Shown one piece after another: positions 1-64,000 of a stretch of 64,000 nt of DNA (its first letter is position 1; every line of letters begins with the position of its first letter). The stretch is from a bacterium (GTDB taxonomy: Bacteria > Patescibacteriota > Minisyncoccia > Moranbacterales > GWC2-37-73). Where the stretch lies: positions 39,411-103,410 of the forward strand of contig QKEW01000011.1 in assembly GCA_003251635.1 (NCBI GenBank), in the 5' to 3' direction. Position numbers and translations under genes: made by a program. The notes under the pieces were generated by a model that worked only from the letters and a program-made list of their open reading frames with translations, did not search any database and was not told the DNA's origin.

Positions 1-75
1 AACTGTAGTTAAGTTTCGTTTGGCTAAAGCGGCTAAAGACGCTGTTTTATAGGCAAAACCTTTCAATATGTTTGA

Positions 76-118
76 AAAATCCCGTGTCGCCAATTGGCGG
101 ATTGCGGGATTTTTTGTG
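76..118 (+). terminator. Rho-independent terminator-like hairpin (AATCCCG ... CGGGATT, followed by a T-run). It probably terminates a gene upstream of the window. The loop contains the palindrome CGCCAATTGGCG.
   Basis: GC-rich stem at 78-84 and 105-111 followed by TTTTTTGTGTTTTG. No ORF spans 1-180. Confidence 0.5.
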
Positions 119-182
119 TTTTGAAATTTTTTGCCAAAAAAGCGAAAGTATGCTAAATTTCCTCTGAAATTAACACAATCCC

Positions 183-752
183 ATGACAGTCGAAAGATTC
201 ATAAAATTGAAGAATAATCGCATTAAATACCACCTAAAAAGCAGTCCAAATTCAAGGCAGATGCGCTTGTCGGTTTCCAGGAGGGGATTTTTTGTTTTGA
301 CTGTTCCGCCAAAAGTGGATTATTTGACGGTGCGACGTTTTATTCTTTCTCAAACTGATTGGATTTTGGAGCGTTTCGATGCTTTGGTGAAAATTAATCA
401 GGGGAAGGCAGTTAGATGTTCCAGGCGAGACTATCTGAAAAACAAGGAATTGGCTCGAAGCTTCATTACGGCAAGGGTTGAATATTTCGCCAGGAAGCAC
501 CGATTCAGATATGGGAGGATCTCGATTCGCAATCAAAGAACTGTTTGGGGCAGCTGTAGTGAGGATGGTAATTTGAATTTCAACTATATTTTGCTTAAGA
601 TGCCTAAAGATATTGCTGATTATATTATTGTGCATGAGCTTTGTCACCTGCGTCATTTTGATCACGGTGAAAAGTTTTGGCAGACGGTCAAAGAAATTTT
701 ACCGGGATATGAAGGAATTCGACAAAAAGCCGACGAAATTATTTTCATGTAA
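183..752 (+). CDS. YgjP-like zinc metallohydrolase (DUF45 / M48-family fold)
   Basis: HExxH-containing motif IIVHELCHLRHFDHGEKFW near the C-terminus, typical of YgjP/DUF45 proteins. Length 189 aa. Confidence 0.65.
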   Translation: MTVERFIKLKNNRIKYHLKSSPNSRQMRLSVSRRGFFVLTVPPKVDYLTVRRFILSQTDWILERFDALVKINQGKAVRCSRRDYLKNKELARSFITARVEYFARKHRFRYGRISIRNQRTVWGSCSEDGNLNFNYILLKMPKDIADYIIVHELCHLRHFDHGEKFWQTVKEILPGYEGIRQKADEIIFM

Positions 753-774
753 AGTGTGAAATATCTATATTGAG

Positions 775-1923
775 TTGTCTATGAAGATTGCTATACAAGC
801 CGCCGATTTGGATGAAAATCGAATCGATGGCACTAGGGTTTATATCTTTAATCTCTTGAAAAGATTCGGACAAATTTCATCGGAAGATGAGTTTTGGATT
901 TATCATAAAAAAGATTTTAATCCGAGTTTAGCTGTTCCGAAATTGGAAAACTATCACTTGGTTCAGAAGAATTCTCCTTTTCTTTGGACCCAAAGTCGTT
1001 TTGCTTGGGAAGTTTATCAAAAGGAAATCGACTCCCTTTGGATGCCGATGCATGACTTACCGCTTTGGCGTCGAAAAGGCATGCGCACGGTGGTAACCAT
1101 TCATGATTTGGCTTTTAAAACTTTTCCGCAATATTTTCCCAAAAAAGATTTGGTTAAAATAAATAGTTTGACCAACTATGTCATTCCCAGGGCGGATGGA
1201 TTGATTGCGATTTCTGAGGTTACCAAGAGAAATATTTTGAAATTTTATCCTCAAATCAAGGAGAAGAAAATCAAGGTTATCCATCATGGTTTTGATGAGG
1301 GAATTTTTCAAAAAGAAATTTCCCAGGAGAAAATCTTGCAGGTTTTAACTGAGTTTGGACTGCAGGATTGTTTGGATAAAAAAAATAATTCCCGATTCAT
1401 TCTTTACGTTGGAGCGATTCAGCCTCGAAAGAATTTGGCGACCTTGTTGGAAGCTTTTGAAGAACTTCGGCAAAAAGAATCAGAATTAAAACTGGTAATT
1501 GCCGGGGCGTCAGCTTGGAACTATGAGTCGATTTTGCAAAAAATTGAAAACAGTCCTTTTCGAAAGGACATTGTGGTTACCGGAACGATTCCTTTTGATT
1601 ATTTACCGGTTTTTTATCAGAAAGCGAGCCTTTTTGTTTTTCCGGAAATTTCTCCAGGATTTGGAATCCCGCTTTTGGAAGCTTTTGCTTCAGGTGTTCC
1701 GGTTTTGGCAAATGATGATCCGGTACTTAGGGAAGTTGGAGGTGAAGCGGCTGAATATTTTTCGTCAAAAGATAGCTCGGAGCTTGCTGGGAAAATTAAA
1801 TCAATTTTAGAGCGAAAAGAAATTGCCCAGGATATGAAACAAAAAGGATTTTTGAGATGCCAAGATTTTTCTTGGGATGAATGTGCCAAAAAGACTCTGG
1901 CGTTTATAAAAAGTGGTTCCTGA
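775..1923 (+). CDS. Glycosyltransferase, family 4 (GT-B, group 1)
   Basis: C-terminal E-x7-E region: FVFPEISPGFGIPLLEAFASGVPVLAND. Length 382 aa is typical of GT4 enzymes. Confidence 0.8.
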   Translation: MSMKIAIQAADLDENRIDGTRVYIFNLLKRFGQISSEDEFWIYHKKDFNPSLAVPKLENYHLVQKNSPFLWTQSRFAWEVYQKEIDSLWMPMHDLPLWRRKGMRTVVTIHDLAFKTFPQYFPKKDLVKINSLTNYVIPRADGLIAISEVTKRNILKFYPQIKEKKIKVIHHGFDEGIFQKEISQEKILQVLTEFGLQDCLDKKNNSRFILYVGAIQPRKNLATLLEAFEELRQKESELKLVIAGASAWNYESILQKIENSPFRKDIVVTGTIPFDYLPVFYQKASLFVFPEISPGFGIPLLEAFASGVPVLANDDPVLREVGGEAAEYFSSKDSSELAGKIKSILERKEIAQDMKQKGFLRCQDFSWDECAKKTLAFIKSGS

Positions 1924-1927
1924 TGAT

Positions 1928-2329
1928 TTATTTTTCATCTAAGAAAATCAGATGATAAAAAACTAGAAAGAAAGTCACGCTTAGGGTGGTGATGATGATA
2001 TTTTGCCAGAGAGCAAATTTCAACAAAGACGTGCCAATTATCAAAAAGAAAAAAATTAAAATTAGCGGCATCAGATGGTGTCGATTTTTTTTGGTGAAAA
2101 CTGAATCAAGTTTGCGGCCCAGAGTTGAAATTCCAGCTACTGTGGCAAATATTAAAAATATTACTATTAGAAATCCGTTATTTTGTGAAACCATGGTTGG
2201 AAGAGCGGTTTCCAATAGCAAGCCGGCCAGAAAAAAAATAATCAAAGAAAGCAGGATATCGTGCAGAAGCTTGTATATCACGAGGGAGAATTGGTGGTTA
2301 TTGAATTTTTGTCGAATTTTTTTGATCAT
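1928..2329 (-). CDS. Small polytopic membrane protein, hypothetical
   Basis: 133 aa with four hydrophobic helices. It is the last gene of a minus-strand run after 3673..5490 and 2334..3668. Confidence 0.4.
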   Translation of the reverse strand: MIKKIRQKFNNHQFSLVIYKLLHDILLSLIIFFLAGLLLETALPTMVSQNNGFLIVIFLIFATVAGISTLGRKLDSVFTKKNRHHLMPLILIFFFLIIGTSLLKFALWQNIIITTLSVTFFLVFYHLIFLDEK

Positions 2330-2333
2330 AAAT

Positions 2334-3668
2334 TTATTGAAGGCTGTAGTTATTGAATACTCGATTTTTTAGAGCAGCTAGAGATTTGAGCAGATTTTCT
2401 TTGTTGGCTATCTGGGTAAATTCAATGTCCAGTTGATCCAATTGGATAGAATTTTCAATTGGAAATGAGAATTGGTAATCATTGCCAGTGAAATTCTCAA
2501 TTGGATTTATTGAGGCTTGGCAATGAAAAAATCCTAGTTCTCTGATATGGGAATGAATTTCACATTCAATGCTTTTTTCCAGACTTTCTTGCTGGACTGT
2601 GACTGGTGCTATGCGCAGATAACTGTCCAGAATTGTTTTATTGGGAATTTCATGTCGCTCCTTGTTTTTAATGTAATAATATTTTTGAGAATCTTGGGCG
2701 TAAAAAATTGTTCCATCGGGGTGAGGACTGTCAATTTTAAAGAGACTGGCTTTTTCATAAATTCCAATTTCTTCACTACTTGCTTGGAGGATTTCATCCC
2801 ATTGATAACCCATTGATTCAAACGTGACAGGATTGTTAACTGGAAGAACCTTGTTATCGCTGACGATATAAACCGATATTCCAGCCGCCAGTAAGGTTCC
2901 ATCAGCGAAACCCAGATAATCCTGGGAGATCGAATAATTTTTTAGGAAATCCGAATTTTTTTCAATAGCTTGATTGGAAGAATATTGAGTCAGATAGGCT
3001 TGTTCGCTAACGAATTTTTGCAAAGTTTCCGGTTTGGTTAGTTGATAGAATTCATCGTCGATCTTGAAAATGGAGCTTTGTGGATAGGGGGAATCGAGAG
3101 TTATTTCTTTGCCCAATGGATTCAAGCCTAGGGAGGCGGGATCAATCATTTGGAAGGCTTCCGGAAAAAAGCCCATTTGAATAGCTGTTTCTGGTGAGGA
3201 AAATTTTCGTAAAGCTCCGGCTGAAACCAGATAATAATCAGATTCATTTTTCAGTAAACTGCCATCCTTAAAGTCCAAAGATTCGCCCAGGGGATAAAAA
3301 AAGGCTTGAAAAGATTTTCTGATTTTGATTTCACCGCTGGGTTTATTGGCTGTTTTTGAGTTTAGGTTGAAATCTATTTTTATTTCAGAATAGTTGCCGG
3401 TCAAGGCGGTGTCGAAAAAAAGATTTCCATTTTTCAAAGTGAGGTTGGGTTGATTTATTTCCTGTTGATCGTCTAGGCGTACATTGGTGACGGAATTTTT
3501 ATTAGAGTTGGGACTTCCAAAAGAAAAAGTGAAACCGGCTAGGGGAAATAAAATTCTGTGTAAAATAATCCAAGCTATCAAAAAAGACAAGATCCAAATC
3601 AAAGCTCTCCAGAGCCAAAACTTTTTTTGCCAAGACTGATTTAATTTTATTTGCGTGCCGGCTTGCAT
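2334..3668 (-). CDS. Hypothetical signal-anchored extracytoplasmic protein
   Basis: N-terminal TM helix (WLWRALIWILSFLIAWIIL) followed by a roughly 400-aa hydrophilic domain. It lies immediately downstream, on the same strand, of a GT-C glycosyltransferase. Confidence 0.55.
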   Translation of the reverse strand: MQAGTQIKLNQSWQKKFWLWRALIWILSFLIAWIILHRILFPLAGFTFSFGSPNSNKNSVTNVRLDDQQEINQPNLTLKNGNLFFDTALTGNYSEIKIDFNLNSKTANKPSGEIKIRKSFQAFFYPLGESLDFKDGSLLKNESDYYLVSAGALRKFSSPETAIQMGFFPEAFQMIDPASLGLNPLGKEITLDSPYPQSSIFKIDDEFYQLTKPETLQKFVSEQAYLTQYSSNQAIEKNSDFLKNYSISQDYLGFADGTLLAAGISVYIVSDNKVLPVNNPVTFESMGYQWDEILQASSEEIGIYEKASLFKIDSPHPDGTIFYAQDSQKYYYIKNKERHEIPNKTILDSYLRIAPVTVQQESLEKSIECEIHSHIRELGFFHCQASINPIENFTGNDYQFSFPIENSIQLDQLDIEFTQIANKENLLKSLAALKNRVFNNYSLQ

Positions 3669-3672
3669 AATT

Positions 3673-5490
3673 TTATCGAGTTAATTTTAGGATATAGCCA
3701 CTTACCTTGATTAGTGATTTTTGAGGATAATCAATGATCGATGTTGAATTCTTGTTTGATGTTTCAGTAAGGCGAGTTGTTTTTAACGTGTATTTATCAG
3801 CGACGGTTAATTTTTCTCCCAGTGAAGTGTTTAGGTAATTGGAGATTTCTTTTTGACCGACCAGGATGTAGACATTTTCAAATTGATCCAAATCCAATTT
3901 GTCTAAATCGTTCGGGTTGAAAAAATAAACAGCATTAAGATTGAAAACAGAGTTTAGTGGTCCAGCCAACAAAGACCAACCATCTCCACTGGAAAGTCGG
4001 TCGACTAATATTAGGTCGTTTGAGGAGAATCGCTTAGCTAATTCTTGGGTTTGTTGAAGCAAATCCTCATTCTCACTGAAAAAAGCGAAGCGTAAAAAAG
4101 GCTTGAGATTAATGAAGATTATCAAGATAATTAATGCTACAGGAAGGAATAGCCAAAAATTTGAGCGGCGATTAGTGTCTATTTTTTTTGCAAGCAGATA
4201 TTTGAGAAAAACGGCGGAATAAAAAATTGATAACGGCAAGATTGAAAAAACAAAGCGACGTAGCATCCAAGGATGGTCAGAGGAAATACTTGAATTTACC
4301 AGATAGATCAATGAAGGACTGGCCAGAAAAAACGGAATTAGAAGTTGCCAATTTTTTTTGAAAAAAGCTGCAATTACTCCGAATAAGCCTAAAATCCAAA
4401 AACTTATTAGACCGTATAGGGTATATATTTGAATCATGCGAAATCCCGGAAAAAACAAATTTTTGGTGATGATTTTTCCATTACTGTTGATTTCAAAAAA
4501 AGAATTGAAAGTAGCTTTGAGGATTTCTTTGAAAAAAGCCCAGTCTTTTTGCAGGTAAAAAAGAAAAATGAAAAAAAGAGACAAAATTAAAATGTTTAGG
4601 AAGCGGATATTTTTTTGCAAAAATTGGCGACTTGTTGGATTAAAAAATAGGATAAGTCCTCCAGTTACTAAAAAGGCGAAGCCCTCGATGCGCGTGAAGG
4701 CCAGCAAACTGGCGGATAAGATGAGGGCTAGAAATTTTTTTCTGTCAGGTTTTTCACTTATCTCGACTAAATTTAAAATGTAAATCCAAAGCAAGGCTAA
4801 AGCTAAATTTTCACTGAGGGTGAATTTAAAAAACCAAATAAAAGAAAAAGAAGACAGGGTGAAGAGTGGCAAAATTAAAGCATAATTTTTTTTGAGCAGC
4901 TTTTTTCCTAGGAGATAGAAAGCACTTAAAAACAGAAAGAGCGCAGCGGCGTTGGCAATTATCAAACCGTTGATTCCAAAAAAACTGTAAAAAGCTGCCA
5001 GCCAGCTGATGTAGCCCAGGGGAAACTGAGTTGTCAGTTGCCCATCTTCGGTATAGTGAAAGCCTGGGAAATTCAGGGCTTTGCCCTCTCCATAGATTTT
5101 GAAAAATTCCACCGAAGCCGGATCGGAAAAGGTCAGCTGGTGATTTTTAGCCAGCTCAATGGCGGCAATGCTTAGTGATCCCTGGTCGCGACCAGTAAAA
5201 ATCGTGGCAGTGGTAAAAAAGGAAAAAATAAAAACGAATGCAAAAAAAGCAAGACTGATTGCTATGTATGCGGGTGAGATTTTAAAATTTAATTTTATTT
5301 TTTTTTGTTCAGGTATGATTCGGAAAGCAAAAAAAATCCCAGCCGACACCAAATAAAGAATCAGGACCCAGCTGTAAAAAAAATCCAACAAGGTTAAGAT
5401 TAAAGCCAGGAAACCAAAAACAACCCAAAATAGGGAAAAGTTCAAGAAAAAATCATAATTATTATTGGTTTGTTTGACTTTATTCATCAA
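3673..5490 (-). CDS. Membrane glycosyltransferase, GT-C fold (ArnT/PMT_2-like, GT39/GT83-like)
   Basis: 605 aa. It has more than 10 TM helices in the N-terminal two thirds and a soluble C-terminal domain. The first-loop motif TGRDQGSLSIAAIELAKN resembles the ArnT/PMT first periplasmic loop. Confidence 0.55.
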   Translation of the reverse strand: MMNKVKQTNNNYDFFLNFSLFWVVFGFLALILTLLDFFYSWVLILYLVSAGIFFAFRIIPEQKKIKLNFKISPAYIAISLAFFAFVFIFSFFTTATIFTGRDQGSLSIAAIELAKNHQLTFSDPASVEFFKIYGEGKALNFPGFHYTEDGQLTTQFPLGYISWLAAFYSFFGINGLIIANAAALFLFLSAFYLLGKKLLKKNYALILPLFTLSSFSFIWFFKFTLSENLALALLWIYILNLVEISEKPDRKKFLALILSASLLAFTRIEGFAFLVTGGLILFFNPTSRQFLQKNIRFLNILILSLFFIFLFYLQKDWAFFKEILKATFNSFFEINSNGKIITKNLFFPGFRMIQIYTLYGLISFWILGLFGVIAAFFKKNWQLLIPFFLASPSLIYLVNSSISSDHPWMLRRFVFSILPLSIFYSAVFLKYLLAKKIDTNRRSNFWLFLPVALIILIIFINLKPFLRFAFFSENEDLLQQTQELAKRFSSNDLILVDRLSSGDGWSLLAGPLNSVFNLNAVYFFNPNDLDKLDLDQFENVYILVGQKEISNYLNTSLGEKLTVADKYTLKTTRLTETSNKNSTSIIDYPQKSLIKVSGYILKLTR

Positions 5491-5568
5491 AGCAATTGTA
5501 GCCTTTTTTAGCTAAGTTGCCAAGTTAAAAGGGATGTTTTAAAATGATAAAAAAGCTTCTTTGGGCTA

Positions 5569-8058
5569 ATGGCGGATGAAAAAACAAAAAGAAAAATAAT
5601 GAAAAAAAATCACGATCCTAATTTTTTTGCCTGGTACTATGAAAAAGGCTTGTTGGAATTTTTGGAAATTTGGAAAAATTTTTTGAAATTCAGCTGGCGT
5701 TTTTTTTCTGTAGGGGAATTAATCTTGACTTGGTTGTCACCTTGGAAGCGGGACATTAGTTTCAAAAATTGGCGCGGTTTTGATCCGCAAAAAACCATCA
5801 GTCTTTTCTTTGGCAATATCGTTTCTCGGTTTTTGGGGGCGATAGTGCGTTCGGCCGTCATCCTGGCAGGCCTATCTATTTTTTCAATTATTTGTCTAGT
5901 TGGCTTGGTTGGTTTAATTTTTTGGTTGATATTTCCATTACTGCTTGTTTGGACTTTATTCAAGGCTTTTGGCGGGTCATTTTTCTTTGTTGAGCTGTTA
6001 GGGTTATTGTTTGTCTATTTGGTTTTGGTGATTTGCGCTTATTATTTGAATTTACGCACTCCCTTTGGTCAGATGAATTTCCAGACTCTTTATTCGCGAC
6101 CGATTTTTGAAAGAATCTGTAACCGATTAGGTTTGGATAAAAAAGACTTATCCAAGAAAGTTCTGAAAAATTCCCAAAAATTGACGGAATTTCTGAAAAG
6201 TAAAAATCTTTCCATGGAGGATTTTGCTTTTTTGGTGAATTGGGAAACTGCGATCTTAGATGAAGAGCGTCTGAAAAAATCTTTTTGGCGCTGGGAAAAT
6301 CTTAGTCGATTGCCGGCTATTGGGGCTGGCTGGAAATATGCCTACACGGTCAAGTTGGATCGTTATTCTCGAGACATTTCCGTCTTTGATGGAAGCGAAT
6401 ATCGGGATCGGAAGTTGGTTGGCCGACAAGATGAAGTTGAGCTTTTGAAATTGATTTTGCAGCGACCCGACCAAAATTGCGCTTTGATAGTTGGCGGCAG
6501 TGGAATTGGAAAAAATACTTTGATCCATGATTTGGCTGCCCGAATTCGGCATAATCAATCTGAAAAATACTTTCTCAACAAAAGGATTTTGGAGTTAGAT
6601 CTGGGTCGGGTTATTTCAGATGCAATCAGTAGCGGCGAAGATTCTGAAAATGCGCTGAGAAATCTTTTTCTGGAAGCGGCTTACGCTGGCAATATCATTT
6701 TGATTATTGATCATTTGGAACAATTTTTGGGTAAAGAAGGAACCATGCTTCACCCAGACATTTCTCCGGTTCTGAATGAGTTTTTATCCCATCCTAATTT
6801 CCAAATCATTGCCACTTCGTCACCCAAAGAATATCATCGCTTGATTGAAAAATATGACCAAATTGCCAAATATTTTGAAGTGATTGAAATGCGCGAGCCT
6901 TCCGAGTCAGACATGTTGAAGATTCTATATAATAATTTCAAGCTCCAAGAAAGCGGTCGGGTCATTTTTACCCATGAAGCCTTCAAATCAATCATCAAAG
7001 AATCTAATCGCTACAATTGGTCATCTCCACTGCCAGAAAGAGCTTTAGATTTGGCTATGGACGTCTTAATGTTTTGGGAGAAAAAATCCGAGAAATATTT
7101 GATCGATCAAGAAGTTTTGGCGGACTTTCTTTCTTTGAAAACTGGCACGGCTCACGGTGAAATTAAAAATGAGGAAAGAAAAAAACTTCTGAATTTGGAG
7201 AAATTTTTACATCGACAGGTCATTGGTCAAGAAGAAGCAGTTAAGCAAGTAGCGGAAGCTCTGCGTCGCTCTCGCAGTGGAATTGCCAACAGTCAAAAAC
7301 CGGTAGGGACGTTCCTTTTTCTGGGACCAACCGGAGTGGGAAAGACTGAAACCGCTAAGGCTTTGGCCAAAATGTATTTTGGGGATGAGAATAAGATGAT
7401 CCGTTTTGATATGAGTGAATTTCAAACTCCTTCATCTATTGATCGGCTTTTAGGCTCATCCCAACTTAATCAGCCAGGGAGATTAACCAGTGAGGTCAAG
7501 GATAACCCCTATTCTTTGGTTTTATTGGATGAAATTGAAAAAGCCTACCCGGAAATTCTGGATGTTTTTTTGCAAATTTTGGATGAGGGTTTTGTGACTG
7601 ATGCTTTTGGAGAGAAAATCAATTTTCGCAACGTTTTGATTATTGCAACTTCCAATGTCGGAGCAGCCTTGATCAAGGAAAGTGTGGAAAAAAATGAGGA
7701 TCCGGAAAAGACCAAACAGCAGGTTATTGATTATGCTGTTTCCAATAATGTCTTTCGGGTGGAATTTTTGAATCGTTTTGATAGTGTGATTTTTTTCCGT
7801 CCGCTCAATGAGAAGGAATTGGAAAGTGTGGTGAAGCTGATGCTAAAAAAATTAGCTCGACGTTTGCAGGAAGAGAAAAATATTGAAATTGAATTCGGGG
7901 AAAATGTCGGGCACAAGATTATTGAAAAGGGTTACAATCCGATTTTTGGAGCTCGCTCAATTGATCATTATATTGAAGATTCAGTCGAAGACTTTCTGTC
8001 CAAAAAAATCATCGCCGGAGAAGTTGAAAAGGGTCAGAAAATTCGAATTGACTTGTGA
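5569..8058 (+). CDS. ClpA/ClpB-family double-AAA+ ATPase with an N-terminal polytopic membrane domain. The D1 Walker motifs are degenerate.
   Basis: The D1 region aligns with ClpB D1 (LVGRQDEVELLKLIL...ALIVGGSGIGKNTLIHDLAARI). Its Walker A reads GKN rather than GKT, and its Walker B reads IIDH rather than DE. D2 is canonical: VIGQEEAV, FLGPTGVGKTETAKALA, LVLLDEIEKA, sensor-2 GARSIDHYIED. The first roughly 190 aa carry about four TM helices. There is no IGL/IGF ClpP-binding loop. Confidence 0.8.
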   Translation: MADEKTKRKIMKKNHDPNFFAWYYEKGLLEFLEIWKNFLKFSWRFFSVGELILTWLSPWKRDISFKNWRGFDPQKTISLFFGNIVSRFLGAIVRSAVILAGLSIFSIICLVGLVGLIFWLIFPLLLVWTLFKAFGGSFFFVELLGLLFVYLVLVICAYYLNLRTPFGQMNFQTLYSRPIFERICNRLGLDKKDLSKKVLKNSQKLTEFLKSKNLSMEDFAFLVNWETAILDEERLKKSFWRWENLSRLPAIGAGWKYAYTVKLDRYSRDISVFDGSEYRDRKLVGRQDEVELLKLILQRPDQNCALIVGGSGIGKNTLIHDLAARIRHNQSEKYFLNKRILELDLGRVISDAISSGEDSENALRNLFLEAAYAGNIILIIDHLEQFLGKEGTMLHPDISPVLNEFLSHPNFQIIATSSPKEYHRLIEKYDQIAKYFEVIEMREPSESDMLKILYNNFKLQESGRVIFTHEAFKSIIKESNRYNWSSPLPERALDLAMDVLMFWEKKSEKYLIDQEVLADFLSLKTGTAHGEIKNEERKKLLNLEKFLHRQVIGQEEAVKQVAEALRRSRSGIANSQKPVGTFLFLGPTGVGKTETAKALAKMYFGDENKMIRFDMSEFQTPSSIDRLLGSSQLNQPGRLTSEVKDNPYSLVLLDEIEKAYPEILDVFLQILDEGFVTDAFGEKINFRNVLIIATSNVGAALIKESVEKNEDPEKTKQQVIDYAVSNNVFRVEFLNRFDSVIFFRPLNEKELESVVKLMLKKLARRLQEEKNIEIEFGENVGHKIIEKGYNPIFGARSIDHYIEDSVEDFLSKKIIAGEVEKGQKIRIDL

Positions 8059-8138
8059 CGGTGCAAATAAATGATCGGATTTTCGTACTAGCCTCAGGCT
8101 TGTTCAAGTTTGAATTCTCTGGTAGGATTATCTGGTAA

Positions 8139-9557
8139 TTGATAAAACTATTTATGAAATCAGAAAAATTTTTTACACCCAAAAAAATAATAATTTTGGT
8201 GATTTTGGTCGCAATTTTCTTTGGCGGTTTTTATTTATTTTCCTATGCCAAAGAAAATAAAAAAACTATCGCTATCAGTTCTTTGGCGGTTTTGAAAAGT
8301 ATTTCCAAATTTTTACCAATCGAAAAGGATACTAAAAAAGAAATTGAAGCTCTCAATACTTTGGTTGAAAAGTTTACCGCCAAAGATGATCAGGAATATT
8401 CTTTCTTGCTTTTGCTGCAAAATAACATGGAGTTGCGACCGGGTGGCGGATTTTTGGGTCAATATGCGGTAATTAAAGTTAAGAATGGAGAAGTGGTTTC
8501 CAGTTTTTTCGAGGACGCTAACTTGCTCGATCAACGTATAACCGCCAGAGTTACTCCACCTTGGCCCCTTACTCAGTACATGCAAATTAAGAAATGGAAA
8601 TTTCGTGACTCTAATTTTTCACCAGATTTTCCGACTAATGTGGAGAAGGCTAAATATTTCTATCGTCTTAGTGGACGCTCCAGTGATGGTTTTGATGGGG
8701 TGATTGCGGTTAATGCCACGGTTCTTGATGATGTGTTGGCACTGACCGGTCCAGTCACGATTCCTGGTTACAATGTGACTTTAACCAAGGACAATGCAGT
8801 TCTAAAATTGGAGGAAATTGTGGAAAAAGCTTATTTGTTAAATGAAGACTTGGATACTCAAAATCGCAAAGCTATCATGAAAAGTTTGACTCCAGCCTTG
8901 ATTGAAAAACTTTTCTCTTTGGGTAACGTTACTAAATTGGCGGATTTTGCTCATGAACAAATCAGTAAAAAAAATATTATGATCAACTTTACTGACAGTC
9001 AGTTGCAAAGTTTGATTGAGGATGTGCATTGGGATGGTTCGGTGGCTCAAGATTGGGATGGGGATTATCTGATGGCGGTGGATGCTAATCTGGGCGCGTT
9101 TAAATCGGATTATTATGTTAAACGCTCTATTTCCTATGATGTTGATTTGACGCAGATTAAACCAGTAGCCACTTTGAAAATCACTTACAATCACACTGCT
9201 ACCTATGCTGATTGGCGCACCACTGATTATCATTCTTACTTGCGGGTTTATGTGCCGGAAGGTTCCAATTTGTTAGAACGTTACATGGTGGGTTATCCGA
9301 CCACTCAGACGGAATTGGGCAAAACCTATTTTGGTTTCAAGGTTGATGTTTTGATGAATCATCAATTGGAAACCATGATCAAATATGAACTCCCGGAAAA
9401 ATTTGCCCAACAAGATTATAAGCTTTTGGTTCAAAAACAATCCGGCTTGGATGATGTGCCGATTGAAATTCATGTCAAAACCAATGACGGGGAATTCAAT
9501 CACAGCGGAATTTTGGAAAAAGACTTGAAATTGGAATTTCAGACGGTTCAGGGGTAA
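8139..9557 (+). CDS. DUF4012 domain protein with an N-terminal TM anchor
   Basis: Signature LLLQNNMELRPGGGFLGQYAVIKV (the ELRPxGGF[IL]G motif of DUF4012). N-terminal TM helix IIILVILVAIFFGGFYLF. Confidence 0.75.
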   Translation: MIKLFMKSEKFFTPKKIIILVILVAIFFGGFYLFSYAKENKKTIAISSLAVLKSISKFLPIEKDTKKEIEALNTLVEKFTAKDDQEYSFLLLLQNNMELRPGGGFLGQYAVIKVKNGEVVSSFFEDANLLDQRITARVTPPWPLTQYMQIKKWKFRDSNFSPDFPTNVEKAKYFYRLSGRSSDGFDGVIAVNATVLDDVLALTGPVTIPGYNVTLTKDNAVLKLEEIVEKAYLLNEDLDTQNRKAIMKSLTPALIEKLFSLGNVTKLADFAHEQISKKNIMINFTDSQLQSLIEDVHWDGSVAQDWDGDYLMAVDANLGAFKSDYYVKRSISYDVDLTQIKPVATLKITYNHTATYADWRTTDYHSYLRVYVPEGSNLLERYMVGYPTTQTELGKTYFGFKVDVLMNHQLETMIKYELPEKFAQQDYKLLVQKQSGLDDVPIEIHVKTNDGEFNHSGILEKDLKLEFQTVQG

Positions 9558-9599
9558 GTATTATTTCTTGAAATATTTTAAAAGATGAAAATTACTTTC

Positions 9600-9630
9600 A
9601 AAACGCCTCTTTTGGCGTTTTAATTTTTCT
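9600..9630 (+). terminator. Intrinsic terminator after the DUF4012 gene
   Basis: AAAACGCC-tcttt-GGCGTTTT followed by AATTTTTCT. Confidence 0.7.
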
Positions 9631-9854
9631 AATTTTGGTAAGGATTATAATACGTATTATTTTTGGAGAGGGATTTTTATTTGACTTGATGCGATTGGAG
9701 TTGGCTTTGCTTTTTTTCCTTATCTATGCAAGAATTTTGTTAGTTATAGGTAGGTCTTTGACAAATTCATATTATTTATTCATTTGTTTCTTGTTTTGCC
9801 CATGGTGGGTCAAAAGTAGGCAAATGAAAAAGACGAAAGAAAGGTTGGTGCTGC

Positions 9855-10400
9855 ATGAATGTTGAATTTGGATTAAAGAAGGTTAATGGAATTTTTTTGT
9901 TTGAATCATTCAGAAACTTTTTTGTTGCAACTGTTTTAGGCTGGCTCTATTATTTGTATGATATATTTTCTTATGTTGTAAGCAATAAATTTAACTTTTT
10001 TTCTTCAGTTTTCATTTTGTCGGCAATCCTTCTTTTATGTTCGCTGATTTTTGTATTTATACATCAGTGGACTAGAAAAAAACGTGGTTATGACATTCTT
10101 GGCTTGGAAAAATTTAATCAATTGAGCCAGGAAGATGTCCAGCGATACAGATTCTTTCGGCGATTCTTAAAGTGGATTATGTGTCGAAGAGTGACGATTT
10201 ATTTTTTAGGTTCTATATTTATCGGTCCACATGTGGTCGCACTGTTATTAAGGAAAAATGAAAAAATGTCGAGCACAATTTGTTTTTATTTGATTCCGAC
10301 AACATTAATTTCAGTGCTAACCTGGGTTTTGATAATGAAGGGGGTTGGATTATTAACTTGGAATCAATATGTGAAACCATTTTTGGATTCAGTCATATAA
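9855..10400 (+). CDS. Hypothetical membrane protein (Trp/Phe-rich, 3-4 TM)
   Basis: 181-aa ORF with several hydrophobic helices, directly upstream of the aminotransferase gene. Its composition is unlike that of the neighbouring genes. Confidence 0.4.
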   Translation: MNVEFGLKKVNGIFLFESFRNFFVATVLGWLYYLYDIFSYVVSNKFNFFSSVFILSAILLLCSLIFVFIHQWTRKKRGYDILGLEKFNQLSQEDVQRYRFFRRFLKWIMCRRVTIYFLGSIFIGPHVVALLLRKNEKMSSTICFYLIPTTLISVLTWVLIMKGVGLLTWNQYVKPFLDSVI

Positions 10401-10427
10401 ATATTCCAATCAGAGGGGGTACGAGAA

Positions 10428-11675
10428 ATGAAAGAAATTTTATTAAAAGAAGCCGGAGAATTTGCAGAATTTAACAGGGGTGGGAGGATCATAAATCCTT
10501 TCACTGTTGGTAGTTTCTATGGAAAGTTTATTGAGACAGAGGGGTGTCGTAGAATAGATCTTACTAGGCTGGATTATCTAGCTTTAGGTTCAACCCCGGA
10601 GATCAAGAGGATATTGCACGGGGCTGTTGAAAGCACCGATCTTGGATGCCCAGCATCCCAAAAAGTTCTCAAGACTTCATTAAATGTCGATCTTGAAAAA
10701 AGTTTGGCTAATTTGCACGGGATGAATCAAACGTTGGTTTTTACTAGTGGTTATGCGGCTAATGATAACTTTATGGAGGCTCTTGCTGCTAGGACTAAAA
10801 TTCCTTATTTAAGCATTTTTCGTTTATGCAAAAACACCAGTAATTTACCCACAATTTTTTTTGTTGACGGTGAAAGTCATTTTTCGCTTCAACACGGGAT
10901 AAGAAGAAGTCGTAGCGTTTTTGGCTCTAAAGCGTTCACATTTCCTTCTGGAAATTATGAAAAGCTTGAGTTATTAATTAAGAAAGCCCCCAAGGAATCG
11001 GTAAGGGTAATTATTAGCGATACTCTTTCTTCGGCAACTGGAGTTGTATTTAATACGGAGTGTCTTTGCGAAATTGCAGCCAAGTATGACTGTCTTCTTT
11101 ACCTTGATGAGGCTCATGCAATCGGGGCACTCGGAAAGAATGGCGCTGGCATAGCCAGCGGTAATTCTAGTTATAATAAATACAAAAATCATGTGATGAT
11201 AATGGGCACTTTAACCAAGGCCCTATGTTCAATGGGTGGATACGTATCGTTAAGCGACGAAAATCTTGCTGATTTTTTCCAATTTTGTTGTCCTCAATAC
11301 ATTTTCTCGGCGCCAATTCCTCCTTGGATGGCAAAATCGTTATCTGGTATTGTTGCCCTTGTTTCGGGGGACTGGGGAGATAAAAGAAGAGAAACATTGG
11401 CGCATTTATCCGCGTATTTGAGAAAGGGATTAATTGATGCAGATTTTGATACAATGAATTCGTCTTCTCACATAGTCCCGGTTTTTGTGGGTGATGATGA
11501 AAAAGCAACCAGGATGTATCGGTTTTTGCAGGGAAAAGGTTTTGAAGTTTCTTGTTTTAGATATCCTGCGGTTGCGGAGTCTTCGGCATTGATAAGAATT
11601 TCGGTTTGTAGTGACCTAGAATTCTGTGAATTGGATGAGTTAGTTCATAACCTTAAAATAGCCAGAAATATTTAA
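10428..11675 (+). CDS. PLP-dependent alpha-oxoamine synthase family enzyme (8-amino-7-oxononanoate synthase / 2-amino-3-ketobutyrate CoA ligase / serine palmitoyltransferase-like)
   Basis: Motifs DEAHAIGALGKNGAG and GTLTKALCSMGGYV (PLP-lysine region), and TSGYAANDNFMEAL. These are typical of the BioF/Kbl/SPT subfamily of class I/II aminotransferases. Confidence 0.75.
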   Translation: MKEILLKEAGEFAEFNRGGRIINPFTVGSFYGKFIETEGCRRIDLTRLDYLALGSTPEIKRILHGAVESTDLGCPASQKVLKTSLNVDLEKSLANLHGMNQTLVFTSGYAANDNFMEALAARTKIPYLSIFRLCKNTSNLPTIFFVDGESHFSLQHGIRRSRSVFGSKAFTFPSGNYEKLELLIKKAPKESVRVIISDTLSSATGVVFNTECLCEIAAKYDCLLYLDEAHAIGALGKNGAGIASGNSSYNKYKNHVMIMGTLTKALCSMGGYVSLSDENLADFFQFCCPQYIFSAPIPPWMAKSLSGIVALVSGDWGDKRRETLAHLSAYLRKGLIDADFDTMNSSSHIVPVFVGDDEKATRMYRFLQGKGFEVSCFRYPAVAESSALIRISVCSDLEFCELDELVHNLKIARNI

Positions 11676-11698
11676 ATAAATACATGTTTCTTTTGCGT

Positions 11699-11752
11699 TC
11701 TATCTCGATATCTGTGATTGTGCTACAATAATCATAGGTATCGAGATTTTTT
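11699..11752 (+). terminator. Terminator-like hairpin (ATCTCGATA ... TATCGAGAT) followed by a T-run
   Basis: 9-bp inverted repeat at 11701-11709 and 11737-11745, then TTTTTTTAT. Confidence 0.45.
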
Positions 11753-11768
11753 TATAATTTTTTAAAAA

Positions 11769-13370
11769 ATGTTGCATTTAATTATATTGTTTTCGGGGAT
11801 ATCCAATCTCATAATGGGCTTTCTTGTTGGTTTCGGAAGTGATGATAAGAAGGGAAAGAAATCTTTTGTATTTTTTTCCATCTCAACCTTTATTTGGGCT
11901 GTATTTGTTTTTCTTATATATGAATATAATTTTCCAATAACTGTTAGGTTGTCTTACTCTGGGGGAGCATTAATGATAACATCATTGCTATTGTGGGTTT
12001 ATAATTTTACTTCCACTAGTGAGGTGAGGAAAAGCAGTTTTTTGAAAATAATTCTACCTGGATTATTTTTTTTATTTGTACCATTTATTGATGGCTTGTT
12101 GATTTGCAACATAAGAGAAAATAGTATTGGAGGTTTTGATGCCGATGATGGAGTTCTTTTTCCTTTATATGCATTTTACATCTTATTTGTATATATATTT
12201 GTAATATTTAGACTTGTTAAACTGTTAAGGGTGACATCTGAAAACAAAAAAAGGCAAGTAAAGGCTATATTAAAGGGTGTTTCCTTGTTTATTGGATTGA
12301 GCATTTTATTTGTTTTTGTTTTGCCGTTATTTGGCTATGATAAGTTTATAGACTTTGACGTTCCTTTTTCTATGTTCTTTGTTGTTTTTGCTGCCTATGC
12401 GATGGTTAAATATAGATTAATGAATATAAAAATCATAACCGTTCAAGTGCTTGCATTGGTAGTTTTGGCCATGTCATTTGTCGATATTTTTTCCACTCAA
12501 AATGTTCAGATGACGTTTTATAAGATATTTATATTCATAACTTTGGCGATTTTATTTTATTTTTTGGTTAAGAGTGTGATTATTGAAATTAATCGTAAAG
12601 AGGAGCTCCAAAAAATGACCGACAGTTTAGCCAAGGCCAATGAAGAGCTGCGAAAATTGGACAATGCTAAGACGGAGTTTATTTCTATTGCTTCCCATCA
12701 ACTGCGAACGCCTCTGACTGCGGTCAAAGGTTTCATTTCTCTGATTCTGGAAGGATCTTATGGTGAAATCAGCAAGGGTGTGCGTGATGCCCTGGAAAAA
12801 GCTTATTCCTCCAGCGAGCGGTTGATTGATTTGGTTGAGGATTTGCTCAATGTTTCGCGAATTGAATCCGGTCGAATGCAATTTATTTTTGCTAAAACTG
12901 ATTTGATAAAAATCATTAAGGATTTGCAAGTTAATTTTGCCATGATTGCCAAGGGAAAAGGTCTTTCTTTGGATTTCAAATTACCCAAAGCTAAAATTCC
13001 TAAACTCTATTTGGATGCTTCCAAGATTCGCGAAGTTGTTTCCAATTTGATTGATAATGCCTTGAAATACACAAAAGAGGGTGGGGTGACAGTGACAGTG
13101 GAAAAAACTTCAAGCAAAACAGTTCGGATAGTGGTTGCGGACACCGGAATTGGAATTCCTCCACAAGAAGCTCCCCATTTGTTCAAAAAGTTTTCTCGAG
13201 GCAAGGATATTGAGCGACTTCACGCCAACGGGACCGGCTTGGGTCTCTATGTTGGTAAAAGCATCATTGATCGTCACTGCGGAAAAATTTGGTTTGAGTC
13301 CGCCGGGGCTGGCAAGGGAACAAAATTTATTATCGAACTGCCAATTAAACGGTCAATTAAGGAAAAATAA
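11769..13370 (+). CDS. Sensor histidine kinase with a polytopic membrane sensor domain
   Basis: About 7 N-terminal TM helices. HisKA box ISIASHQLRTPLTAVKGF. HATPase_c motifs DTGIGIPPQEAPHLFKKFSRG and GTGLGLYVGKSII. Confidence 0.85.
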   Translation: MLHLIILFSGISNLIMGFLVGFGSDDKKGKKSFVFFSISTFIWAVFVFLIYEYNFPITVRLSYSGGALMITSLLLWVYNFTSTSEVRKSSFLKIILPGLFFLFVPFIDGLLICNIRENSIGGFDADDGVLFPLYAFYILFVYIFVIFRLVKLLRVTSENKKRQVKAILKGVSLFIGLSILFVFVLPLFGYDKFIDFDVPFSMFFVVFAAYAMVKYRLMNIKIITVQVLALVVLAMSFVDIFSTQNVQMTFYKIFIFITLAILFYFLVKSVIIEINRKEELQKMTDSLAKANEELRKLDNAKTEFISIASHQLRTPLTAVKGFISLILEGSYGEISKGVRDALEKAYSSSERLIDLVEDLLNVSRIESGRMQFIFAKTDLIKIIKDLQVNFAMIAKGKGLSLDFKLPKAKIPKLYLDASKIREVVSNLIDNALKYTKEGGVTVTVEKTSSKTVRIVVADTGIGIPPQEAPHLFKKFSRGKDIERLHANGTGLGLYVGKSIIDRHCGKIWFESAGAGKGTKFIIELPIKRSIKEK

Positions 13371-13511
13371 CAAAAAATCTTTGTTTTCCGGCAATTTAAT
13401 TGGAAGTGTTTCATTGAATATGCCGATGCTCATTAGAGTTTTTGGTTGATTTTCTTTTAGATTAGAGTAAACTGGGATTAATTAAAGACTTTTAAATATC
13501 CTAGTAAAAAT

Positions 13512-14756
13512 ATGTTGCAATCCAAACTTTTTACCAAAGCTCAAAAACAAGCGCCTGCTGGCGAAGTCAGTTTGAATGCCCAACTTTTGATTCGGGCCGG
13601 ATTTGTGCACAAAGAGATGGCTGGAGTCTACTCTTATCTGCCTTTGGGACTTAGGACTTTGAATAAGATTTCTGACATTATTCGTCAGGAAATGGATGCG
13701 GCCGGTGGTCAGGAAATTTTCATGACGGTTTTGCAAGACCGTGAAACTTGGGAAAAAACTGGGCGTTGGAGCGACGAAGTGGTGGACAATTGGTTCAAAA
13801 CCGAATTGAAAAACGGAACACAATTAGGCCTAGGCTTTACCCATGAAGAGGCGATTGCCAAGATCATGAAAAACTACGTGGCTTCTTACAAGGACTTGCC
13901 TTTCTATGCCTATCAAATTCAAACCAAGTTTCGTAACGAAGCCCGGGCTAAGGCTGGTTTGATGCGTGGTCGGGAGTTTTTCATGAAGGACCTCTATTCT
14001 TTTTCCAAAACCAAAGAGGAGCACGACGAATTTTATGAAAAAATGAAAGAAGTTTACATGAAAGTTTTTTCGCGGCTGGGAATGGGTGACAAAACTTATT
14101 TGACTATTTCTTCCGGCGGTTCTTTTTCTAAATATTCCTATGAATTTCAAACTGTTTCAAAAGCCGGAGAAGATATGATTGCCATTATTGATGAAGAAAA
14201 AAGAATTGCCATTAACAAGGATGATTTGACGGATGAAGTTTTGAAAGATTTTGCAGTCAAAGTTGATCGGGATAAATTGCGCGAGGAAAAATCAATCGAG
14301 GTTGGTGACATTTATTCCTTAGGTTATAAATACTCCGAGGCGTTCAATTTGAAATACAAAGATGAAAGCGGTCAGGACCAGATGGTGTATATGGGTTCTT
14401 ATGGTATGAGTCCATCGCGTCTGATGGGGGCGGTGGTTGAGTTAAATTCGGATGCCAAGGGAATTATTTGGCCTGAGGCGGTGGCTCCTTTTGCGGTGCA
14501 TTTGATCAGTTTGGATCAAAATGAAAAGGCTTTGGAAATTTACAAACAGCTTTCCCAAAAAGGTGTGGAGGTTTTGTGGGATGATCGTCAGATTGGAGCT
14601 GGCGAAAAATTTGCCGAAGCGGATTTGATTGGAATTCCTAATCGAATGGTGATTAGTGCCAAGTCTTTAACTGCGGGTGGAGTTGAATTGAAGAAAAGAG
14701 ATTCTGATCAGGCTGAAATTTTGCCGATTGAAAAACTTTTGGAAAAATTTTCTTAA
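13512..14756 (+). CDS. proS: Proline--tRNA ligase, short form lacking the INS editing insertion
   Basis: N-terminus LFTKAQKQAPAGEVSLNAQLLIRAGFVHKEMAGVYSYLPLGLR is typical of bacterial ProRS. The class II motifs and the C-terminal anticodon-binding region are present. 414 aa against roughly 570 aa for full-length bacterial ProRS. Confidence 0.85.
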   Translation: MLQSKLFTKAQKQAPAGEVSLNAQLLIRAGFVHKEMAGVYSYLPLGLRTLNKISDIIRQEMDAAGGQEIFMTVLQDRETWEKTGRWSDEVVDNWFKTELKNGTQLGLGFTHEEAIAKIMKNYVASYKDLPFYAYQIQTKFRNEARAKAGLMRGREFFMKDLYSFSKTKEEHDEFYEKMKEVYMKVFSRLGMGDKTYLTISSGGSFSKYSYEFQTVSKAGEDMIAIIDEEKRIAINKDDLTDEVLKDFAVKVDRDKLREEKSIEVGDIYSLGYKYSEAFNLKYKDESGQDQMVYMGSYGMSPSRLMGAVVELNSDAKGIIWPEAVAPFAVHLISLDQNEKALEIYKQLSQKGVEVLWDDRQIGAGEKFAEADLIGIPNRMVISAKSLTAGGVELKKRDSDQAEILPIEKLLEKFS

Positions 14757-14793
14757 ATATTCGTATTAAATTTATCCAGTCAAATTTATTTTT

Positions 14794-15681
14794 TTGGAAA
14801 TTTTGTTTATGGAAATAAATCTTTCTAAATATGCCGGTTTTTGTGAGGGCGTGGGGAGGGCTTATCAAATTGTGGAAGAGGCTGTTTTTGATTCCAGGAT
14901 CCCAAAACCAATTGCGGTCTTAGGATCATTGGTTCACAACGCCGACGTGGTAAAAAAAATCCAGCAGTGGGGGGTTTTGAAAGTGGAAGTTGAAAACTCC
15001 TTAGAAGAAACACTCTCTAAAATTAAAGGCAAAGTGAAAACTTTGGTAATTACGGCTCATGGTGCCGGACCTAGAATTTATGAGCTAGCTAAAGAAAAAG
15101 GTTTTGAATTGATTGATGCGACTTGTCCAAAAGTTATCAAGGTTCAAAGATTGGCTCAGACTTTTTGGAAGAAAGGCGCTCAAGTGGTGATTGTTGGAGA
15201 AAAGAAACACAAGGAAGTGCGAGGAATCAATGAATGGGCTTGTGAAAAAGGAATTCTGGTTGAAAACCAGCAGGATTTGAAAAATATTCAATTAAGTAAA
15301 GATGATGAATCGGTACTCTTATCGCAAACAACTCAAAATAGTCAACTGGTTGAAAGAATCGGAAAATCTTTGCAGCAAGAGCATTTGAAGTTGAAAATTT
15401 TTGATACGCTTTGCTTGACAACCCATAATCGTCAGGCGGAAATTCGACAATTGGCCAAGAAAAATGACGCGGTAGTAGTAATCGGTTCACCGGAAAGCTC
15501 CAATTCAAATCGACTTTGGGAAATTGCCAAAGAAGAAAATCCGCGCAGCTTTTTTATAGAAAGAGCTGATCAATTGCAAAAGGACTGGTTTGAGGGTTGT
15601 CAAAAAATTGCCGTTAGTGCTGGCGCCTCTACCCCGGATTGGATTATTCAGGAAGTATTGGAGAATTTAAGAAAATCATGA
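14794..15681 (+). CDS. ispH: 4-hydroxy-3-methylbut-2-enyl diphosphate reductase
   Basis: GFCEGVGRAYQIVEEA, LGSLVHNADVV, ATCPKVIKVQRLA and SSNSNRLWEIA are conserved IspH/LytB blocks carrying the three Cys ligands. Confidence 0.85.
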   Translation: MEILFMEINLSKYAGFCEGVGRAYQIVEEAVFDSRIPKPIAVLGSLVHNADVVKKIQQWGVLKVEVENSLEETLSKIKGKVKTLVITAHGAGPRIYELAKEKGFELIDATCPKVIKVQRLAQTFWKKGAQVVIVGEKKHKEVRGINEWACEKGILVENQQDLKNIQLSKDDESVLLSQTTQNSQLVERIGKSLQQEHLKLKIFDTLCLTTHNRQAEIRQLAKKNDAVVVIGSPESSNSNRLWEIAKEENPRSFFIERADQLQKDWFEGCQKIAVSAGASTPDWIIQEVLENLRKS

Positions 15682-15766
15682 TATTTATCGGGAAATTGGG
15701 GGGTTACTACTTGGCGGTTGTTTTTTCTTTTGTTTATTTTGAAAAAACGGTTAGAAAATTGATTTT

Positions 15767-16621
15767 TTGTTCAATTTGCGATATAATTGCATAAGAAAAG
15801 GATTAAAATTTAAAGAGTCAATGAGTAAAATAATTTTCGTCGAGGATGATCCAATGATTGCTGAGATTTACAAGAGTAAACTGGAATCGTCGGGTTTTGA
15901 GGTGGTTAATGCTAAAACAGGCAGGGAAGCTCTTAAATACGCCGCTCAAGGCGGGTATGATTTGATGCTTTTGGATATGGTTTTGCCAGAGCTTGGTGGA
16001 ATGGAGGTTTTGAAGGAAATTAAGAGTGATTCAAGCTATAATCAAAACTTGAAAATTGTGATTTTTAGTAATTTGAATGAAGCGGAAACCCAGCAAGAGG
16101 CACTAAAAAACGGAGCTGATGGATTTATCAGTAAGATGCAATATTCTCCTTCGGAATTGGTGCAAGAGGTCTCGCGGCTAATTCGTCAGTTTGATCAGCA
16201 AGAAGAAAATCATCAACGTGTTTCTCAAGAGGGAGAAATTGCAAAAAGCGGTCAGAGAATTTTGTTTATTGAAGACGAAGAATCTTTTTTGGAAACATTT
16301 GGCAAGAGTTTGGAGGGTGACGGTTATGTTGTAGCGGTGGCCAGTAAAGGAGATTGGGGTTTAAAAGAAGCCTTGGAGAATGATTATGATTTGATTGTTA
16401 TTGACACGGCTCTGTCGGATGTAAGCGGCATTGAAGTAGTTGGCAAATTAAAAGAGGAAGCTAAAACTCAAAATATTCCGATAGTTATGGTGTCAGCTTC
16501 AGTTACGGATGAAGAATTTGAGCAAATCAAGCAACTTGGGGTGGTGGGATTTTTTCTTAAAAATGAAATTGCGCCAAGCGACTTTTTAAATAGTGTTTCG
16601 GAAATTTTGAAGCAGAATTAA
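15767..16621 (+). CDS. Response regulator with two tandem receiver (REC) domains and no output domain
   Basis: REC1: IIFVEDDPMIAEIY...DLMLLDMVLPELGGMEVLKEIK. REC2: ILFIEDEESFLETF...DLIVIDTALSDVSGIEVVGKLK...IPIVMVSAS. The more likely start is ATG at 15821 (MSKIIFVEDD); the first 18 codons of the track ORF are probably non-coding. Confidence 0.8.
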   Translation: MFNLRYNCIRKGLKFKESMSKIIFVEDDPMIAEIYKSKLESSGFEVVNAKTGREALKYAAQGGYDLMLLDMVLPELGGMEVLKEIKSDSSYNQNLKIVIFSNLNEAETQQEALKNGADGFISKMQYSPSELVQEVSRLIRQFDQQEENHQRVSQEGEIAKSGQRILFIEDEESFLETFGKSLEGDGYVVAVASKGDWGLKEALENDYDLIVIDTALSDVSGIEVVGKLKEEAKTQNIPIVMVSASVTDEEFEQIKQLGVVGFFLKNEIAPSDFLNSVSEILKQN

Positions 16622-16637
16622 TTTTTATAAATGTTAT

Positions 16638-18071
16638 ATGGAGCGGATTTTTATTGAACAAGCAGTTAAAAAAGTTGGGGAAAAAGTAAAGTTGTCTGGA
16701 TGGGTGCATAATCGTCGTGATCATGGTAAGATTATTTTTTTGGATTTGCGTGACAAGACCGGGATTGTTCAGACTGTGATTGTTCCTGACTATGCCCAAG
16801 TTTATGAAGAAGCCAAAAAGATCCGCAGTGAATTTGTGATCGAAATTGAAGGATTGGTTAAGGAACGTCCACAAAGCGCTCGAAATGAAAAATCAGCTAC
16901 CGGCTCAATTGAATTGGAGATTGAAAAATTGATGATTTTGAATGAATGTCAGGGGTTGCCTTTTGAAATCAATAAAGATAGTGCGGAAGTTAACGAGGAA
17001 TTGAGATTGAAATATCGTTATTTGGATTTGCGCACTGAACGGATGAAAAATAATATTTTTAATCGCGGCAAGATCGTAAAGTTTTTTCGCGATCACCTGG
17101 ATGAAGAGGGATTTTTGGAGGTGGAAACTCCAGTTTTAGGCAAATCAACAGCTGAGGGTGCGAGGGACTATATCGTACCGTCGCGAATTTATAAGGGTAA
17201 TTTTTACGCCCTGCCACAATCTCCGCAGCAATATAAGCAGCTTTTGATGGCGGGTGGAGTTGAAAGATATTTTCAAATTGCCAAGTGTTTTCGAGATGAA
17301 GATACACGCGGTGATCGTCAGCCGGAATTTACCCAGCTTGATTTGGAAATGAGTTTTGTTAGGCAAAAGGATGTTATGCAAATCATCGAGCGGATGTTGA
17401 TTGAAATGGTACAGAAAATTTATCCTCAAAAAAGAATCCAACAGGTTCCTTTCCCACATATTTCATATCAGGAAGCGATGGAAAAATATGGAACTGATCG
17501 TCCAGATTTGCGTGAAGACAAAAATGATCCCGATCTGCTAGCTTTTTGCTGGGTAATAGACTTTCCATTTTTTGAAAAAAATGAAGATTCCTCAACCGGA
17601 TGGACTTTTACACATAATCCGTTTTCCAGTCCAAAACCGGAACATTTGGAAATGTTGATGGCTAAAAAAGATGTTGGTCAAATTTTAACCACCCAATATG
17701 ATGTTGTTTTGAATGGTTATGAGATTGGTGGTGGTAGCATCCGGAATCATCAACCGAAAGCTTTGGATAAAGTTCTGGAAATTATCGGAATTCCTAAAAA
17801 GCGAGTGGAGCAGGAATATGGTCATATGTTGGAAGCTTTTGAAATGGGAACGCCTCCGCATGGCGGAATCGCTTTGGGCTTAGACCGAGTTGTTATGATT
17901 TTGCAAAATGAATCAAGTATCCGAGAGGTTATTGCTTTTGCCAAAAACGGTGAAGCTCAAGATTTGTTGATGAATGCTCCGGGCGAAATTGAGAAAAAAC
18001 AACTTTCAGAAGTAGGAATCAGTCTGCTGGCCACCAAGAAGGCAGTCAAAAAATCTTCCAAGAAAGCTTAG
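16638..18071 (+). CDS. aspS: Aspartate--tRNA ligase, bacterial type but short (no GAD insertion)
   Basis: N-terminal OB fold (VKLSGWVHNRRDHGKIIFLDLRDKTGIVQ). Motif 2 FRDEDTRGDRQPEFTQLDLEMSF. Motif 3 GGGSIRNHQ. 477 aa. Confidence 0.85.
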   Translation: MERIFIEQAVKKVGEKVKLSGWVHNRRDHGKIIFLDLRDKTGIVQTVIVPDYAQVYEEAKKIRSEFVIEIEGLVKERPQSARNEKSATGSIELEIEKLMILNECQGLPFEINKDSAEVNEELRLKYRYLDLRTERMKNNIFNRGKIVKFFRDHLDEEGFLEVETPVLGKSTAEGARDYIVPSRIYKGNFYALPQSPQQYKQLLMAGGVERYFQIAKCFRDEDTRGDRQPEFTQLDLEMSFVRQKDVMQIIERMLIEMVQKIYPQKRIQQVPFPHISYQEAMEKYGTDRPDLREDKNDPDLLAFCWVIDFPFFEKNEDSSTGWTFTHNPFSSPKPEHLEMLMAKKDVGQILTTQYDVVLNGYEIGGGSIRNHQPKALDKVLEIIGIPKKRVEQEYGHMLEAFEMGTPPHGGIALGLDRVVMILQNESSIREVIAFAKNGEAQDLLMNAPGEIEKKQLSEVGISLLATKKAVKKSSKKA

Positions 18072-18125
18072 AAAATTTTCTATCTTTGTTTTCCATCTTT
18101 TAATTCAGCCAGTTAAAATTAATTC

Positions 18126-19394
18126 ATGGATAAGTTTTTAAAACATGCCGAGAGGCTGGATCATAAAAAGATAAGGCTTCTTAACTTATTGTCTTTTCTT
18201 ATTGGGATTAGCGGATCAAGTTTAATTTATGTTCTTTCCAGTTATGTTGATGGTTTGGTCGGGGAGGAAAATATGAGTTTGATTTATTCCTTGGCTTATT
18301 TGATTTTATTTTTCTTGCTTTTGAATTTTCACAAATTGATCAACCGTTTTGGGGAAATCAATTTGTTTTTGGGTTTGCAGTTTTTTAAAATTTTGATTTT
18401 GTTTTTTTTGGGATTTTTGCCGCTGATGAATTTCAATGTAGCTTTAGTGATCGGCTATTTGGTGTTTTCCTACATAACTTGGGTCGAGATGGATATTATT
18501 TTGGAAGGCTTTTCGGCTGATCGTATGTCTGGCAGAATTCGTGGTTTTTATTTGACTTTCAATAGTCTCGGCTATTTAGTAGGTCCGCTGATTTCAACTC
18601 AGATATTGGAACACTTTGACTACGCGGGTGTTTTTATATTCGCTTTGATTCTTTCCATGGTTTTTTTCTTGATTACTTTGGTAAGCTTGAATAAGACTAA
18701 GAGTGAGCTGCGCGAGGTTCCTTGTGTCAAAAAGATTCTTCAAAAAATTTTTTCCAACAGTGATTTGCGACGAATTTATTTCGTTTCGGTTTTTTTGGAA
18801 ATTTTCTACGCAGTGGTAGTGGTTTATGTTCCGATTTATTTGTTGAGTCTGGGTGTGAATTGGTCTGAAATTGGAATTTTAATTTCCCTGGCTCATTTGC
18901 CTTTTATTCTTTTGCAATATCCGATCGGGGCGTTGGCTGACAAGAAGATGGGTGAGAAAGAGATTTTGATCTTGGCTTTTTTGATTTTGGGTTTTTCAAC
19001 TTTATTGATCTATTTTATCCAATCTTCCGATCTTTTCGTTTGGGCTATGGTTTTGATGACCACGCGGATCGGAGCGGCATTGATTGAAGTTTTGCGCGAT
19101 TCTTATTTCTATAAAAAAGTTGATGCTCGCGATGTTGATCTGATTAATTTTTTCCGAACTGCCGGTCCGGTCGCTTTCTTTTTGGGGACAGCCCTAGCTT
19201 CTTTTTGCTTGCTATTTTTCTCAACGAAAGCGATATTCATATTGTTTGGAATGATTATATTTTTGGGCATAATTCCAGCGGCTAGACTCAGAGACAATCT
19301 TTCTGAAAAAGAAATAATGCTCAAAAATGGAATTGGTAAAGCTTTGGGCTCTGAAAAACAGCTCGAAACAGAAAAGGTAAAAATTGGCCTATGA
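18126..19394 (+). CDS. MFS-type transporter
   Basis: About 12 predicted TM helices over 422 aa, with a cytoplasmic loop between helices 6 and 7. Confidence 0.6.
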   Translation: MDKFLKHAERLDHKKIRLLNLLSFLIGISGSSLIYVLSSYVDGLVGEENMSLIYSLAYLILFFLLLNFHKLINRFGEINLFLGLQFFKILILFFLGFLPLMNFNVALVIGYLVFSYITWVEMDIILEGFSADRMSGRIRGFYLTFNSLGYLVGPLISTQILEHFDYAGVFIFALILSMVFFLITLVSLNKTKSELREVPCVKKILQKIFSNSDLRRIYFVSVFLEIFYAVVVVYVPIYLLSLGVNWSEIGILISLAHLPFILLQYPIGALADKKMGEKEILILAFLILGFSTLLIYFIQSSDLFVWAMVLMTTRIGAALIEVLRDSYFYKKVDARDVDLINFFRTAGPVAFFLGTALASFCLLFFSTKAIFILFGMIIFLGIIPAARLRDNLSEKEIMLKNGIGKALGSEKQLETEKVKIGL

Positions 19395-20116
19395 CTTATC
19401 AAATAAAAATTGAACAGTTTGAGGGACCGCTTGATTTGCTTTTGCGCTTGATTGAGCAGGAAAAAATGGATGTTACCAAAATCAGTCTTTCAAAAGTGGC
19501 TGATCAATATTTGGAGTACATCAACCAACAAGGAGAAATCTCTTTGGAAAATTTGGCTCAGTTTTTGACAGTAGCTTCGCGATTGCTTTTGATTAAGTCA
19601 CGTGCTTTGTTGCCGCTGCTGGAATTTAGCGAAGAAGAGGAGGAAGAAATTGAGGATTTACAAAATCAACTGATTGAATATAAAAAATTCCGAGATATTT
19701 CCTTGGAGGTTGGAGAGCTTTTTGATTCCAGACAAAATTTTTATGCCAGGGAAGGGGTTTGGGATGATCAAAAAGTTTTTTGTCCACCGGAAAATTTGAA
19801 GGCAGTCGATTTGCAAAAATCTTTCGAAAAAGTTCTGGGCGAAATTCCTTGGACGGAAAAATTGCAGCAGGATATGATTATCGAGGTAATAACCTTGGAA
19901 GAGAAAATCTTGCATTTACAAGACAGACTAAGAACCAGGGCTCAGATGAATTTCTCGGAATTGGTTGAAAAAAGTCAGGACAAGATCGAGGTGGTGGTTT
20001 CTTTTTTGGCTCTGTTGGAATTAGTTAAGCAAAGGATTGTAATAGTTGAGCAGGGTGAATTGTTCGCTGAAATTGAAATGCAGCGGCGGCCAGTTGATTC
20101 GGTGGTGGGGAAATAA
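19391..20116 (+). CDS. scpA: Segregation and condensation protein A
   Basis: N-terminus IKIEQFEGPLDLLLRLIEQEKMDVTKISLSKVADQYLEYI is the ScpA signature. Its start overlaps the previous stop (ATGA). Confidence 0.85.
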   Translation: MTYQIKIEQFEGPLDLLLRLIEQEKMDVTKISLSKVADQYLEYINQQGEISLENLAQFLTVASRLLLIKSRALLPLLEFSEEEEEEIEDLQNQLIEYKKFRDISLEVGELFDSRQNFYAREGVWDDQKVFCPPENLKAVDLQKSFEKVLGEIPWTEKLQQDMIIEVITLEEKILHLQDRLRTRAQMNFSELVEKSQDKIEVVVSFLALLELVKQRIVIVEQGELFAEIEMQRRPVDSVVGK

Positions 20117-20124
20117 GCAACTAA

Positions 20125-20679
20125 ATGACTTTAAAAAATATGGAGATTGAAAAAATCAGATCAGTATTGGAGAGCTTGCTTTTAGTCAGCGGTGATCCTT
20201 TGGACATTTCCAAGTTAGCTAAGATCATTGAGGTTTCTGTGGAAAAAATTCAAGAAGGAATCGTGTCCTTGAAGGATTCTTATTTGAAAAATCAAAGCGG
20301 ACTTGAGCTGGTGCAAAGCGGCAATCAGATTCAATTAGTTTCCAATGCCAACAATGCTCAATTTGTGGAAAAAATGATGAAAATCGAACTGGAAGGTTCT
20401 TTGAGTAACTCTTCGTTGGAGGTGGTTTCAATCATTGCATATCGTGGTCCAATTTCTAAACCAGAAATTGAAGCTATTCGCGGAGTTAATTGTTCCTATG
20501 CGCTGCGTAATCTTTCCATGCGAGGATTAATTGAACGTCAAAGTAATCCCCAGGATTCTCGAGGCTATTTGTATAAAATTTCTTTGGATTTTCTCAAAAA
20601 AATGGGCATTGATCAGGTGGAAAAATTGCCTAAATATGATATACTTTCGAAAGATGAAAGGGTTGGTGACGTTAAGTAG
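20125..20679 (+). CDS. scpB: Segregation and condensation protein B
   Basis: Tandem winged-helix pattern (IESLLLVSGDPLDISKLAKI; IAYRGPISKPEIEAIRGVNCSYALRNLSMRGLIER). It follows scpA. Confidence 0.85.
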   Translation: MTLKNMEIEKIRSVLESLLLVSGDPLDISKLAKIIEVSVEKIQEGIVSLKDSYLKNQSGLELVQSGNQIQLVSNANNAQFVEKMMKIELEGSLSNSSLEVVSIIAYRGPISKPEIEAIRGVNCSYALRNLSMRGLIERQSNPQDSRGYLYKISLDFLKKMGIDQVEKLPKYDILSKDERVGDVK

Positions 20680-20694
20680 CAATAAAAACATTTT

Positions 20695-21705
20695 ATGCAT
20701 TTTTTGGGTTTAATTTTGGCCTTGGTTATTTTTCCGCTCAATTCTCTCTTGTTTTGGGCGGACAGTTCAGCTTGGGGAAAAGAAAGTGAAGATATTTCTC
20801 CGGTTGATCGACCATTGGATTTCAAGTCTGGCAAGGAGCAAGCTAAAATTTGGGGCAACTCATTTCCAATTGCGCAATACCAGCCGGTTCGCAAGGAAAA
20901 TACGCCAGACCTGGTTATCTCCAACGCTCACGCTTCTTTGATTTTGGATGCCGGAAGCGGCACCATTTTACACTATGATCAAGGGCGGCAGGAAAGACAG
21001 ATCGCTTCTTTGACTAAGATTATGACGGCGGTTTTGGTAATGGAAAACATTAAGGATTTGGATGAGTTGGTGACAATTGATGAAGAAGTGGTTTATGTGG
21101 ATGGAACCAAAATCGGTTGTCCGCGCAGCGGTTATTGTATTAGTCAGCGTTTGCGAGTCGGTGAAAAAATCAGTGTGCGCAATTTACTCAAAGCCATGCT
21201 GATCAATAGTGCTAATGACGCCGCCACTGCTTTGGGCAAGCATATCGGCGGCACTGTGGATAATTTTGCTAAAATAATGAATGAAAGAGCTAAGGAATTA
21301 GGTCTGGAGGATTCACATTTTTGTACCCCATCCGGTTTGGAGAAAGATGGAGCCGAAGAGACTTGCTATTCTTCGGCCTATGACATTGCCAGAATCGCAG
21401 CCTACTCTTTGAAGTTTGGAGAAATTTGGAACATTTTCAAATTGCCTAGCAACACGGTTGTGGCTTCGGCTGATGGTCAATATGAGCACACTCTTTTGAA
21501 CACGGATTTGTTGATTGATGAAATGCCCAATCTTATTGGAGGAAAAACCGGATTTACTCCGTTAGCTGGACGTTCATTGCTGATGGCTATTCAGGATGAA
21601 GATCAAAAGCACACCATCATCACAGTTTTATTGGATGACCCCTATCGTTGGCAAGATGTCAAAATTATGGCGGATTGGGCTTTTAGTTCTTTTGAATGGC
21701 AATAA
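20695..21705 (+). CDS. dacA: D-alanyl-D-alanine carboxypeptidase (S11, low-molecular-weight PBP)
   Basis: SxxK (ASLTK), SxN (SANDAA) and KTG (KTGFT) motifs at the correct spacing. N-terminal signal/TM segment. Confidence 0.8.
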   Translation: MHFLGLILALVIFPLNSLLFWADSSAWGKESEDISPVDRPLDFKSGKEQAKIWGNSFPIAQYQPVRKENTPDLVISNAHASLILDAGSGTILHYDQGRQERQIASLTKIMTAVLVMENIKDLDELVTIDEEVVYVDGTKIGCPRSGYCISQRLRVGEKISVRNLLKAMLINSANDAATALGKHIGGTVDNFAKIMNERAKELGLEDSHFCTPSGLEKDGAEETCYSSAYDIARIAAYSLKFGEIWNIFKLPSNTVVASADGQYEHTLLNTDLLIDEMPNLIGGKTGFTPLAGRSLLMAIQDEDQKHTIITVLLDDPYRWQDVKIMADWAFSSFEWQ

Positions 21706-21723
21706 TTTGAAATAAATAATTTT

Positions 21724-22833
21724 ATGGAAATTGCGCAAATAAATACAGTGCCGGAGATAATCAATTTGATCAAAGTGCTTTTTACGGGACTCTTGGCTTT
21801 TGTGTTGGCTTTTTTGTTGACCCCAATTTGGACTCACTTGCTTTATAAGCACAAAATTGGAATCAAAATCAAGAAAACAGATGTGGATGGCAACAAATTG
21901 ACCTACGTTAACAAATTGCATGCCAAAAAAGAAGGAACTCCAACCATGGGCGGAGTGATTGTCTGGTTGTCAGTTTTTATTTTAGTTTTGGCTTCGCACT
22001 ATGTTTTTCCTTTGTTGGCCAACTTTTTTGATATCAGCTTTTTGGCTCGATTGGATTTTTTCTCCCGCTCCCAGGTTTATCTGCCACTTTTTGCTTTGGT
22101 GACAGCCGGAGTCTTGGGTTTTTTTGATGATTGGATGAGCGTGCGGGGTTGGGGCGCCAACAAGGGCGGTGGCATGCGTTTTGCTAAACGTTTTTGGTGG
22201 CTTTTTCTGATTGCAGCCGTGGGGGCTTGGTGGTTTTATTCAAAATTGGGTTGGGATCAAATTCACGTTCCGGCTGTGGGAGATTTTTCGATTGGCCTGT
22301 GGTATGTGCCGCTTTTTATTTTTGTGATTCTTTTCACGGCCATTTCTTCCAATGAAACTGATGGTCTGGATGGTCTCAATGGCGGCATTTTGATCATGGC
22401 TTTTTCGTCTTTTGCTTTGATTTCTTTTTTTCAAAACAAAATTGACTTGGCCGCTTTCTCGGCCGCAATTTCCGGAGCTTTACTGGCTTTTTTGTGGTTT
22501 AATATTTATCCAGCTCGATTTTTTATGGGGGATACTGGAGCTATGAGTTTGGGCACAACCTTGGGAGTAGTGGCTCTTTTGACCAACTCGGTGATTATCT
22601 TGTATATTGTTGTTTTTGTTTATGTTATGGAATCGGCAAGTGTGGTTTTACAACTGGGATCCAAGAAATTTTTAAAGAGAAAAATATTTTTGGCCGCTCC
22701 GCTTCATCATCATTTTGAAGCCAAGGGTTGGCCGGAGCCGAAGATCGTGATGCGGGCTTGGGTTTTCACGGCCATCACCGCTGCTATGGGAATTATTATT
22801 GGAATTTTAGGCATGGGCAAGATTAAGTTTTAG
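21724..22833 (+). CDS. mraY: Phospho-N-acetylmuramoyl-pentapeptide transferase
   Basis: GTPTMGGV, NETDGLDGL, DTGAMSLG and PLHHHFE conserved blocks. Polytopic membrane protein. Confidence 0.9.
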   Translation: MEIAQINTVPEIINLIKVLFTGLLAFVLAFLLTPIWTHLLYKHKIGIKIKKTDVDGNKLTYVNKLHAKKEGTPTMGGVIVWLSVFILVLASHYVFPLLANFFDISFLARLDFFSRSQVYLPLFALVTAGVLGFFDDWMSVRGWGANKGGGMRFAKRFWWLFLIAAVGAWWFYSKLGWDQIHVPAVGDFSIGLWYVPLFIFVILFTAISSNETDGLDGLNGGILIMAFSSFALISFFQNKIDLAAFSAAISGALLAFLWFNIYPARFFMGDTGAMSLGTTLGVVALLTNSVIILYIVVFVYVMESASVVLQLGSKKFLKRKIFLAAPLHHHFEAKGWPEPKIVMRAWVFTAITAAMGIIIGILGMGKIKF

Positions 22834-22864
22834 ATCATTATTTTTAGAGCGAAAAAAAGATGGG

Positions 22865-22900
22865 ACGTACTGACGAACGTACGTACGTTCGTCAGTACGT
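22865..22900. repeat. Perfect 36-bp palindrome ACGTACTGACGAACGTACGTACGTTCGTCAGTACGT (copy 1 of a GTAC/ACGT-rich palindromic element family)
   Basis: It is its own reverse complement. It lies between the mraY stop and the pgk RBS. Related copies sit at 47783-47826 and 58751-58786. Confidence 0.85.
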
Positions 22901-22925
22901 GAGTTTAATTCATAAGGATAAAAAT

Positions 22926-23960
22926 ATGAAAAAGATTCAAGAGGCGGATTTGGTTGGAAAAAAAGTTTTGGTACGAGCGGATTTCAATGTGGGAGTTGTG
23001 GATGGAAAAATTGCGGAAAAATTTAAACTGGAGGCTTGCAAAGAAACTGTTGAGCATTTACTTTCCCAAAGTGAAACCAAGGTGGCCTTGTGTTCTCATT
23101 TGGGTCGGCCAGAAGGACAATTTAATGAAAAATTTTCCTTGAAGCAATTGGCTAGTGAGTTGGAGAATATTTTAACCAAAAAAATTGTTTTTGTGCCGGA
23201 AATTTCAGTGGAAAAAATTCAAGCTGCTTTGGAGGACCTAAATGAAGGAGAAATTTTACTGTTGGAAAATGTGCGTTTTTATCCGGGCGAGGAAAAAAAC
23301 GATAGCGAATTTTCCCAGCAATTGGCTGGAGCTTTTGATGTTTTTGTTAACGAGGCTTTCAGTGTGTGTCACCGGGACCAATCTTCAGTGACTGGCGTGA
23401 CGAAATTTCTGCCCAGCTATGCGGGCTTTTGGCTGCAAAAAGAAGTGGAAAACTTGGATCGAGTTTTAGATAATCCCGCCAAGCCGGCCGTGGCGATCAT
23501 TGGCGGAGCTAAAATTGAAACCAAGCTGCCTTTGATTGAAAAATTCGAAAAAATTTATGATCAGGTTTTGGTGGGTGGCATGGTGGCTAACGAAGCCTTG
23601 GATCAGAAAAAAACTTTTTCCGACAAGGTTATTTTGCCGCAGGATTTCGAGGGTGAGCGTTTGGACATTGGACCAAAAACCTTGGAACAGTTCAAGCAGA
23701 TTGTTGCAACGGCTAAGACCATTGTTTGGAACGGTCCCTTGGGTAAGTTTGAAGAAAAACCTTTTGACCGAGCCACGCGGGAAATTTTGCAGATGGTAGC
23801 TGAAAGCCAAGCTTTCACTTTGGTTGGCGGCGGCGAGTCGGTACAGGTTTTGGAAGAAAATGGCTGGTTGGATAAAATCTCATTTGTCTCCACCGGCGGC
23901 GGCGCCATGCTGGAATACCTCAGCGGCAACCCCATGCCGGGGATTGAGGGGTTGAAATAA
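22926..23960 (+). CDS. pgk: Phosphoglycerate kinase (short form)
   Basis: VLVRADFNVG, SHLGRPEGQ, and the C-terminus GGGESVQVL...VSTGGGAMLEYLSG. RBS AAGGA lies 8 nt upstream of ATG 22926. The 22 codons from 22860 in the ORF track are a read-through of the palindrome. Confidence 0.85.
   Translation: MKKIQEADLVGKKVLVRADFNVGVVDGKIAEKFKLEACKETVEHLLSQSETKVALCSHLGRPEGQFNEKFSLKQLASELENILTKKIVFVPEISVEKIQAALEDLNEGEILLLENVRFYPGEEKNDSEFSQQLAGAFDVFVNEAFSVCHRDQSSVTGVTKFLPSYAGFWLQKEVENLDRVLDNPAKPAVAIIGGAKIETKLPLIEKFEKIYDQVLVGGMVANEALDQKKTFSDKVILPQDFEGERLDIGPKTLEQFKQIVATAKTIVWNGPLGKFEEKPFDRATREILQMVAESQAFTLVGGGESVQVLEENGWLDKISFVSTGGGAMLEYLSGNPMPGIEGLK
23898..23960 (+). repeat. Native pgk 3'-terminal 63 nt (copy A of a direct-repeat triplet). 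It contains the hairpin CAACCCC-N14-GGGGTTG.
   Basis: Near-identical copies occur at 24510-24542 (partial) and 25770-25832 (full length, including the TAA). Confidence 0.85.
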
Positions 23961-24023
23961 GGGATTGAGTTAATGAGAGTCTGTGTAATGTTAATTGTTT
24001 GAATTCATTTTAAGTACAATGAT

Positions 24024-24494
24024 ATGATTGAAAATAATCCATGGAAACCAGAAAATGGACCCGAGAGTCAGCAGAATGAAGAAAACGACAGAGAGAAGAA
24101 TGCTAAGAATAGGTTATTTGAAGGAAGTCTGGGTTTAGGTAGAAATGATCCAATGGCGCTAAAAACATCAAGCGAAAGCGCTTACTGGGTGACTGGTGAG
24201 TCGCAAATTCAAGATATTATTGAAAGTGGCTATATAAGACCGCCTGTTGGTAAATTAAAAGGTGGACACAAGGGAGAGGTTCATTGGTCAAGGGGAGGTG
24301 ATAAATTGTTTTATCGTGATAAAAGACCAGTGTTGGAAATTGATAGGGATAAAATTTTAAATAGGGAAATAGGTGCTTTTAGAATAAGCGATTTGAAAGC
24401 GATCTGGGTGTTTGACGAAGAGAAGGGCACCTATGAGGATAAATTAAATGAAATTTTAGCCAAAAGCAAAAAAACTGATGATTTGGCTGATTAA
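24024..24494 (+). CDS. Hypothetical protein (cargo gene 1 between pgk-end repeats A and B)
   Basis: 156-aa ORF with no recognisable motif. It is bracketed by copies of the pgk 3' end. Confidence 0.45.
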   Translation: MIENNPWKPENGPESQQNEENDREKNAKNRLFEGSLGLGRNDPMALKTSSESAYWVTGESQIQDIIESGYIRPPVGKLKGGHKGEVHWSRGGDKLFYRDKRPVLEIDRDKILNREIGAFRISDLKAIWVFDEEKGTYEDKLNEILAKSKKTDDLAD

Positions 24495-24509
24495 TTTTTA
24501 ATAATTTGA

Positions 24510-24542
24510 AGCGGCAACCTCATGCCGGGGATTGAGGGGTTG
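24510..24542 (+). repeat. Partial degenerate copy (B) of the pgk 3' end
   Basis: AGCGGCAACCTCATGCCGGGGATTGAGGGGTTG matches pgk 23925-23957 with one substitution (C to T). Confidence 0.8.
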
Positions 24543-24588
24543 GGGTAGGGAGAAAGTTCGTACAATAACGAGTTGTGCAAAATTTTGG

Positions 24589-24616
24589 TTGACAAACCAT
24601 ACTTTTATAGTATAAT
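24589..24616 (+). promoter_or_regulatory. Near-consensus sigma-70 promoter (TTGACA, 16-nt spacer, TATAAT) with a downstream inverted repeat TTTACAG-N5-CTGTAAA and a direct repeat TGTAAACTGTAAACT
   Basis: The -35 lies at 24589-24594 and the -10 at 24611-24616. The operator-like inverted repeat at 24620-24645 overlaps the predicted +1 and RBS region of the 24647 gene. Confidence 0.6.
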
Positions 24617-24646
24617 AGTTTACAGTTATCTGTAAACTGTAAACTA

Positions 24647-25624
24647 ATGAAAACATCTGAAAAAATCCTACAATATATAACCGAAAAAAAGCAAGTAACC
24701 GTGCATGAGTTGGTTGACTATTTGGAAATTAGCCGAATGGCGGTTTCCAAACAGCTCAGCAATCTTATATCTGAAGGAAAAATAAATAAAACCGGAAAGC
24801 CACCCAAAGTGTTTTATTTTATTGCTGCTGAAAAAGATGAGTTGGAAAAAGGCAGTATCAAGATTGACCCAAAAATAAAAAATATTATAGAAAAAAACTT
24901 TCTGCTTATAACTCCATTTGGCCAACGATTGGAAGGATTGGAAGGTTTTATTTATTGGTGTCGGAAAACCAATCAATCAATTGAAAAATCGGCCGGTGAA
25001 TATGCGGACACGTGGAAAAAATATGATAAATTTAAGAAAAGCGGTTTGATTGATGGAATGGAAAAATTCAAACAAACTTTCAAGACAATTTATTTGGACA
25101 AGGTTTTTTATTTGGATTTTTACAGTATTGAGCGGTTTGGAAAAACGAAACTTGGCCAACTTTTATTGTATGCCAAACAGAGTCAAAATCGCAAGCTAAT
25201 AAAAGAATTAACTCAAATAATAAAACCGCAGTTGGATCATTTGCTCAAAAAATTCAATATAGACGGGATTGGTTTTATTCCCCCGACGGTAAAGCGCGAA
25301 GTTCAATTTATGAAGGAATTGGAAAAAAATTTACACCCAGACTTAAAAAAAGTATCTATTGTGAAAGTCCAATCAGACATAATGGTTCCCCAAAAAACCC
25401 TGAACAAATTGAAGGATCGTGTTGAAAATGCCAAAAGAACGATTGTTGTTGATGAATCAAGAAATTTTGAAAATATCTTGTTGGTGGATGATGCGATCGG
25501 TTCAGGAGCGACTCTCAATGAAACGGCGGAAAAAATCAGAGCTAGGGGCATTTGCCGAGGAAAAATAATCGGGCTTTCAATAACGGGAAGTTTCAAGGGT
25601 TTTGATGTTATAAATGAAGTTTGA
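24647..25624 (+). CDS. Winged-HTH plus phosphoribosyltransferase (ComF/PRTase type I-like) fusion protein (cargo gene 2)
   Basis: N-terminal wHTH (VTVHELVDYLEISRMAVSKQLSNLISEGKI). C-terminal PRPP-binding motif ILLVDDAIGSGATLNETAEKIRARG. Confidence 0.65.
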   Translation: MKTSEKILQYITEKKQVTVHELVDYLEISRMAVSKQLSNLISEGKINKTGKPPKVFYFIAAEKDELEKGSIKIDPKIKNIIEKNFLLITPFGQRLEGLEGFIYWCRKTNQSIEKSAGEYADTWKKYDKFKKSGLIDGMEKFKQTFKTIYLDKVFYLDFYSIERFGKTKLGQLLLYAKQSQNRKLIKELTQIIKPQLDHLLKKFNIDGIGFIPPTVKREVQFMKELEKNLHPDLKKVSIVKVQSDIMVPQKTLNKLKDRVENAKRTIVVDESRNFENILLVDDAIGSGATLNETAEKIRARGICRGKIIGLSITGSFKGFDVINEV

Positions 25625-25769
25625 CCAGGTCCGAGTCCCTTCGAAGCTTACTTGGCGGTTTTGAAGAGGTGAGAATGGCTGAAATTTGGTGAAAATAAAA
25701 AGGGATTAGATATCTTTATCAATCGTAGTTGTGATATAATTCAAACATAGTTAGTTCTGCCTAGCTTGT

Positions 25770-25832
25770 GGCGGCGCCATGCTGGAGTACCTCAGCGGCA
25801 ATCAAATGCCGGGGATTGAGGGGTTGAAATAA
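25770..25832 (+). repeat. Full-length degenerate copy (C) of the pgk 3' end, including the stop codon
   Basis: In the pgk frame it translates to GGAMLEYLSGNQMPGIEGLK*, against native GGAMLEYLSGNPMPGIEGLK*. Confidence 0.85.
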
Positions 25833-25855
25833 TTTTGTTTAGCTTAAAAATAAAA

Positions 25856-26611
25856 ATGAATAAAAAAACAAAAATAATCAGTGTGGTCGTGGTTATGGTT
25901 CTGCTGTTAGCATCTTCCTTGTATTTTCTTTTTCTGACAAAAAATAAGGAAAATAAAAACGAGGAAAATGGTGTGGCTGAAGCTGAGGCAGTAAAAGTGA
26001 ATGAAGAAAATTTTTGTTTGAAGTTTAATGAAAAAGGAGTTGAATATGTTGATCAGGAAATCGAAGCTTTAGTGAGTAGATATGCAAGTGCCAATGGTTC
26101 AGTTATTTCAAAAAACGAAATCTGTGCTTCTTTGTTGGCTGGTCGTGATTTGGCCTCGGACCTTGGAGATGAAGAGTTTTATAGTAAAGTGTTTACAGGT
26201 GAACCTGAAATTGAAGAGGGGATTATAAATAAATTGGAAGTATATATTGGGAGAACCAGAGCCGAAGAGGTTACTGAAGAATTATTTAGAGAAGCCAATG
26301 ATAAAAATGAGGAGCTCTTACTTAAAACACAAATCATTATGACATCTCCATATGCATTATTGTGTATTAGGGACAAAGGGTTTCTCACGGAGCCAAAATC
26401 AGGAGATCCTATATGTTTAAATAAAGTGAATGCTGATGATGTCTGGCCGAAAATAGAAGAAGAATATGGAGCCCAGTGGGGCGGGTGTGATTTTGCTATA
26501 GATAAAAGCAACAATACTTTTCAATACTGCGCAAAGGATATAAAGAATGACATTCTTTATAAATGCACGGAGAGTGGATGTGAAGAGGTGGTTGATACGG
26601 AGGATTTTTAA
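25856..26611 (+). CDS. Hypothetical exported Cys-rich protein with a signal-anchor
   Basis: N-terminal TM (IISVVVVMVLLLASSLYFLFL), then an acidic domain with about 8 Cys. The track start at 25835 is a TTG; ATG 25856 is more likely. An extended -10 (TGATATAAT) sits at 25732-25740. Confidence 0.5.
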   Translation: MNKKTKIISVVVVMVLLLASSLYFLFLTKNKENKNEENGVAEAEAVKVNEENFCLKFNEKGVEYVDQEIEALVSRYASANGSVISKNEICASLLAGRDLASDLGDEEFYSKVFTGEPEIEEGIINKLEVYIGRTRAEEVTEELFREANDKNEELLLKTQIIMTSPYALLCIRDKGFLTEPKSGDPICLNKVNADDVWPKIEEEYGAQWGGCDFAIDKSNNTFQYCAKDIKNDILYKCTESGCEEVVDTEDF

Positions 26612-26720
26612 TACGTATTATAATCATTACATGGTTTATTGCGGGGTGTATATTTTTTTGACTTTCACCCCGATTCAAGCTACAATTGGGCCAAGATAAG
26701 CTTGAATTTAATCAGGAAAA

Positions 26721-28577
26721 ATGGAGAAAAAAGAATCCGGTGAGTTTGAAAAATACCGCCAGGAAGTTGAAAAAGAGGTAGCGGCGGTCAAGATAAAAAT
26801 CGAAAAAGCCAGAAAGGAGTCCATTGGAATCAAATGGGCTGATTATGTTTTGGAAAAAATTCGCCAAGAGATTAAGGATAGTCTTGGCAGTGATTTGACC
26901 TTGAAAGATGATTTGATTGAATTGGTTTTGCCGCCCGCCCATGTTAAAGACGCTGATCTGTCTTGGGCGATTTTTGAGCTGGCTAAAAAAAATCAGGAAA
27001 ATCCAGCCAAGCTGGCAGAAAAAATTGCGCAAAAATTGAATGATTCCGAAGGTGATTTGATTGGAGAGGTTCAAACGGCCGGAGCTTTTGTTAATCTGAA
27101 ATTGCAAGTTGATAAGGTTTATTCTCAAATAATTTTGCAAATTTCCCGGTTAGGTGAAGACTATGGTCAAAGCGACTTGAATCAGGGAAAAGTGGCGGTG
27201 ATTGATTATTCCTCACCCAACATTGCCAAGCCGATCGGGGTGGGTCATTTGCGCTCCACTATTATTGGGCAAGCATTGGCTAATCTCTATCGTCGAACCG
27301 GCTATCAGGTTGTTTGTGATAATCACTTGGGAGATTGGGGCACCCAATTCGGCTCATTGATTTGGGCCTATCAAAATTGGGGCGACGAGGAAAAAATCGT
27401 TCAAAATCCAATTGAGGAATTGAAGAATCTCTATGTTAGGTTTCACGGTGAGTCTCAAGAAAAACCGGAAATTAAGGATGAAGCGCGCGAACTTTTTGCC
27501 CGATTGGAAAATGGTGATGCTAAAATGCTGGAACTTTGGAAACGTTTTCGAGATCTGAGCCTTCAGGATTTTGGTCGGGTCTATGAAAAATTGGGAGTGA
27601 AATTTGATTTGAATATTGGCGAAAGTTATTTTGTTGATCAGGCGGATGGATTGGTGGAGGAGTGTTTGAAAAAAGGCCTTTGCCAGAAAGCCCAAGACAG
27701 TGATGCGATTGTGGTTGAAGACTTGGACGGGTTGCCTTCATTTTTGCTGCGAAAAAATGATGGAACGAGCTTGTATTTATCACGTGACTTGGCGACCTTG
27801 ATTTTTCGTATCCAAAATTTTCAGCCCGAATCAATTCTCTATGTGGTTGGCAGCGAACAAGATTTAAATTTCAAACAATTTTTTGCTTTGGCTAAAAAGG
27901 CTGGTTATCTGTCAGACGGAGTTGAAGCTAAGCATATTAGCTTTGGTATGGTGACGGTGAATGGCAAGAAAATGTCGACTCGTCGGGGAACTTTGATTGA
28001 GTTGGATAAATTGATGGCTGAGTCGATTCAAAAATCGCGAGAGATTTTGCAAACCAAAGGCGAAGAGACTGACCCGGTTGAGTTGGAAAAAACAGCTGAA
28101 GTGGTTGGAATCGGGGCGATTATTTATAATGATCTGCGTCAATCTCGAGTTAAAAACATTTCTTTTGATTGGAAAAGGATGCTGGATCTGGAAGGAGCCA
28201 GTGCGGTTTATTTGCAATATTCCTATGTTCGAATTCAGTCGATTTTACGCAAGGCAACTGATGGATTTTCAGGCGATTTTGAGCAAAAGATTGAAAGGGC
28301 TAATTTTGAAAAGAGGTGCGAATTTGATTTGGCTCGCAAGCTGATGTTTTTTCCTGAAATTATCGCTAGGGCGCAAAAGACAGACGGTCCGCATCATTTG
28401 TGCGGTTATCTGGAGGAGTTGGCCATTTTGTTTAACAGTTTTTATAATGAAGTTCCGATTTTGAAAACTGAAGATGAGATTTTGCGCAGTTCTCGCTTGA
28501 GTTTGAGTTGGAGCGTGAGCAAGGTTTTGAAAATTGGTCTAAATTTGCTTAGTATTGATTTGCCGGAAAGGATGTAA
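26721..28577 (+). CDS. argS: Arginine--tRNA ligase
   Basis: Class I HIGH-region analogue PNIAKPIGVGHLRSTIIG, the MSTRRG (KMSKS-equivalent) motif, and a C-terminal DALR anticodon-binding domain. 618 aa. Confidence 0.85.
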   Translation: MEKKESGEFEKYRQEVEKEVAAVKIKIEKARKESIGIKWADYVLEKIRQEIKDSLGSDLTLKDDLIELVLPPAHVKDADLSWAIFELAKKNQENPAKLAEKIAQKLNDSEGDLIGEVQTAGAFVNLKLQVDKVYSQIILQISRLGEDYGQSDLNQGKVAVIDYSSPNIAKPIGVGHLRSTIIGQALANLYRRTGYQVVCDNHLGDWGTQFGSLIWAYQNWGDEEKIVQNPIEELKNLYVRFHGESQEKPEIKDEARELFARLENGDAKMLELWKRFRDLSLQDFGRVYEKLGVKFDLNIGESYFVDQADGLVEECLKKGLCQKAQDSDAIVVEDLDGLPSFLLRKNDGTSLYLSRDLATLIFRIQNFQPESILYVVGSEQDLNFKQFFALAKKAGYLSDGVEAKHISFGMVTVNGKKMSTRRGTLIELDKLMAESIQKSREILQTKGEETDPVELEKTAEVVGIGAIIYNDLRQSRVKNISFDWKRMLDLEGASAVYLQYSYVRIQSILRKATDGFSGDFEQKIERANFEKRCEFDLARKLMFFPEIIARAQKTDGPHHLCGYLEELAILFNSFYNEVPILKTEDEILRSSRLSLSWSVSKVLKIGLNLLSIDLPERM

Positions 28578-28617
28578 TTTTTCCACAATTATTGTGATTT
28601 AAATTAGTTTTGAAGAT

Positions 28618-29799
28618 ATGAAAAAAAAGAAACAGCGAAAAAAAGATTTGCTGGCCACCTTTTTTCTAATAGGCTGCGCTTTGTTTAGCTTGGGGGCCTA
28701 TTATTTTTTGGCGAGTGAAAAAAAGACTAATATTTTAGACGGTCGCGAAGTTGAAATTGAAAATATTGAACAAAGCGGATTGGGAATAATGGATGAAATT
28801 GAAGAGGAAATTCTGGAAAACGATGCTGAAAATTTACAAGTAATTGAATTGGATGAAGAAAGTGAAACGGAGACGGAAAATCCAGCAATAGAAGTGGGAG
28901 GATTGGAGGTGGATGAATCTTTGATTGGAGATAATGTTCTTTTTCCGGCCAGGGCTTTCTCGGTCCCTAAAGTCAAAAGAAATGATCCAGATGAAATTCG
29001 AATCGGTTTTATTACTGATTTGCATGTTCGCAGTGATGCGGATGAGATTGGCAATCGTTATTTTAAGCAAAGATTTACTGATCGAATCAACTATTTTGTG
29101 GAAAAAATGAATGATGATTTTGTGCCCAATTTTATTTTGGTTGATGGGGATTTGATTGAAGGCACCAATGTTTCTCCGGACAAGGGTTTTGTGGAGTTGT
29201 CTTTAATAAAGCAACTTTTTGATCAAACTATTTTGTCAAAATATTGGGTGATTGGTAATCATGATTTGCGCTCGGTAAACAAAGAACAATTCAAAAAAGC
29301 TTTGGATATTGATTATACTAGTAAAGCTTTTGAAGTTGGAAATTATAAGATTATAATTTTGGATAGTAATTTTGATGAAAATGACGAAGATATTGTTCCG
29401 GGTGAATATTATACGCGCGGGCATCTGTCCCAATATCAGATTAATTTTCTCGAGAATGAGTCGAAAAATACCGACAAGCGAGTTTTGGTTTTTGTTCATC
29501 ATCCAATACTGTGGGATATGAACGGCTTGTCTAATAACAAGTTTCCAGATAATACACTGAAAGTTCGGGAAATTTTTTCTGAAAATAGCGTCCTGGGAGT
29601 TTTCTCTGGGCATATCGAAGATTTATTTTTTGGTAAAATGGACGGAGTGAACTATTTCGTTTCACCTGGAATTGAGAAAAATGAGAAATACCAAGGAACT
29701 TTCTGTGAAATTACCATCAAAAAAAGCAAAATAACCATTGAAATGACTTATCTGAAAAAAGGTAAATATAAAACTGTGAAAATTGAAAGAGAGGAATAA
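28618..29799 (+). CDS. Membrane-anchored calcineurin-like metallophosphoesterase
   Basis: N-terminal TM. Metal-binding motifs GFITDLH, VDGDLIEG, VIGNHD, VFVHHP and GHIE. Confidence 0.75.
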   Translation: MKKKKQRKKDLLATFFLIGCALFSLGAYYFLASEKKTNILDGREVEIENIEQSGLGIMDEIEEEILENDAENLQVIELDEESETETENPAIEVGGLEVDESLIGDNVLFPARAFSVPKVKRNDPDEIRIGFITDLHVRSDADEIGNRYFKQRFTDRINYFVEKMNDDFVPNFILVDGDLIEGTNVSPDKGFVELSLIKQLFDQTILSKYWVIGNHDLRSVNKEQFKKALDIDYTSKAFEVGNYKIIILDSNFDENDEDIVPGEYYTRGHLSQYQINFLENESKNTDKRVLVFVHHPILWDMNGLSNNKFPDNTLKVREIFSENSVLGVFSGHIEDLFFGKMDGVNYFVSPGIEKNEKYQGTFCEITIKKSKITIEMTYLKKGKYKTVKIEREE

Positions 29800-29822
29800 A
29801 TCTTTTTTCTGGCCTTTTATTC

Positions 29823-29850
29823 TTGACATTTTCAAAAGACCTGTTAATAT
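29823..29850 (+). promoter_or_regulatory. Strong sigma-70 promoter (TTGACA, 16 nt, TGtTAATAT extended -10) driving the ncRNA candidate
   Basis: The -35 lies at 29823-29828. The TGn at 29842-29843 plus TAATAT at 29845-29850 form an extended -10. Confidence 0.6.
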
Positions 29851-29857
29851 AGTTGCA

Positions 29858-30210
29858 GATCTTTTTCATAACGAGGTCGTGGCCTTTGGTCACGGTTTTA
29901 TCTAGTGATCGGGGGCTCTTCGGGTAGGGGGGATTGCTAGATAAAATGGAATTGGGTGTGTCTAGGTTTATTTTTTAGCTCATCCAATTCTACCTCGGCC
30001 GTTTAAAGTCTTGCTTGCGCGCTATTACTTCCAAACCGTTCGGTTGTTCGATTAACAACACCTGCTAGCGGAATTGGTCTGTTAGAGGGGTGTGCGAAGT
30101 GTGCGCGCAAGCAAGTTAATGAAAAAACAAACCTTGATAGGTCAACATGGGGTTCATGATTTGAACCCGTAATGTTATCGTTGAAGCTATCAAGGTTTTT
30201 ATTTTTGCTT
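29858..30210 (+). ncRNA. Structured ncRNA candidate of about 350 nt, family unassigned. It is GC-rich and multi-domain, bounded by its own promoter and an intrinsic terminator.
   Basis: Nested long-range helices: CGAGGT/ACCTCG (29872-77 with 29993-98), ATCTAG/CTAGAT, a 13-bp helix CTTGCTTGCGCGC/GCGCGCAAGCAAG (30001-13 with 30093-105), and an 11-bp terminal helix AACCTTGATAG/CTATCAAGGTT (30140-50 with 30188-98) followed by TTTTATTTTT. A C-UUCG-G tetraloop is present. No long ORF in sense. GC is well above the window average. Strand is inferred from the promoter and terminator. Confidence 0.5.
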
Positions 30211-30254
30211 GAAACCCTTGGGACCTTTTGAGGATTTTGAAAAAATGATATAAT

Positions 30255-31382
30255 TTGAACATGAAAATCGGAATTGATGCGCGTTTTTTCGGACCCATTG
30301 GCAAGGGTCTGGGACGCTATGCGCAAAAACTAATTGAAAATCTGGAGAAAGTTGATCAGGAAAATGACTATGTCATTTTTTTGCGCAAGGAAAATTTTGC
30401 CGACTATGTGCCAAAATCACCAAACTTTAAGAAGGTCTTAGCTGATTATCGCTGGTATGGTTTTGGTGAACAACTTTTTTTTCCAATTTTGCTCTATCGG
30501 CAACGTCTGGATGTCATGCATTTTCCGCATTTCAATGTCCCGCTTTTGTATCGCAAAAAAATAATAGTGACCATTCATGATCTGATTTTGTTGCATTTCC
30601 CAACTTTGCGAGGCACAACCTTGAGCCCGCTTTGGTATAAGATAAAATTTTTAGCCTACAAGCTAACGATCGGATCTGCTTTGCGTCGAGCCCGAAAAAT
30701 TATTGCAGTTTCCCAGTCGACTAAAAAAGACATTTTGAAAAATTATTCGATAAGTCCGGAAAAAATTGATGTGACTCATGAGGCGGTTGATCCTCTTTGC
30801 TATTTTTCGCTAGAGTCGACAGATAAAGTTTTGGAAAGATATGGAATAATTGGCCCCTATCTTCTCTATGTTGGCAATGCTTATCCGCATAAAAATTTGG
30901 AAAAATTGATCGAGGTTTTTGCTCGGTTGAGAAAAAATAAATCTGAAATGAATTTAGTTTTGGTTGGAAAGGAAGATTTTTTTTATCGACGACTCAAGGA
31001 GTTGGTCGAGAAAAATGAAATCAAGGGGGTGATTTTTCCTGGGTTTATTTCAGATGAGGATTTGAGTTCGGTTTATCGCCGGTGTGAAGCCTATGTTTTT
31101 CCTTCTTTGTATGAGGGGTTTGGTTTGCCGCCGTTGGAAGCAATGCTTTTGGGGGTGCCAGTTTTGAGCAGCGATCATTTTTGTATGAAAGAGGTTTTAG
31201 GCGAAAGTGCACTTTTTTGTGACGCAAAAAATAACGAATCATTATTGAAAGGCCTGGAAAGAATAATAGATGATCAAGCTCTGCGAAAGAATTTGATTGA
31301 AAAAGGTTATCTCCAGAGTCTTTTATATAGTTGGCAACAGATGGCTGGGCAAACGCAAAAAAATTACCAGGAAATAAAATAA
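30255..31382 (+). CDS. Glycosyltransferase, family 4
   Basis: YVFPSLYEGFGLPPLEAMLLGVPVLSSD (EX7E motif). The track start is a TTG; ATG 30261 (MKIGIDARFF) is more likely. Confidence 0.8.
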   Translation: MNMKIGIDARFFGPIGKGLGRYAQKLIENLEKVDQENDYVIFLRKENFADYVPKSPNFKKVLADYRWYGFGEQLFFPILLYRQRLDVMHFPHFNVPLLYRKKIIVTIHDLILLHFPTLRGTTLSPLWYKIKFLAYKLTIGSALRRARKIIAVSQSTKKDILKNYSISPEKIDVTHEAVDPLCYFSLESTDKVLERYGIIGPYLLYVGNAYPHKNLEKLIEVFARLRKNKSEMNLVLVGKEDFFYRRLKELVEKNEIKGVIFPGFISDEDLSSVYRRCEAYVFPSLYEGFGLPPLEAMLLGVPVLSSDHFCMKEVLGESALFCDAKNNESLLKGLERIIDDQALRKNLIEKGYLQSLLYSWQQMAGQTQKNYQEIK

Positions 31383-31395
31383 AAACAGAAAGATT

Positions 31396-33969
31396 GTGAG
31401 CAAGAAAAGAATAATAAAACCTATGTTTGATATTCGTCCGGTTGATCCTAAGACCGGTGATTTGGATTGGGAAAAAATAAGAAAAGTTAGTCAAAATGCC
31501 AACATTAGGAATTTTGTTCGTGAATATAATAAAAGCGCAAAACCCAGCTCGGCTGATCTTTCGAAAAAAAATCTTGAAAATGGTTCCAGGGAAAAAATAA
31601 ATAAAAAAACCTCCAAAGATAATAAATTCCAAAAAATTAAAGAGGTGGCTCGAAATCAGGAGAATATAGATAATGCTCCGCCAGTTCATCCAGCCTTTTT
31701 TGATAAAAAGAGAAAAACAGTCCCAGCTGCCAAATTGGATCGCATAAGAAAAAGGGCGGAAAAAAAGTTTCTAAAAAGTCAAAAAAATCAAGAAAAATTT
31801 GCTCGCAACTTTCATAAAAGAAAAGAGAAAGAACGAAAACGATTTGAAAAACAACTTTCTCACGAAGAAAAGAAGAAAAATAAAAAATTATCCAAGTTTG
31901 AAAAAAAGAACCCTCAAAAAGATTCGATCGGCCGCCTTTTTTTCGAGGACATGGCATTTTCTTTCAAAAAAGAAAGTCGTGGAAACCAAAAGAGTTTTAG
32001 GATTTTTATCGTTTTGCTTTTATTTTTTGCTTTACTGATTGGTTTGCTTTCTTTGGGTTACTGGGGATTAAAGATAAAAAACAACGCTTTAATTTTTAGT
32101 CAGGACGGATATTTCAATATAAAATTAGCCGTAAGTCAGGTTAGTCGGCAAAACTTTGAAGACTCTCAGAAAAATTTTTCACAGGCTGCCATTTCCTTCC
32201 AAAAAGCTTCAGAGGAGGTCGGTCAGATGGGAACTGTCGTGGAAAAAGTTTCTCGTTTCTTTCCCTATCTTTCCAAAGTTTCTTCTGCTAAGAATGTTTT
32301 AGAGGCGGCTAATCATCTTTCTTTGGCTGGAACTAAAATCAACGAAATTGTCGAGGAGGTTTTTGCGCTCAAGAATCTTTCGGATAAAGGACAGATTTCC
32401 ATGTTGGAAGAGTTGAAGAAAGCGACTTTGAAGTTGGAGACAGTGCGATCCGAGTTGTCAGTGGCTCAGAAAAATATCGATTTGGTTAAAGTGGATGATT
32501 TGCCTGAAGAATTTCGAGAAAAGTTTGTTTTACTAAAAACCGAATTGCCAGACATGATCAGTTTGACGGATTCCTTTTTGAATAATGGTTATATTTTTTC
32601 CGACATGCTTGGTAGTCAAGGCCCGCGAAAATATCTATTTTTATTTCAAAACAACAATGAGATGAGAGCTACGGGCGGATTTATCGGAAGTTATGGTCTT
32701 TTGGATATTTCCAATGGTCGAGTGAAAAATTTTTTTATTGACGGGATTTTTAATCCGGATGGACAATTGATTGATAAGGTTGTTCCGCCAGAGCCAATTC
32801 AGAAGATTAGTGCCGCTTGGAGTTTGCACGATAGTAATTGGTTTGCTGATTTTCCAACTTCAGCTCAGGAGGCGATTGTGTTTTACGAGAAAACCGGTGG
32901 TCCAACCGTTGATGGCGTGATCACCTTGACGCCGACAGTTTTGCAAAAATTATTGAAAGTCACCGGGCCAATTGAAATGCCTGACTATGATGTGATTTTA
33001 GATAGTGATAATTTCATAGAAAAAACCCAATATGAAGTTGAAGTTGATTATGATAAAGAAGAAAATAAGCCCAAAGAAATTTTATCTGATCTGGCTCCAA
33101 TATTGTTGGATAGAATTTCCAAAACAACTGAGCCGGAAAAGGTTTTGGGATTTTTGAAGGTTTTATCGGATAGTCTCAAGGAAAAACACATTTTGATTTA
33201 TTCGGAGAATGCTGATTTGCAAAAAATAATTTCCCAGCAGGGCTGGTCGGGTGAAATTCTTGATTCTCAAAAAGATTACCTGAGTGTGGTAAACACGAAT
33301 ATAAATGGATTCAAAACGGATGGAGTTATTGAGGAAGATATTAATCAGGAGGTTGAAATTTCTGATGACGGGTCGATTGTGGATACGGTTTCCATTACGC
33401 GGCGGCATAATGGCGGAGACACTCCCTATGAATGGTGGAACAAGGTTAATGCTAATTATTTAAGAATTTATGTCCCCTTAGATTCGGAGCTGATTAGCGT
33501 TGAAGGCCAAACTCGCGAATTTGTTGAGCCGCCTTTGGATTATGACAAACTGGGATTCAAACGAGACGAAGCGGTTCAGCAAGAAGCAGATTCTATTTTA
33601 CTCGACGAGCAAACTAACACGCGAATTTATCAGCAAAATGGCAAGACGGTTTTTGCTAATTGGACTTATGTTAGTCCAGGAGAAGAAGTAACAGTGGTTT
33701 ATAAATATAAATTACCTTTCCGTCTTTTTTCAGCCATGTTCAATTCTTCCTTAAAAAATCAGGTTGATTCCTACTCATTATTAGTGCAAAAACAATCCGG
33801 TAGCTTGGGAAGTGATTTCAATTTGAATTTAACCTATCCTTCAAACTATCAAATTGATTGGACTCAACCGAATAATTCTTCTCAGGAAAGTCAGACTTTT
33901 TCATTGACTGAAAAGCTGGATATTGATAGATTTATCGGAGTTGTTTTTGAGAAAGATTTGGAAAATTAA
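31396..33969 (+). CDS. DUF4012 domain protein with a long lysine-rich cytoplasmic N-terminal tail and a TM anchor
   Basis: DUF4012 signature LFLFQNNNEMRATGGFIGSYGLLDISNG. Residues 40-190 are highly basic (KKRK.., KEKERKRFEK.., KKKNKKLSKFEKK). TM helix IFIVLLLFFALLIGLLSLGYW. GTG start; the ATG at 31423 is an alternative start. Confidence 0.75.
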   Translation: MSKKRIIKPMFDIRPVDPKTGDLDWEKIRKVSQNANIRNFVREYNKSAKPSSADLSKKNLENGSREKINKKTSKDNKFQKIKEVARNQENIDNAPPVHPAFFDKKRKTVPAAKLDRIRKRAEKKFLKSQKNQEKFARNFHKRKEKERKRFEKQLSHEEKKKNKKLSKFEKKNPQKDSIGRLFFEDMAFSFKKESRGNQKSFRIFIVLLLFFALLIGLLSLGYWGLKIKNNALIFSQDGYFNIKLAVSQVSRQNFEDSQKNFSQAAISFQKASEEVGQMGTVVEKVSRFFPYLSKVSSAKNVLEAANHLSLAGTKINEIVEEVFALKNLSDKGQISMLEELKKATLKLETVRSELSVAQKNIDLVKVDDLPEEFREKFVLLKTELPDMISLTDSFLNNGYIFSDMLGSQGPRKYLFLFQNNNEMRATGGFIGSYGLLDISNGRVKNFFIDGIFNPDGQLIDKVVPPEPIQKISAAWSLHDSNWFADFPTSAQEAIVFYEKTGGPTVDGVITLTPTVLQKLLKVTGPIEMPDYDVILDSDNFIEKTQYEVEVDYDKEENKPKEILSDLAPILLDRISKTTEPEKVLGFLKVLSDSLKEKHILIYSENADLQKIISQQGWSGEILDSQKDYLSVVNTNINGFKTDGVIEEDINQEVEISDDGSIVDTVSITRRHNGGDTPYEWWNKVNANYLRIYVPLDSELISVEGQTREFVEPPLDYDKLGFKRDEAVQQEADSILLDEQTNTRIYQQNGKTVFANWTYVSPGEEVTVVYKYKLPFRLFSAMFNSSLKNQVDSYSLLVQKQSGSLGSDFNLNLTYPSNYQIDWTQPNNSSQESQTFSLTEKLDIDRFIGVVFEKDLEN

Positions 33970-33975
33970 ATAAAT

Positions 33976-35619
33976 ATGATCAGTAAATTAGCGAAAAACA
34001 ATTTTTTTAATGGCCGAGCTATCGGATCAATTGTGCAAGCTGCCATGATAATTTCTTTGATGGGAATAGCCAGTCGAGTCCTGGGTCTTTTTCGTGATCG
34101 AATCTTGGCTTCAACTTTTGGCGCTGGAGACATTTTGGATGCTTACTACGCTGCTTTTCGGGTTCCTGATTTGATTTATAGTCTTTTGATTTCCGGAGCT
34201 TTGAGCGCAGCTTTTATTCCGGTTTTTACTCAATTGATTTCTCATGGAAAAGAAAAGAAAGCTTGGGATTTAGCCAGTGGTATTTTGAATATCCAAATTG
34301 TTTTTATGGGTCTTTTGGCTTTGATTTTGTCCTTGTTTGCACCTTTTCTGATGAAATTGATCACACCTGGTTTTGAGGGTCCGAAAATGGATCTGACCGT
34401 TAACTTAACCAGAATCATGTTTTTAAGTCCGATAATTTTGGGGATTAGCGGAATTTTTGGCGGAATTCTAGTTTCGATGAAGAAATTTTTTGTCTATTCT
34501 TTGGCGCCGATAATGTATAATTTAGGAATAATTTTCGGGGCGGTTTTTTTGGTTAAGATTTTGGGTCCAGCTGGTTTGGCCTGGGGTGTGGTTTTAGGGG
34601 CTGTTCTTCATATGCTAATTCAATATCCAGCGGTAAAATTTTCCGGTTTCAATTTGAGGGTGAATTTTTCCCAGATTTTTCACAGCAAAGAAGCTTTGCA
34701 AATTTTCCACTTGATGATTCCAAGAGTGTTGGGGGTAGCCATAAACCAGGTTAATTTTTTGGTTATTACGATTTTTGCCTCAACTTTGGCGGCGGGCAGT
34801 TTGGCTATTTTTAATTTTGCTAACAATATCCAAAGCGTACCCCTGGGTCTTTTTGGAATATCTTTTGCCATTGCAGCTTTTCCAACTTTAAGTACCCATT
34901 ATGCCAAAAATGAGGAGAAAGAATTTATCAATGTTTTTTCTAAAACTTTGCGCCAAATTCTTTTTTTTGTGATTCCTTTCAGTGTTTTGATTTATGTGCT
35001 TAGAGCTCAAATTGTTCGGGTTATTTTGGGTAGTGGAAATTTTGACTGGGAAGATACGATTTTAACTTTCAACACGCTGGGAATTTTGGCCTTGAGTTTA
35101 TTTGCCCAATCCTTGATTCCGCTTTTAGCTCGGGCTTTTTATGCTATTTGCAATACCAAGACACCTTTTTATGTGGCGCTTTTTTCCGAAGCGATTAACA
35201 TTGCTCTGGTTGTTTGGCTTATCGGTGAGTATAAAATTTTGGGTCTGGCCATAGCTTTTTCAGTCTCCAGTTTGGTCAACATGCTTTTGTTGGTTGTTTT
35301 GTTGGGTAAAAAATTTCATTACTTAAAAGAAATTAATAGCAAACAAACAATTTTAAAGATAATTTTGGCTTCTTTGCTGGCTGGCTTGGCGGCTCAAATT
35401 GGAAAAATTTTAGTTGGGACGCGAGGCGAGCTGGATACTTTTTTGGAAATCCTAGTTCAGCTGATTTTGGCTGGAGGACTAGGTTTTGGAATCTTTGCTA
35501 TAAGTTGCTATTTTTTAAAGGTGGAAGAATTTTTCAGTTTTGCCAATTCGATCGGTCGAAAAATTTTTCGAAGTAAAAAATACATAAATGAAAGCACAAC
35601 GGATGTTACGGGACTTTAG
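33976..35619 (+). CDS. murJ: Lipid II flippase MurJ (MviN)
   Basis: FGAGDILDAYYAAFRVPDLIYSLLISGALSAAFIPVF is the MurJ N-terminal signature. About 14 TM helices. Confidence 0.85.
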   Translation: MISKLAKNNFFNGRAIGSIVQAAMIISLMGIASRVLGLFRDRILASTFGAGDILDAYYAAFRVPDLIYSLLISGALSAAFIPVFTQLISHGKEKKAWDLASGILNIQIVFMGLLALILSLFAPFLMKLITPGFEGPKMDLTVNLTRIMFLSPIILGISGIFGGILVSMKKFFVYSLAPIMYNLGIIFGAVFLVKILGPAGLAWGVVLGAVLHMLIQYPAVKFSGFNLRVNFSQIFHSKEALQIFHLMIPRVLGVAINQVNFLVITIFASTLAAGSLAIFNFANNIQSVPLGLFGISFAIAAFPTLSTHYAKNEEKEFINVFSKTLRQILFFVIPFSVLIYVLRAQIVRVILGSGNFDWEDTILTFNTLGILALSLFAQSLIPLLARAFYAICNTKTPFYVALFSEAINIALVVWLIGEYKILGLAIAFSVSSLVNMLLLVVLLGKKFHYLKEINSKQTILKIILASLLAGLAAQIGKILVGTRGELDTFLEILVQLILAGGLGFGIFAISCYFLKVEEFFSFANSIGRKIFRSKKYINESTTDVTGL

Positions 35620-35756
35620 GGATTTTTTGCGGATAATCTTTTAGCTATTTCATGCTTTCTTTTTTGTTTTTTTAGTTTTTTGAATTTTGTGCTAAAATAA
35701 TATTGAAAGTCAGCTCGATTTTTGTCTGATTTGAAATAAAAAGTAAAAGGAAAAGC

Positions 35757-37031
35757 ATGGATAAAATAAAGGAGATATTTGGAAGAGAAATTTTAGATTC
35801 ACGTGGAAATCCAACGGTTGAAGTTACTGTGGAGCTGGAGAGCGGAATTTTAGCTACAGCAGCTGTTCCATCTGGAGCATCAACCGGTAGTTTTGAGGCT
35901 TGGGAGCTGCGTGATGAAGATGAAAATCGTTATGGGGGAAAAGGAGTTTTGAAAGCTTTGGAGAATATTGAAAAAATTATCCAGCCGGCGTTGATTGGAA
36001 AAAGCGTTAGAAATCAGCGAGAGATCGACGAAAAGATGCTGGAATTGGATGGGACTGAAAATAAGTCGAAATTGGGAGCCAATGCTATTTTGGGTGTTTC
36101 TCTGGCTGTTTGCAAGGCAGCAGCTCTTTTTGAAAAAAAACCTTTATATGAATATATCGCTGAAATTTTTGGTAACAGTGGACAGAAGTTGACCCTGCCA
36201 ATCCCGATGTTTAATGTGTTAAATGGCGGACAACATGCTGATTCTGGTTTGAGTATTCAGGAATTCAAGGTGGTTCCGAATGGAATTGAAACTTTTACTA
36301 AAAAACTACAAGCTGGCAGTGAAATTTTTCATCAGTTGCAAAAAATTTTAAAGGAACAGGGTTATAGCACGGGAGTTGGTGATGAAGGTGGTTTTGCTCC
36401 GAAATTGGAAAGCAATTCTAAAGCTTTGGAAGTTATAAATTTGGCAATTGAAAAAAGCGGATATGCCTTGGGCGGCCAAGTTAATTTAGGCTTGGACGTG
36501 GCAGCTAATTCTTTTTATCGAACTGACGAGAATAACTATTTGCTTAAGCCTGAAGAAAAAACATTAAGCAAAGAAGAATTAGTTAATCTTTATGAGCAGT
36601 GGATTGAAAAATATCACATAATTTCCATCGAAGATGGTTTGAATGAAGACGATTGGCAAGGTTGGGCTCAAATGCGGAAAGAATTTGAGCAAAAATTGGG
36701 AGGAAAGGATATTATGTTGATTGGGGATGATCTTTTAGTGACCAATGTTAATCGTCTGAAAAAAGCAATTGAAAATGGTTCTTGTAATAGTGTGTTGATT
36801 AAGGTTAATCAGATTGGTTCATTGTCGGAAACTTTTGACTGTATCCATTTGGCTCAGGAAAATAAAATGCGAACAGTAATTTCTCATCGAAGCGGAGAGA
36901 CTACTGATGAGTTTATTGCGGATTTGGCAGTGGGGGTCGGAGCGGAATTTATTAAATCAGGTTCACTTTCTCGAGGGGAGAGAATTTGTAAATATAATCG
37001 ATTGCTAAAAATCGAACAAGAAATTAGTTGA
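35757..37031 (+). CDS. eno: Enolase
   Basis: EILDSRGNPTVEV, SGASTG, IKVNQIGSLSET and SHRSGETTDEFIADLAVG conserved blocks. Confidence 0.9.
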   Translation: MDKIKEIFGREILDSRGNPTVEVTVELESGILATAAVPSGASTGSFEAWELRDEDENRYGGKGVLKALENIEKIIQPALIGKSVRNQREIDEKMLELDGTENKSKLGANAILGVSLAVCKAAALFEKKPLYEYIAEIFGNSGQKLTLPIPMFNVLNGGQHADSGLSIQEFKVVPNGIETFTKKLQAGSEIFHQLQKILKEQGYSTGVGDEGGFAPKLESNSKALEVINLAIEKSGYALGGQVNLGLDVAANSFYRTDENNYLLKPEEKTLSKEELVNLYEQWIEKYHIISIEDGLNEDDWQGWAQMRKEFEQKLGGKDIMLIGDDLLVTNVNRLKKAIENGSCNSVLIKVNQIGSLSETFDCIHLAQENKMRTVISHRSGETTDEFIADLAVGVGAEFIKSGSLSRGERICKYNRLLKIEQEIS

Positions 37032-37046
37032 GTTAACTTAATCAAG

Positions 37047-38120
37047 ATGATTAAAGGCTTTTTTTCTCAAACAAAAAGAAAAAATAAAAAAAAATCAAAA
37101 TCAAAGAAAAGCAGTGACATGGTGATTTGCGTGGGTTCGTCTTCGAAAGATATTTTTTTTCCGACAAGCAAGGGTCTTATTTTGGAAACTCCTGAAGATT
37201 TGATTTCTCAGAGGAAGTTTGCTTTTGAGTTGGGAGCGAAATATCAAGTTGATCAGCGTTTTGAAGCTTTGGGTGGATGCGCGGCCAATGTCGCTTGCGG
37301 CTTGGCTAAATTGGGAGCAAGGGTTGAGTGTCTAACTAAGGTTGGCGATGATGATTTAGGAGAATGGATTCAGGAAGAATTGTTGGAAAACGGCGTTGGA
37401 ATAGAAATTTTGCAAATCGAAAAGAAATGTCAAAGCGACCTATCTCTGATATTGGTAGATGAAAAAAGCGGAGAACATGTAATTTTTTCCGATCGTGATG
37501 CTAATGAGAAATTAAAAATTTATCCCGCTAAATTAAAAAAAGCTAATTGGTTATTTGTAAGTTCACTTAATGGTGATTGGGAAAATAATCTGGAGCAATT
37601 GATTGATTTTGCTCAGAAGCGAAAAATAAAAATAGCTTTTAATCCCGGTCAGAAAAATATAGCTCAAGGAAAGACGGCAATTCAAGCAGCTATTGCCAAA
37701 ACTGATTTATTAATTTTAAACAAGGACGAGGCGACAGAAGTGGTTTCGCAGAATTTTCCGAAAGCTGGAGTTGAACATCTGAAAAGTGAAATTTTCCTAG
37801 TCAATCAATTGAGAAAAATGGGAGCTAAAACATTTTTGTTAACTGCCGGAGCGGCCGGAGCGTGGGTTGGATATGAAAAAAATATTTTTCAAGCCAAAGC
37901 TTTATTGGTTAAGGCTTTGGATACGACTGGGGCTGGAGATGCTTTTACTAGCGGTTTTTTCGGAGCTTTCGTGAAGAATAAAAAAATTGAGGAATGTTTG
38001 GCTTGGGGAGTAATCAATAGTAGTAGCAGTGTTGGGGAATATGGAGGGCAAGCTGGATTGCTGCGTGAAAATCAGATCTGCAAAATAGTAAAAAAAATAA
38101 AAATTAAAAAAGTAAGTTGA
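37047..38120 (+). CDS. PfkB-family (ribokinase-like) carbohydrate kinase
   Basis: DTTGAGDAFTSGF anion-hole/ATP motif, with GG and NxxE regions. The Lys-rich N-terminal 24 aa may be 5' UTR (alternative start ATG 37119). Confidence 0.7.
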   Translation: MIKGFFSQTKRKNKKKSKSKKSSDMVICVGSSSKDIFFPTSKGLILETPEDLISQRKFAFELGAKYQVDQRFEALGGCAANVACGLAKLGARVECLTKVGDDDLGEWIQEELLENGVGIEILQIEKKCQSDLSLILVDEKSGEHVIFSDRDANEKLKIYPAKLKKANWLFVSSLNGDWENNLEQLIDFAQKRKIKIAFNPGQKNIAQGKTAIQAAIAKTDLLILNKDEATEVVSQNFPKAGVEHLKSEIFLVNQLRKMGAKTFLLTAGAAGAWVGYEKNIFQAKALLVKALDTTGAGDAFTSGFFGAFVKNKKIEECLAWGVINSSSSVGEYGGQAGLLRENQICKIVKKIKIKKVS

Positions 38121-38127
38121 TTGATTT

Positions 38128-39393
38128 ATGGCCTTTTTTTCTAAACTTGTTTCCAGTGGAAAAAGCGAAAATTTAATAGCCCTAGATATTGGAACGGAGT
38201 TTGTTAAAGCTTTGGTTTTCAGGACGAAAGTTAAGGGTGAGGAGGTTTTTGGCGAAGTGTTGGGCGTGGGACGCAGTCGACAAGAACAAGGAAATATGCA
38301 AAGTGGTGCAGTTTCTGATATTTCCGGGGTTATTAAAACTTGCCGGGATTCAATTTTACAAGCTCAGGAGCAAGCTGGAATTAAAAAAATCAAAAAGACC
38401 ATAATTGGTATTGCGGGAGAATTGGTGCGGGGGACAACTACGATTGTTCATTATGAAAGAGCCAAGTCGGAGAGCCGAATCGATTTGGCTGAATTAAAAG
38501 TCATTATTCAGAGAGTTCAAAACAAAGCTTTTGAAAGGATCAAAAAACAAATTGCTTGGGATACTGGTCAAGATGATATTGATATCAAGCTGATAAATGC
38601 AGCGATTGTGGATGTTCGAATTGACGGATATCAAGTGAAAAATCCGATTGGTTTTCAAGGAAAGGATGTATCAGTCAGTATTTTCAATGCCTATGCGCCC
38701 ATGATCCATTTGGGAGCTATTCAATCTATTGCAGATGAGCTGGGGTTGGAAATTATGAACATCGCTGCTGAACCTTACGCGGTGGCTCGAAGTATTGATT
38801 ATGATGATGTTTTAGATTTCAATGCAATTTTTATTGATATTGGTGGTGGAACCACAGATATCGCAGTGGTACGCAACGGCGGTTTGGAAGGAACCAAGAT
38901 GTTTGCTTTTGGTGGACGAGCTTTTACTAAAAAACTTTCCCACGAGTTGGAAATATCTTTTGAAGAAGCGGAAAATTTGAAAATAAATTATGCTGAAAAA
39001 AAATTAGGTGCGGATGTTTGTGATAAAATAGATCAGATGTTTGATGTAGATTGTCAGATTTGGCTCAGTGGAGTCGAGCTTTCTTTGGCTGAATTTGCCG
39101 AGGCGGATGTTTTGCCTTCCAAAATTTTACTTTGTGGAGGAGGCAGTGCTTTGCCGGGAGTTAAAAAAGCGCTAAGTTCTCAAAACTGGATCAAGAATCT
39201 GCCATTTGCTAAGGCGCCAAATGTTAGCTTTTTGCAACCAAAAGATGTCGTGAGGATTGTTGACCAAACCGGTTTATTGAAAGACCCCCAAGATGTGACT
39301 CCGATGGGATTGGCTAATTTGGCACTAGATTTAGCGGTGGAAGAAAAATTGATGGCTGGAATTTTGCGTCGAATCGTTCAAAATATAGATTAG
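38128..39393 (+). CDS. ftsA: Cell division protein FtsA (actin-like ATPase)
   Basis: LIALDIGTEFVKALVF (phosphate 1), DIGGGTTDIAVV (phosphate 2), LCGGGSALPGVKK (adenosine motif). Confidence 0.75.
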   Translation: MAFFSKLVSSGKSENLIALDIGTEFVKALVFRTKVKGEEVFGEVLGVGRSRQEQGNMQSGAVSDISGVIKTCRDSILQAQEQAGIKKIKKTIIGIAGELVRGTTTIVHYERAKSESRIDLAELKVIIQRVQNKAFERIKKQIAWDTGQDDIDIKLINAAIVDVRIDGYQVKNPIGFQGKDVSVSIFNAYAPMIHLGAIQSIADELGLEIMNIAAEPYAVARSIDYDDVLDFNAIFIDIGGGTTDIAVVRNGGLEGTKMFAFGGRAFTKKLSHELEISFEEAENLKINYAEKKLGADVCDKIDQMFDVDCQIWLSGVELSLAEFAEADVLPSKILLCGGGSALPGVKKALSSQNWIKNLPFAKAPNVSFLQPKDVVRIVDQTGLLKDPQDVTPMGLANLALDLAVEEKLMAGILRRIVQNID

Positions 39394-39437
39394 TTTTTAA
39401 AAATCAATTTTGATAAGTAGTAAGAATATCTAAAAAT

Positions 39438-41516
39438 ATGCATCAAACTTTTTATGTCGAAGTTGACGAAGAAATTTCTTCGGTTATTGGAAAACTGAAC
39501 GGTTCTTTGGCGGCTGACAATTATTTTGTAGTTACCAAAAGGGCGTCAATTTCGCAGAGCATTGTCAATTTAAAGTTGTTCAAACGAGAGGCTGATAGAT
39601 TAAAGAAAAACATAGTCATTGTTTCGACTGATGAACAAACTCTAAAAATTGCCGAGAGAGCTGGAATTACCACTCAGACATCCATGAATGGTTTGGAGTT
39701 TTCCGAGGATGAGAAAGTTAAGATCAAGGAAGCTGAAAGTCCCAGTCAATCCGGTTTGGCTGAACAAAAAAGAGCGCGCTTAACTCGACTGGGAACATCT
39801 GACTATCATAATGAATCCCAATTGGGATCTGAAATTACTTCTGTTGCGGAGGAATCACTAAATTCTTTAGCAGCGCCAAAAAGTGATTTTAGGACAAAGG
39901 GCGGTTTGGGATCAGCCGGCTCAATTTCAAATTTGAATAATTTTTCAAAATCAGCTAAAGCCACTATTGGAGATCAAAGAAGATCGGTTGCGACTGACAT
40001 TGCGAGACCAACCAAGGAAGCGGCTTCTCTGTCAGGAAATCTGAATAAAATTTCATCGGGTTTTGAGCAGAATTTGGATCCTCGCTATGGAATGAATTAT
40101 GGAGAATTTCCTCAAACTCCGGAACTTGGAATCCGAGGTGGAATCGGTGTCTCAGGTAAAGCCATAAGACAAAGCAATCAGTCGCCAGGACAGTCTTTAG
40201 AAGAATTTTTAGATCCGGAAAAAGAAAAAAAGTTTGAAAAAATATTTAACGGAAGTCAGGCTAAGTCTTCTATGGCTGCCAATCCTGCTGAATTGTCGCC
40301 AGAAAATCGAGATTCAAATCAAAGAAGAAAAGATGAAAAAGGTCAGGGTGGCAGTTGGGGTAAATTTTTTCTATATTTAACTTTTATTTTTATTTTGGTA
40401 GCCGCTTTGGGTGGAGCCTATTTTTTCCTTCCAACTGCCAAGATAAATGTTTATTTGGAAAACGAAAATGAAAAAGATAATCTGGTCCTGAAGGCTTCGA
40501 CCAATCAGAACGAAGTTGATAGTGAGGGCTTGGTTATTCCTGCTCGCTTAATTGAAAAGGAAGGTGAAATAACCTTAGCTAATGAGACGACCGGAGTTAG
40601 CGAATCTTCAGGCCAGAAAGCTCGAGGTAAGTTGACGATTTATAATGAATATAGTGGGTCAGCTCAAGCACTGATTGCAACTACTCGTTTCGAGACCTCC
40701 GACGGGAAGATATTCCGTCTGGTTAAGGGTGTTTCGGTACCAGGATCAACCCAAGTTAGTGGAGAAACTAAACCCGGATCCGTTGAAGTTGAGGTTGTTG
40801 CCGATATGCCAGGCGATGATTATAACATTGAAGCAACTTCTTTTACTATTCCTGGTTTTGAAGGTTCGGAGCGTTTCGAAAAGATATATGCTAAGTCATC
40901 TGAATCCATGACAGGTGGAGGTCTTTCAGCCGATGCGGTTAGGATTGTCAATCAAAGTGATTTGGATAGTGCCAAAGAAAGAACTCAAGCGGCCTTGATT
41001 GAAAAAATCAATGATTCTATTCAAAGCGAATTGACTGAAAATGAAATGACAGTGGTAGAATCTTTCAGTTTGGATGTCATTGATGAAGCAGCTTTTGCTA
41101 AGGTAGGCGATTTGAAAAATTCTTTTGATTATCAAATAAAAGGAAAGGCTAAAGTTTTTGTGGTTTCACATTCGGATATTGAAAAAGTCGCCCAAGCGCA
41201 ATATGCCAAGAAAAATAGCAAGGGTTATAAATATTCTTTTTCCAAAACTGACTTTATCTTGGAAGATGTTGAGGCCAAATTTGATAGCGGAGAATTGGAT
41301 TTGAAAGTTCTTGCTCAAATTGGGACCAAAGCTGATTTTGATCAGACGAAGTTCAAGGAAAAACTGGTATTTAAAAGCGAAGATCAGATCAAGGAGGTTA
41401 TGCAACAATATCCTCAAATCCGTAATTTGGAAGTTAATGTTTGGCCATCCTTTTTTCCAACCACTCCTCGTTTAGTTGATCGAATAAAGATCGAAGTTTC
41501 TGATTTTAGTGAATAA
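39438..41516 (+). CDS. Hypothetical bitopic membrane protein. It has a cytoplasmic N-domain with a Ser/Gly/Asn-rich linker, one TM helix, and a roughly 370-aa extracytoplasmic domain.
   Basis: TM helix FFLYLTFIFILVAALGGAYFFL at about residue 310. No recognisable catalytic motifs. It sits directly after ftsA. Confidence 0.5.
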   Translation: MHQTFYVEVDEEISSVIGKLNGSLAADNYFVVTKRASISQSIVNLKLFKREADRLKKNIVIVSTDEQTLKIAERAGITTQTSMNGLEFSEDEKVKIKEAESPSQSGLAEQKRARLTRLGTSDYHNESQLGSEITSVAEESLNSLAAPKSDFRTKGGLGSAGSISNLNNFSKSAKATIGDQRRSVATDIARPTKEAASLSGNLNKISSGFEQNLDPRYGMNYGEFPQTPELGIRGGIGVSGKAIRQSNQSPGQSLEEFLDPEKEKKFEKIFNGSQAKSSMAANPAELSPENRDSNQRRKDEKGQGGSWGKFFLYLTFIFILVAALGGAYFFLPTAKINVYLENENEKDNLVLKASTNQNEVDSEGLVIPARLIEKEGEITLANETTGVSESSGQKARGKLTIYNEYSGSAQALIATTRFETSDGKIFRLVKGVSVPGSTQVSGETKPGSVEVEVVADMPGDDYNIEATSFTIPGFEGSERFEKIYAKSSESMTGGGLSADAVRIVNQSDLDSAKERTQAALIEKINDSIQSELTENEMTVVESFSLDVIDEAAFAKVGDLKNSFDYQIKGKAKVFVVSHSDIEKVAQAQYAKKNSKGYKYSFSKTDFILEDVEAKFDSGELDLKVLAQIGTKADFDQTKFKEKLVFKSEDQIKEVMQQYPQIRNLEVNVWPSFFPTTPRLVDRIKIEVSDFSE

Positions 41517-41530
41517 ATTTAGAATGTTTT

Positions 41531-43186
41531 TTGAATTTAAACAAAAATAAATTTAAAATGAAAAGCAAAAATAAAATTGATGTGGCCTATTTCTCGATGG
41601 AGTTTGGCTTTAGCGGGAGAGTTCCGAATTATGCGGGGGGCTTAGGGATTTTGGCGGCGGATATAATTTTCTCAGCAGCAGATTTGGGAAAAAAAGTGGT
41701 TGGAATTTCTTTGATTTATCACAAATCAGACGATCCAACTCAAGCTTTCCCGATTAATAATTTTTTGAAAAAGACCGATCATTATGTCTGGGTCAAGATT
41801 GAAGATCGAGACGTTAAATTGGCGATTTGGAAGGTTGAAATTCCGGGAGTCAAAGGAACAGTGCCGATTTATTTCCTCAGCTCATATTTGCTAGAAAATC
41901 AACCCTGGGATCGTGATTTGACTAAAAACTTATATTCATCTGATGGTTATACCCGTTTTTGCCAGGAAGTTATTTTGGGTGTTGGAGGTGTTCGTGCTTT
42001 GGAGGAACTGGGGTATCAAGTTGATAAATATCATTTAAATGAAGGCCATTGTTCTTTTTTAACTTTGGAATTGCTCAAAAAAAAGAATTATGATGAAAAT
42101 GAAGTCAAAAAAATTTGCAGTTTTACCACACACACTCCGGTGGCCTCAGGGCACGATCAATTTGGTTATGATTTGGCTTATCGAGTTGCCAATGATATCT
42201 TACCCTGGAATATTCGAGAATTGGCCGGACAAGATAATTTGAGCATGACTAAACTGGCCCTAAGTCTAAGTGGGAAATCAAATGGAGTTTCTCAAAGACA
42301 TGGCGAGGTTTGTCGACAAATGTTTCCTGAATATGAAATCGACAGCATAACCAATGGTATATATCATCCTCGTTGGATTGGGGCTCACATGGAGCTTCTT
42401 TTCAATAAGCACTTAAAAGGTTGGCGCCAAAATCCGGAAATTTTAGCTAGGGCCACAGAAGTTTTGCCGGACCGAGAGCTTTTGGAGGCTCGAGCTTTGG
42501 AAAAAAGGGATTTTATAGAATGGGTGAATCGTAATAGCAATTTTTTTCCACTGATGGATGTTAATGCCAAAGATTGTTTGAAAGAGAATGTTTTGACAGT
42601 TGGTTTTGCTCGGCGATTCGTGCCCTATAAGCGTCCGGACATGATCTTTAGTGATTTGCAAAAATTAAAAAAAATCGCCGGCAAAAAACTTCAACTAGTT
42701 TTTGCGGGTAATTGCAATCCGACGGATGATTTTTGCCATGATGTTATGAGAACTATCGGACGTTATGCTCAGGAATTAAGAGGGGAAATAAGAGTGGCGT
42801 TGATTCCGTATTACGATATTGAAATAGCTAAAAAATTGGTTAAAGGTGTCGATGTTTGGATGAATACGCCGATTCCGCCAAAAGAAGCCAGTGGAACCAG
42901 CGGTATGAAAACTTCTCTTAATGGTTGTTTGAATCTTTCAATTTTGGATGGTTGGTGGATTGAGGGTTATCAAAAATATCCGCTAAGCGGATGGGCTTTT
43001 GGTGGCGAAACAAATGTGGAAAATCAGCAGGACGAAAAGGCTTTGGTGGAAAAAATGGAGGACGTGATTGATTGTTACTATAATCATCAAGAGCAGTGGG
43101 TTGAGCGAATGAAAAATGCGATTGCTCTGGCGTCCTTTTTCAATACTCATCGAGTAGTGAAAGAGTATTTCGAAAAGATGTGGTAG
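41531..43186 (+). CDS. Alpha-glucan phosphorylase (GT35, short archaeal-type glycogen/maltodextrin phosphorylase)
   Basis: YFSMEFGFSGRVPNYAGGLGILAAD N-terminal block, and the PLP-lysine block EASGTSGMKTSLNGCLNLSILDGWWIEG. Confidence 0.8.
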   Translation: MNLNKNKFKMKSKNKIDVAYFSMEFGFSGRVPNYAGGLGILAADIIFSAADLGKKVVGISLIYHKSDDPTQAFPINNFLKKTDHYVWVKIEDRDVKLAIWKVEIPGVKGTVPIYFLSSYLLENQPWDRDLTKNLYSSDGYTRFCQEVILGVGGVRALEELGYQVDKYHLNEGHCSFLTLELLKKKNYDENEVKKICSFTTHTPVASGHDQFGYDLAYRVANDILPWNIRELAGQDNLSMTKLALSLSGKSNGVSQRHGEVCRQMFPEYEIDSITNGIYHPRWIGAHMELLFNKHLKGWRQNPEILARATEVLPDRELLEARALEKRDFIEWVNRNSNFFPLMDVNAKDCLKENVLTVGFARRFVPYKRPDMIFSDLQKLKKIAGKKLQLVFAGNCNPTDDFCHDVMRTIGRYAQELRGEIRVALIPYYDIEIAKKLVKGVDVWMNTPIPPKEASGTSGMKTSLNGCLNLSILDGWWIEGYQKYPLSGWAFGGETNVENQQDEKALVEKMEDVIDCYYNHQEQWVERMKNAIALASFFNTHRVVKEYFEKMW

Positions 43187-43208
43187 ATATATTGTTGAAA
43201 AACGAAAA

Positions 43209-44450
43209 TTGAATATGAGAAATATGCGAATCTTGATGTTTGGCTGGGAATTTCCACCGCACAATAGCGGTGGCTTAGGTGTGGCCTGTTTTGGTTTAAC
43301 TAGGGCCTTGTCTCGTTTGGGCGCCGAGATTACTTTTGTTTTACCTTCCAATATTCAGACCAATGTCGATTACATGAAAGTAATTTTGGCTAAGGAAAAA
43401 ATGAACCAACAAGTGGGCGTTAAAATTTTTTCTTCTCCACTTCATCCCTATGCTACCGCCGAATCTTATTGCCAAAAGCTTGAAATGATGGATGAAAATT
43501 CAACAATTTATGCTGATGATCTGCAATCGGAAGTTTTGCGCTATGCAATTGAAGCTAAGGAAATCGCGCTTGGTGAAAATTTTGACATAATTCACGCTCA
43601 CGATTGGTTGACTTTTCTGGCTGGAATTGCGGCTAAGAAAGTTAGTCAAAAACCTTTGGTCATTCATGTTCATTCAACCGAATACGACCGGTCCGGTGGT
43701 GGTAATTGCAATCAATTTGTTTTTGAGATTGAAAAAAGGGGAATGGAGGAGGCGGACAAAATTATTGCCATTAGTCAGCACACTAAAAATACGTTAGTTT
43801 CCAAATATCAAGTTGATCCCAGCAAAATTGAAGTAATTCACAACGGAGTAGATCAGGATAAAAACGAAATGATTGTGCGCGAGGATGGAGTTTTGAGTCA
43901 ACTGAAAAAATCCGGCAAGTTCATCGTGTTTTTCTTGGGTCGTCTGACTATTCAAAAAGGTGTGGACTATTTTTTGAAAATGGCCCAAAAGGTTTTGGAA
44001 AAAAGAAAAGATGTGGTTTTTGTGGTTGCCGGTTCAGGCGATATGGAGCGTCAATTGATTATGCTGGCGGCCGATTTGGGAATTTCCGATAAAGTTTTTT
44101 TTGTTGGTTTTTTGCGTGGCGATCAAGCCAATGAAATGTTTAGCATGGGTGATCTTTTTGTAATGCCGTCAATTTCCGAACCTTTCGGTTTGGTGGCTTT
44201 GGAATCAATGCTGCACGAAACCCCGGTTATAGTTTCCAAGCAATCCGGAGTTTGTGAAACTGTCAGTCATGCCTTGAAAGTTGATTTTTGGGATGTGGAT
44301 GAAATGGCCAATAAAACTCTCAGTGTCTTGTCTCACGCTTCTTTGAAGACGCAACTTTCGGATTTTGGCAAAAATGAAGCCTTGAAACTGGATTGGAATC
44401 GAAGCGCTCAAAAAGTCTTGCGCCTGTTTCAGCAACTAATCAAAGTGTGA
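43209..44450 (+). CDS. Glycogen/starch-synthase-like glycosyltransferase (GT4/GT5, GT-B)
   Basis: N-terminus RILMFGWEFPPHNSGGLGVACFGLTRAL (analogue of the KxGGL-type ADP-sugar motif), and FVMPSISEPFGLVALESMLHETPVIVS. Confidence 0.7.
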   Translation: MNMRNMRILMFGWEFPPHNSGGLGVACFGLTRALSRLGAEITFVLPSNIQTNVDYMKVILAKEKMNQQVGVKIFSSPLHPYATAESYCQKLEMMDENSTIYADDLQSEVLRYAIEAKEIALGENFDIIHAHDWLTFLAGIAAKKVSQKPLVIHVHSTEYDRSGGGNCNQFVFEIEKRGMEEADKIIAISQHTKNTLVSKYQVDPSKIEVIHNGVDQDKNEMIVREDGVLSQLKKSGKFIVFFLGRLTIQKGVDYFLKMAQKVLEKRKDVVFVVAGSGDMERQLIMLAADLGISDKVFFVGFLRGDQANEMFSMGDLFVMPSISEPFGLVALESMLHETPVIVSKQSGVCETVSHALKVDFWDVDEMANKTLSVLSHASLKTQLSDFGKNEALKLDWNRSAQKVLRLFQQLIKV

Positions 44451-44481
44451 TATAATTTGGATATATTCATAAAAATACAAA

Positions 44482-45714
44482 ATGCCTTCAGTTTGCTTTT
44501 ATTTTCAAGTACATCAACCCTATCGAGTGAAAAAATATCGTTTTTTTGACATTGGCAAAGATCATAGTTATTTCAATGACAAATCCGATACCAGTTTGAA
44601 TAATGAAAAAATCCTGGAAAAAGTTTCTCTTAAGTCTTATTTGCCAGCCAATGCTTTGATTTTGGAACTTTTGCAAAAGCATCCTGAATTTCGAGCCAGC
44701 TATTCTTTTTCGGGAGTTTTTTTAGAGCAAATTGAAAAAAAATTTCCGCATGTTTTGGAATCTTTTCAAAAATTGGTAAAAACCGGACAGGTGGAAGTTC
44801 TCAGTGAAACTTACTATCATTCCCTATCTTTTCTTTATTCGCGCCAAGAATTTGAAAAGCAAGTTGAATTGCATCGCAAAAAAATCAAAAAACTTTTCGG
44901 GGTTGTTCCTAAAGTTTTTCGCAACACTGAATTGATTTATAGCAACGAAATTGCCAAGGTGGCTGAGGAGATGGGATTTGATGCCATTTTAGCTGAAGGA
45001 GCTGATCATATTTTGGATTGGCAGTCTCCTAATTTTGTTTACCAGCCGGTTGGAACTGAAAAAATTAAGTTGCTTTTGAAAAATTATCGTCTTTCTGATG
45101 ATATCGCTTTTCGTTTTTCGGAAAAAAGTTGGAGTCATCATCCTTTGACAGCGGAAAAATTTTCCGATTGGGTTTCGAGTCATAATGGCAATGGGGAGGT
45201 TGTTAATTTATTTATGGATTACGAAACTTTCGGGGAGCATCAATGGGAAGATTCAGGCATATTTGATTTTCTAAGATCATTGCCGGATAAGATATTGAAA
45301 AATCCTCACAATGGATTCGTGACTCCATCAGAAGCAATCAAGAAATATCCGGTTCGCGGAAGTTTGAATGTCGAGCACTATGTTTCTTGGGCTGATGTTG
45401 AAAGAGATCTTTCGGCTTGGAAATCAAATGCGATTCAGGAAGACGCGCTCAAAAGAATCTATGCCCTGGAGGAAAAAATTGGAAAGGTTAAAAATAGAAA
45501 ATTAACAGAAGATTGGCGAAAATTGCAAACTTCCGATCATTTCTATTATATGTGTACCAAATATTTTGCCGATGGCGATATTCACAAATATTTCAGTCCC
45601 TATGAGTCACCCTATGACGCTTTTATTGCCTATATGAATGCTTTGCAGGATTTGGAGATGCGAATCGAAAAAGCCCTGGGTAATTTTTCGGTTGAAAAAG
45701 TTGGCGTAAAATAG
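44482..45714 (+). CDS. Glycoside hydrolase family 57 (alpha-amylase / branching-enzyme-like)
   Basis: N-terminal FYFQVHQPYR block. The length and the EHQWED region fit the GH57 catalytic domain. Confidence 0.7.
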   Translation: MPSVCFYFQVHQPYRVKKYRFFDIGKDHSYFNDKSDTSLNNEKILEKVSLKSYLPANALILELLQKHPEFRASYSFSGVFLEQIEKKFPHVLESFQKLVKTGQVEVLSETYYHSLSFLYSRQEFEKQVELHRKKIKKLFGVVPKVFRNTELIYSNEIAKVAEEMGFDAILAEGADHILDWQSPNFVYQPVGTEKIKLLLKNYRLSDDIAFRFSEKSWSHHPLTAEKFSDWVSSHNGNGEVVNLFMDYETFGEHQWEDSGIFDFLRSLPDKILKNPHNGFVTPSEAIKKYPVRGSLNVEHYVSWADVERDLSAWKSNAIQEDALKRIYALEEKIGKVKNRKLTEDWRKLQTSDHFYYMCTKYFADGDIHKYFSPYESPYDAFIAYMNALQDLEMRIEKALGNFSVEKVGVK

Positions 45715-45747
45715 TTTTTCAAAAAAATAACAAATACAAAAAATAAA

Positions 45748-47703
45748 ATGGCTAGATCGTTGGTTTTGGGAAATGGAAAAATTCTGGTTTGTTTGGATCA
45801 GTTCGGGCAAGTTAAGGATTTCTATTTTCCCTATGCTGGTTTGGAAAATCATATTGGTGAAAAGTGCGTTCACAGAATCGGAATTTCTATTGATGGAAAT
45901 TTTGGCTGGATTGATGGTGGTCAATGGGAGATTGAAATTGACTATGTCGGCCACACCATGCTTTCTTGGATTAAAGCTCGACATCGACAAAGGAAAATAG
46001 TCCTGGAATTTTTTGATGTGGTTTACAACGAAAAGGATATTTTCATACGCGAAATAAAAATTCGAAATAATGAAGAAAATAAATGCCAAATCAAAATTTT
46101 CTTCAATCAGGAATTTTTCATCTATGGTACCGCCAGGGGAGACACTGCTTATTTTGAGCCGAATAAAAATATCCTGGTTCACTATGAAGGTCGGCGGGTT
46201 TTTGTGGTTTCAGCTATGAGTGAGGGTAAGTTTTTTGATGATTACAGTGTTGGTATTTTTGGCGATGAGGGAAAAGCGGGAACTTGGAAAGATGCGGAAG
46301 ATTCTCGCTTGGAGAAAAATCCAATCGAGCATGGAACGGTTGATTCGGTTTTGGCTTTGACAGTGGAAGTTGACCCGGGTAAAACTAAAAAGGCTCACTA
46401 TTGGATTTCGGTGGCTAAGAAATTTAAAGATGCTATCAGTCTTTATGAATATGTTTTGCAAAAAAATCCGGAGCACTTGATCAAGACGACGGCTAATTTC
46501 TGGAAAGCTTGGACCGATAAGTCGCATGTGGATTTTGTTGATCTCAACGAAGAGACAGTCAATTTATACAAGCGCTCCTTGCTCATCATGCGGACCCATT
46601 TCAGCGAAAATGGATCAATAATTGCCAGTGGCGATTCGGACATGCCGCGCGGTGGTCGTGACACCTATGCCTACGTTTGGCCGCGGGACGCCGCTTTCAT
46701 TATGCGTGCTTTTGATCGAGCCGGTTATTTTGATTTGTCGCGTAAGTTCTTTGAATTTTGCGAGGATGTGATCAGTCGCGAAGGTTATTTGATGCACAAA
46801 TATCGACCAGACCGTTCCATGGGCAGTTCTTGGCATCCGTGGATTAAAGATCAAAAAAAACAATTGCCGATTCAGGAAGATGAAACAGCTTTGGTGATTT
46901 GGGCGCTGTGGCAACATTATGAAGAGAATTTGGATTTGGAATTTATAGAAAAACTCTACAACCCCTTAATTAAAAAGTCCGCTGACTTCATGTGCCATTA
47001 CATTGATCCACAAACTAACTTGCCGTTGGATAGCTATGATATTTGGGAAGAGAAATCCGGAATTGCCACTTTTACGGCAGCTGGTGTCTATGGGGGATTG
47101 GTGGCGGCTCAAAAATTTGCCCAGCTTTTGGGTAAAAAATCCGATCAAAGAGAGTATGGCACAACGGCTTTGTTGGTTAAAAACGCGATTATTCAAAAAC
47201 TTTTCAATCAGCAGCGCGAGTTTTTTTATCGAATGTTGGATCGGGGCGGCGAAAAAGAAGAATTGATTGATACTTTGGATGTGAGCAGCTTTTTGGGTGT
47301 GTTTCGATTCGGAGTTTTGAAAAGTAGCGATTCGAAATTGAAAAAGATCGTTGATGTGATTGAAGACCAGCTCTATGTTAAAAATGGAATCGGCGGAATC
47401 ATGCGCTATCAAGGCGACCGTTATTTTCAGGTTGATCCGACAAATACGGAAAATCCCTGGTTTATTACCACGCTGTGGGTGGCGCAGTATTACATTGCCA
47501 AAGCTAAAAGCCGAAAGGAACTGAGATCGTGTATAAAATATTTGGACTGGGTGGTTAGTTTCGCTCAAAAATCCGGAATTTTGTCTGAGCAATTGGATCG
47601 TAATAGTGGTCAACAGCTTTCAGTGGCACCGCTCATTTGGAGCCATGCCGAGTTTGTTTTGACTGTGCAGGATTATTTGAAAAAATATCGGAAATTGGAT
47701 TAA
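45748..47703 (+). CDS. Glycoside hydrolase family 15 (glucoamylase/glucodextranase, prokaryotic type)
   Basis: YAYVWPRDAAFIMRAF and TLWVAQYYI blocks of the (alpha/alpha)6 catalytic domain, with an N-terminal beta-sandwich domain. Confidence 0.75.
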   Translation: MARSLVLGNGKILVCLDQFGQVKDFYFPYAGLENHIGEKCVHRIGISIDGNFGWIDGGQWEIEIDYVGHTMLSWIKARHRQRKIVLEFFDVVYNEKDIFIREIKIRNNEENKCQIKIFFNQEFFIYGTARGDTAYFEPNKNILVHYEGRRVFVVSAMSEGKFFDDYSVGIFGDEGKAGTWKDAEDSRLEKNPIEHGTVDSVLALTVEVDPGKTKKAHYWISVAKKFKDAISLYEYVLQKNPEHLIKTTANFWKAWTDKSHVDFVDLNEETVNLYKRSLLIMRTHFSENGSIIASGDSDMPRGGRDTYAYVWPRDAAFIMRAFDRAGYFDLSRKFFEFCEDVISREGYLMHKYRPDRSMGSSWHPWIKDQKKQLPIQEDETALVIWALWQHYEENLDLEFIEKLYNPLIKKSADFMCHYIDPQTNLPLDSYDIWEEKSGIATFTAAGVYGGLVAAQKFAQLLGKKSDQREYGTTALLVKNAIIQKLFNQQREFFYRMLDRGGEKEELIDTLDVSSFLGVFRFGVLKSSDSKLKKIVDVIEDQLYVKNGIGGIMRYQGDRYFQVDPTNTENPWFITTLWVAQYYIAKAKSRKELRSCIKYLDWVVSFAQKSGILSEQLDRNSGQQLSVAPLIWSHAEFVLTVQDYLKKYRKLD

Positions 47704-47724
47704 TATTCGGACTTTTTTGCTGTC

Positions 47725-47752
47725 AAACCGCTTTTTTGAAGCGGTTTTTATT
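47725..47752 (+). terminator. Intrinsic terminator after the GH15 gene
   Basis: AAACCGCTT-tttt-GAAGCGGTTT followed by TTATTG. Confidence 0.75.
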
Positions 47753-47782
47753 GTCTAAAATAATAAAATAGGCTAAACTGAA

Positions 47783-47826
47783 GTCAGTACGCACGTACTG
47801 ACGAACGTACGTACGTTCGTACTGAC
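47783..47826. repeat. GTAC/ACGT-rich compound palindrome (copy 2): GTCAGTACGCACGTACTGACGAACGTACGTACGTTCGTACTGAC
   Basis: It shares the 28-nt core ACGTACTGACGAACGTACGTACGTTCGT with copy 1. Its outer arms GTCAGTACG and CGTACTGAC are reverse complements of each other. Confidence 0.8.
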
Positions 47827-47860
47827 AAAAATAATTATTTTTATTGGCAGTCTCTCGAAA

Positions 47861-48052
47861 GTGGGATTGGATAAAATCAAAAACAAAATGCAAAAATTTG
47901 AAAGAAAGCTGGGAAAAACTTCCAGTCATAGCTATAACATAGTGATTCCCAAGGAAATTGTTGAAAAATATGGTTGGAAAGAGAAACAAAAAATTTCCAT
48001 TGTGGATAAGGGTCATGGCAAGATTGAGATTAGGGACTGGAAAAAACGTTGA
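47861..48052 (+). CDS. Small SpoVT/AbrB-like (looped-hinge helix) DNA-binding protein; orphan antitoxin-like
   Basis: 63 aa. YNIVIPKEIVEKYGWKEKQKISI resembles the AbrB/MazE swapped-hairpin motif. No adjacent toxin gene. Confidence 0.45.
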   Translation: MGLDKIKNKMQKFERKLGKTSSHSYNIVIPKEIVEKYGWKEKQKISIVDKGHGKIEIRDWKKR

Positions 48053-48096
48053 CAAATTAATTGCCTCAAGGTGCTTTAATGGTTATGATCTTTCAT

Positions 48097-48136
48097 AAAA
48101 CGGACTGTCGTTACAACGATAGCCCGTTTTGTTTTG
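48097..48136. terminator. Bidirectional terminator between convergent genes
   Basis: AAAACGG...CCGTTTT stem enclosing an inner imperfect hairpin. It has T-runs on both strands and lies between 47861..48052 (+) and 48156..50006 (-). Confidence 0.55.
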
Positions 48137-48155
48137 GAAGAAATTTTGTTTTTTA

Positions 48156-50006
48156 TTACTCTACATCATCCACATAGTAAACCAAAATAGAGGTGCCGAT
48201 TTGATAGCGGGGTTGATATTGAGTGATCCAGCGCCAAGACTGCTCGTCTGGTTTTTTCATGGTTCCATCGCTATTGAGGCGGGTGTCATAGATGCTGCCT
48301 TGAAGTTGGTTGACGCTGACTGCGTACCAGCCATTTTCCAGCGGTCGCTTGCTGTCCCACCAATCAATGAAACGATCTCCCAAATAGAAGCGCGGATTGC
48401 CACCACCAAAATAATTCAAGCGGATCTGGTCAATTTCAGGATGTTGATTTATGAAGGTTACAAATCTTTCCAAATCTTGGCCCCAATCAGCGTTGGAGTC
48501 GGTGACGTAGTGGTAGCCATTTTTTGGTCCGCCGGCTAATTCATTGAAATAGGATAGATAATATGGATAGGCCATAAGAGTTTCAGAAAGAATCCAGATA
48601 AGCAGAAATCCCAACACGTATTTGAAGAAAAATAATTGATGTGGTTGGAAGCGTGTGAAAAAATCGTGGATTTTCTTGGCCAGTAAGATATAGATGAAGG
48701 GAAAAATTGGAAAGAGGTGGCGCAAGCCAATGTTGAGATTGCCGGTAATGCTCAAATAAGAATAGACGACGATGAAGCCAAACAGAGTGTATTCAACAAC
48801 GTTGGAACGAAGCCAAGACAGAACTCTTTTTCCGTTGGTATGCAAAAAGTCCTGGGTCTTGAGATGGATCTTGGAAAAAATTTGCCAAAGGGTGAAAATG
48901 GTCATGGCGATGATTAGAATCAGCAAAGGCAATGTTTCTTTGAGAATAAAAACAGTTGGGAAGTAAGCAGGGAAGGCGTTGTCGGAAACTTGGCCAATAA
49001 AGTAGGCGCCGTTGCCGCCAGCCACGCGCTTGAAAACCATGCCCATGCCCAGGACATATTCAGCCATTGGTCGCAAGCTCGAGTGGTCATTCATGGCCAA
49101 CATCAAATCGCGAGCCCTGAGACTATTTGGATTGGAATCATTGGCTGGAAAATAGAAATTGATAGTTTTTTCAAATACGACCGGATCGGTTTTATAGGTA
49201 TTGGGCAGATAGACCAACCAAACCAAAACCATAGAAACAGCAAAAGCTACCAAGCCTTTTCCTAGGTAAGAGAACCAAACCCGGATTCTCTTTTGGTTGG
49301 CGTTGATTTTTTTTATCAACGGGTAGCCGACTAAGATTAATCCGAAAATCGGCAAAGTGGTGATGGAGGAAAATTTAGCCACGTGCAAAAGTCCCCAAAA
49401 TATTCCGCCCACCAGGGCATTTTTCCAAGTCGGATTTTTGATGAATTTGAGGAAATAATAAAAAGAAAAAGTTAAAAAAGCCATGACGCCAATGTCAGTG
49501 GTGACATAGTGGTTGTGTCCCAAAACATTTGGGTCAAGCGCATAGAAAAATAAAGCCAAAAGTCCAGCCAAAACCCCAGCCAATTCTTTGACCCACTTGA
49601 AAATAAACAGTCCGGCAATCAAAGAAATCAGCACGATTGGCAGGCGTGACCAAAAAAGAATCGCGTCTGGATTGTTGCCAGCCTCCCAAAGCAAATACTT
49701 GCCGGCATTCCATTGACCAGTATCATTGAGTTCATTCTGCCAGAAGCTTAAATTGGTATCAAAATTCAAGTTTAGAAATAGTAAAGGCAGAGCAGCTAAA
49801 TCTTTGATGAGGGGTGGATGTTCGGGATTGAGGCGCATGTCGTGCTGGGTTAAGTAGGAGTAGCCAGCCGGGATGTGGGCGATTTCGTCAAAAGTAGCAC
49901 TGTCGCTGGCGGCATTGTGCAATGAAACCACAAACATAAAAGCCAGTAAGGAGAAGACGATTTTCCACTGATGTTTTTTGAGCCAATCCTCGATTTTTTC
50001 TTTCAT
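48156..50006 (-). CDS. Membrane glycosyltransferase, GT-C fold (ArnT / PMT_2 family, GT39/GT83-like)
   Basis: First-loop motif DEIAHIPAGYSYLTQHDMRLNPEHPPLIKDL is typical of the ArnT/PMT family. More than 11 TM helices plus a C-terminal soluble domain. Confidence 0.75.
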   Translation of the reverse strand: MKEKIEDWLKKHQWKIVFSLLAFMFVVSLHNAASDSATFDEIAHIPAGYSYLTQHDMRLNPEHPPLIKDLAALPLLFLNLNFDTNLSFWQNELNDTGQWNAGKYLLWEAGNNPDAILFWSRLPIVLISLIAGLFIFKWVKELAGVLAGLLALFFYALDPNVLGHNHYVTTDIGVMAFLTFSFYYFLKFIKNPTWKNALVGGIFWGLLHVAKFSSITTLPIFGLILVGYPLIKKINANQKRIRVWFSYLGKGLVAFAVSMVLVWLVYLPNTYKTDPVVFEKTINFYFPANDSNPNSLRARDLMLAMNDHSSLRPMAEYVLGMGMVFKRVAGGNGAYFIGQVSDNAFPAYFPTVFILKETLPLLILIIAMTIFTLWQIFSKIHLKTQDFLHTNGKRVLSWLRSNVVEYTLFGFIVVYSYLSITGNLNIGLRHLFPIFPFIYILLAKKIHDFFTRFQPHQLFFFKYVLGFLLIWILSETLMAYPYYLSYFNELAGGPKNGYHYVTDSNADWGQDLERFVTFINQHPEIDQIRLNYFGGGNPRFYLGDRFIDWWDSKRPLENGWYAVSVNQLQGSIYDTRLNSDGTMKKPDEQSWRWITQYQPRYQIGTSILVYYVDDVE

Positions 50007-50022
50007 AATCTTTTATTATATT

Positions 50023-51591
50023 TTAATTTTTTATTTCCCAAAATTTGTCCCCAGGAAAAAATTCGTATTCAAAAACGGAGGCTTGAGGATAGATGGCTTG
50101 AACTTTTTCAATAACTTCTTCATATCTTTCGCCCATGAGAATCGCAAAATTATTTTCAATTTGGAAATTGGAATCTAGAAATTCCTCTTTGTTTTGATAG
50201 GTAATGTTGGGTAAATCGGGATTGAGGAATTTGACCGGAATCCTTTCCATGTTGGGGGTGATCAGGAATTTGGAAGTTTGCGGATCCAAAGTTTTGATGT
50301 AATAGGCGATGTCTTTGAAATTAGCGTTAAAAGAGCCGTGTTGTTTGGGATTATCTTTGAAAAAGACGAAATATTTGATCGGATTGAAAAGGCCGATGAA
50401 AATAAAAGAACCGACAAAAAGGGAAATCAGGAAAATTTTCAGTGAAACATAATTTTGATCAGATAATTTTTTCAAAATCCAAAGAAATGGCACGGTGGCC
50501 ATGATCATAACAACCGGTTGGGTTCCGATGGCGCGCAAGGCGTGAGGCAAACCTTCGGCGGTCATGAATTCCGGTGCAAGCATTCCAAAAAACCAAGCTA
50601 ATAAGAAAAAATAGAGATAGAGTTTTTCATTGTGGACGTCATGTCGAAAACGCAGCCAAAGCAACTGCAAAGCTTTTCCAATCAGATAGATTAGGCCGGT
50701 CAGGAAAGCGGCGCCCATGATTGGATCCAGGATTGGATAGGGCGGGTAGTTGTGACGCCAATTTTGATCGCCCCAAAAATTATATTTAGCCAAGCTTAGA
50801 CCCAGACTGCGAAAAGCGGTTTGAATCAAATGACCCTCATTCATTTCGGGTGAAAAAATTGAGATTGAGGCTGAGCGCGAACTGAGATATTCCGGATGAA
50901 CGTGAAATTCCCAAAGGATTGGTGCAAGAGTTATGAATGTGCCGATAGAAAAAATCAGCAGTTGTTTCCAGAAAGTTTTCAGGAAATCTTTTTGAGTGAT
51001 CCACATGAAAAACCAAAGAACCAAAATAATGGCCGGAGCAATACGAAAAGCAATGTAGGTGTGAAATCCGAGCCCGAAAATCAAACCGCTGATTAGAAAT
51101 GGAAAAATTTTGCGAGTGCGAAAACCTTTTAGCAAGAAGTAAAAAGAAAAAGTCAAAATGGTCGGAATCATGATAGCTCGGAATCCGATGCGCGAAAAAT
51201 TGATAGCCCAATAAGAAAAGGCCATCAAATAGGCACTAATGAGACCGGCGCGCGGGCTTTGAAAAATTTCTTTGGAAAGAAGATAGACTCCCCAGACCGC
51301 CAAGGTGCCGCAAATGATTGAGCAGATTTTCAAAGCCAAAATTGTGTTGCCAAAAAAATGAATTCCCAGAGCGATCAGATTTATGAAAAGTCCTTCGCGC
51401 CCGTTGTTGTCTGTGTAGAAAAGTTGGTAATTGCCACTGGCAAGAGCGTGTTGGGCATCAATGCCATTGACAGCTTCGTCAGGATAAATTCCGCTGGGAG
51501 CATTTTCGATATCAAAAATTCGCAGACCGAAAGCGGTAACCAAAATCAATAAAAGCAAGGAAAACTGCCACAAGCGGAAACTTTTTTTCAT
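50023..51591 (-). CDS. Membrane glycosyltransferase, GT-C fold (ArnT / PMT_2 family), paralogue of 48156..50006
   Basis: DEAVNGIDAQHALASGNYQLFYTDNNGREGLFINL first-loop motif. Polytopic. Confidence 0.7.
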   Translation of the reverse strand: MKKSFRLWQFSLLLLILVTAFGLRIFDIENAPSGIYPDEAVNGIDAQHALASGNYQLFYTDNNGREGLFINLIALGIHFFGNTILALKICSIICGTLAVWGVYLLSKEIFQSPRAGLISAYLMAFSYWAINFSRIGFRAIMIPTILTFSFYFLLKGFRTRKIFPFLISGLIFGLGFHTYIAFRIAPAIILVLWFFMWITQKDFLKTFWKQLLIFSIGTFITLAPILWEFHVHPEYLSSRSASISIFSPEMNEGHLIQTAFRSLGLSLAKYNFWGDQNWRHNYPPYPILDPIMGAAFLTGLIYLIGKALQLLWLRFRHDVHNEKLYLYFFLLAWFFGMLAPEFMTAEGLPHALRAIGTQPVVMIMATVPFLWILKKLSDQNYVSLKIFLISLFVGSFIFIGLFNPIKYFVFFKDNPKQHGSFNANFKDIAYYIKTLDPQTSKFLITPNMERIPVKFLNPDLPNITYQNKEEFLDSNFQIENNFAILMGERYEEVIEKVQAIYPQASVFEYEFFPGDKFWEIKN

Positions 51592-51758
51592 AGAAAATTA
51601 GTTCACAAACAACCGGGAGGATTTCCGGATGAAGGAAAATTTATTTTTGTTTTTTTGATGATTTGATTATAGCACTTTTTAGATTTTTTTGACAGAAATT
51701 TTTTGGGGATTTGAAAGGAGATGTGGTATAATTATTAAAAAGTTTTAATCAATTTGAA

Positions 51759-54674
51759 ATGAGCGAAATGTCTGGCGATAATTTAGATAATAAAGATGAA
51801 AAAAATAAAAAACCAGATGGAAATTCTGTTGAGGCTGTTGATGCGGAAATGATAGGGGATGTTGAAAGTGGCCCTGACAAAGAAGAATCCAGAGAAGATC
51901 CGATGGAAAAATGGAAAGACGACGCTGGTCTTTATTTGAAACCGGAAGATTTTGATAAGTTAGCGAGATTGCTTGGCGACAAATTTAATTGGAAAGAATT
52001 TTTTGATTTCTTTACGAGCCGGACAAATGACAAAATAAGAACATGGGAGAAAAAAAGGACAAAAATAGAGAATTACGACAGCTTTAAGCTTGATGTTGCT
52101 AGCCTCATGGAAGAATTTTTTAGGGGTAAGGTAGAAAATGTTGGTGAATTTTTAGTTGAAAATAAAGACTTAATGGATAAACTAAAAAATCTTGTTAAGG
52201 AAAAACATCCCTCCGCAAATACATTGAAAGCTTTTTTTGAGGGGAGAATAAAAAACTATGACTCTAGAAAAGAATTAATTAAAAAGGATGATTTTTTCGG
52301 TTTGGTTGGAAAAATTTTTCCAGGTATATTTGATGATTTTGAAGAAAGTGTAATAGAAGAGTTTTTGAAAAGTCAAGAATCTGGCACTAGCGATAAAATT
52401 AAAAGTCTTTTAGAAGATTATTTTGCTAAGAATTTAGGAAAAAATCCAAACAAGGAAGCGGCTACAAAATGTGTTCAAGATTTTTGTCGTGATCCTGAAA
52501 TTCTTACGAAAATAAAGGAGGAAATTTCACCAGATGATTCAGAAGTTTTTGGAGCTATCAGTGATTTAATTTCTGCAATTGGTCAGAAGGATATTCAAAA
52601 AGTTTTACTTCAACATAAAGAGTTAGAAAAAGATAAACAAAAGAAAGCTGAACCTGAAGATAAGCCAAATCAGGATGGTCAACCAAATTCTCGGCAGCCA
52701 GTTCAGGAGCCGGGAAATGCGCCAGCCTCGAATCCAAATCCAGATCCGATTCAACAATCGCAGCCTAATTCGCAACCGCAACCGCAAGAAGCGCAACCGC
52801 AAGAAACTCAAATTCAAGAGCCGCAACCGCAGGAGCTTCGACCACAGCAGCCAGCTCGAGTGGAAAGTTCCAATCCAAATCCTGAACTAAGTCCGGAGCA
52901 GGAAAAAGCCAAGCACGAGCAGGAGCGAAAAAATTTGAAGGCTGATATTGAAGCTACACGCCAAGACTATCTCGAAGCTTATTACCAAAAAAGAACTTGG
53001 ATCGGAAAATTCAAAAGCGCTCTTTGGGATAATGTCAGTCCGGTGGAGGCAGAAAATCGAAGCAGGGATGTCATGCGTCAGGACCTGGACTTTTTCAAAA
53101 GCAGATATGACCAAGCTCTCAAAAAATATCAAGAATTTTTGGTGGAGGAAGCTAAGATAGATGATCCTGCTTCTGCTAGTGGTGGAAAAATGATCGACAA
53201 CAAAAAATTTGCTGAGATTGCTAAAATTTTCAATCTGGAAGCTAAAGTAGAATTGGCTAAAAATTATAATGAGCTGAAGGCTGGCAAAATAGAGGGCCGG
53301 GTTCTGGGGTGGCTGCGCAAAGCTTCCAAGGGATATGGTGAATTAGTCAAAAAGCATCCTGTTATGGTTGGGCTAACTTCTTTGGCCTTAGTTTTGACTA
53401 ACCCAGCCTTGGGAGTTGGAATTGGAGGCAAAGCAGTTTCGGTTTTGTTTGTTAAAAAAATGTTAGTGGCTGGTTTGACTGGCGGAAGAGTTTTGGATTG
53501 GGCAGAGGAAAAAACCCAAAAAAATCGAGAAAAAGAAGCTAAAAAAGATGAGGCAGACTTAGAAAAAGAATTGAAGGGAGTTAATAGTTTAGAGAGCTTA
53601 ACTAAGCTTAATGAAAAACTGGATGGAATTATTTCGCAAGATAAGAACAGAATTGTTGATACGGCTAAAAATAAACAGCTCCGCAACATTTTGGCCGGAT
53701 CTGCGGTTGGTGGAACTTTGGGATTTTGGATCTTAAATCAATATGCGGAGAAATTTTTTGGAGCCGATCTTCACGGTAGTAAGGAGATTTTGAGATCCAA
53801 ACTGGAAACGGTGACGATAACTCAAGGCAGTGGAAATGGAACCAGTTTTGAACAGGTCTTAACTAAATATGTTAGAGGCAGGGAGTCTTGGTTGGTTGAT
53901 AAATATCCGGATTTGAAAGGGCTAAACACACAGCAAATTGTTGCGCGTATATCTTCGGATTATCGAATTGATCACCACGGCGGATATCCCGGAATGCTTA
54001 ATTCGGGTGATAAATTGAAAATTAATTTTGATTTTCAACAGGGTCAACCTTTTGAGAACGGAATTAGGATTGACGTAGTCAGGGGTGAAGCTCCGGTTAA
54101 TTTGGCAGCTGAGACGGCTCAAGATCATTCAGTTCACGAGGCAGTCTCAAATCATGCTAACAAGGCAGCTGATTTAGATGGACAAAAACCATCGGCGACA
54201 ACAGAAAAAGTAGCTAATGGTGCAGATTCAAAAATGCATTTCAAGTCGGAAGCTCTTAATGGCAAGCATCAGGATTTTCTACGTTGGAGTGACACTGTTT
54301 CCTGGCAAGATTATAGTCGGGGTTTTGGCAGAGGGATTATGCCGGATAGCTATTTATTGAGTGAAGCAAAAGCCTTGAAAGTTTTGGAAGGAAACCCTGA
54401 AGAATGGGGTAAATTTAAAGAGTTTGTGCGCAGAATTAGATATGATATTAGCGGTGAGAATCTAGCCAGATGGCAGCTAATTGGGGATATGCCAGCAAAC
54501 AGAATTGCTGCGATTGAGGACCATTTGTCTGGAAGTGGAAAAGAATTGTTTGAAAGATTTATGAATGACCCACACACTCCAAAGCCATTAAACGGGGAAC
54601 CGTTCAGTTATTATTTGCGTCGGGCGGTTCGAGTTTCTCTAGAGCAACGCAGAGCCGAATCATTAGCTGGATAA
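51759..54674 (+). CDS. Large hypothetical protein (971 aa) with an acidic N-terminus, a Pro/Gln-rich tandem-repeat linker and two internal hydrophobic segments
   Basis: Residues about 300-365: PNSQPQPQEAQPQETQIQEPQPQELRPQQP, which in DNA is CAACCGCAA-type repeats at about 52660-52860. Hydrophobic stretches VMVGLTSLALVLTNPALGVGIGG and AGSAVGGTLGFWIL. No catalytic motif recognised. Confidence 0.55.
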   Translation: MSEMSGDNLDNKDEKNKKPDGNSVEAVDAEMIGDVESGPDKEESREDPMEKWKDDAGLYLKPEDFDKLARLLGDKFNWKEFFDFFTSRTNDKIRTWEKKRTKIENYDSFKLDVASLMEEFFRGKVENVGEFLVENKDLMDKLKNLVKEKHPSANTLKAFFEGRIKNYDSRKELIKKDDFFGLVGKIFPGIFDDFEESVIEEFLKSQESGTSDKIKSLLEDYFAKNLGKNPNKEAATKCVQDFCRDPEILTKIKEEISPDDSEVFGAISDLISAIGQKDIQKVLLQHKELEKDKQKKAEPEDKPNQDGQPNSRQPVQEPGNAPASNPNPDPIQQSQPNSQPQPQEAQPQETQIQEPQPQELRPQQPARVESSNPNPELSPEQEKAKHEQERKNLKADIEATRQDYLEAYYQKRTWIGKFKSALWDNVSPVEAENRSRDVMRQDLDFFKSRYDQALKKYQEFLVEEAKIDDPASASGGKMIDNKKFAEIAKIFNLEAKVELAKNYNELKAGKIEGRVLGWLRKASKGYGELVKKHPVMVGLTSLALVLTNPALGVGIGGKAVSVLFVKKMLVAGLTGGRVLDWAEEKTQKNREKEAKKDEADLEKELKGVNSLESLTKLNEKLDGIISQDKNRIVDTAKNKQLRNILAGSAVGGTLGFWILNQYAEKFFGADLHGSKEILRSKLETVTITQGSGNGTSFEQVLTKYVRGRESWLVDKYPDLKGLNTQQIVARISSDYRIDHHGGYPGMLNSGDKLKINFDFQQGQPFENGIRIDVVRGEAPVNLAAETAQDHSVHEAVSNHANKAADLDGQKPSATTEKVANGADSKMHFKSEALNGKHQDFLRWSDTVSWQDYSRGFGRGIMPDSYLLSEAKALKVLEGNPEEWGKFKEFVRRIRYDISGENLARWQLIGDMPANRIAAIEDHLSGSGKELFERFMNDPHTPKPLNGEPFSYYLRRAVRVSLEQRRAESLAG

Positions 54675-54698
54675 GTTTATAATTAATCAAGAAATAAA

Positions 54699-55016
54699 AT
54701 GGATAATATCAACGAAGATTTGAAAAAAAAGGCTCTCGACCAGTTGGTTGAGGATCTGGGTATGAATGATTTACCGCAAGATAAAAAGGATGAACTTTTG
54801 GCCAAGATATCTGAAGCTTTTTTGGGTCGAATTTTTGTGGAGGTTATGGAAAAAATTGGCGAAGATGGTCGGGATGAATATGAGAAGTTGATGGAAAAAA
54901 ATCCCGAGCCACAGGAGGTGGACAAATTTTTTGCCAGCAAGATTGAGAATTATGATGGATTTGTAACTAAAGTTGCTCAAGATTTTAAAGAGGAATTAAC
55001 CAATGATCAGTTATAA
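54699..55016 (+). CDS. Small acidic hypothetical protein (105 aa)
   Basis: Tightly spaced between the 971-aa gene and the next acidic protein. High D/E content. Confidence 0.45.
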   Translation: MDNINEDLKKKALDQLVEDLGMNDLPQDKKDELLAKISEAFLGRIFVEVMEKIGEDGRDEYEKLMEKNPEPQEVDKFFASKIENYDGFVTKVAQDFKEELTNDQL

Positions 55017-55034
55017 TAATTAAGACAAAAGATT

Positions 55035-55469
55035 ATGGAACCAGTAGTAAATCAAGATCCGAAAGAATCTTCCGAAAAAATTGAATTTAAGATGGAAACT
55101 TTGTCTGATGAGTCTCCAAATAAAGAAATTTTTGCTGACGAAAAAGAAAAGGTTTCTGAGAAAAGTTCGGCGGAAAAGGATGCGGCCTACAATCAAATCC
55201 TTTCCAAGCTTAGTGACGATGATGATAGTGATGATAAAAAAGGTTCCGGAGATGTGATCGGTGATGCTGAAAAAGCTTCGCAAAAAACTGACGCAGCTTC
55301 GCAAATTCAGCACTTGGTGGACGTCGCTTCAGTTAAAGGCGTTGTGCACGCGGTTAAGGTGGCGCGACATTTGGAAGATAATTATGTGCTCGATGCTTTT
55401 CATGATAAGTTGATGGCTGATGAGCTGCATGATGCTTTGGTGAAAAAGGGTTTATTGAAAAATTCCTAA
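55035..55469 (+). CDS. Small acidic hypothetical protein (144 aa) with a poly-Asp/Ser stretch
   Basis: SDDDDSDDKKGSGD low-complexity region with a conserved-looking C-terminal helical segment. It immediately precedes the P-loop ATPase. Confidence 0.45.
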   Translation: MEPVVNQDPKESSEKIEFKMETLSDESPNKEIFADEKEKVSEKSSAEKDAAYNQILSKLSDDDDSDDKKGSGDVIGDAEKASQKTDAASQIQHLVDVASVKGVVHAVKVARHLEDNYVLDAFHDKLMADELHDALVKKGLLKNS

Positions 55470-55511
55470 GCATATTTTTTAGGTTAATAAAAATAAAAAT
55501 ACAAAAACAAG

Positions 55512-57980
55512 ATGGATTTTTTTGATTTTAATTTGATTCTGGTGCCACTCTCAATTTTATTGGCTTTCGCTACTTTTATTGTGGGCGGACTTTTGGTTTT
55601 GAAGAGCTTTTTTGGTTTTCGAGGTGAGATCAGTCGTTCGGTCAATATGGATCTGGAAATGGTCAAAATCGCCAAGGTTTTTCGAAACAAAAAAGAGCAC
55701 GAAAATCCAGAGACTTGGAAGGAAGAGATTGGAGCCATGGAGCAACTCCTAGGGACGTTAGCTAATATGAAAGATAAGTCCTCCATGATCCGTCATTTTT
55801 TCTACGGCAGTCCCCATGTGAGTTTGGAACTGGCTCAGCCGGCTAATAGTGAAGAGATCCTTTTCTATTTAGCGGTGCCAAAAAGATTTCGCGAAAGTAT
55901 TGAAAAACAGATTCATAGTTATTTTCCGGAAGCGTCTATTGAAAAAGTTTCTGATTATACGATTTTTTCTCCCGGTAGTTTCACAGCCTGTGCTACACTG
56001 GGCTTAAAAAACACTTTCGCTTTGCCGGTGGTCACTTATGAAGATATGGATGTTGATCCTCTCAGTGAAATTTCCAACGCTCTGAGTAAATTGCATGATT
56101 TTGAAGAGGGAGCAGTGATTCAATTGGTTTTGCGACCGGCTGGAATTTCTTGGCGAACCAAGGGTCGGGAAATTGCCCATAAGATGCAACAAGGCAAGCA
56201 GCTTAAAGATGCCTACAATAGTTCGTTTCTTTGGGATTTGGGCAAGGATGTGGTAAAAACCATGCAAGCAAAACCAGGAGAAATGGTTAAAAGTCCAGAG
56301 TCTGTCCAATTAACTCCGGAGGAGCAAGAATTAGTCAAAGATATTGAAAGAAAATCCAGCAAAGTAGCTTTTCGGGCCAATGTCAGAATTTTGGCTTCAG
56401 CTAAAACTCAGCAAAGAGCTGACGATATTTTGTCGCATTTGGAAAATTCTTTTTCCCAGTTTGAAAATGCCGGAGTCAATCATTTCACTATTCGAACTCG
56501 AACTAAAGACAAGAAAATTGCTTTTGATTATATCTTCCGTAATTTTAATGAAGAAAACGCCATGATTTTGGGAGTGGAGGAAATTGCCAGTATTTTTCAT
56601 TTTCCAATTTCTACTACCGAAACTCCAAAAATCAAATGGCTTAAGGCTGGTGCGGCTCCGCCTCCGCCCAATGTTCCCAAAGAAGGTTTGCTTTTGGGTT
56701 ATAATGATTATCGCGGACTCAAGACGGATATTCGCATGACGGATAATGATCGGCGCCGACATCTCTATACTATCGGTCAAACTGGAGCGGGGAAATCAAA
56801 TTTCTTGCAAGAACTGGCCAAGCAAGATGCTAAGAATGGCAAAGGATTTTGTTTTATTGATCCGCATGGAGACGCAATTGAAGATATTTTGACCGCTATT
56901 CCAAAGGAACGGGCTGAAGATGTGATTGTTTTTGATCCTTCGGATGTGGAGCGTCCTTTTGGTTTGAATATGTTGGAATATGATCCAGCTAATCCTCAAC
57001 AGAAAACTTTCGTAGTCAATGAGATGATTGGAATCTTTGATCAACTCTATGATTTGAAAGCGACCGGTGGTCCAATGTTTGAACAATACGTGCGCAATGC
57101 CATGCTTTTGATTATGGAGGATCCTGAGTCCGGTTCAACTTTGATGGAAATTTCCAAGGTTTTGGCGGATGAAGAATTTCGTCGCATGAAACTGTCCAAA
57201 TGCACCAATCCGGTAGTGCGAGATTTTTGGATCAAGGAAGCGGAAAAGGCTGGGGGCGAGGCGGCTTTGGCTAATATGGTGCCCTACATTACTTCAAAAT
57301 TGACTAGCTTCATTTCCAATGACATGATGCGTCCGATTATTGCTCAACAAAAAAGCACTTTGAATTTTCGCGAAATCATGGATACCGGTAAGATTTTATT
57401 GGTCAAGCTTTCCAAAGGGAAGATTGGCGAAATCAACGCTCATCTGCTCGGTATGGTGATTGTGGGCAAGATTTTGATGAACGCTTTGGCTCGAGTGGAT
57501 ATACCAGAAAATCAGCGGCGGGATTTTTATCTTTATTTGGATGAGTTTCAAAATGTGACTACGAATTCAATTTCGCAGATTCTCTCGGAAGCTCGTAAAT
57601 ATCGTTTGTGCCTGGTTATTGCGCACCAATTCATCGGACAGCTTAGTGAAGAAATTTCCAAGGCGGTTTTCGGTAACGTTGGTTCAATGTGTGTTTTTCG
57701 AGTCGGTCCGGAGGATGGGGAATTTTTGGAAAAGCAGTTTTCGCCGGTTTTTGCAGCCGATGATCTGGTGAATGTTGATAATTACAATTGTTTCACTAAA
57801 ATGTTGATTAATAATGAACTTTCCAAGCCATTCAGCATGAAAACCTATCCGCCGACTGAAGGTGATCAAAAAATTGCCAATTATCTCAAGGAACTTTCAC
57901 GCCTCAAATATGGCCGTGACGCCAAGATTGTGAACATGGAAATTATTGAGAGGACCAAATTGGCGGAGAGTGTTAGATAA
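55512..57980 (+). CDS. Membrane-anchored FtsK/HerA-superfamily P-loop ATPase, most similar in motif layout to type IV coupling proteins (VirD4/TraG/TraD-like)
   Basis: Two N-terminal TM helices. Walker A RRHLYTIGQTGAGKSNFL, followed by CFIDPHGD. Walker B FYLYLDEFQNV. Q/arginine-finger region RLCLVIAHQFIGQL. 822 aa. Confidence 0.65.
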   Translation: MDFFDFNLILVPLSILLAFATFIVGGLLVLKSFFGFRGEISRSVNMDLEMVKIAKVFRNKKEHENPETWKEEIGAMEQLLGTLANMKDKSSMIRHFFYGSPHVSLELAQPANSEEILFYLAVPKRFRESIEKQIHSYFPEASIEKVSDYTIFSPGSFTACATLGLKNTFALPVVTYEDMDVDPLSEISNALSKLHDFEEGAVIQLVLRPAGISWRTKGREIAHKMQQGKQLKDAYNSSFLWDLGKDVVKTMQAKPGEMVKSPESVQLTPEEQELVKDIERKSSKVAFRANVRILASAKTQQRADDILSHLENSFSQFENAGVNHFTIRTRTKDKKIAFDYIFRNFNEENAMILGVEEIASIFHFPISTTETPKIKWLKAGAAPPPPNVPKEGLLLGYNDYRGLKTDIRMTDNDRRRHLYTIGQTGAGKSNFLQELAKQDAKNGKGFCFIDPHGDAIEDILTAIPKERAEDVIVFDPSDVERPFGLNMLEYDPANPQQKTFVVNEMIGIFDQLYDLKATGGPMFEQYVRNAMLLIMEDPESGSTLMEISKVLADEEFRRMKLSKCTNPVVRDFWIKEAEKAGGEAALANMVPYITSKLTSFISNDMMRPIIAQQKSTLNFREIMDTGKILLVKLSKGKIGEINAHLLGMVIVGKILMNALARVDIPENQRRDFYLYLDEFQNVTTNSISQILSEARKYRLCLVIAHQFIGQLSEEISKAVFGNVGSMCVFRVGPEDGEFLEKQFSPVFAADDLVNVDNYNCFTKMLINNELSKPFSMKTYPPTEGDQKIANYLKELSRLKYGRDAKIVNMEIIERTKLAESVR

Positions 57981-58197
57981 AAATACTTTATTTTAAGATT
58001 TTTCTTTTCGTGTTTTTTTAACTGGGCTCCGATTGACTTTCGGCTTATTTTTGCTATGATTATCTGAATAATAAAGGGTTCGTTAACAAGTTCTAAAAAA
58101 GACAGATTTAAAATTGAATGATGGATGATATTTCAAGCCATTGTTGTCTGACTGTTTGTCATGGTTGTGTCATTTTTTGAATTAAAGGAGAAATTGG

Positions 58198-58599
58198 GTG
58201 CCAAATAAAAATGAATTGGTTGGTGTTGGATCTTTTGTTTATTTATGTGAGCAAAAGATAATTCTTTACATAGAAGAAGCAACGCGGGAGAAAGACGGAA
58301 TTTTTGCCAAATGTTTGTCGTTGGATAATTTTGAGCGACACGAGTTGTCTTTTTCGTTTCCAAAAGGCGAAAGGTGCAAATCGGGAACCGTCCTAGTTTG
58401 TCATTTTGAAGGAGTGAAAATGGCATTGGATTGGGAAATTAAAAAAATAAGGCGAGGTAGGCTAGGCCAAGTGGCCGAGAAAAATCTACCTAAATATGTT
58501 GCAAGATTAAATGAGTTTTTTATCAACAAAAACTTAGCGAAAAAAAATTTATTTTCTCTGGAGATTCTAAAAAAAGATTTATATCAACCTGTTTGGTAA
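58198..58599 (+). CDS. Hypothetical protein (133 aa)
   Basis: ORF followed by the terminator-like hairpin AGCGATTCGGG-aaaaa-CCCGGTCGCT and a T-run at about 58690-58730. Confidence 0.4.
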   Translation: MPNKNELVGVGSFVYLCEQKIILYIEEATREKDGIFAKCLSLDNFERHELSFSFPKGERCKSGTVLVCHFEGVKMALDWEIKKIRRGRLGQVAEKNLPKYVARLNEFFINKNLAKKNLFSLEILKKDLYQPVW

Positions 58600-58750
58600 A
58601 AAGGAGGATTGGTGTGACATATGAAAGGATAGACTTAATTTTAGCCCCTGGCCCAGGCAAGATGAGTAAAGTTTGTATCGCAAGCGAAATAAAGCGATTC
58701 GGGAAAAACCCGGTCGCTTTTTTTATTTTAATTTTAGATTGATCTTGGAG

Positions 58751-58786
58751 CACGTACGTACGTCCGTCAGTACGTTCGTACGTACG
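58751..58786. repeat. GTAC/ACGT-rich palindromic element (copy 3): CACGTACGTACGTCCGTCAGTACGTTCGTACGTACG
   Basis: It shares a 20-mer with copy 1 at 19 of 20 positions (ACGTACGT[T/C]CGTCAGTACGT) and is flanked by self-complementary CGTACGTACG units. Confidence 0.75.
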
Positions 58787-58810
58787 AAAATAAAATCATT
58801 AAATTAAAAA

Positions 58811-58835
58811 ATCGCCACAGCGGCGATTTCTGGCT
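58811..58835 (-). terminator. Intrinsic terminator for the minus-strand 766-aa gene
   Basis: AATCGCC-acagc-GGCGATT hairpin. On the minus strand it is followed by TTTTTTAATTT. Confidence 0.6.
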
Positions 58836-58881
58836 TTAAGTAAAGGTAATTTTAAGGAATAGAAAATAAGGGTAAATTTTT

Positions 58882-61182
58882 TTATTCTGGCTTGAATGCC
58901 AAGATGGTTTTATCTAAGTTTAGGTAGATTTTTTTATTTTCTTCGTCGAAGGCCAGGTTTTGGGCTTGACCAATTTTTTCGTTTTGGAATTGTCGGACAA
59001 TTTGACCGCTGCTGTTAAATTCTATCAAGCGGGAGTTTTCGCGATCTAAAATAAAAATTCGCGCTTCATCTTCACTGGCAATGACTTGATCGAAATTGAT
59101 TAGTGTTTGAGAATCTTCAAATTTGAGGTTTGTTTGGCGTCCCTGGGATAATTGGAGTAGTTTATTTTTTTGAGCCAATAGCAGATTCTCACTAACTGCC
59201 AAATCTTGAGTTGAGTTCAAATCAATCTTGTCCTTGAGCCAGTCAGTTTTTTGTCCAAAGCCGCCTTCAGCTCGCGGAAAGCGGTAAATTTGATTGTTTT
59301 GAGCATCTAACAAATAAATATAGGTCAGATAGGTGGCGATGAATTTTATTTTACTATCGGAAGGAATATCAATCGATTCGGTCTTGATTTCTTTGGATAA
59401 GGGGGAAAAGGAAATGAGCTGGTTTTGATCAGTTAAGGTGAAAACCAAATTTAGATCAGGCATGAATGTGGCGGCTTGAAACTTTCCGCTTTCAGCGGGA
59501 AAATCAAAAGTCTGCCAATTTTTTGAGTTTTGATCAAAAATAGATACGCTTTTGTCGTTGACCGCCAAAAGAGAATCTTGGGGGGCAAATATTTTTTTTG
59601 CTGCAATTGAAGTCGGAATGCTTTCGAAGTTTGAATCTTCTAGAAAAGCCATGTTTTTTTCCTGGTCATATTTTGAAGTTGGATTCGTGGCGGTTGGCGC
59701 GGTTTCGATGTTCTCAATGGAGTTGGAATTTTTTTGTTCGGAATCGGATCGGGAGAAAAACATTGGCAAGAAAATGATTAAGGCCAATGCGATCAAGGCA
59801 TAGAGCTTTTGTTTTTTACTCAGTTTTAGAAATAAATTGGCGATTTTTTTCAGGTGAGGCAAGGCGAAGCTGGAAATTTTTTGAAAGAAGCGAGTCAGTT
59901 TTGTGGTGATTGGATCGGATTTGAATTGCAGATTGAAAGATTGGATCGAGGGTGTTTCAATGCCATTTATTTTTTCAGATGATTGTGGATGACCGGGCTT
60001 TTCTTGTTGGTAGGACTCAAAATCGGTATTTTTAGTTTTTTTTTCTAACTCGGAAAAATCATTTTTTGTTTTGAGTGAATCAAGTTTATTTTTTGCAGCC
60101 TCAATATGGGATTTGTAGTCATGAGAGTAGACGTCTTGGAAAAACTTTTTGGTTTTGCGTCTGAGCCAATTGAATTGTTTGCGTAGGGAAATTTTGAGGT
60201 TGTCGAAAAAATTGAAAGTAAGCTCTTGGAATATTTGCCAGTTTTCATTCAAGCGACTTTCTTTATTTTCACCAGATTTGTTTTCATCCGGACTTTGAAT
60301 GTAGATGTGGCCAGTTTTTTTGTCGGTATATTCAGCGGCTTCTTGTTTCGAAATAGCATCTTCAATGGTTTGTTCCCGGTAATTGGGATCGCCATTTTCA
60401 CTCTGTCGGTTTTGTACAAAAGCTTTTTGACTAAAAACATTCAAGTCGTCAGCTTTCTTTTGGGATTTATTTGCGCCAAAGGTTGCGGACGCTTCATTCT
60501 TGGGCGGCTCACTGATGTCAACAACCACGGTGCCGGCCAGATCCAGTTCGTTCGTTAGGGCTGTTTTGAGGAATTGAACAAACTTTTCTTTTTCTAGGCG
60601 AGCCAAGTTTTTCTTTAATTCCTTTATAGAAAGGATTTGAAAAATATCATCAGAAGTTATGACTAGTCTGTCATCTTTTTCCAGGCGGCCACTGGAAACA
60701 TTGATGAAAGTTTCCAAAGGATTGAGTTTTTCGGGTGATTCCTCGGCTAGATCGGCTGTGATTTCTGTTAGAAAGTTATTGCGAAAAAGTAAAATCTTAG
60801 CTTTGCCGGTAACGGCAAAATGCAAGTTGTTTTTTTCCAAAACACAAATAGCACTGTCTAGTTTTCCTAGCCACTTGATGTTTCCGTGTTTGGCCAGCTC
60901 AGAAAGAGCAAGGTTAACCTTGTTTAGGGCAGCATCAAAGCTTTCTACTACCGGTCTTTTGCTGTTTAAATAATACTCCTTTTTTAAAACGGAATTGAGA
61001 AAATTGACGATATAGGCGCTTTCTTCGCTATATTCGCGAATTTCAAACAATCCAGTCAAGCAGCCCAATTGTTTTTGGGTAATGTTTTCTGGAGCATATT
61101 GAAAAATTTCGATGTAGGGCTTGAGGTTTTTGTTATTAACCACCAAAATAGGGGAAATTTCTTTTTCCATAGTTTGAGTCAC
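58882..61182 (-). CDS. Hypothetical bitopic membrane protein with a cytoplasmic degenerate PP2C/SpoIIE-like N-domain, a central coiled/charged region, a TM helix and an extracytoplasmic repeat-like C-domain
   Basis: The N-terminal about 200 aa follow the PP2C block order (..SAICVLEKNNLHFAVTGKAKILLFRNN..ITSDDIFQIL) but lack the metal-binding Asp residues. TM helix LYALIALALIIFLPMFF at about residue 465. 766 aa. Confidence 0.45.
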   Translation of the reverse strand: MTQTMEKEISPILVVNNKNLKPYIEIFQYAPENITQKQLGCLTGLFEIREYSEESAYIVNFLNSVLKKEYYLNSKRPVVESFDAALNKVNLALSELAKHGNIKWLGKLDSAICVLEKNNLHFAVTGKAKILLFRNNFLTEITADLAEESPEKLNPLETFINVSSGRLEKDDRLVITSDDIFQILSIKELKKNLARLEKEKFVQFLKTALTNELDLAGTVVVDISEPPKNEASATFGANKSQKKADDLNVFSQKAFVQNRQSENGDPNYREQTIEDAISKQEAAEYTDKKTGHIYIQSPDENKSGENKESRLNENWQIFQELTFNFFDNLKISLRKQFNWLRRKTKKFFQDVYSHDYKSHIEAAKNKLDSLKTKNDFSELEKKTKNTDFESYQQEKPGHPQSSEKINGIETPSIQSFNLQFKSDPITTKLTRFFQKISSFALPHLKKIANLFLKLSKKQKLYALIALALIIFLPMFFSRSDSEQKNSNSIENIETAPTATNPTSKYDQEKNMAFLEDSNFESIPTSIAAKKIFAPQDSLLAVNDKSVSIFDQNSKNWQTFDFPAESGKFQAATFMPDLNLVFTLTDQNQLISFSPLSKEIKTESIDIPSDSKIKFIATYLTYIYLLDAQNNQIYRFPRAEGGFGQKTDWLKDKIDLNSTQDLAVSENLLLAQKNKLLQLSQGRQTNLKFEDSQTLINFDQVIASEDEARIFILDRENSRLIEFNSSGQIVRQFQNEKIGQAQNLAFDEENKKIYLNLDKTILAFKPE

Positions 61183-61335
61183 AAAAAACTGATTTTGTTC
61201 TTTGGATATTATATAATAATTTTATCTCAATGCCAAACAATTCGGTAATTTTTTTCAGACGAACAATGTTTACTTTTTTGTTTGGCGCCTTTATAATGTA
61301 AATAAGGTGTAATTTCTAAGAATTTCATTAAAGAT

Positions 61336-61938
61336 ATGTCGGAAACTCTCGAGGTATTGTTTGGTTCTAAAGCTAAAACTAGGATTTTGCGGTGTTTTTT
61401 GCTCAATCCGGAAACTGAATTTTCTGCGACTCAGTTGGCTAAGAAAAATATGCTAACTCCTTTGCAGGTGCGCAAGGAATTGAATGTTTTAAAAAAAATA
61501 AGATTTGTTAATCAAAAAAACCGCCGAAAACAAAATGTTTATAGTTTGAATAATGATTTTCATTTCTGCGCCGAATTAAAAAGTTTGTTTGCCAAATCCA
61601 ATAGTCATCCTCAAAGTAAAAATTTGAGCAAGATCAAGATGATCGGAGACGTCAGATTGGTTTTGATTAGTGGGATATTTCTTAATTATTCCAAGGGTAA
61701 AGTCGATATGATTTTGGTTATCAATAATGTTGATCGCGCCAAGTTGAAAAAATTCATGAGCGCTTTGGAGGCTGAAATTGGCAGGGAGGTTGGTTTTGTT
61801 TTAATGAATACTGATGAATTCAAATATCGTTTGGACATGCTGGATCGTTTCTTGATTGATTTCCTGGAGGGTCCTTATAGTGAAATTGTCAACAAAATTC
61901 CAGGTTTAAAGAGGTTTGTGATGGGTCTTAGAAAATAA
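61336..61938 (+). CDS. Winged-helix DNA-binding protein with a C-terminal alpha/beta domain (hypothetical regulator)
   Basis: N-terminal wHTH TRILRCFLLNPETEFSATQLAKKNMLTPLQVRKELNVLKKIRFV. 200 aa. Confidence 0.4.
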   Translation: MSETLEVLFGSKAKTRILRCFLLNPETEFSATQLAKKNMLTPLQVRKELNVLKKIRFVNQKNRRKQNVYSLNNDFHFCAELKSLFAKSNSHPQSKNLSKIKMIGDVRLVLISGIFLNYSKGKVDMILVINNVDRAKLKKFMSALEAEIGREVGFVLMNTDEFKYRLDMLDRFLIDFLEGPYSEIVNKIPGLKRFVMGLRK

Positions 61939-61951
61939 TAAAAAACGCGTT

Positions 61952-63079
61952 ATGTTTTTGAATATAATTTTAATCGCTTTAGTTTTTTTGGTTCTGACTT
62001 TAGGCTGGATTATTTTTACGATTAAAAATAAGTTGGATGAAGGCGGTAATGATCAGCAGGCCAAAGAAAAAATAGCCGTGATTTTGGATCGACTCCAAGC
62101 GATTGGTCAACAAAATCAGAGTTTGCGTCGGGAGCTTGATGAAAAGCTATCCCAAACCCACCAAGCAACTCAGCGTCAAATGAGTGAGACAATCAGAACG
62201 GTTCAAGGCATCACTGGACAATCAGCCAAGTTGATTGGTGATGTGACTGAAAGACTGACCAAGCTGGACGAAACCAATAAGCAGATTGTCAATTTTTCAG
62301 CCCAGCTTCAGAATTTGCAAGACATTTTGAAAAATCCAAAACAAAGAGGGGTTTTGGGTGAATATTTTTTGGAAGAAACTTTGAAAAATGTTTTGCCACC
62401 CAATTCCTATCAGATGCAATACAAATTAGGAAGAGATGAAAAGACGGACAAAGATCTGATCGTTGACGCGGTGGTTTTTGTTAAGGAAAAAATCATCCCG
62501 GTTGATTCAAAGTTTTCTTTGGAAAATTATGAAAAAATTCTCAACACTAAAGATCAGGCTGAAAAGGAGCGTTTGGAAAAATTGTTCAAGCAGGATTTGA
62601 AAAACAGAATTGACGAAACATCCAAATATATCCAACCGGAAAAGGGCACTATGGATTTTGCTTTCATGTTCATTCCTTCGGAAGCTATTTATTATGATCT
62701 TTTGGTCAATCGGGTTGGAGCAGTTCAGGTTAATACTCGCGATTTGATTGAATATGCCTTTCAGGAGAAAAAGGTGATTATCGTTTCCCCAACTTCTTTC
62801 TTAGCCTACTTGCAAACGGTTCTGCAGGGATTGAGGGCTTTGCAAATTGAGGAAAGTGCCAAACAAATCAGAACTAACGTGGAAAAACTAGGCAAACATA
62901 TCGTGGCTTTCGAGGAATTTATGAAAAAAGTCCATGGTAGCTTGGGAACAACCGTGAATCATTTCAATTCGGCTTATCGGGAGCTGGGAAAAATCGATAA
63001 GGATGTTTCCAAGATAGCTGATAGCGAGAGGCAAATAGAACCATTGGTTTTAGAAAAACCATCAGCAGAAAATTCGTAG
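61952..63079 (+). CDS. rmuC: DNA recombination protein RmuC
   Basis: N-terminal TM, a coiled-coil region, and the C-terminal nuclease-like block DFAFMFIPSEAIYYDLL...VIIVSPTSFLAYLQTV typical of RmuC. Confidence 0.75.
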   Translation: MFLNIILIALVFLVLTLGWIIFTIKNKLDEGGNDQQAKEKIAVILDRLQAIGQQNQSLRRELDEKLSQTHQATQRQMSETIRTVQGITGQSAKLIGDVTERLTKLDETNKQIVNFSAQLQNLQDILKNPKQRGVLGEYFLEETLKNVLPPNSYQMQYKLGRDEKTDKDLIVDAVVFVKEKIIPVDSKFSLENYEKILNTKDQAEKERLEKLFKQDLKNRIDETSKYIQPEKGTMDFAFMFIPSEAIYYDLLVNRVGAVQVNTRDLIEYAFQEKKVIIVSPTSFLAYLQTVLQGLRALQIEESAKQIRTNVEKLGKHIVAFEEFMKKVHGSLGTTVNHFNSAYRELGKIDKDVSKIADSERQIEPLVLEKPSAENS

Positions 63080-63106
63080 AACTTAAAATAAGCTGAAAAA
63101 ATTTTC

Positions 63107-63469
63107 ATGCGTCCCAAATTTTTTTCTCAAGATTTTTTTCGAAATTCGGTTGTTCATTGGATGTTGATTGCTTCCATTTTGTTAAACTTGGGATGTTGGG
63201 GTGTTTTGCTTTTTTTTGTGCGGCCAGTTGATTTTCCTATCATTTTGCATTATAATGTTTACTTCGGGGTGGATATTATTGGAATTTGGTGGCAAGCCTA
63301 TTTCTTCCCCCTGATTTCCTTGGCGATTATGCTTATAAATACGGTTTTGGCCTATTTTGCCTTTTCTAGCCAAGAGAGAATTATCAGCTATGTTTTATTG
63401 CTTAGTGCTTTATTGGTGCAAATTGGAGCATTGATTGTGGCTGCCAGCATTATCTTAATCAACTATTAA
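63107..63469 (+). CDS. Small polytopic membrane protein, hypothetical
   Basis: 120 aa with four hydrophobic helices. Confidence 0.4.
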   Translation: MRPKFFSQDFFRNSVVHWMLIASILLNLGCWGVLLFFVRPVDFPIILHYNVYFGVDIIGIWWQAYFFPLISLAIMLINTVLAYFAFSSQERIISYVLLLSALLVQIGALIVAASIILINY

Positions 63470-63482
63470 TATATATCTAAGA

Positions 63483-64000
63483 ATGTTTGAATTTCCGAAT
63501 CCGCGGACCGAGAATATTCGCGAAAGAAAAATTCAGAGGATTTTGGAAATTATTCCAGGCACTTTGACCTGGGTAACTCTTTTGGGTATGTTTTTTCTTT
63601 CTTTTTTGCTGCCGGTTTGGGTGGCTGTTTTTATCATAGCTTTTGATGTCTATTGGATTTATCGCACAATTTTTATTACCACTTATTCGACATTGGCTTA
63701 CCGAAAATTTTGTCGGGGTAAAAATACGGATTGGTGGGAGAGATGCCAAAATATTATTCATCCGTCTCAATATGTCAAAGATTTGTCTGATAGGATTGAA
63801 AATTTAAAAAATCAACGGAAAAGTGTTTTTAATCCTCTAAAGAGACGAAAAATCGGCCAGGAAATTAGGATTCAAAAGACCTTTTTGGAAAGTGTCAAAG
63901 AAATTGAAAAGAATAAGGACGAAGTTTGGGATTGGCGTCAAATAGTTCATGTGGTAATGCTTCCGACCGCCAACGAACCGGCTGAGATAATCGATCCGGC
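63483..64000 (+). CDS. Partial CDS (5' part, runs off the window end): membrane glycosyltransferase, probably family 2
   Basis: ATG at 63483 opens a frame with no stop to position 64000 (MFEFPNPRTENIRE...VVMLPTANEPAEIIDP). Two TM helices are followed by the GT2-like start of a catalytic domain (vvmLPTaNEp). It is absent from the ORF track because it has no stop inside the window. Confidence 0.5.
   Translation, partial: MFEFPNPRTENIRERKIQRILEIIPGTLTWVTLLGMFFLSFLLPVWVAVFIIAFDVYWIYRTIFITTYSTLAYRKFCRGKNTDWWERCQNIIHPSQYVKDLSDRIENLKNQRKSVFNPLKRRKIGQEIRIQKTFLESVKEIEKNKDEVWDWRQIVHVVMLPTANEPAEIIDP

Follow-up and report, generated by a model that had tools for sequence, protein, structure and literature searches.

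A candidate stand-alone gene for a structured non-coding RNA of about 350 nt in a Moranbacteria genome

The gap between a metallophosphoesterase (MPE) gene and a GT4 gene on a Moranbacteria contig is best read as a stand-alone gene for a stable and highly structured non-coding RNA of ~347 nt that lies on the + strand and is specific to this Moranbacteria lineage. We put the probability of this reading at roughly 55%. The window, meaning the whole stretch of DNA that was analyzed, comprises 64 kb (64,000 nucleotides), and the candidate RNA is present therein as a single copy. The genomes of CPR/Patescibacteria are tiny and tightly packed, and the organisms that carry them are uncultured episymbionts. 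To our knowledge, very few non-coding RNAs are known in this group beyond the universal ones. Here, 455 nt and one of the best promoter matches of the genome are devoted to a very stable predicted RNA. If real, it would offer a rare handle on the RNA biology of Patescibacteria and a useful starting point for tracing a family across the genomes of this group. For now it is a single candidate and not yet a discovery, its value being that of a well-defined target for metatranscriptomics and covariance-model searches.

The genes neighboring the candidate RNA code for ArgRS, MPE, GT4, DUF4012, and MurJ. The gap itself extends from the MPE stop (29799) to the ATG of GT4 (30261). A preliminary description of this DNA had rightly placed a gap between the two genes, but its length is 455-461 nt instead of the 400 nt given there. 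The same description had called the gap much more GC-rich than its surroundings. The GC content is indeed raised compared with most intergenic gaps, but "much more" is an overstatement: the RNA has 0.436 where the whole window averages 0.383, which puts it at the 92nd percentile among same-size windows. Other intergenic gaps mostly range from 0.24 to 0.37, with one exception (25625-25834) at 0.44. What singles out the gap is the combination of raised G+C and strong structure (z about -8.6), which no other long ORF-free gap within the 64 kb exhibits. The remaining ORF-free gaps are either A+T-rich or, as in the case of 25625-25834 (GC 0.44), weakly structured, and the other long gaps of the window hold small genes. 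For either flank, the best matches fall within Moraniibacteriota; hence, a chimeric join is not indicated.

The transcription unit and its predicted fold are built from the following features, to which the separate promoter of the downstream operon is added.

29823..29850, + strand: sigma-70-type promoter, with -35 TTGACA (29823-28), a 16-nt spacer, and extended -10 TGtTAATAT (29842-50)
29862..29869, + strand: 5' strand of helix P1, UUUUUCAU, which pairs with AUGAAAAA and encloses domains A and B (pairing probability ~1)
29872..29997 (126 nt), + strand: domain A, four-way junction, -56.4 kcal/mol, z -8.0
29998..30009, + strand: linker GCCGUUUAAAGU between domains A and B, predicted single-stranded (unpaired probability 0.7-0.99)
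30010..30115 (106 nt), + strand: domain B, three-way junction, -51.0 kcal/mol, z -6.6, GC 0.52
30119..30126, + strand: 3' strand of helix P1, AUGAAAAA, partner of UUUUUCAU in the predicted ensemble
30129..30206, + strand: extended intrinsic terminator with a 12-bp basal stem, a nested hairpin, and a T-run, -29.6 kcal/mol, z -6.6
30246..30263, + strand: promoter of the GT4-DUF4012-MurJ operon, separate from the RNA, with extended -10 TGaTATAAT (30246-30254) and the ATG (30261-63)

The promoter is present as first described (TTGACA, 16 nt, TGnTAATAT). TG occupies 29842-43 and TAATAT 29845-29850, which amounts to 10 of 12 consensus matches plus the TG extension. The combination TTGACA and TGnTAnnnT occurs once in the 64-kb window, where 0.18 occurrences are expected and where 16% of shuffles contain at least one. 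Taken alone, the motif is only suggestive, and its weight comes from its position and orientation. From the spacing, transcription is predicted to start near A29857. At the opposite end, the basal stem of the terminator is formed by AAACCUUGAUAG (30129-30140) and CUAUCAAGGUUU (30187-30198), followed by the T-run TTTTTATTTTT at 30196-30206. A helix with a T-run had been recognized here before; its length is 12 bp, not 11 bp. The stem encloses the nested hairpin GGGUUCA-UGAUU-UGAACCC. Since the "loop" of the terminator is thereby a nested hairpin of 46 nt, the terminator is overlooked by a simple consensus scan. An A-tract located 5' of the terminator gives it a bidirectional appearance.

Both motifs of an independent transcription unit, the sigma-70 promoter on the 5' side and the intrinsic terminator on the 3' side, lie on the strand of the structure. 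On this basis, it is credible that the gap sequence represents a stand-alone transcription unit for a structured + strand RNA of ~350 nt. The ATG of GT4 sits 7 nt downstream of the extended -10 element TGaTATAAT, and the GT4-DUF4012-MurJ mRNA is probably leaderless. The order of terminator, TGnTATAAT, and GT4 is common to the nearest relatives (L089, L093, and L094), and this predicted GT4 promoter delimits the RNA unit on its 3' side.

The predicted fold arranges the ~347 nt in the order of an 8-bp helix P1, domain A with its four-way junction, a 12-nt linker, domain B with its three-way junction, and the terminator. P1 consists of A-U pairs only and, in this single-sequence prediction, is the least secure helix. 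Domain A is closed by the 6-bp helix CGAGGU/ACCUCG (29872-77 / 29992-97), in agreement with the 6-bp helix formerly proposed to close 29872-29998. Three hairpins emanate from its junction: A1 with 7 bp and a UUU loop, A2 with 16 bp (29895-29910 / 29932-29947) and the G-rich apex GGGGG-CUCUUCGGGU-AGGGGGG, and A3 with 11 bp and a U-rich apex. The inner ATCTAG/CTAGAT helix noticed earlier is recovered as part of the 16-bp A2 helix. Domain B is closed by a perfect, G+C-rich helix of 13 bp, CUUGCUUGCGCGC/GCGCGCAAGCAAG (30010-30022 / 30103-30115). This helix had been seen as well, with coordinates (30001-30105) that were off by ~10 nt. The two hairpins of domain B are GUUGUU-CGAUU-AACAAC and CUAGCGGA-AUUGG-UCUGUUAG; of the elements in the preliminary description, the UUCG loop as well as the GUUGU-loop-ACAAC hairpin reappear in the predicted fold. 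By eye, neither a GNRA tetraloop nor an 11-nt receptor sequence is seen in the RNA, and a pseudoknot is found neither by inspection nor in the nested MFE fold, a type of fold that cannot represent pseudoknots.

The MFE of -144.4 kcal/mol compares with -96.5 +/- 5.5 kcal/mol for dinucleotide shuffles (z -8.8), and none of the 100 shuffles is as good. Domain A, domain B, and the terminator are each significant separately (z -8.0, -6.6, and -6.6, respectively). The ensemble is well defined, with 126 bp over 349 nt, 72% of the bases paired, and most pairing probabilities near 1. The fold is also specific to the + strand, which reaches -144 kcal/mol versus -105 kcal/mol for the - strand, and the reverse complement of domain A reaches just -31.1 kcal/mol. 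The + strand contains 13 G-U pairs (nine of them in domain A) and zero A-C 1x1 mismatches, a contrast that is somewhat inflated because MFE prediction scores G-U as pairs by construction. In the predicted structure, the G-U excess and the strand asymmetry form the pattern that would arise from selection on, or origin from, RNA, and not from a DNA palindrome.

These statistics bear on the reading that the gap holds no functional element, its inverted repeats being due to chance or neutral, or that it codes for a very small protein or several of them, which we consider very improbable. In its favor, conservation could not be demonstrated. The genes of this genome also lack Shine-Dalgarno sequences, so small ORFs, such as the 17-codon ATG ORF at 30120-30173, are not to be dismissed by a ribosome-binding-site argument. 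Against it stand the z value of -8.8 with three independently significant modules, the ratio of 13:0 for G-U over A-C on the + strand, and the matched promoter and terminator. Moreover, in a genome that is otherwise tightly packed, a junk stretch of 455 nt would be unusual. The small-protein version is further opposed by two very large protein searches that returned no ORF homologue. A six-frame pseudo-protein query against 5.8e9 proteins yielded neither a homologue nor a called gene, and when the 70-aa antisense ORF was compared with 1.84e9 representatives by HMMER, only unrelated repetitive proteins came up. The initial view that the gap carries no credible ORF is thus borne out, the longest ORFs being antisense or unsupported.

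As a stand-alone gene, the RNA would be transcribed independently of its neighbors, accumulate as a nuclease-resistant molecule, and then act in trans. Most likely, it would serve as a scaffold or decoy to which proteins bind. The few exposed elements that it would offer for this are, in the predicted fold, the linker, the two G-runs of the A2 apex, the U-rich A3 apex, and the domain B pentaloops. When the exposed loops were compared with 46 gene starts of the window in search of trans-targets, no match rose above background. Less likely, it seems, is a ligand-sensing switch or compact ribozyme, given that the predicted fold is monostable, that no GNRA tetraloop or 11-nt receptor is visible by eye, and that long, almost perfect helices prevail.

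The position of the RNA directly 5' of, and co-oriented with, an envelope-polysaccharide operon, with a terminator at its end, raises the question of a cis-acting 5' leader (riboswitch or attenuator) that would control read-through into GT4-DUF4012-MurJ. Within the A3 apex, 16 nt (29961-76) show 88% complementarity to the terminator's 5' arm. However, this is the only pairing that could act as an antiterminator, and imposing it comes at +27 kcal/mol relative to the MFE, with the duplex itself contributing only -8.1 kcal/mol; the ensemble is monostable. An extended -10 promoter of GT4's own lies between terminator and ATG, the terminator-promoter-GT4 layout recurs in relatives without the RNA, and no riboswitch or leader family was matched. 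Because of the cost of the alternative pairing and the separate GT4 promoter, which lies 3' of the terminator, the RNA is not judged to be a riboswitch leader, and a terminating riboswitch or attenuator was rejected. In the related case of a structured 3' UTR that stabilizes the ArgRS-MPE transcript, it is relevant that inspection reveals no convincing terminator of MPE's own; hence, MPE transcripts probably run into the RNA region. Yet ~350 nt with an own near-consensus promoter would be atypical for a 3' UTR. Overall, a cis-acting leader or a 3' UTR is quite improbable.

The preliminary description had not recognized a family and had considered a divergent housekeeping RNA. No family is recognized by Rfam 15 either: at gathering score, the 64 kb return zero matches on both strands to models that cover tmRNA, RNase P, 6S, SRP, OLE, GOLLD, HEARO, ROOL, and raiA. 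With permissive filters and E<=10, cmscan of 651 nt around the RNA lists six sub-threshold matches, all to eukaryotic snoRNA/miRNA or unrelated sRNA models (E 0.3-7) and well under the gathering scores. ARAGORN in tmRNA mode finds no tmRNA in the window, and neither tmRNA model (RF00023 and RF01849) is matched by cmscan at E<=10; the 3' end of the RNA is a terminator hairpin, not an acceptor/T-arm, and its ends form no tRNA-like domain. For RNase P RNA (RF00010 and RF00011), no match exists at gathering score or E<=10. The fold is made up of two closed, hairpin-rich domains and shows no long-range pairing of the P4 type, and the motifs GGAAAGUCC and ACAGAA are absent. The 6S model (RF00013) is not matched, and the fold is branched, ~350 nt long, and devoid of a large internal bubble. 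Likewise, the SRP models (RF00169 and RF01854) are not matched, and the fold contains neither a GNRA tetraloop nor a domain IV motif. OLE, GOLLD, HEARO, ROOL, raiA, and the other Rfam 15 families gave none at the gathering threshold.

A highly divergent RNase P RNA, tmRNA, 6S RNA, or SRP RNA beyond the reach of the covariance models is therefore extremely improbable, in spite of a length of ~350 nt that falls within the size range of RNase P RNA and tmRNA, a strong promoter, and a stable fold. It also speaks for such an RNA that 6S RNAs of poorly sampled phyla often escape Rfam. Against it, none of these families is listed even at E<=10 around the RNA or at gathering score in the whole window, ARAGORN reports no tmRNA, and the P4/CR-I sequence, a tRNA-like end pairing, a large central bubble, and an SRP domain IV motif are absent. 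Conserved blocks would furthermore be expected in relatives, and none were found in the individual related loci searched. The housekeeping option of the preliminary description is hence not upheld, as the RNA has no weak covariance-model match, a fold unlike those of RNase P, tmRNA, 6S, and SRP RNA, and no flank counterpart in the relatives examined.

RNAs that depend on a partner protein (retron msr-msd, TnpB/IscB omega RNA, IS110 bridge RNA, tracrRNA, and TIGR array) were rejected in the absence of an adjacent cognate protein gene. Among 30 other large ORFs (Pfam, 16.6-63.5 kb), no reverse transcriptase, TnpB/IscB, IS110 recombinase, Cas, or Tas was found, and the RNA region contains no tandem or interspaced repeats. 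More akin are the raiA motif RNA, OLE, ROOL, and GOLLD, which are likewise apparent stand-alone genes of several hundred nucleotides without an explanatory adjacent partner gene. As with these, the candidate RNA is much more structured and G+C-richer than its A+T-rich surroundings, a signature that led to the discovery of those classes. They differ, however, in having hundreds of homologues, covariation, and conserved junction nucleotides, whereas here one sequence is at hand. Also unlike them, the candidate matches no covariance model, has unusually long perfect helices, and contains no visible GNRA tetraloop or pseudoknot. A 6S RNA would be resembled in being an abundant, stable, and mostly double-stranded RNA with a strong sigma-70 promoter and paired ends that binds protein rather than pairing with mRNA. 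Compared with 6S RNA, the candidate is about twice as long, has two branched domains where 6S RNA forms a single long, irregular hairpin, has no large central bubble that mimics an open promoter, and matches no model.

Homologues were searched for by nhmmer, blastn, and two single-sequence covariance models (domain A and domain B) in 94 related loci, i.e., 75 loci from GTDB genomes, the six closest from a large protein collection (reached via GT4), and 13 from seven MPE homologues, and none was found. Applied to the window and the 94 loci, the two models gave self-matches only. One 22-nt blastn match (L057) lies inside a coding gene and was dismissed as chance. The nearest sampled relatives show about 55-67% identity in the flanking proteins, and none has the RNA at either flank. 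On the GT4 side, GT4-DUF4012-MurJ is conserved, with other genes upstream and no RNA; on the MPE side, GT2-GT4-GT4-MPE is kept and the downstream content is variable (13 loci, seven homologues), with an unrelated element X in two lineages and no RNA-like element in the others. The RNA was not found in phage and plasmid collections (blastn, distant mode). Three degenerate multi-pattern scans and two exact DNA patterns in IMG/VR, as well as two scans of JGI metagenomes with 11 windows of 24 nt, were negative too; both collections lack the contig of the window and were searched without a positive control. In the literature, no described CPR RNA of this kind was found.

Two features, the raised G+C and a location precisely at a break in synteny, suggest a recently acquired or recently arisen RNA rather than an ancestral one. 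Long near-perfect helices, 72% pairing, and the lack of recognizable tertiary motifs would be unusual for old conserved functional RNAs, and the predicted helices are just as compatible with a young or foreign element. The RNA may be what is left of, or was carried in by, an element that was acquired horizontally and landed in a recombination hotspot 3' of MPE. Such an element could be a small island, a piece of a phage or plasmid, or non-autonomous, and the RNA would then be selfish, vestigial, or element-serving. We regard this as possible but rather unlikely. The RNA is situated exactly where synteny breaks on both the MPE and the GT4 side, and the 3' flank of MPE is variable, containing a hypothetical gene and a tyrosine integrase in L086. 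In addition, its G+C exceeds that of most other intergenic DNA, its distribution is that of an orphan, and the RNA unit lies between the two copies of an 11-nt T-rich direct repeat, TTTTATTCTTG / TTTTATTTTTG. This repeat, however, is simply T-rich terminator-like sequence and could be due to chance. With regard to a MITE or other interspersed repeat, one copy exists in the 64 kb and none in the 94 related loci, terminal inverted repeats are missing, and the 11-nt repeat is the only one that flanks the unit. Also opposed to an acquired element are the lack of an integrase, transposase, or other mobility gene within ~20 kb and of any match in phage records, plasmids, and IMG/VR. Moreover, acquisition is compatible with an expressed functional RNA, so it partly concerns origin and is not a true alternative to the stand-alone RNA gene.

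Element X is a conserved non-coding element of ~300 nt that is found 3' of the orthologous MPE in related Moranbacteria contigs (L076:5150-5440 and L080:4239-4545). Its predicted helices show seven compensatory pair changes between the two species. Like the RNA of the window, it follows directly after the MPE stop in the same orientation, has a similar length, ends in an intrinsic terminator, matches no Rfam family, and is lineage-restricted. Unlike the RNA of the window, element X opens with a hairpin that repeats, in its loop, the 16S rRNA 3' end (AUCACCUCCUUUCU), a motif that is absent from the window. Homology between the two was rejected, as no sequence or structure similarity is detectable. 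Element X is a positional analogue and not a demonstrated homologue. Whether the candidate RNA is the first representative of an undescribed, ~350-nt two-domain RNA class in Moranbacteria and other CPR, acting as an RNP scaffold or decoy and with homologues in unsampled or unsearched genomes, is doubtful. If it were, the 3' flank of MPE would, together with element X, constitute a recurrent home for lineage-specific RNA genes.

The RNA candidate lies in a gene-dense chromosomal segment of Candidatus Moraniibacteriota (Patescibacteria/CPR), with genes mostly on the + strand and flanking proteins that all have Moranbacteria MAGs as their best matches. Around it, the genes follow the order PGK, two unknown genes, ArgRS (arginyl-tRNA synthetase), MPE (metallophosphoesterase), the gap, GT4 (glycosyltransferase), DUF4012, MurJ, and enolase. 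The gap measures 455–461 nt, contains no credible ORF in any frame, and stands out among the long gaps of the 64-kb window. Other long gaps hold small genes (for a 54-aa MazE/AbrB-type protein and a 105-aa DUF5663 protein), and the remaining ones, which are ORF-free, are A+T-rich (GC 0.24–0.37) and weakly structured, with an exception in GC at 25625–25834. This 210-nt gap (GC 0.44, weak structure with z −1.6) carries an extended −10 promoter, TGTGATATAAT, at about 25732–25742 and probably serves as 5′ UTR to the gene starting near 25835–25856. The GC-richness that had marked out the RNA candidate is real but modest, at 0.436 versus 0.383 for the window (92nd percentile) and 0.52 in domain B. 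The parts of the gap and its flanks are as follows.

28618–29799, MPE, calcineurin-like metallophosphoesterase gene (PF00149)
29823–28, 29842–43 and 29845–50, + strand, promoter motif of the RNA unit: −35 TTGACA, 16-nt spacer, TG, and TAATAT
29862–69 / 30119–26, + strand, predicted helix P1 (UUUUUCAU/AUGAAAAA), enclosing domains A and B
29872–29997, + strand, predicted domain A: four-way junction with a 6-bp closing helix, three hairpins and no unpaired junction bases
Within domain A, hairpin 1: 7 bp, UUU loop
Within domain A, hairpin 2: 16 bp, cap GGGGG-CUCUUCGGGU-AGGGGGG
Within domain A, hairpin 3: 11 bp, U-rich apex
After domain A, single-stranded linker of 12 nt (GCCGUUUAAAGU)
30010–30115, + strand, predicted domain B: three-way junction carrying two pentaloop hairpins, closed by a perfect 13-bp G+C-rich helix
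30129–40 / 30187–98, + strand, terminator from sequence and fold: 12-bp stem with a nested 7-bp hairpin, then TTTTTATTTTT
30261, ATG of the GT4-family glycosyltransferase gene, the downstream flank

The promoter is the sole match in the window to TTGACA combined with an extended −10. Chance alone would yield ~0.18 such matches, and one or more turn up in 16% of shuffles; the motif is, therefore, suggestive and not proof. A plain TTGACA-N-TATAAT site also precedes the gene at 24647; promoters of this type, hence, appear to be used in the source organism. From the predicted start at A29857 to the T-run, the transcript would comprise ~347 nt.

The region 29850–30210 (361 nt) has a minimum free energy (MFE) of −144.4 kcal/mol, as opposed to −96.5 ± 5.5 kcal/mol for dinucleotide shuffles (z −8.8), and its reverse complement reaches just −105 kcal/mol. 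Domain A (z −8.0), domain B (−6.6), and the terminator (−6.6) are each significant alone. The observation of a structured RNA candidate in the preliminary description is, thus, real and well beyond chance, and every helix listed there recurs in the predicted fold; only the 13-bp helix had been misplaced, at 30001–30105 instead of 30010–22 / 30103–15. Base-pair probabilities in the ensemble are ~1 for nearly every helix, with a method that cannot represent pseudoknots. The MFE structure contains 126 pairs (61 A-U, 52 G-C, and 13 G-U) and two 1×1 mismatches, U-U and A-G, with A-C absent. Neutral decay of DNA palindromes would give G-U and A-C at about equal frequency on either strand; therefore, the 13:0 split points to an RNA read from the + strand, with the reservation that folding programs favor G-U by construction. 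The region holds no direct repeats or arrays, its predicted loops include no GNRA tetraloop, and by eye it lacks the 11-nt tetraloop-receptor sequence.

Between the terminator and the ATG of GT4 lies a perfect extended −10, TGaTATAAT (30246–54), which ends 7 nt before the ATG, and the GT4–DUF4012–MurJ mRNA is probably leaderless in the source genome. A Shine–Dalgarno sequence is recognizable in none of 13 inspected genes (starts between 20.7 and 39.4 kb), the 25 nt preceding each start codon being merely A/T-rich; this organism, it seems, starts translation largely without such pairing. The closest relatives without the RNA keep the order terminator, TGnTATAAT, GT4 (related loci L089, L093, and L094), and their promoters leave leaders of ~30–40 nt (L089:4955–5001, L093:4960–5001). 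By these motifs, a GT4 promoter of its own and the same order in RNA-less relatives fix the 3′ boundary of the predicted RNA unit and set it apart from the GT4 operon. That the candidate acts in cis, as a leader or 3′ UTR element of its neighbors, is unlikely. A riboswitch or attenuator was rejected: the sole competing pairing, 29961–76 with 30122–37, is a −8.1 kcal/mol duplex, and enforcing it costs +27 kcal/mol.

Rfam 15 gave no match at the gathering score anywhere in the window; at E ≤ 10, the 651-nt region returned only eukaryotic snoRNA/miRNA models and unrelated sRNA models, all scoring far under threshold, and ARAGORN found no tmRNA or tRNA. Membership tests for tmRNA, RNase P, 6S, SRP, OLE, GOLLD, HEARO, ROOL, and raiA failed, and none of these agrees with the predicted architecture. 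Hence, the initial reading as a structured RNA candidate of unrecognized family with its own promoter and terminator holds, whereas its suggestion of a divergent housekeeping RNA is extremely unlikely. Like the candidate, raiA, OLE, and ROOL first attracted notice as intergenic islands, rich in G+C and highly folded, within genomes rich in A+T, and a functional resemblance to the protein-binding 6S RNA may exist; the candidate belongs to none of the four, since every testable membership feature is missing. No reverse transcriptase, TnpB/IscB, IS110, Cas or Tas gene lies nearby, which speaks against a partner-dependent RNA, and the candidate is single-copy in the window, which speaks against a repeat. 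Evidence of a protein gene was likewise absent: a six-frame pseudo-protein query of 5.8 billion proteins turned up neither a relative nor a called gene, and the longest (antisense) ORF retrieved just long repetitive proteins by full HMMER among 1.84 billion representatives. A tiny peptide gene, or a lack of any function, is very unlikely.

GT4–DUF4012–MurJ is kept in 75 GTDB genome loci and in six loci around the GT4 genes most similar to that of the window (67% and 65% identity), where another GT4 or a Wzz gene lies upstream across a gap of 107–193 nt. MPE in relatives is the last gene of a GT2–GT4–GT4–MPE operon, and it is followed by nothing in L083, L087, and L088, or by a conserved noncoding element unrelated to the candidate in L076 and L080. 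In L086:1412–3315, MPE is separated from a 16S-3′-end-like hairpin by a hypothetical 241-aa gene and a tyrosine (phage-type) integrase, which makes the MPE 3′ flank look like a hotspot of integration and recombination. Given these differing flanks, the candidate sits exactly at a synteny breakpoint, without positional conservation. Its raised G+C, this breakpoint position, and the variable, integrase-visited MPE 3′ flank of relatives suggest a recent acquisition or birth, a tentative rival reading of fairly low probability that is compatible with function.

Searches of 94 loci (~0.69 Mb) with nhmmer (--max), with blastn, and with covariance models built on domain A and domain B recovered no sequence other than the window, and blastn against phage and plasmid records gave no match. 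Neither IMG/VR (three degenerate multi-pattern scans and two exact patterns) nor the JGI metagenomes (two scans with eleven 24-nt windows degenerate at every third base) yielded a match, both without a positive control because the contig is absent from the searchable DNA collections. The nearest sampled organisms share only 55–67% protein identity, a distance at which a non-core RNA could have become too divergent for exact-word methods.

The closest thing found is the noncoding element directly 3′ of the orthologous MPE, here called element X (~300 nt; L076:5150–5440, L080:4239–4545, also L077 and L081), a positional analogue unrelated in sequence and structure. It opens with a hairpin, UCUCCC-ACGAAUCACCUCCUUUCUA-GGGAGA, that occurs alone in L078, L079, and L086. 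Its loop copies the 16S rRNA 3′ end (anti-Shine–Dalgarno sequence), and its 3′ arm is a Shine–Dalgarno-like GGGAG before a mini-ORF of 3–4 codons. Element X shows seven compensatory pair changes between L076 and L080 and no Rfam match; several short-read contigs end at its first hairpin.

The RNA candidate combines promoter and terminator motifs, a strand-specific significant fold, no coding signal, and independence from the downstream operon. It is best explained, with a probability of roughly 0.55, as a stand-alone, lineage-specific + strand gene for a stable structured RNA, which would be transcribed, accumulate, and act in trans. As a single unconserved sequence it is not called a new class and is listed as an unclassified candidate gene. 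A protein-binding scaffold or decoy is more plausible than a riboswitch or compact ribozyme, because the modeled fold has a single stable state, its helices are long and near-perfect, and it exposes few nucleotides and lacks recognized tertiary-contact motifs. Contacts could be made by the exposed G-runs, the U-rich apex, the linker, and the pentaloops. Complementarity of the exposed loops to 46 gene starts in the window is not above background.

Elsewhere in the window, the MazE/AbrB-type gene (47888–48052; PF04014, E 8e-8) was unlisted and lies inside an apparent 450-nt intergenic gap, with no obvious adjoining toxin partner. It is preceded by a 44-nt composite, ACGT-repeat-rich palindrome (GTCAGTACGCACGTACTGAC GAACGTACGTACGTTCGTACTGAC, 47783–47826) that may be its operator. 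The block 51759–61179 encodes large proteins with no or only weak Pfam match (971 aa, 822 aa, and, on the opposite strand, 765 aa), interspersed with small unknown ORFs. The 822-aa protein has a sub-threshold Pfam match to a TrwB/type IV coupling-protein domain, and the block may be related to pili, competence or secretion, or may be mobile.

Follow-up and report, generated by a model that had tools for sequence, protein, structure and literature searches.

The gene at positions 55512-57980 of the DNA analysed here (a single 64-kb stretch, hereafter the window) encodes an ATPase. It is most likely a member of the VirD4/TrwB family of coupling proteins (T4CPs) that has become fixed in the chromosome and is inherited vertically. 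The kind of gene is known; the version is unusual, as it has an additional domain of VirB4-like predicted fold and a small acidic partner protein. Throughout the symbiotic Patescibacteria this ATPase is highly conserved, chromosomal and encoded at a distance from the other secretion genes, and such an orphan T4CP is near-universal in the group. Probably, the protein is the remotely encoded coupling ATPase of a chromosomal T4SS and works with a lineage-specific adaptor.

A considerable part of bacterial diversity belongs to the Patescibacteria, and coupling proteins are the gate through which substrates enter a T4SS. A dedicated partner (fused to the ATPase in many lineages), a VirB4-like putative docking domain and strong purifying selection provide handles on how such a system chooses its cargo. 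In the single species tested, the T4SS is essential for on-host growth (PMC12102498).

Sequence features and conservation of the ATPase gene

The open reading frame is genuine, as originally predicted, and its 822-residue product and the genes preceding it show the following features, all on the + strand.

51759-54674, +: PQ-rich protein, 971 aa; variable slot, no family match
54699-55016, +: DUF5663 acidic protein, 105 aa, pI 4.3 (Pfam DUF5663, 24.7 bits, cut-off 23.7)
55035-55469, +: acidic partner, 144 aa, pI 4.7, no Pfam family; directly upstream of, or fused to, the ATPase in relatives
55512-57980, +: T4CP-family ATPase gene, 822 aa; Pfam DUF8128 plus TrwB/VirD4-type nucleotide-binding domain (from the open reading frame and Pfam)
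55533-55619, +: single hydrophobic N-terminal helix (membrane anchor), residues ~8-36 (hydropathy scan, AlphaFold)
55647-56594, +: N-terminal alpha/beta domain (Pfam DUF8128), residues ~46-361; VirB4-N-terminal-like fold in the predicted model (Foldseek)
56688-57851, +: TrwB/VirD4-type P-loop nucleotide-binding domain, residues ~393-780 (Foldseek, family profile)
56775-56798, +: Walker A GQTGAGKS, residues 422-429; G422, G425 and K428 invariant in 20 diverse relatives
56856-56873, +: IDPHGD, residues 449-454; D450, P451 and G453 invariant; aligned to VDPNGD of TrwB
56997-57341, +: all-alpha insert separating Walker A from Walker B, residues ~496-610 (from the model's secondary structure); equivalent of the T4CP all-alpha domain
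57540-57554, +: Walker B DEFQN, residues 677-681; D677 and E678 invariant
57621-57644, +: AHQFIGQL sensor-type motif, residues 704-711; Q706 and Q710 invariant

More than 3,700 homologues of the ATPase were found, and 5,659 clusters at 50% identity reach E<=1e-30. Identity is 70-85% across Moranbacteria. Such values throughout an entire order point to vertical descent with purifying selection. Locally the ATPase is the most conserved gene (67-76% identity versus 31-73% for its neighbours), and its base composition is that of the remaining window.

Assignment to the coupling protein family

The original prediction described the protein as a VirD4/TraG-like ATPase of the FtsK/HerA superfamily, and family searches bear this out. 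The Pfam models TrwB_AAD_bind (32.5 bits, cut-off 20.5), TraG-D_C (24.7 bits, cut-off 22) and DUF87 (24.0 bits, cut-off 23.2, the match being confined to the Walker A region) all exceed their thresholds in the window protein. All three are also found in 19 of 20 diverse relatives, 8 of which or of the remaining one carry a match to T4SS-DNA_transf (8 of 20). TrwB is the best sequence match in the PDB: searching PDB sequences with the family profile returned TrwB at 4e-8 and DotL at 8e-5. Foldseek aligned TrwB full-length to the ATPase model (E 1e-11, target-normalised TM 0.61-0.67). Plasmid homologues found in the position of a coupling protein (see below) point to the same family. NCBIfam T4CP equivalogs all score far under their cut-offs with the window ATPase (30 bits versus 366, for example).

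The motif trio and the AHQ...QL region lie where they had been predicted (GQTGAGKS at residue 422, IDPHGD at 449, DEFQN at 677, AHQFIGQL at 704), each on invariant or near-invariant columns among the 20 diverse relatives. AHQFIGQL is preceded by an invariant SEARKY (residues 692-697; R695 and K696 are invariant in the same relatives), a segment with a candidate arginine finger. The T4CP all-alpha domain is present at residues ~496-610 according to the predicted structure. In its P-loop, all-alpha insertion, IDPxGD and Walker B DExxN the protein thus resembles TrwB of R388, VirD4, TraD, DotL and Cag-beta; its TraG-D_C and TrwB_AAD_bind matches and its N-terminal membrane anchor are likewise shared with VirD4-family T4CPs. 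We infer that it assembles into a hexameric motor which is driven by ATP and sits on the cytoplasmic side of the membrane.

Two other families were considered and rejected. An FtsK/SpoIIIE protein does not fit, the window ATPase having no match to the FtsK_SpoIIIE motor or gamma domain and a single TM helix rather than a multi-span N-terminus; FtsK_SpoIIIE matches 5 of the 20 relatives, weakly (~1e-3). A HerA helicase does not fit either: HerA structures rank below TrwB, the PADLOC HerA models reach 15-21 bits, and nuclease or Sir2 partner genes do not accompany the ATPase.

N-terminal helix and VirB4-like domain

The N-terminal transmembrane domain of T4CPs typically has two TM helices, and two had been predicted here. 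This did not hold: both the hydropathy scan and the AlphaFold model gave one hydrophobic stretch at residues ~8-36, modelled as a single unbroken helix from residue 6 to 44, and the T4CP-typical two-TM N-terminus was not found with either. Relatives of the ATPase, unlike VirD4-family T4CPs, also have one N-terminal helix of ~20 residues or none, the membrane helix lacking in 26 of 82. Its presence follows the arrangement of the acidic partner: the helix is found in 27 of the 28 loci with a separately encoded partner and missing in all 26 with a fused one, the partner taking the place of the membrane helix in the fused forms.

Next to the helix lies the DUF8128 region (residues ~46-361), whose fold, in the predicted model, resembles the N-terminal domain of VirB4. 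Modelled by itself (pLDDT 81, pTM 0.79), this domain gave 14 Foldseek matches in the PDB at E<=1e-3, all 14 to TrwK/VirB4 chains (E 9e-7 to 2.5e-4); with TrwK, the VirB4 of R388, the match has an E of 9e-7 and a TM of 0.40-0.45. The full-length model, too, finds its best Foldseek matches in TrwK/VirB4, over ~900 aligned columns. Textbook VirD4 proteins have no VirB4-N-terminal-like domain, and relative to TrwB the ATPase carries an extra ~320 aa at this end. The two-domain layout is shared with VirB4, and the modelled fold of the N-terminal domain appears similar to that of VirB4; sequence-profile similarity to VirB4 is limited to Walker A. Annotation with PF26449 is precomputed for homologues of the ATPase; literature searches gave no papers on DUF8128.

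A conserved acidic partner and its variable surroundings

The three genes upstream of the ATPase are co-directional and tightly spaced, as predicted, with gaps of 24, 18 and 42 bp. The proposal that the four genes form a module fared less well, as only the 144-aa protein proved to be a conserved partner. In 28 related loci its gene immediately precedes that of the ATPase, and in 26 the two form an in-frame fusion with the partner at the N-terminus of the ATPase. Towards its C-terminus it has a conserved core of approximately KG[IV]..A...[ND]P[HY][IV]LD.FHD.L. None of its 504 homologues has a Pfam domain; nor did Pfam match the partner proteins, fused N-termini, long C-terminal extensions and variable upstream proteins that were scanned. 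The position directly upstream is taken by another small protein (cluster c5, ~168 aa) in 18 ABY1-type loci; c5 showed no homology with the 144-aa partner (hhalign probability 0.1%), and the two were kept apart.

Adjacency and fusion suggest, by analogy, that the acidic partner may serve as an adaptor or regulator of the ATPase in the way that CagZ does on Cag-beta or IcmS/IcmW on DotL. The likeness to such small, soluble, T4CP-dedicated proteins (CagZ/Cag-beta, IcmS/IcmW/LvgA with DotL, TraM/TraD) is one of concept. The Cag-beta-CagZ complex (8dol) is among the structural matches of the ATPase.

Only 13 loci have DUF5663 within 6 kb of the ATPase, and those in which it lies directly upstream are all of the Moranbacteria type; its link with the ATPase is lineage-restricted, looser and mainly seen in Moranbacteria. 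Literature searches gave no papers on DUF5663. Related loci contain no homologue of the 971-aa protein, in which residues ~300-365 are 52% P+Q; the same slot is occupied by a 771-aa and a 730-aa protein in locus L001 and by a 313-aa protein in L003. The 971-aa gene is probably co-transcribed, but it is not conserved as a component of the system. On the downstream side, a 133-aa open reading frame (58198-58599) was rejected as a component, having no homologues in related loci and no family match. No tRNA or Rfam family was detected in the window, where the promoter and terminator scan did not rise above background.

Relatives on conjugative plasmids

Homologues of the ATPase are found among the plasmid proteins annotated "DUF87 / T4SS conjugative DNA transfer family" of Bacillus subtilis (24-65 kb plasmids), Embleya/Streptomyces and haloarchaea, where they hold the position of a T4CP. 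Aligning the family profile with the Bacillus plasmid protein (hhalign) gave a probability of 100% and an E of 8e-51, at 24% identity over 667 columns spanning both domains; tblastn matches to plasmid homologues cover residues ~100-815. Full-length homologues on plasmids of Bacillus and Streptomycetaceae adjoin relaxases and separate VirB4 genes: downstream of the Bacillus gene come a Replic_Relax relaxase and then, at a greater distance, a separate AAA_10 VirB4, and the Embleya gene sits between VirB4 and relaxase. On haloarchaeal plasmids the N-terminal domain is a separate open reading frame. The gene of Patescibacteria, by comparison, stands alone on the chromosome and is much more strongly conserved; neither the acidic partner nor c5 was found in the plasmid loci. 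With its two domains, this widespread subfamily of T4CPs from monoderm and archaeal plasmids departs in architecture from the TrwB textbook model.

The ATPase described here is most likely of the kind that serves conjugation in monoderm bacteria and archaea.

Probable relation to a distant T4SS

The description of the gene as stand-alone is accurate as far as its vicinity is concerned, since the 64-kb window holds no T4SS, pilus or relaxase gene. The same is true of all 82 related loci, whose flanks of 10 kb on either side are free of T4SS genes; linkage to relaxase or mating-pair-formation genes was found neither in the window nor in these flanks. The ATPase differs from VirD4-family T4CPs in this respect, as it does in having a dedicated small acidic partner, sometimes fused. 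It lies among housekeeping genes, with SecY, Adk and the spc ribosomal operon on the upstream side and Ndk, DnaX, CysRS and RmuC close by, and the synteny around it is stable across many lineages.

Further away the picture changes. According to Table S3 of a published survey (Quinonero-Coronel et al. 2025, PMC12102498), related Moranbacteria genomes have a VirB2/VirB3/TrsD/VirB4/VirB6 cluster 150-340 genes from the ATPase; in GCA_000991325.1, VirB2 is encoded by genes 968-969, VirB3 by 970, TrsD by 971, VirB4 by 972 and VirB6 by 983, and the T4CP by gene 759. Four orthologues of the window ATPase (KKP97585.1, KKP71086.1, KKQ22401.1 and KKQ53622.1) appear in that table as T4CP, matched by the CONJScan profile t4cp1 at 91-94% coverage and marked "VirB4 proximity: No". 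The original prediction viewed the gene as something other than the canonical VirD4 of a T4SS encoded elsewhere. The tabulated genomes do have a T4SS elsewhere, with VirB2 arrays, and the ATPase is their best T4CP match, which weakens that view. The protein is not a canonical VirD4, as its N-terminal domain is VirB4-N-like in predicted fold and it has one TM helix at most. The genomes given as VirB4 "No" in Table S1 of the survey are drafts that still have TrsD.

The same survey reports T4CP matches in more genomes (2,918) than VirB4 (2,417), which counts against the coupling role, and finds only 148 of 5,713 T4CPs near virB4. Its T4CP homologues far from virB4 are the same protein set as the subfamily of the window ATPase. 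They were counted there with a short profile, and the N-terminal domain, the acidic partner, the fusions and the neighbourhoods are not described in the parts of the survey cited here.

We infer that the ATPase works with the distant Patescibacteria T4SS (VirB2 pilins, VirB3, TrsD, VirB4 and VirB6); the absence of T4SS genes from the flanking 10 kb speaks against this link. The VirB4-like N-terminal domain may dock the ATPase onto the T4SS platform. As no relaxase accompanies the gene, a conjugative plasmid is improbable as the substrate; proteins, or nucleic acid, that the bacterium exchanges with its host are more likely.

Alternative roles

It is possible, if rather unlikely, that the ATPase is an exapted housekeeping motor which, with its acidic partner, acts independently of any T4SS as a translocase or remodelling ATPase, for instance in chromosome segregation or repair or in the uptake of DNA or nucleotides. 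Housekeeping neighbourhoods, the highest local conservation and fused forms devoid of a membrane anchor are consistent with such a role. The published survey (PMC12102498) adds the scarcity of T4CPs near virB4 and the observation that in Southlakia the T4CP homologue, which may or may not belong to the subfamily of the window ATPase, is non-essential and the T4SS essential; exaptation of the T4CP is raised there as possible. The survey also reports, however, that the T4SS clusters of Patescibacteria are themselves chromosomal and set among replication and ribosomal genes, so that a housekeeping context does not discriminate, and that in ordinary systems T4CP genes are often distant from virB4. 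Furthermore, the catalytic core, all-alpha domain and N-terminal domain are identical in kind to those of plasmid T4CPs, and nothing in the analysis points directly to another substrate.

That the protein is a divergent VirB4 paralogue, serving assembly or pilus biogenesis rather than coupling, is improbable. Its length (~820 aa), its two domains and the Foldseek results, in which the N-terminal domain matched VirB4 chains only, would suit a VirB4, but the sequence does not: hhalign against the plasmid AAA_10 VirB4 gave a probability of 2.8% with Walker A alone aligned, and the Pfam models AAA_10, CagE_TrbE_VirB and TraC_F_IV have no match in the window ATPase (AAA_10 matches 4 of the 20 relatives, weakly, at ~1e-3). 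Moreover, a separate, genuine VirB4 is encoded in the same plasmid operons, and Patescibacteria genomes with the ATPase have their own VirB4 and TrsD (PMC12102498). We give very little credence to a relic of an integrated conjugative element or an anti-phage defence ATPase of the HerA type. The relatives of known role are plasmid-borne, and some defence models respond (PADLOC mad8 at 41 bits, besides the HerA models already mentioned; NCBIfam HerA_antiphage_2 at E 0.02); the PADLOC matches are weak, and a defence role was rejected. No integrase, relaxase or nuclease/Sir2 partner lies nearby, and the stable synteny over many lineages, the order-wide identity and the unremarkable composition of the gene all speak against this reading.

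Coming back to the coupling ATPase, a broader proposal can be made tentatively, and we regard it as doubtful: that Patescibacteria turned a conjugative coupling protein into a core cellular motor with a lineage-specific adaptor of its own (the 144-aa protein), acting either as T4SS receptor or as T4SS-independent translocase. In the former version the ATPase would be the missing substrate receptor of the T4SS essential to epibiosis, and the acidic partner would define the cargo passing between symbiont and host. In the latter it would have a housekeeping role in handling DNA or nucleotides. If the proposal is correct, the VirB4-like N-terminal domain would make this subfamily a structural bridge from one lineage of T4SS ATPases, VirB4, to the other, VirD4.

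Domain architecture of the ATPase

The open reading frame at 55512-57980 (+ strand) encodes an 822-aa ATPase carrying the motifs GQTGAGKS (residue 422), IDPHGD (449), DEFQN (677) and AHQFIGQL (704). Coordinates and motifs were as originally predicted, and all four motifs fall in invariant or near-invariant columns of an alignment with 20 relatives (30-48% identity to the window protein). The proposed VirD4/TraG-like affiliation was also confirmed. The Pfam models TrwB_AAD_bind, TraG-D_C and DUF87 each score slightly over their curated cut-offs in the window protein and recur in 19 of the 20 diverse relatives; T4SS-DNA_transf (8/20), FtsK_SpoIIIE (5/20) and AAA_10 (4/20) are found less often. 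TrwB is the best sequence match in the PDB, followed by DotL and HerA. The NCBIfam TraD, VirD4-like and CedD models match the window protein in part only, far under their cut-offs, and a precomputed Pfam domain, PF26449 (DUF8128), covers the N-terminal half of the homologues.

The two N-terminal transmembrane (TM) helices initially proposed are reduced to one: hydropathy analysis reveals a single hydrophobic stretch (residues ~8-36), modelled by AlphaFold as one unbroken helix (residues 6-44). In the full-length model (pLDDT 78.9), this helix leads into an alpha/beta domain (residues 46-361), which a linker of low confidence joins to a P-loop domain (residues 393-780). In the latter, an all-alpha insertion (residues ~496-610) separates Walker A from Walker B, the same topology as in type IV coupling proteins (T4CPs). 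The top Foldseek matches in the PDB are full-length VirB4/TrwK (~900 columns, E 2e-14); TrwB aligns along its whole length (E 1e-11, TM 0.61-0.67 on target) and is followed by Cag-beta and HerA.

The family comprises 5,659 clusters at 50% identity (E<=1e-30), the closest named relatives being Moranbacteria/Parcubacteria MAGs (identity up to 85%). Among the best 80 loci from species-representative genomes, the majority bear Patescibacteria lineage titles (Moran-, Falkow-, Komeili-, Taylor-, Uhr-, Nomura-, Magasanik-, Kaiser-, Staskawicz-, Azam-, Buchananbacteria and others). The exceptions, a minority, are MAG records titled "uncultured Gammaproteobacteria", "uncultured Bdellovibrionales", "Bacillota", "uncultured Saccharibacteria" and the like, which we take to be unreliable pipeline labels. 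Some family members (P0182-P0193, 1,400-2,000 aa, and P0206) are extended at the C-terminus by 600-1,200 aa that gave no match in a Pfam scan; P0206 shows a second P-loop region at about residues 820-860.

A small acidic partner, often fused to the ATPase

The ATPase gene is the last of four co-directional genes separated by gaps of 24, 18 and 42 bp:

51759-54674 (+), 971-aa protein, one stretch of which is 52% P+Q
54699-55016 (+), DUF5663 protein, 105 aa, pI 4.3
55035-55469 (+), acidic protein, 144 aa, pI 4.7
55512-57980 (+), ATPase, 822 aa

The upstream trio is as described in the original prediction, which suggested that the four genes could form one non-canonical module. Comparison of 82 related loci narrows this module to a unit of two genes, often one, made up of the ATPase and the 144-aa acidic protein. 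The latter is encoded directly 5' of the ATPase in 28/82 loci and fused in frame to its N-terminus in another 26 (ORFs of 850-1,164 aa). The TM helix is present in 27 of the 28 unfused ATPases with a separate partner, whereas the hydrophobic segment is missing from all 26 fused forms. In 18 loci, of the ABY1 type, the partner slot is filled by a different small protein (cluster c5), and 17 of these ATPases have the TM helix; hhalign detected no homology between c5 and the acidic partner. Eight of the remaining 10 loci begin at a contig edge. A helical core, KG[IV]..A...[ND]P[HY][IV]LD.FHD.L, is conserved among the acidic partner proteins; Pfam scans assigned them to no family, and they were not found in plasmid loci with ATPase homologues. 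The ATPase combines a catalytic core of T4CP type, its motifs intact, with one membrane helix, an N-domain of apparently VirB4-like fold and a conserved small partner.

The other two genes of the proposed module fare less well: DUF5663 is linked to the ATPase in only 13 of the 82 loci, and none of the related loci encodes a homologue of the PQ-rich protein. Gene content just upstream of DUF5663 is hypervariable: where the window has the PQ-rich protein, one close relative has a 771-aa and a 730-aa protein (L001:4432-8954) and another a 313-aa protein (L003:8158-9099), with no detectable kinship among these proteins or to any family.

Homologues in plasmid conjugation operons

A tblastn search of annotated plasmids gave 298 records with an ATPase match (Streptomyces, Bacillus, Clostridium, haloarchaea and Sulfolobus), spanning residues ~100-815 at 24-28% identity. 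With a Bacillus subtilis plasmid protein, the family profile aligned over both domains (hhalign probability 100%, E 8e-51, 667 columns). On a 24.7-kb Bacillus plasmid the homologue is the first gene of an operon, followed directly by a Replic_Relax relaxase and then by TcpE, a distinct VirB4 (AAA_10) and further transfer proteins. On a 65-kb Bacillus plasmid it precedes the genes for TcpD/TcpE and for a conjugal transfer protein. On an Embleya plasmid it is flanked by VirB4 and the relaxase, PrgI/VirB3 being encoded upstream and NlpC/P60 downstream. These placements indicate that the two-domain protein is a genuine T4CP of monoderm-type (MPF-FATA-like) systems and not VirB4; a role as a VirB4 paralogue is poorly supported, despite the Foldseek ranking.

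Haloarchaea encode the N-domain and the ATPase in two adjacent ORFs, as in a Natrinema plasmid (L087:11737-15931), where a 382-aa DUF8128-like protein and a 1,018-aa T4CP ATPase are encoded by overlapping ORFs. Separate ORFs also occur on other haloarchaeal plasmids. The arrangement parallels the TrsD/VirB4 split reported for Patescibacteria type IV secretion systems (T4SS).

Possible roles: service to a distant T4SS or an exapted function

The gene was originally seen as stand-alone, with no T4SS in view. Within the 64-kb window there are indeed no T4SS, pilus or relaxase genes. Unbiased clustering of all ATPase neighbours returned housekeeping genes only (spc ribosomal operon, SecY, Adk, Ndk, MBL-fold RNase, DnaX, CysRS), and a targeted search for VirB4, relaxase, TcpE, PrgI or transfer proteins found none in any related locus. 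However, related Moranbacteria genomes encode a T4SS cluster elsewhere, so that the impression of its absence is a matter of distance. Quinonero-Coronel et al. 2025 (PMC12102498) report 5,713 VirD4-type T4CP homologues in 2,918 of 3,035 Patescibacteria genomes, only 148 of them near virB4. Orthologues of the window protein, traced by accession in Table S3 of that study, are entered as T4CP (t4cp1, 91-94% coverage, VirB4 proximity: No). In GCA_000991325.1 the same rows place VirB2 at genes 968-969, VirB3 at 970, TrsD at 971, VirB4 at 972 and VirB6 at 983, with the T4CP at gene 759; in two more Moranbacteria genomes the distance is ~210 genes. Orphan T4CPs are thus known in bulk and this gene class is already catalogued; its domain architecture and partner/fusion pattern appear to be new relative to that catalogue. 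Each Moranbacteria genome listed there has a second "T4CP" row of lower coverage (t4cp1 60-68% or t4cp2 ~61%), which could be another FtsK/HerA-superfamily ATPase.

We suggest that the ATPase forms a membrane-associated hexameric motor serving the distant chromosomal T4SS. The N-domain of VirB4 docks with VirB3 and VirB8; by likeness, that of the ATPase might dock it to an inner-membrane platform. The acidic partner would serve as an adaptor or a regulator and bind close to the membrane-proximal N-terminus, a placement supported by the dispensability of the TM helix in partner fusions. As no relaxase accompanies the gene, a conjugative plasmid is an unlikely cargo. The chief alternative is an exapted, T4SS-independent housekeeping role; exaptation of Patescibacteria T4CPs was raised as a possibility by the authors cited above. 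It is favoured by the housekeeping gene context, by the forms without a membrane anchor, by the reported non-essentiality of the Southlakia T4CP and by strong conservation, the ATPase being the most conserved gene of its neighbourhood (67-76% identity versus 31-73% for its neighbours). Yet Patescibacteria T4SS clusters are themselves reported to be chromosomal and to lie among replication and ribosomal genes, and hence none of these points discriminates cleanly between exaptation and service to a distant T4SS. Support is poor both for a mobile-element relic and for a defence HerA; the window is uniform in base composition, and HerA ranks after TrwB in sequence and structure comparisons alike.

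Genomic setting

The window is a housekeeping chromosome stretch of a Moranbacteria-type member of the Patescibacteria (CPR), encoding ArgRS, AspRS/LysRS-type and other tRNA synthetases, MurJ, MraY, enolase, PGK, ScpA/ScpB, RmuC, glycogen-type enzymes and DUF4012 proteins. Searches of the window for tRNAs and Rfam families gave no match. All 2-kb bins of 1-64000 show a positive GC skew (0.12-0.31) and nearly all genes lie on the + strand, which places the whole window on one replichore with a strong leading-strand gene bias. Other features include:

8139-9557, DUF4012 protein, 472 aa
31396-33969, DUF4012 protein, 857 aa
48156-51591 (-), two tandem PMT_2 glycosyltransferases, whose synteny with the ATPase block extends to Moranbacteria relatives
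~22865-22900, ~47785-47826 and ~58752-58787, three copies of an ACGT-rich, mostly palindromic element
58198-58599 (+), 133-aa basic ORF, pI 9.2, preceded by a good ribosome-binding site (AAGGAG)
58882-61182 (-), 766-aa protein with one central TM segment

The palindromic element (~35-40 bp, core ACGTACTGACGAACGTACGTACGTTCGTAC) occupies intergenic sites or gene boundaries, one copy lying ~770 bp 3' of the ATPase gene. Its degenerate pattern has 14 matches against 0.01 expected by chance, and it looks like a REP-like intergenic repeat. The 133-aa ORF sits within the 900 bp that separate the ATPase gene from the oppositely oriented 766-aa gene; having no homologue in related loci and no family match, it may be a strain-specific insertion. 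The 766-aa gene, convergent with the ATPase and a short way downstream of it, gave no match in a family search; in Moranbacteria relatives its position is taken by a gene for a protein of 738-874 aa, with an identity of only 32-40%.
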